DNA of 22,873 nucleotides from Geosiphon pyriformis uo1 (Eukaryota; Fungi; Glomeromycota), in contig JAAOMT010000063.1 of NCBI GenBank assembly GCA_016748015.1, forward strand, positions 1-22,873. The letters are read 5' to 3'. This document shows positions 1 through 22,873 of the stretch, in pieces. The notes beneath the pieces were generated by a model. It searched no databases. It was not told the DNA's origin and saw only the letters and a list, made by a program, of their open reading frames with translations. The position numbers and the translations under genes were made by a program. Position 1 is the stretch's first letter, and the number at the start of each line of letters is the position of its first letter.

Positions 1-359
1 AACGTATTTTGTAATTTTTGCATCTGCAACTCCCATCTATCTTTACTCGTTTTTAGCTCCTTCACTTCTTCTTCTAGCTTTTCTTTTTGCTTTTCTTTTT
101 GCTTTTCTAGCTTTTCTTTTTGCTTTTCTAGCGCCTTTATATCTTCTATCCACCAATGCTTTTCGTTTTCGTTCTTGTACTTCTCCTGTCTCAAATTCTT
201 CTTCAATTCACGTAACTCATCTTCCTTTTCAAACTCCTCTTCCTTCTCACCCATTAACTTTTCTAGCTTCTCACCCTTCTCCTTCAGCTCCCCCACGCAT
301 CTCCCATACTGGGTCTTTACGTATTCTAATTCACGTTTAATATCTTCAACGCTCGTCAT
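1..359 (-). CDS. 5' part of a hypothetical coiled-coil protein (E/K-rich), running off the left edge
   Basis: ATG at 359-357, then 119 stop-free codons: MTSVEDIKRELEYVKTQYGRCVGELKEKGEKLEKLMGEKEEEFEKEDELRELKKNLRQEKYKNENEKHWWIEDIKALEKQKEKLEKQKEKQKEKLEEEVKELKTSKDRWELQMQKLQNT. CpGs are retained. It is missing from the ORF track because no stop lies in the window. Confidence 0.75.
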   Translation of the reverse strand, partial: MTSVEDIKRELEYVKTQYGRCVGELKEKGEKLEKLMGEKEEEFEKEDELRELKKNLRQEKYKNENEKHWWIEDIKALEKQKEKLEKQKEKQKEKLEEEVKELKTSKDRWELQMQKLQNT

Positions 360-1399
360 GCTGTTTTGCGTGTTTGTTATGGTTTGGGAAGATATGGCCT
401 AATATATGTTTGGTTCGTTCAATGACGTTTCAGATCTTTGATTTATCAGTATAATGATAATCAGAGTTTTTACCCCTGCCGTATGCCTATATAATATAAT
501 TGTTTCTTTAATAATTATTGTATTGTGCAATATTCATTAAATTATTTTTGTTTTGTTAAATTGACATTATTATTGTTTTATATATTTTAATATTGAATAA
601 AATTTGTTTTATTATTTTAAAGTAAAAATAATTGTAACTTTTAAAATTGGAAAAAATTAAATATAATTTAATTAAAACTTAAAATATGTAACAAAAATAT
701 TATTTACACATTTTTTGTATATAACCAATAATTTAAACTTATATTAAGCTATATAAATTAAAAAAACTATTTGTTTTTATTTTATTTAAGTATTTAATAA
801 TTTTTTATTTAAATACTTATTTAATTTTTTATTTTAAATATATTTTTATATTTAAGTTTTAATAATTTTAAATTAATATTTTATATTTTTTATAAAATTA
901 TTAATTATTTATTTTAATACAAATTTGTTTGTAACTATAAAACTAATTGGTAGTTTAGCTGGAGTTGTAAATACTAAAAAAAATAAAATAAAATACTGTT
1001 TTAACACAAAAAAAACCAATGTTATCAGAAATTTTTCTATCTTTTTTTTAATGTTATTAATATTGTTTTACTGTTAATTTTGCTATTGATAAAAGTTAAA
1101 AACTCTTTAATAAGCTAATTTTTCTTTTAAAATATTTTTTATACTTTAAATTATATATATTGTTAAATTTAAAATAGAATAATTAATTCTATACCAATTA
1201 TTTTGTGTAATTATTTTGTAATAAAAGCTAATTTTTTTTTAAAAAATCTTATTTGTAAATTTTCTAAATAATATGTAATTATTTTATTGTATAAATTAAT
1301 TCTTTTACAAAAAATTTTAATTATAAGTTATTTAAATAATATAAAAAAAAAATATAAAAACTAAAAAAAAAAAAAAAATATGTTCAAGAAAATTATTTT

Positions 1400-1732
1400 N
1401 NNNNNNNNNNNNNNNNNNNNNNNNNNNNNNNNNNNNNNNNNNNNNNNNNNNNNNNNNNNNNNNNNNNNNNNNNNNNNNNNNNNNNNNNNNNNNNNNNNNN
1501 NNNNNNNNNNNNNNNNNNNNNNNNNNNNNNNNNNNNNNNNNNNNNNNNNNNNNNNNNNNNNNNNNNNNNNNNNNNNNNNNNNNNNNNNNNNNNNNNNNNN
1601 NNNNNNNNNNNNNNNNNNNNNNNNNNNNNNNNNNNNNNNNNNNNNNNNNNNNNNNNNNNNNNNNNNNNNNNNNNNNNNNNNNNNNNNNNNNNNNNNNNNN
1701 NNNNNNNNNNNNNNNNNNNNNNNNNNNNNNNN
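1400..1732. other. assembly gap (333 N)
   Basis: Run of N. Confidence 1.
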
Positions 1733-2007
1733 TTTTAAAATTTGATATTAAATATCAAATATATTTTTTAATCATATTTTATTTAATAATTTTCAAATAT
1801 TACAATTATATAAATTAAAAAAAGATAGATAAATATCAACAAGTAATTTTTTATTTCAAAATATTCAAATACTTGAAAATAAAAAAGAAAAAAAAGAAAA
1901 TAAACAATAAAAAAAAGATTAAGTAAATAGATATTGTTTTATTCTTTTGATTTCTTACATATATTTTTATATCTAAAAAACTTATTGCTTATATAGTTAT
2001 TAAAAAT

Positions 2008-2091
2008 AGTCAACAATCAGATTATTAATTAGATTAATGATCAAATTAATAGTTAGATTAACAATTAAATTATTGATTAAGTTAATGATTA
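2008..2091. repeat. degenerate 12-bp tandem repeat, 7 copies
   Basis: agtcaacaatca gattattaatta gattaatgatca aattaatagtta gattaacaatta aattattgatta agttaatgatta. Confidence 0.7.
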
Positions 2092-2464
2092 CTATTTAAA
2101 AATAGTACAAAAAATTATATAATATTAGGGACTAATATATATAATAACTAATAAAAACTATGGTTTTTAATCATAATATTATTTTCTCTAAAAAAATTAA
2201 ACCCTGGTAAAATCAAATTATTTATGAGATATTCTATTTGAAAAGTTTTGTTTAGCTCAAAACTAACTAGTTTGTTAAAGTTTTTTGTAAATAAAATATA
2301 TAGTATATAAGATAAAAAATAAAAAAAAACTTTCTCTTGTTGATCCTCTGACCATGAAGAGAGCTATAGTTTTTTGTTTAAAGAAGTTGTTTTTTTTTCC
2401 TTTTTTTTCCTTTTCCTTTTTGTTTACTTAAATCATTTCTTCCAATGCACTTTTTTTTGTCATA

Positions 2465-4431
2465 ATAGAACCAGTGGGCACACTTACTGGTGGTTTTGGT
2501 TCATTGTCAACTGAGTTGGAGTTCCAGTCTAGTAATAAGAATAACAAAAAAAAACACAAGTCAATAATGTGTACTCTTGTGGTTTTTTTTTTAAGAAACC
2601 AAAGAAATCTGAAGCTTTTGGTACTGTTGTGAATTTGTCGGCTGGGTCTTTGTTTGCTAAGATATTGTAAACTACTAATATTAGGCATGACAAATCTTGG
2701 AGCAGTAAGATAGAAAGTGAGAAAAGCAGTGTAAGTAGATTGTCAGATGTAAAAAACTTGAAGAATACAGTCACTGAAGAAATGAGCTATGTTGACTCCA
2801 ATGCTTCTAAAATAGATGACATGATAGATGACACAACTCCTAAGAAGACAAGAACAAGAACTTATGTCTTGGGGCAACTGCCAAAAGCTTCTTTTTTTGT
2901 GAATGCAAGTAACAACAATAGTAAATTAGTGCTCTCAGTGCCTAAATTTGTTAGATCCAATCAGCTGCTGTCTGCCAAGTCACGTGTTCTAGAAAAACGG
3001 AATTTCAAGTCAGTAAAATTGTTTGTGTTAGATGTTAAGTTGTCTGTTGTTCTTAGAAAGACTAATAGTGATAAATTATTGGCAATAAAAAATTTTTTTT
3101 ATTAAATTGATGGTTTTGGAGAGGCATTGACTCTTTTAAAATTTCCAGACATCATTAGAGCTTCATTTACTTCTGAGTTTAGTTTGAATAAGGCAAAGAT
3201 ATTGACAATCTGTGAGAAAATTATTGTTAATAATGATTTAAGAAAAATAAATAGCTGTTCAGATTAGGAGGTAATTATCAAGGAGATTCCAGTCAATCTT
3301 TTCAAATTGGCTATAGAATCTGTTTTTTTCAAGTTTGGCAATGTAGTTTCAATTAAAGTGCAATTAATTGGTCTGTGGCAAAAAGCCTTAGTGGAGTTTG
3401 AGTCTTCTGAAATAGCTGATTTGGTCACAGCTAGATGGTCTGTCTTTATGAGAAAAGATTCTGTTTATGTAGCAAAAGCCATTAATGATAAACAAACATG
3501 AGTTTTCAGAAATTACCATCGGGCTTTGTTGTACACACTTCTAGTTGGTACCACTGCTCATGATTTGTCAGGTTTAGTAGATTCTTATGGTGAGAAAACT
3601 TGCTTTATTGGCTGTAATCTTGGTTTATATGTTCATGATAGATGCACTGTTGTCTGTTTTAATAGTGAGACATTCAAATTGGCTGCTATTGGTTCTGTTC
3701 CAGTTTATAAGGGTGTGAATTTACACTGGGCTGGTCTTTTTCTGGCTTGTTGCACCAAGTGTAGACAATTTGGTCATATTTCTAATGCGTGTTTAATTGG
3801 TGAGAATTCTGGAGTTTGTCGTAAGCAGGTGGTATCTTCTTAAGATTAGGTTTGTTTAGCTAAGATTTATAAGAGAAAGCAGGCTCTGGTTGCCTGTTCA
3901 ATGTCTTTTGATAGAAAAACTTAGGCCCAAGTTGCAAGTGGCTTTTTTTTTTATGTGGTCTTGTTAGTTTTTTCTGGTATTGGTTCGCTTTTAAGTGTGA
4001 AACTCTTGGTAATGACTTCCAACCTTCTTGATGATTCTGGTTTGGCCAACCATATGGCTTTTTTGGAGCATTCTTTGGAGCTTTTGTTGGATCGGATTTT
4101 AGATATTTTAAAAAGATTGAGCCTTGTAAATTTGATGTCAATGTCATTGCCACCTTGTGCTCCTCCCCTTCTTGTTGCTCCTTCCCTGAATTAAGTTTTG
4201 AATTCGGATATGACTGTGGATAGTGTGGTAGTGCTCTCTTCTTCTTCTCTTCCGTTGGTCAATAATGCTACTCCCAAACTAAGTCTGAGTAGTTCAAAAG
4301 TGCTTACCACCAAGATCGGTGGATTGAAATCAAAAATGATGGCTCTGGAGATTTTAGTCAGTTTGGTTTTGGCAAGTTTGGACTCTTTGTGTTCTGGTTT
4401 GGGTTTGTTGTCTCTTTATTCATCTCAATGA
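2465..4431 (+). pseudogene. LINE A ORF1 (nucleic-acid chaperone: RRM-like plus CCHC zinc knuckle), multiple stops
   Basis: RRM-like IESVFFKFGNVVSIKVQL..KALVEFESSE (3307-3420); knuckle CTKCRQFGHISNAC (3751-3792); C-terminal coiled segment ending at TGA 4429-4431. Start is inferred at ATA GAA CCA (ATG>ATA). Confidence 0.85.
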
Positions 4432-7400
4432 TCAGTTTAGTTTGGAAAATTGCTATTTGTAATGTTCAAGGTATAAATAATCCTGCAAAACAGGAGGATA
4501 TTGTTCATTGACACAAAGATATAGGCAATTTAATTTCAATTATTACTGAGACCAAGTTACAAAGTAGGATCTATCTATGAATTGCTAATAGGTTTGATGG
4601 TGTCTGGGTTTTTACTTCTGGTGTGGACTCTGGTAACTTAGATTCTGGTGTTGCTATTATTATGGATATTTTTCTGGCTCATTATGTGTGTAAAATTTCT
4701 GAAATTCCTGGTCAGCTCCTCTCTGTTAGACTACTTTTCAAAAGCAAACTTTCTATTTCAATTTTGGGGTTCTATGCTAGTGCTTCTTTGTCAGTTCAGT
4801 TCTCCCAAGCTGGTGAAATCAACTCTATGATTACTAAAGCTGTGAATGAGTTTTCTTTTGTTGTTTTGGGTGACAACTTCAATGAAAATAGTTCTTATAA
4901 GTGTGCTAGTTTCAAAAAATGCCTAGATCTTGGTTTAATCAACTCATTTTGTGAAAGTTTTTTTGTTAAGACTCTTACTTGGGCCAATTTTTATGGTGTG
5001 GCTAAAATGATCAACTTTCTGTTCATCTTTTTAAACTTGGTTAATGCTGTGATGGATTACAATGTGTGTGGTGTTGGGAAATTTTTTGATACTAATCATT
5101 GGGCTGTTTCTGTGTCTGTGGGTTTGGGTGGACTTTTAGATATGTAATTGAACTCTTTTCACAAGCAAGTAAATAGAAATTAGTGGAAATTTGATTTTAA
5201 GGGTGCTGATATTAATAAGTGAAAAATGGTACATTGACCAATGCTGGGATGTTTTCCAATAAATTTGTTACTGCTGTCAAGCTCTTAGACCTGGATGCCA
5301 TATGGGATGTTTTGCATAGAATAATGACTCTTTCAGCAAATGAGATATTTAAAAAGAAGTGGTTTAAGGATTTTGATAGTGTGTTCACCAAAGTTTTTTC
5401 AAGATGTTACAGATTGGAGCTTTTAGTTTTGAAAATTATCAAGGTCTCTTGTAAAGGAAGTAGCATTAGTTTTGTCTCTCTTATAAAGTGCTGGGCCTCT
5501 TTGGATAGTGTTAAGACCTTAGTTGTTTAGGATTTTATTGACTCTGGTGCAAACTCTAATCATGTTCATTTTGCTCTCTCTGGCATAAGGAAGTTATATC
5601 ATGCATTTAAGCTTGCTGAATCTCTGGCAGCTAAGGAAGCAAACATTAAATCTGCTATAAATAGGAGAATAAAAAGCTTTAAGATGAATAAGAATCATAC
5701 TATCAGGAGTGTTCTGGAGCATTCTTTCTACAAAATGGTTCTGGACCACCTGGTTGTTAATGATGGGCTTATCTTAGAGCCCAATTCAGTTAAATCTAAG
5801 GTAGACATTATTATGGAAGGTTGGACCAGGAAGCATAGTGTGGTTGCTAATATATCTGATACTTGGTTTCATCAATATTGGCCATTGGATTATGTTTTTG
5901 ATAAGACTTTTTCTGGTGTTATGCATTCAGTTGAGTTTAGTGAGCTGCTTAATATAATTTCCAATCTGCCTAATGGTAAAGCTGCTGGTCTCTTGGGTAT
6001 TATAAATGAGCTTTGAAAACATTGTGACAGGTCAATTCTGAATATGCTTTTGGTACTTTTGAACTTTTGTTTTTCTTGTGAATCAGTGCCCAGATCTTGA
6101 AAAGAGGCTTGAGTCTCGATAATTCTTAAACCATATGAGTGGGAAAGTGTTCTTACAAATACCCACCCTATTGCTTTGATCAAAACAGCTTATAAGATTC
6201 TTTTTAAGATACTCTTTGATAGGATCTCTTTGGCATGCAGCACTTTTAACATTCTTTATGAGAACAATTTTTCAGTTTTAAAGGGTATGACAACTCAGTC
6301 TCCTATTTTTGCAATTGGATTAGTGGTTGAGGATGTGTTGGAAAAGAATTGGAAGCTCTGGCTGGTTTTGCAAGATATGTGGAAAGCATATGATTCAGTT
6401 GGCTGAAAACATCTCAAGAAAAGTTTGGTCAGAATCAAGATGTATGGCAGGTTCATTTGGTTTTTTGGTGCTATTTATAAGAATTGTACCAACAGAGTGA
6501 TGACAGATTTTGGGTTGACAGATGGTTATTGAATACATAATGATTTGGACTAGAGAGAGGTTTTTTCTCCCCTTCTGTGGCGTATATTTTATAATCTTCT
6601 GTTGTGTGAAATCAATCATTAGGAAAGTGTATACAGGTATAGAATCAATTCTCACTTTATTTTCAGGAGTAGTTGCATTGAATCTCAGACCGGGATCTTT
6701 TCTTTCTTTGCTGCTAGTACTTTTGTTGATGATACAATTTGGGTTGGTAGCAGTCAGAGTGCTACTCAACACATTTTTGATGTTGCTAGTAAGTTTTTTT
6801 GAATCAATAACATTTCTATTAATAATAATAAAACAGTGATCATTTCCATCAACAGCAGAATTAGTAATCTTTCTCTTTTTATTAGTGGTTTGCCCATTTC
6901 TATCACAAAAAAGGGGGAGTCTTATTGGTATTTGAGTATTTTTTTTTTAACTAAAGGTCTTTTAAAGCCTAGTTTGGTTAAGATGCATTTGGATGTTTAT
7001 TTTTTTACCAACCTGGTCCTGAAGAAAGCTGTTTTGGATAAGCAATTCTTGTATTTGGTGTTAGTAGTTCTCTATTCTATTGTCAGTTATAGAACTCAGT
7101 TTAGCTTTGTTCCTATTGATGTGTGTAATAAGTGGGATGCTCTAATTTGTAAAAACTTAAAACTTAAGTCTGGTCTGCCTTTTGACTTTCCTTGTGATAT
7201 AATACACCATTTTTCATTTTATGGTCTAAAGTTTTTCTTGCAAATTCAATTTGAAAGTAAGATTGCATCTCTTGTTAGCTTTGCAAACTCTGGTGGAGTT
7301 CTGAATTGCTTGTTTTCTTACTGGTTACATGACTTGCAAGTTTGGTGTTGGCACTCTGTTTATCTATTGGTTTCTTCTGTTTGTACTTATATCAATGCCT

Positions 7401-9106
7401 TTAATAATTTTTTGGCAGACATGGTTCGTATTCTCTTTGATTGTGATTTGTTTTTAAGTGGCTCTTTGGCCAATTTTTTTTGATTTTGTAGTGAAATGCC
7501 CATGCTGGTTGTTCTAAGTGAGTCAAGGTTTGTTAAGTTTCTCTCTTCTCTCTGGTAGTATGGTATTGTTTTTGTAGATTAACTTTATAATCATCATGGT
7601 GCTGTTTTTGATTTGTATACTTTTAAGTGGTAGAAGAGATTGGACCTCTGTGGTCCTGTTTCAGAGTGGTTCAAGCTGTCTGCTGCTTTTTTCAATGATG
7701 TGAATTTGTCTTCAACTCGTCCTTTGGCTGTGTATGATAGTGGTTCTTTAGACATTTATGGGTCTGATGACTTTGTGTCTGTTTGTAATTGTCTTTTGCA
7801 GATTAATGCTGGTGAGTTGTCTGTGTACATGAATAGATCTTTGAAAGATCTGGGCATGGCTAGCTGTAGGACTGGTGCTGCTGTTTTTTTTGGGGACATT
7901 AATTTGGGTTTGGGTGTTGGTATGTCTGGTATAATGTCTTTTACTCTGGCTGAGTTGTAGGCTATTGTCTTGGCTCTGAAATGTATTCCTCTATCCAGTT
8001 TTGTTTACCTGTTTTCAGATAGTCAATCTGCTTTGGATGCTTGTAAGTCAAAACTGGGTCTGGTGTGTCCTGATTTTCGTAATTAGTGTTGGATAAAGCA
8101 TTGTCATATTATTAATGTTATTCATGGTAAGAATCTAAGGATTATTTGGCATAAGATGAAAGACCACTTTGGTGTTTTAGGGAATGAGTGTGCTGACATG
8201 ATTGCTGGTGCTGCTTCTCTTTCAAGTTGGTATCTCTCTTCTTGCCTGGATAAACATTTTATTATGGCTGATTATAGTATAGTTTTTGGTAATTCTAGAC
8301 ACTTTGTTTATGATATCTTTTATTCTATTTGTCATGCACATTAGAAGGTTGGTTCTAGTTTGAGGTTTTTGGAAGATGGTCTGCTTTTTGATATTGATTG
8401 AGTACACCCTTCGTTGGTGTGGCATTCTGATTTGTACATGGCTACTGGTTTTACCAATCAATCTTCAGTTAATGCACACACATATTTCATGAAGATTTTA
8501 CATCATTGCTTGCCCATTGTCATTCAGAAACGTCTTTATAGTAGACTTTATCCCAGTGTTTTGTGCTTATATTGTGGTAATGTGGAGGTGTTAGATTATG
8601 CATTCTCTTGTAGAATTGATGAATCTATCTGCCGTCAGGTATTGGCTTTTTACATAGATTCTTGGAAGGCTCTTTCTGGTCTCACTCATTCTTTTTCATG
8701 CATGTTGCAACTATTATTGTTCTGTACTTCTGGTTCTTTTGTATCTACAGCTTTCTTCAAGGGTTTTGTTTTTGATGGTTGGTTCTACAAAACTGTTTCC
8801 ATTTTTTGTGATCCTAAGGTTGCTAATATGGAGATTGTCAAATTTGTGCACTCTCTCAGTGTGGCTTTTAGAAATGATATTTGGTTGGTTCATGCCAAGC
8901 ACTGCACTTATATGAAAAAAAATAGTTTAATTTCCCTTGATAGTTCAGCAGTTGTTTCAGTTTTTGGTTTGGCTTTGGGATTTTCTGTTGATGTGCTAAA
9001 GCTGCTTGGCATTGCTGATGCTTTTGGTATACATTTTGGTTTTCACAAATCTTGTTCATTTTTTTTAGGTATTAGTGGCTCAGTGTCAGTTCATATAGCT
9101 GCATAG
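4428..9106 (+). pseudogene. LINE A ORF2 polyprotein (AP endonuclease, reverse transcriptase, RNase H, C-terminal Zn finger), multiple stops
   Basis: APE: MISLVWKIAICNVQGIN..ITETKL (4428-4560), LGDNFNE (~4865-4885), TNH (~5091). RT: KAAGLLGI (~5980), NTHPIALI (~6160), QDMWKAYDSV (~6370-6400), LD*REVFSPLLW (~6545-6580), FVDD (6722-6733). RNase H: VYMNRSL (~7823), LAEL, FSDSQSAL (~8012), KDHFGVLGNECAD (~8160-8200). Zn finger CLYC-x-C (~8564-8610). Stop TAG at 9104-9106. Confidence 0.95.
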
Positions 9107-9228
9107 TGTTGTTTTGATTGGTCTGAGTGGCTGGTCACGTGTAAAAAGTACATAATTCACACATAGTTTAGATCATTTCTTTGATGTATAGTGCTAGACT
9201 GTGTTTGAACCTCACTCATTAAATATAT

Positions 9229-9248
9229 AAAAAAATAAAATAAAATAA
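9229..9248 (+). other. A-rich 3' tail of LINE A
   Basis: aaaaaaataaaataaaataa, about 120 bp after the ORF2 stop. Confidence 0.7.
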
Positions 9249-9304
9249 GCTTTGTATCTAAGAAATCAAATTTTTATATAAAAATTTTAGCTTTTTTGGC
9301 AATA

Positions 9305-12300
9305 ATTTCTTAACTTTTAACCAAATTACTAAAAAATTCTTATCTTTAATCAAGTTTGCAATATGTTTTTTTTTCATTCAACAGTAATTACAAAAGTCTA
9401 AACTCAATTACTTCAATACTAAAATACAAGTATTCATAACAGTCTGGTTATTTAAATACACTATTTTAGCACAAGAAAAAGATATACACTTTAGAAAAAG
9501 AGCTACAACATATAATTTGGTTAGTATTAATAACAATAACTTATAAACTTTGATCTCAACCCTTAAATTCACTTCAAAAAAATATGCAGCAGCTCTATTA
9601 GTAATAGCAGAAAAACCTAATTTTTTAAAGACTTATCAGTATATATATTAATTTTATTTGACCAGATCTTATGCAAACACTTTTTCAGTATTGAAAATTT
9701 ATTTAACAATAAACACTATCATTTACCAACCCAGAAGTTATACCAGAAGATACTAATACAAGATTAGAATTATGTAAAAACTTTAATATCAAAACAAACC
9801 AAAAAGATATAAACTTTATAGAATCTAATTTTTTTTAGTAGCAAAATGTTTTTTAATTTATTATTTTTCTTTTCTTGTCCAAAAGTATGTTACAAAAAAT
9901 CATTTCAAATTTTATCAAGAACCAATTTTATTAAAATACAGAGAAACTCTTAGAATACTTAATATAAAAAACTTGTCAAAATTAAAAAATACATAAGGCA
10001 AATTATTTACCAACAAAAAACCATTGTCCCAAAAAATACACATTAATTTAGCCAAAAATTGTTAAAAAAACTGACTTATAACCAAATTAGATATTGCAAA
10101 AAATTCAAAGAAGCCTAGTTCAAAACTTAAAAATCCAAGAACATAACCAAAAAATTAACTAAAAATACCAGCAGCATTTATAAAAGCAATAGTTGAAGCA
10201 ATTTTTTTTTTAATTTGAACTTGCTCAAACGTTTTTAGATTATATAATAAAAAATGATGCAATATATTACTAAAAAAATCGTGAAATAAATCAGTTTTTA
10301 ATCTAAAAAATTTTTTGACTATAATATTTTATTAACAGCAACTTTAGAAAAAACAAAGCTAAACTGTAATCAATACTCAATTATAAATTGCAGAACAGCT
10401 AAAATCAGATAAAAAAATTGTTTATTTATAATAGCTTTTTTTAATACCATATTTAAAAAAAACTTAATATTAAACTGAGTCTTGATTATACTGGGTTTTA
10501 ATAAATTATCTGTCAATAAAAAATATTCAAATATCTATGTGGTATTTTACTTTTGAAAAATAAAATTAGTAGTCTACTAATTCTTAAAAAAACATTTTTA
10601 ATTTGTTAATTAATAAAAATAACTACTGTTTTATTAATATTAATTAAGATATCATTAAATAAAAAAAATTTACGGGCAATATTTAATATATATTGTATAA
10701 AAGTTTGATTATTTTCAATCCTAATAGTGTCATCAATAAAAGCACCAGTTATAAGAAAAAAATTTTTTTTTTTTTGGTATTTATACTGTTTGTTTTGACT
10801 ATAAATCTGGTATTAATTTAATATCTATATAAATATTCATGTTTTTTAATCTTATATAAAAAAGAGTTATAGAAGATTCTTTAAAAAAAAGAAGAGAATA
10901 TTTTATTTTGATATAATTTATTATGTACTTAATATTTACATATAAGGCCAAAGTTTGTTATAACTTTATTTATCTTGTTTTTATAAATACTGTTAAAGAA
11001 ATTGATAAATTTCTTACGTATTTTGATATACTGCATATTGGTTTTTAAATAAAACTAATCAACAGAATTATATGTTTTGTACATATTTTGTAATACCAAT
11101 CAAATTTTTTTATTCTTTTTTAAAGCATCTTTAATTATTAAGCCAATAGCAAAAACAAAAAACTACATCAAAGTACTTTTTAAAACAGAAAAATTGTCAT
11201 TACAAAAAACATTAAATCAGTTATATACAAATGAGATCCAATCTGAAAAAATTTTTAAAAAAATTTTCTTAGCTGTTTCAATCAGAGTAATTAGCTTAGT
11301 GTTTATAAAAACTTTATTCTATTTATAAAATTTAGATATTATAGAGACTTATGCCCTTTTTTAAAAAATTGATATTATACTCAAAAATAAACATGAGTTT
11401 AAAAAAACTAAAAAACATTTAATAATATTTTTATTATAATATTTTTACAGTTTATTTAAAATACTATTTAGACCAACAGTTTTTCTATTTAGCAAATCTT
11501 TTATTACATAAACTAATTTTTTAAAACCAATAACACTTATAATTTTTAAAAAGACTTCATTATTTATATAATTCAAAAAGCATATTAATTAATTTAGAGC
11601 CTTGACAATAATCCAAAAATCATATATTTTTTGGTCTAATTTTTTATAATAACATCTACTTTAAATTTAATTTTATTAGACTTCAAAACCAGTTTTTTAT
11701 TAACTCTTAAATAATCTAATATTATCTTATAAAACAGCTTTTTTAATATATTTCTAATTATGTAGTCTTTATTTAAACAAAAATTTTCTATTTTTTTCTT
11801 AATTACACATTTAATAGTAATTATTTTAGCAGCTTTAAACTTATACAATTTGGATTTATAATAATTTTTTCTGATCTTAAACATAATAACTAAAAACATT
11901 TATTAATTTAGCTTTATTTTAAATTATAATTTGTATTTTAGAAGTTTTATTTCTATTAACAACTAGCCAAATGTAAAATAGAATATTAGTTTTAAACATA
12001 TCACTAGATCTAAAAAATTTTATTATTTTGATAACTAATAATTCCAATTTAAAAAACTTTAATAACTGTTTATTAAAAGAATATTTGATCTTATTATATC
12101 AATATTTAAAGAATATCTTATTAGCTAATTTTACTATTACATTTCTTAAAAGATTATACATAATATTTAGATTATTTTTTTTATTTGTTTTATTGAATTT
12201 ATTAATTATTAAATAGAGTTTAATTAAAAAAAAATCATAAAAATTATTCTATTTACTATTATTAACATCTCTAATCTTAAATTTCTAATGATTTCTATTA

Positions 12301-13040
12301 ACTTGTTTATGCATACTATTTAAACAAATATTTAAAAAACCATTCAGATCAATTAAAACCAAAACAGTCTTGTAATTAATATTAAAGAAGTCAAATACAG
12401 AGTTAATTTTATGTCTAATAACTGCAAATGACAAATTTTTACTTATAAAAATATAATCTATAATTTTCTTAATACTTTTAAAGTTGCTTTAAGTAAAAGC
12501 TTTAATCAGTAAATATTCATTAAAAAAATTAACTAAATTCAAATTCACACAAAACTTGAAATTCATATTTTTTTAGATCTATTTTTATTAAAATCTCTAT
12601 TTAGAACTATAAAAGTATTAAAATTAACAACTTAAACAATAAAAAAGTTGTTTTTAATATCAGATTAAATCTAGCTTTAACAGAAACATTAACATATAAA
12701 CCCAAAATTATAACTGAAATTTTGTCTTTAAAAAGAAGTTATATTAAAATAACATAATTAAAAATTTTTTTTATCTTAGAAATATGTCAAGCCAGAAAAT
12801 TGTTTATAATAACAGTTATTTTAGCACCAAGAAATTTTTTTTTAAACCAAATGTAAAAATCTGTACTCTATCAAACTTATCTATAATTTATAATCTAATA
12901 CTAAATCTTAATTTTGTTTCTGTAATAATAAAAACCATATTATCCAGACTTGTATGCCAATAAACAATATTTTTTTGTTTAACAAAAATATTAATACCTT
13001 AAATATTATACATAGCAAACTTTTATATTAAATTAGTTAT
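9305..13040 (-). pseudogene. LINE B ORF2 (APE-RT-RNase H), degenerate
   Basis: ITNLI*KFAMYNI*GIN..WH..IITETKLR from 13040. ORF 11636..11899 matches LINE A 5684 onward (IIRNILKKLFYKIILDYL..KFKVDVII). Also NTKLITLIETAKKI (~11300), FIDD, and RNase H IYTDKSL..RAAAYF. Confidence 0.85.
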
Positions 13041-14902
13041 TAAAATAAAAAAAACATTAGAGATTCCAAGCCAAAGCACAATTAATTCAATTTTACTAAA
13101 ACTAAATTAACCAAAATCTTAAGAGTTATTATTTTTGATTTCAAGCTATTTATTTTAGTAATCAGAATTTTTAAGCTATTTAAACTTAAATCCAAAACCT
13201 TATTTTTTATAACTAAAAAAGGAAAAATGAGTAATACTAATAGGTTTTTTAAAACCATATTCAAATTCAAATTCAAATTCAATAGTACAAAAACAATTAA
13301 AAAAAAAAATTAAGAAACAAATACTAAAAACACCAGATTTATAACACTTAATTTTTTCATAATTTCCAATATTCAATTAGCCAAAAGCTCTAAAAAACAT
13401 TCTAAAAAAGCTAAATAAGTTACAATAAAAGAATTGTCTTAACCAACCAATAAATTTCATTTATTATGAAAAATATTAAAAAGAAGAAATCCAAAACTAG
13501 AATTAAAACAAGTATTATTAGTAAAAACAGTAAATAAAACTACTTGCACTTATAATTTGTTACTAAAAGTAGCAAAACAAAAAATAAAAACATTTTTTTA
13601 ACATATAATCTAATCAATTAAAGACAATTTTTATCTAAAGCAATTTTTTTATATGTTTTCAAAAAAAACAAGATAAAAATATCTAATATATTACACTTTA
13701 AATTAAATGTTTAAATTGTTCACACTTTTTATATTAAACCAAATCCATTTTAATCTAAGAGAGTTTTACACTACCAAAAATTGACTCTGTATAAAAAACA
13801 AACTCTAGTTTTTTATTTAATTCAAAACCAATTACAGTATAACAAATTTTATTGCCAAAATTAAATTATTAATTTATAATATAAGTTTTTTTACAAGTTT
13901 TTTTTAATAAAGCACCAAGATTATAAACAGTTGTTTTTACAAACAAAGTAAACAAAAACATCTTAAACCAGTTCTTAAATATTCAAACATTACAATTTTT
14001 TAGTCTTACTATAGGTATTAAATCTTTTTTAATTAAGAATAACTACTTTACTGTTAACTAATTTGCTTAAACTGATTTGGTGAACTTTATTATAGCCTTT
14101 TGTCATAGTTTAATTAATTACAATTGAATTAACTTAATTTGACTAAACTCAGATACTACAGTAATAATTATTTTTTTTAATATATTTATAAAAATATTTT
14201 AATTATTATAGCTTAATCTGATCTAATTTTTTGTTTTTTAATATTACTGTTTATAATGTTTTTTTTTTAATCAATAATATGACTTTTTTTATGTTTTTTT
14301 TTTATGTAAATATATATTTAATTATCTTTTCAAATTTTGAAAGAGTACTAATCCTCCTAAAACTATTAATTATTAAAAAAATTTTTCAAATTTTTTGAGT
14401 TTTGTCTATTGTTAATTTGTTTTCTACTACTAATAAATTAATATATAAGGCAAAAAATTTTTTAATAACCACTTTTACTTAAGTTTTAACAATTTTAGAA
14501 TTAATTTATTTCTTGTTTAAAGATATATTGAAAAAAGATAGAAGGAATTTGATCTCTTTTTTCATGTTAAAGTTAAGAAAACCAAGAAAAATACCATAAA
14601 TTGTGTTAGTATTTATTCTATTAACTTTAAAAATAGTTGCTATTAAACCTAAAAAAGATTTACTATTAACACTTTCTATAATAAAATTATTTTTACTACT
14701 ACTAAACTTACTGTTCAAATCTGAATATATACTACCAAAATCTGATTTGACCAATAATATATCTTTTTTATCATTTAAATATTTAATATTACCAAAAATA
14801 ACTCTTTTTTCTGAAAAAAAAAGTCATTAACTAGATCATAAAAAGCCCCTTTGAACATTTTTTTTTAAATATACTATTGCTTAAAACAGTTTTTAAGTTT
14901 AT
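13037..14902 (-). pseudogene. LINE B ORF1, degenerate
   Basis: INLKTVLSNSIFKK..FKGAFYD.. matches LINE C VDLKAASNSSIFKKKTPKGALHD. Eroded knuckle YKKCEQFKH..C (~13693-13733). ORF 13082..13282 matches LINE A 4198..4431. Confidence 0.8.
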
Positions 14903-15063
14903 AATAAAGAAATTATTAAATTAAAAAATATTAATAAATAAATAACAAAAAAAACAAAAAACTTTTTTTACAAAATTATGCTCTTTAGGAAATTTAAAAC
15001 ATAAAAAAGAAAGAAGTTTATTAATAATTTTGTAAAAAATATAAAGTATTAATATAAAAAAAA

Positions 15064-16269
15064 CTTTTTTTTTTTCTTTGTTCAAATTCTCCAAAAAACA
15101 ATTTTTTGAAAAAAAAGTTTTTGTTTTTTATCTTACTTGTTTTATTATTTTCAACATTTTTCAAGCTAATAATCTTTTTGTAGTGGACCTGAAAGCTGCT
15201 TCAAATAGCAGTATATTTAAGAAAAAGACTCCAAAAGGTGCTCTTCATGATTCAGTTGATGGTATTTTTTTCCAAAAGAAAAAAGTTTTAGTTGGTAATG
15301 TTAAGCATTCTGAAGATTAAAAAAATATTTTTCTGGTTAAATCTAGTTATATTGATGATATCTATTCGAATATAGACAGTGTTTTTGGTAATAGTGAAAA
15401 TAATAATGTTTTATTTAGTGTTAGCAATAGTTTTTTTTTTAGTTTGGCAGCAAACATCCTTAAAGCTAAAAGAATTAATACTGGTCTGGTCTGTGACTCC
15501 TCTCTTAGTTCAATTGATTATGGCATGGATAAAGATGGTGACTTCTTTCTTCCTTTTAAAATATTTCTTGACAAAAAAAAGGTTGATTCTAAAATTTTTA
15601 AAACTCAGGTTAAAGTATCTGTTAACAAATTCTTTGTTCTTGATATCAATCTTAGTACTATAGAAGGAAAATCTGTTATGGCAAAGACATAGGCTGTTAG
15701 AAAATTGTTTTTATCAATTAATAGTTTTGGAAAGGGCCACTACTTCTTCAAAATTTAAAGAAATCATCAGATCTACCTTTACTTCAGAGATTAGCATAAA
15801 GAAAGCCATTTCATTGGCCAAAAAAAATGAGATTATTGTAAATGTCAATGTCAAAAAACAAAAAATGCATTCAGATCAGGCTGTGGTCATTAAAAAAATT
15901 CTCATAGATATGCCAAAGAAAATGATTGTCACTGCAATATCCAAATTTAGTGAAATTAAGTCGATCAAAATTTAGTTGATTAGAATGTGGCAGATGACTG
16001 TAATAGAATTTGCCAAATTGGGTTAAACTTAACAATTGGCTGCTAAATGATTCTTCTTGATTGAAAAAAATTCAGTATGTATAGCTATGGCTATAAAAGA
16101 TTGTAATATTTGGGCATTCAGAAATCAGTTCAAGACTCTGTTGTTTACTTTGCCTATAAAAACAACTGCTCATAATTTGGGCACTTTTTTTGGAAAGAGT
16201 TGATAATAAAACATGCATTATTAATTGATTATTTAATACTGACAATTAGGTTCACTATGCTGTGATCAG
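15064..16269 (+). mobile_element. LINE C: 5' UTR plus first ~1.1 kb of ORF1, interrupted by the Gypsy element
   Basis: 5' motif shared with LINEs A and B. ORF1 is homologous to both. Homology stops at VHYAVIS (16270). Confidence 0.85.
15183..16269 (+). pseudogene. LINE C ORF1 N-terminal part
   Basis: KFFVLDINLSTIEGKS, ATTSSKFKEIIRSTFTSE, QAVVIKKI..ISKFSEIKSIKI match LINE A KLFVLDVKLSVV, LKFPDIIRASFTSE, EVIIKEIP..FFKFGNVVSIKV. Confidence 0.85.
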
Positions 16270-16710
16270 TATTATTCATAAAATATAGAAATTATATTAG
16301 TATATAAATTAATCAATCAGAAATAGATGTAGTAAAATAAATTCTAGGATTCCTCTTAGAGAAATTACAGGATTTCAGAAATTACAGAATTCTTATATAA
16401 AGAATCATGAGATTTCAGAATTCCAGGATTTCTCTCAAGGAATTGCAGGATTCCAGAAATTTTAGAATTTTTGGTGAGAAAAATTGAAGAATTAAAGAAT
16501 CTCAAATGTGTATATATAACAGTAGTATTAAAAGCAAAAAAACAAATCTCTTAGTTTAAACTTTCCTTCTTATCTATTTCTTAATTACTTTAAGAATAGT
16601 TTATATTTATTGAAGTGAAATTATCAAATTATTAATAAAATACTTATCTATATCCAATTCATATTATTATTACTTGATTGAGAAATATTCATCAAACTCT
16701 AATTATCAAT
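16270..16710 (+). repeat. putative 5' LTR (boundaries approximate)
   Basis: Non-coding block starting where LINE C homology stops (tattat, possibly from TGTTAT). Contains internal direct repeats, a TATA-like tatatataa (~16511) and AATAAA (~16634). No second LTR is present to confirm it. Confidence 0.55.
16340..16472 (+). repeat. two ~55-bp imperfect direct repeats built from ~9-10-bp G(G/A)ATT(C/T)CAG-like subunits
   Basis: 16340-16394 aattctaggattcctcttagagaaattacaggatttcagaaattacagaattctt vs 16419-16472 aattccaggatttctctcaaggaattgcaggattccagaaattttagaattttt. Confidence 0.8.
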
Positions 16711-18128
16711 ACTTTATGTTAATAGCTACTAATACTTAACAATACTGAAACAATAGCTCTTAATTACAGCTATTAATAGAATACCAACTTAATTGCTTTG
16801 AACTAATTTTTTTATTTTTTTTTATTTGTTTTATTGTTTACTAATTAATCAAAAATCAATACACAGAATTAATAACATCAAAGAAACTGGTAAAAGATCT
16901 GTAAAACAAGGATAGAACACTTGCAGAATTGAGAATAGCTTACTAGGAAGATTACTGACTACCACACTGAGAAAAAAATTCAATGAAATTGCAATTTTGA
17001 AAGACTACTGAAAACACATTATTAAATCTTTGTCTATTATAAAAAAACTCAACCAAAATCTTCAGATTACTATAACCTTTAAATATCATTATTATATCAG
17101 CTATTAAATACCAAGTTATGGGTTTGCTATTTGCTTTAAGACTCCAAATAATCATCTGTAACATTTGGTGCTTCTTATAAAGTATAATCTTACAGAAAAC
17201 CAGCACCAATACACAACTAATTAAAAGTGGTATAATCAAAAATAATAAGGACAAACTATTTAAAATTTGCCAAATTCTTATTTTAATATTATAACTAATA
17301 CTTGGGATTAAACAACAACCATTATCCAGCAGAATCAGTTTTTAACTTTTATGTCAACAAAAAAATCAAAATTTTTTAGAAGAACTAGTTAACATTAAAG
17401 CAGCAAGAGAAAATTTCTACACAGAATTAATTTAACACACTAGTTTATCATGAAATTACAGTTTTGCACCAATTATTTGTAAGATCAATTAAAAAATTGA
17501 GAGGTATATTCAATAACAATTTTCTATTACCTATATGAACAAAGGCAAAAAAAAACTACAAATACTAGCAGTAACACTTAATAAAATACAACTACTCACT
17601 TGAAAAAAAACCAGAATCAAGTTACTAATCAATTTATCATACTATTATATACTTAAAAATGTTATCAACATCTTATTAGCAGGTGCATCAACATCAAATG
17701 CAAAATTATTATTAGCTCAACTTTTATTCCAAAGTAAACAAAAGAAAGCAGAATTATTGAGAACTTATGATAATAACTTTGAAGAATTCAAATCATGATT
17801 ACCAATACCATTAGGATTTTAATTACTATCACTTCAACCAAGTTTCAGAACCACAAATCCTTGAAAAGTATTGGAACCAGAAAAAAAGAAAAATAACAAT
17901 TAAGAATTTAATTATCAAAACCTGATTGTAGAAAACCTGGAAATTGAAACTCCAAATATTCAAACTTAACAAAATCAGAATAATTTCAACTTCAATACTA
18001 TTAATCAACACTTATTTTCAGTAATTGTAATTAATCAACCACCAATTGAACCAATTGCTGAACCACTCCAATAGTTGCAACCACAACTACAACAACAATT
18101 TCAACAGCTCCAACAACCAATTACACCA

Positions 18129-18908
18129 ATGGCATATGTCCCAATTACCAAAATAAAAAAATTTACTGACAAAAAAGATAACACCCAAGTATGGCTCAAT
18201 AATTTGAAAAAAGCCATCACAACCAATAGATAAAATGATGCTAGAGCATTATAGGCAATCTTATATTTTCTACAGAACATTGCTAATTCATAATATTAGA
18301 GTTTGGCAAATAAACCCCAAAACTTTAATGTCTTTAAACTTGAGTTTCTAAGATATTTTAGTAATAATAACAGTATTAACCACTTGGTTAATACTTTTAC
18401 CACCATAAAACAAGAAGATGTCAAAGTAGTTACTACTTACTTGGAATGTTTTCATAGAAATCTGCACCAGATTCAAGCAATTAATGCCAACTATTTTACA
18501 GTGCCACAAATTTTGAATCAGTTTATCCATGGCCTGTGTAGTAGCATCCTCTAATGAATATGTCTATTGTATTTGGCAGACCTTTAAGCTGTGGTTACTT
18601 ATGCCAGAGATTTTAAAGCAGCTGAACTTAAAACTAATCACATTCAAGCCATCAATTTAGTAATAAATAGATCATCTAACTTGGATTCTAAATTGAAACA
18701 ATTCAGTAATTTTATCAACCAGAAAATCGAAAAATACTTAGTTAACAATTAGGCAATTTATCAACCACTATAGTGATACAATAACTCAAGAAATTCAAAT
18801 TGTTTTCAAAATCAGTTATGTCTATTGTCATCAACAAATTAGTTGTGATAGCAAAAAACACATGTCTGCCACTGCTGTGGTAAACAGGTACACTTAAAAA
18901 TAGATTGC
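18129..18908 (+). pseudogene. gag: Gypsy Gag (capsid-like retrotransposon Gag domain plus CCHC knuckle)
   Basis: MAYVPITKIKKFTDKKDNTQVWL..FNVFKLEFLRYF..TIKQEDVKVVTTYLECF..LNQFIHGL; knuckle CHCCGKQVHLKIDC at 18867-18908. Confidence 0.88.
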
Positions 18909-19499
18909 CAATTAAGATTAGATAACCAACAATTAGGAAGCCAATATCAAAACTCTGATTGCTGATTTCAAACTTCAAACCATTATCCAAATCAAGATCA
19001 ATATCAACAACATTACCCATCAATAACACAACAATTATACTTATTTTCAATCTATCAGGTACCAGCATTTATAATCTATTAACCACTACAGTCACAAATA
19101 ATTTATCAAACTTTACTAATTCAAACACTGTCATCAAACTCAGCTTAATTAGTCATTGGAACCCAAAGACTAAGAGTTATTCATATCTAACAAAACTGAA
19201 GATCAGCAATGGTCATGCACCAACCAATTCTCAGTTCTTCAACCCAATTATTAGGATTATAACAGTGGAGTTTAGAAACCAGATATATTTAAAACCTAAA
19301 TTTCCAGAACTATTTAAGTCTTCTGGTTACTCCAGAAGATACTACATCTAACAACCAGAAGACCAACCAAAAACTACTTACTAATAATATACTTCCAGCA
19401 ACCATTACTGAAGACAAATTACTGTCAGTCATCTTTCCCTTTAAACTTGAAAAATCAACTATATTACTTTTTAGTGAAGCTGCTCTTAACACCAAACTT

Positions 19500-19840
19500 A
19501 TTACTACAATATATACTAACACCAAAGTTGATGACCATCACATCAAATTAATTTTAGACAGCAGATCAGCAGGCAGCATTATTACATGACAACTCATGGA
19601 CCAATTAGGTCACTGAATTGATTGCACTATTAGAATTCGAATCATCCTTGCTAATAGAGTGACAAAAATTCTAATTGGCAAAATAAATAACTTCTTGTTT
19701 GAAGTCAATAGCATCAATGTATCAATCAAAGTTCTTGTCATAGAAGTCATTCAGTATCAAGCTTTAATTGGTAATAACTGGTTGTTTAAGACAAACACTG
19801 TGCTTGACTAAACTATTCAGGAATTGTAATTCAGCTAAAA
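19500..19840 (+). pseudogene. retropepsin-like aspartic protease
   Basis: IKLILDSRSAGSII (catalytic D at 19557; DSG>DSR by GGA>AGA) and ALIGNNWL (~19761). Same frame as Gag. Confidence 0.88.
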
Positions 19841-20979
19841 TGACCAGCACATTTGAGTATCAGTCATATATGATTATTTCAGACCAGCCAATACTACTTA
19901 AGTCCTACTAATTAATTTAAAAGAAGAGAAAAAAAGACCTATCTAAGAAGCCTACCAAGTTTTATAAGCTGACAAAAACCACAACAACTTACTACTAATG
20001 TCTACATAGGAGAAAAAAAGAAAAAGAAAGAAAAGAAAGGAAAAAAATTTCCAAGCAACAATATCCATTTATACTTTGTACACTACCAATCACTCCAGTT
20101 CAACCTACCATTGACCCAAATTAATGTGCATTAATTGTGGCAAAAAATTGTTGACAATGGGCACATGTTATAATAACAATAAAAAATAGCCAACAGTGAC
20201 AAAATATTACTGTTACCTATGTATCTTTGAATGCTTTGGATGACCTAAGAGACAGAGAAAATAGAACAACAAACCATGTCTCACTTGTGAGAAGATTTTT
20301 TTAGACAAAAAAATATGGAATGCCATTCCAGGGCAAGAGAAAACATGTGACAAATTGTGCCAATATATAATTCTAATTAACAACTAGGTAAGAAAAGAAA
20401 TGCTAATAAACACTGCCTAAAGAAGAGCAGTAAAACAATTAGATGGTTGTTCACACAATGATGATAAAATATGGCAAATAGTTCTTGCCAAAATTAAAGA
20501 CATATTATCAGAAGAAATAAGACAAATTAAAAACAACTCATCTGAATTCATTGAATTTGATTGGACTTTAAATCCTGATGTTGTCTTAGATCTCATAAAT
20601 TCAGAACAATTCCACAAACACTACCAAAAATTAGCATTTACTAGAAAAGAGCAAGAATAGCAATTAGAACAATTAAATACAAAACTCTGTAAACATTGCC
20701 TTATTCTCAATGATTTTAAGTATTGTAATAATTGTAATGTTGTTTACAATCCATCATCACACATAATCTACATGATTCCAGAAAAAGAAGAACCAATCAA
20801 CAGCTGTGCATTGAAATTGGAATCAACATTTAATTTTGATTCAAACTCCAACAATAATAACAACAATAATGATTTCAGTTTTATTCAAAATGACAATGAT
20901 AACAATGATAATTTGAACTCTAATTCAAACTTCAAACAATACATTGTGCTCTTTGATCTTTCTAAAGAGCAAGAACTCA

Positions 20980-21385
20980 AATGGTTCAGTGATAATGATG
21001 AAGATATTATGCCAGAATATTTACATAATACTAATGCAGGATTTGATTTGAGATATTCCAGAAAAGATGTCATTAAATTGAAACCACATTTATGCATCTG
21101 TATTAATATGAAAGTAGTACTGGAAATCTCAATAACAACAATAGTTTAACCAAAAAAAAGATTAATATTAAAGAAAAAATAATTGATGCAGAATATGTGG
21201 AAAATATTATTGCAATACTACAAAATAACTCAAAAAGACCTATATTATAAAGTCAAACAAAAAGATAGCACAGACAATATTTTTGTTTTTGGTTAAAATA
21301 ACTTAGTTAGTAATAGTAAAAAACAAGAAAAAATTAAGGATAACAGCAAGAAGAATAAGTAGATTCAAATCTATAAGTAGAATAG
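20980..21385 (+). pseudogene. dut: trimeric dUTPase domain within Pol, frameshifted
   Basis: Motif 1 AGFDL (21036-21050). Motif 2 is largely deleted (~21145). Motif 3 IIDAEYVENI, motif 4 KIAQTIF, motif 5 RRISRFKSISR (from RGxxGFGSTG; 21349-21381). Confidence 0.88.
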
Positions 21386-21829
21386 ATATATCAGTTAACA
21401 TGGCAGAAAAAAAAGCAATTAACAAAAGAGAAATTATCTCTATCTGTCAATTAATTTTCATTCTGCCATATAACCAGTACATGTTAATCATAGAAAAGAA
21501 AGTAAAGGAACAAGCTTAAATTTTTGAAGTTAAAACTACCATCTGTAAATCCAGAAAAATTGGATTCATTAATCTTTATATACTAGCCAAAAGCCTAAAA
21601 CACATTAAAATGTCTATTCACAATACAATAAGAGACATTATTGAAATACCAAAAAAAATTACCATTAAATATTTAAGCACTGAAGTAAAAAACCAACTGC
21701 CAAACACTATTTCAAATTTCTTACAACTGTGCAGATATGTAAATATCACATTACAAACAATATATGGACAAGAAAAATGTTATTTGTTCCAGCCAGAACA
21801 ATTAGAACAAATGAACTTGAGAAATCTAG

Positions 21830-22235
21830 ACTCACTATAACATATGCAACTCAAAATACTACTTAATAATTTCACTAATATCTTTGCCAGTGAAAATGAA
21901 TTTGGCAGAATAGACATCATTTAATACCAGATCAAGACAGAAAATACCATATTAGTCAAACAAAAAACAGATAGAGTACCACCAGCAAGCCATGAAATCA
22001 TCTAACAGGAAATAAACCAGATGTTAAACAATGAGTTAATTCAATTATTAATGAGTATATGGTCATTATTAGTGGTACTAGTCTGTAAAAAGAATGAAAA
22101 AATCCACTTTTGTGTAGATTACAGAAAACTTAATAGAATAATTCATAAAGACAACTACCCCACTTTATGTATTTAAGTATTATTTAATGTTTTTAGAGAA
22201 AAAAAATAGTTCTTAACATTGGATCTAGATAGTGA
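21830..22235 (+). pseudogene. pol: Gypsy reverse transcriptase, N-terminal part only
   Basis: QEINQMLNNELIQ..SIWSLLVVLVCKKNEKIHFCVDYRKLNRIIHKDNYP..FLTLDLDSD. Ends at motif A (LDLxSG), before YxDD. Confidence 0.93.
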
Positions 22236-22873
22236 TTAGGGATATTTATAGGGATAGGGATAGAGTTAGGAATATTTATAGGAATAGGAATATTTATAAG
22301 GATAGGAATAAGGATAGAGATAGGGATAGGGATAGGGATATTTATAAGAATATTTATAGGGATATTTATAAGGATAGGGATAGGGTTAGGGATAGGGATA
22401 GGGATAGGGATATTTATAAGAATATTTATAGGGATATTTATAGGGTTAGGGATAGGGATATTTATAGGGATAGGGATATTTATAGGGATAGGGATAGGGA
22501 TAGGGATAGGGATATTTATAGGGATATTTATAGGGATAGGGATAGGGATAGGGATAGGGATATTTATAGGGATATTTATAGGGATAGGGATAGGGATATT
22601 TATAGGGATAGGGATATTTATAGGGATAGGGATAGGGATATTTATAGGGATAGGGATAGGGATATTTATAGGGATATTTATAGGGATAGGAATAGGGATA
22701 GGGATAGGGATAGGGATATTTATAGGGATATTTATAGGGATAGGGTTAGGGTTAGGGTTAGGGTTAGGGATAGGGATAGGGATAGGGATAGGGATAGGGA
22801 TAGGGATAGGGATAGGGATAGGGATAGGGATAGGGATAGGGATAGGGATAGGGATAGGGATAGGGATAGGAGA
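22236..22873 (+). repeat. telomere-like array of in-phase hexamers: GGGATA (dominant), TTTATA, GGGTTA
   Basis: G-rich strand runs 5'->3' to the end of the sequence. 105 hexamers in unbroken 6-bp phase from 22239 to 22868, including canonical TTAGGG units. Confidence 0.88.

Follow-up and report, generated by a model that had tools for sequence, protein, structure and literature searches.

The window analysed here, a stretch of 22,873 bp that is one entire contig (C775) of the early-diverging fungus Geosiphon pyriformis (Glomeromycotina), ends in a genuine telomere written in three repeat words rather than one: GGGTTA (the canonical TTAGGG), GGGATA (ATAGGG) and TTTATA, the last of which occurs within a 12-mer. 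The words follow strict rules of order and recur at the other contig ends examined, where they lie in a common inner-to-outer sequence. The best explanation in our view, to which we give about an even chance, is that telomerase has used more than one template, either over time or in parallel, and that the end seen in the window was healed inside a Ty3/gypsy element.

Organisation of the terminal array

The array occupies positions 22239-22868 of the window on the plus strand and, together with a short tail, forms the final 635 bases of the contig. It consists of 105 hexamers in a single register, with no indel in 630 bases. There are 65 GGGATA, 22 TTTATA and 6 GGGTTA units, and the remaining 12 are G>A derivatives (five GGAATA, three AGGATA, two AGAATA, one GAGATA and one GAGTTA). 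The initial annotation of this stretch, made from the letters alone, had counted 105 hexamers without indel by hand, with 22 TTTATA, six GGGTTA, one GAGTTA and the rest GGGATA or its G>A derivatives, and the counts made by program are the same. Its start at 22236 was three bases early, as the bases before 22239 are the TTA of the junction, while the array itself is real.

The units are not evenly spread. An inner, partly decayed zone of GGGATA and TTTATA units (22239-22376, plus strand) holds 10 of the 12 G>A derivatives. All 22 TTTATA units fall within 22245-22736 (plus strand), as the 12-mer GGGATATTTATA interspersed with GGGATA. From the unit listing, the canonical repeat forms a block of four GGGTTA units at 22743-22766 (plus strand), with two lone GGGTTA units at 22383 and 22443, and an outer run of 17 pure GGGATA (22767-22868, plus strand) continues to the contig end. 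The final five bases of the contig, GGAGA (22869-22873, plus strand), are not a repeat unit. An AGA tail directly after the GG or GGG of the last repeat was found at three contig ends, as GGAGA in the window and as GGGAGA on C42 and C334; this could be either sequencing-adapter residue at a natural DNA end or a true variant of the terminus.

Every TTTATA in the window is preceded by a GGGATA-type unit (22 transitions) and is followed by another GGGATA-type unit (21) or, in one case, by GGGTTA (22437/22443). TTTATA never follows TTTATA or GGGTTA, and only 0.027% of 100,000 shuffled unit orders obey the rules of the window array. The same grammar holds genome-wide, with 337 occurrences of GGGATA-TTTATA-GGG and none of either GGGTTA-TTTATA-GGG or TTTATA-TTTATA. 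It had been proposed for the window that TTTATA occurs only after a GGGATA-type unit, is never doubled and never follows GGGTTA, and that the array is therefore made of discrete 6-base and 12-base units; both proposals agree with the genome-wide counts. The rule on GGGTTA stands as it was worded, but the converse order, TTTATA and then GGGTTA, is the one found once at 22437/22443.

Recurrence at other contig ends and read support

The genome searched comprised 128.3 Mb in 792 contigs and is about 93% complete by BUSCO; the published assembly of Geosiphon pyriformis is described as 129 Mb in 795 scaffolds with 29% G+C (PMC9453076). The G-strand of the window array runs outward on the plus strand and stops five bases short of the contig end. 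Genome-wide, (GGGATA)4 has 546 matches and (GGGTTA)4 has 884. Those of (GGGATA)4 that were placed are all terminal: minus-strand matches open a contig and plus-strand matches close one. We parsed 16 terminal arrays on other contigs unit by unit (1342 units in total). A seventeenth end, on C605, has a similar layout, and further contigs appear in the lists of telomere-word matches. The terminal arrays are short and alike in length (370-900 bp). Short G-rich tandem repeats of one family, with the G-strand pointing outward, are found at all of the ends that were parsed as well as on C605. ATAGGG accounts for 60% and TTTATA for 13% of the assembled units.

The words and rules of the window also hold at the 16 parsed ends. 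In their TTTATA-bearing zones, TTTATA comes after none of 25 GGGTTA units compared with 168 of 427 GGGATA-type units (Fisher p = 7e-6). The number of GGGATA between successive TTTATA is 1 (52 times), 2 (52), 3 (16) or more, which is roughly geometric with an excess of 2, and at most about five copies of the 12-mer follow one another. Irregular units are rare (11 of the 1342). As TTTATA and GGGATA differ by three transversions and intermediates between them are essentially absent, the words were copied as whole units and not made by point mutation.

Read support comes from Logan unitigs of run X1. These tile positions 22107-22335 with no differences, at a depth of ~90-150 that is similar to that of the unique flank, and they span the junction and extend over the first ~100 bases of the array, with two TTTATA units and several decayed ones; all of the sequence is from one sample, and X1 is probably the assembly's own data. 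Runs X2 and X3 gave no sequence of the window array. The initial annotation, which had the array terminal and correctly oriented, had named three ways in which it could be wrong: an interstitial array, other ends of pure TTAGGG, or a base-calling artefact. The window array is terminal, none of the 16 other ends is pure TTAGGG and the repeat words are present at each of them, and the short-read unitigs reproduce the junction and the variants exactly. One apparently internal case, an array on C44, adjoins a run of N and is therefore a scaffold join. From its terminal position, the outward G-strand, the recurrence of its words at contig ends, the presence of a TERT gene (see below) and the unitigs, the window array is a genuine telomere.

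Zoning, blocks and decay

The units are zoned along the telomeres. Mean relative positions at the 16 ends (0 inner, 1 outer) are 0.19 for G>A-decayed units, 0.35 for TTTATA, 0.51 for GGGATA and 0.71 for GGGTTA, and the order common to all ends, from the inside outwards, is decayed ATAGGG, ATAGGG with the 12-mer, blocks of ATAGGG and TTAGGG, and TTAGGG. Fifteen of the ends bear TTTATA, and at 14 of these the outer 22-80 units lack it; runs of TTAGGG terminate 9 of the 16 assembled ends. The window end is unusual solely in its finish of four GGGTTA and then 17 GGGATA. At most ends the outermost units also include GGGATA, both as blocks and as single units amid TTAGGG. The initial annotation had seen a system moving away from TTAGGG, which is not what the ends show, as pure TTAGGG runs are commoner than those of ATAGGG (the 884 and 546 matches given above) and end 9 of 16 telomeres; TTAGGG is not a relic.

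GGGTTA and GGGATA are arranged in blocks in the outer zones, with 167 runs observed against 254 expected (z = -8.8). The longest interspersion pattern common to two ends is 10 run-length tokens, compared with a mean of 11.7 in shuffles, so a pattern shared between ends is no longer than expected and each end was written independently of the others.

G>A is essentially the sole substitution type in the terminal arrays. It affects the first, second and third G of the unit (63, 94 and 99 cases, respectively, across all terminal arrays), is concentrated at the inner end and likewise marks neighbouring repeats. A decay this restricted indicates a directed transition process, as opposed to general ageing.

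Junctions with subtelomeric sequence

Immediately upstream of the array is a decayed Ty3/gypsy-type retrotransposon (18303-22238, plus strand), identified by Pfam and by reading of motifs, which the telomere cuts inside the reverse transcriptase. A Pfam match to Retrotrans_gag was found at 18303-18554 (E = 4.8e-6). In frame 0, 21901-22238 translates as ...FCVDYRKLN...DNYP...FLTLDLDSD, interrupted by stops, and continues directly into the array; the assignment to reverse transcriptase is from these motifs and not from an HMM match. The last hexamer before the array, TGATTA (22233-22238, plus strand), has TTA/TA microhomology to the repeat. Elsewhere in the window, 2000-9100 and 9000-15000 contain a long, stop-riddled LINE-like element on the plus strand with 33-36% G+C and positive GC skew, followed by a stretch of 17-19% G+C, and a run of N at 1395-1730 marks a scaffold gap near 1.4-1.7 kb. 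An Rfam scan of the window gave no match.

Five further unique junctions (on C358, C372, C28, C36 and C340) have TTA right before the first unit, which is GGGATA or a G>A-decayed GGGATA. More generally, where the junction with unique sequence is sharp, the first units are of the GGGATA/TTTATA type, often after TTA or GGTTA microhomology. The exceptions are C42 and C22, in which one decayed GGGTTA-type unit precedes those of the GGGATA/TTTATA type. The subtelomeric flanks are mostly unrelated between ends and most junctions are in unique sequence. The subtelomeres of C35 and C9, the only close pair among 17 ends, are 95% identical over 920 bases; their telomere unit maps nevertheless differ.

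The best explanation for the window end is a break within the Ty3/gypsy element that was healed by addition of repeats. Junctions that begin with GGGATA or TTTATA are more readily explained if an enzyme with an ATAGGG-type template added repeats de novo than if a TTAGGG array was invaded.

TERT and candidate telomerase RNA loci

Inspection of TERT had been suggested as a check, and a TERT gene is present. Matches to Telomerase_RBD over the Pfam cut-off were found on C572 and C608. The locus on C572 (C572:750000-760000) has long ORFs with reverse transcriptase motifs. On C608 (C608:674000-684000) there is a collinear copy, with ~50-80% protein identity to that of C572, which is split into short frames and is probably a decayed duplicate.

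The search for a telomerase RNA gene gave no such gene, and neither the 14-mer nor the 15-mer that correspond to the 12-mer unit has a credible non-telomeric locus in the assembly. The template word predicted by the initial annotation, the 14-mer TATAAATATCCCTA, has no copies outside telomere arrays; its single match lies inside the C605 telomere, with the caveats that the flank filter used to exclude arrays misses ~13% of flank contexts (pyrimidine-only flanks, for example) and that the RNA gene may be unassembled. Templates of the two hexamers are too short for a pattern search.

The 15-mer CCCTATAAATATCCC, which has CCC at both ends and reads, on the opposite strand, as the telomeric 12-mer plus GGG, was considered as a candidate RNA gene and rejected. 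It was found only in an exon of a P450-like family, at C64:4285, C572:1093517 and C783:494961. The three loci can be aligned as one coding family with introns, in which the sequence reads ...PPLVPYKYPLIGHTYE... and which is P450-like by its N-terminal PPLVPYKYPLIGH motif, and we take the presence of CCCTATAAATATCCC in this exon as a coincidence.

A telomerase RNA next to TSR2 was also rejected, as products templated by AACCCTATCC, the single telomere-like word at this place, would be TTTAGGG-like or 11 bases long, and the arrays contain neither. The two TSR2 loci (C651:961500-980800 and C489:43500-63000) are part of a duplication of at least 11 kb with 93-96% identity, mutually inverted in contig coordinates, and conservation of the candidate within such a segment is therefore uninformative. 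The C489 copy of TSR2 has an in-frame TGA. The duplication may be a recent segmental one, or a second haplotype or nucleotype that was assembled apart.

The pattern of a two-repeat template with GGGTTA at its end matched 21 times, in ~19 places outside arrays, all of them TTAGGG-TTAGGG, where ~1 would be expected by chance. They include C346:23111 and 23257, C421:7580, C581:29352, C681:191055, C710:454274, C624:321714 and C371:390504, and six of the ~19 have an identical next base (…GGGTTAT). These places may be short interstitial telomere tracts, mobile-element ends or an RNA gene. We know of no report of a telomerase RNA from Glomeromycotina.

Discussion

If telomerase used more than one template, three templated words would make all of the telomeres: TTAGGG, ATAGGG and the 12-mer ATATTTATAGGG (GGGATA followed by TTTATA). 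One template would be canonical, for TTAGGG. A second, with a single-base change, would give ATAGGG, and in one version this ATAGGG template would extend or read through a further six bases, UAUAAA, to produce the 12-mer. The telomerase RNA, or RNAs, would then hold TAACCCTAA, TATCCCTAT or TATAAATATCCC, and the templates could belong to telomerase RNA genes of this many-nucleate fungus that are paralogs or alleles of one another. Relative use of the templates would shift over time, with the rarely renewed inner part of each telomere keeping an older mix.

The discreteness of the units, their end-specific order and the healed junctions favour templated synthesis at each end, by telomerase rather than by recombination. 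The zoning shared by all ends suggests that the mix of templates in use changed over time. The blocks of GGGTTA and GGGATA would fit processive runs by different enzyme particles and do not fit misincorporation repeat by repeat.

Several points count against more than one template. No telomerase RNA gene was found in the assembly, the 14-mer being absent outside arrays and the 15-mer present only in coding exons. The grammar is also compatible with homologous copying, as recombination would preserve the context of each unit. A succession from ATAGGG and the 12-mer to TTAGGG would, oddly, lead back to the ancestral repeat. In addition, the contig ends may fall short of the true termini, which would place current additions outside our view.

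The main alternative is that telomerase makes TTAGGG only, and that ATAGGG and the 12-mer are an inner variant zone of rare origin, comparable to the proximal variant repeats of human telomeres, which slippage, unequal exchange between sisters and, now and then, exchange between ends have expanded and kept. The confinement of TTTATA and decayed units to the inner part, the dominance of TTAGGG in the outer part and its pure runs being the commonest genome-wide all agree with this, as do the lack of a 12-mer template in the assembly and the plain TTAGGG of the relative R. irregularis (10.1101/2022.10.19.511543), and copying by homology would preserve the grammar without any template. However, ATAGGG is the majority of the assembled units, recurs in blocks and singly well into the outer TTAGGG of nearly every end, and supplies the outermost 17 units of the window. 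The unique healed junctions begin with ATAGGG or 12-mer units and not with TTAGGG, even behind GGTTA microhomology, and the interspersion maps are not common to different ends. We consider a TTAGGG-only telomerase unlikely.

The initial annotation proposed one telomerase RNA with a template of approximately UAUAAAUAUCCCUA(U), whose two stopping points each finish in ATA and allow realignment, giving a 6-mer or a 12-mer at random. Such a template predicts exactly the rules that were found (TTTATA only after GGGATA, never doubled and then GGG), and the roughly geometric counts of GGGATA between TTTATA, with their excess of 2, are in keeping with it. It should, however, scatter TTTATA all along the telomere, including the outer units from which it is absent at 14 of 15 ends. 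It also yields no GGGTTA, the most abundant pure run, and gives no account of its arrangement in blocks with GGGATA, and the template word is absent from the assembly outside the telomeres. The proposal is weakened and not refuted, and we would now call it distinctly improbable.

Maintenance by recombination (ALT-like, by rolling-circle or break-induced copying) could shuffle and amplify blocks of the three words, and would explain both the block structure of GGGTTA and GGGATA and the short higher-order periodicity seen in places (GT repeated four to five times, GGT three to four times and a VG alternation repeated seven times on C9). This is very improbable in our judgement, given that an intact TERT is present, that the arrays are short and of similar length (370-900 bp), that no interspersion pattern is shared between ends and that equal lengths of neighbouring runs (48 of 122 against 41 expected, p = 0.06) are not significantly enriched. 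Finally, the idea that assembly or base-calling errors made these variants out of plain TTAGGG telomeres is close to refuted. Nanopore base-callers are known to miscall telomere repeats, and all of the data are from one sample; against this, there are no indels in 630 bases, arrays read as G-strand and as C-strand show the same three words, the grammar is stricter than noise allows, and the Logan unitigs match the junction and the first 100 array bases at ~90-150x with no differences.

Comparison with known telomeres

The nearest relative with known telomeres is Rhizophagus irregularis, in which (TTAGGG)n was found at both ends of 17 of 32 chromosomes (10.1101/2022.10.19.511543). The Geosiphon telomeres resemble these, and canonical fungal telomeres in general, in the hexamer with a GGG core, the outward G-strand, the short arrays and the presence of TERT, and TTAGGG is the commonest pure run here and ends most assembled telomeres. 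They differ in the predominance of ATAGGG and the share of TTTATA, in the zoning and in the strict rules.

Human telomeres have proximal variant repeats, TTGGGG, TGAGGG and TCAGGG, interspersed at their base. As in these zones, variants in Geosiphon are basal, the interspersion map is individual to each end and the canonical repeat is farther out. The likeness holds for TTTATA and the decayed units and fails for GGGATA: in Geosiphon this main variant makes up the majority of units and extends to the outermost assembled repeats, so that the outer part is not purely canonical. Unlike the human point variants, one variant here is an extra AT-only hexamer with a rule of context.

Mixed telomeres written by telomerase are known from Paramecium (TTGGGG/TTTGGG) and Plasmodium (GGGTT(T/C)A), and plants have telomerase RNA paralogs with different templates. 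These systems share with Geosiphon the presence of at least two related repeat words on the same telomere. Paramecium and Plasmodium, however, choose the word independently at each repeat, whereas here the words are in blocks by the runs test (z = -8.8) and in zones, and the system is known from its repeats and not from a telomerase RNA.

Long units occur in other fungi. The telomere repeat of Aspergillus oryzae is a 12-mer. The Yarrowia clade has repeats of the form TT-spacer-AGGG (PMC12449055). The 12-mer of Geosiphon can similarly be read as AT-ATTTAT-AGGG, with an AT spacer within the ATAGGG motif, which parallels the first step proposed for the divergence of yeast telomeres. In the Yarrowia clade and A. 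oryzae, the long unit is the sole repeat, whereas here it is optional and interspersed with two hexamers, in runs of about five or fewer.

None of the known systems compared here matches in full. A literature search found no fungus for which ATAGGG or this 12-mer is described as the telomere repeat, and nothing on the telomere composition of Geosiphon, in line with the earlier suggestion that the system is undescribed. The one match of a metagenome scan for the G-T-G-T-G word was a chance 12-base triplet in a bacterial contig, unrelated to telomeres.

Implications

Telomere repeats are usually uniform within a species, and switches of repeat are known mainly from their end states and from engineered template mutants. 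Geosiphon is a wild fungus with three templated words, strict rules and a common spatial order at its chromosome ends. It could show how variant templates coexist, how far telomere-binding proteins tolerate mixed arrays and how a six-base spacer enters a repeat. On a practical level, a telomere finder set to TTAGGG alone will under-call the ends of this genome or trim them wrongly, and the repeats themselves define what the telomerase RNA template or templates must encode.

The preferred reading, more than one telomerase template, may be taken a step further. Templates with TAACCC, TATCCC and a UAUAAA-extended TATCCC could be held by different nuclei or paralogs that share a cytoplasm, and shifts in their frequencies could have written the same inner-to-outer order at every end, so that the telomeres would be a tape record of competing telomerase RNA templates. 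We offer this tentatively, as a possibility that is rather unlikely. If it is true, Geosiphon would present a natural replacement of the telomerase template in mid-progress, with an AT spacer as the initial step of the kind of repeat lengthening that has been inferred for yeasts.
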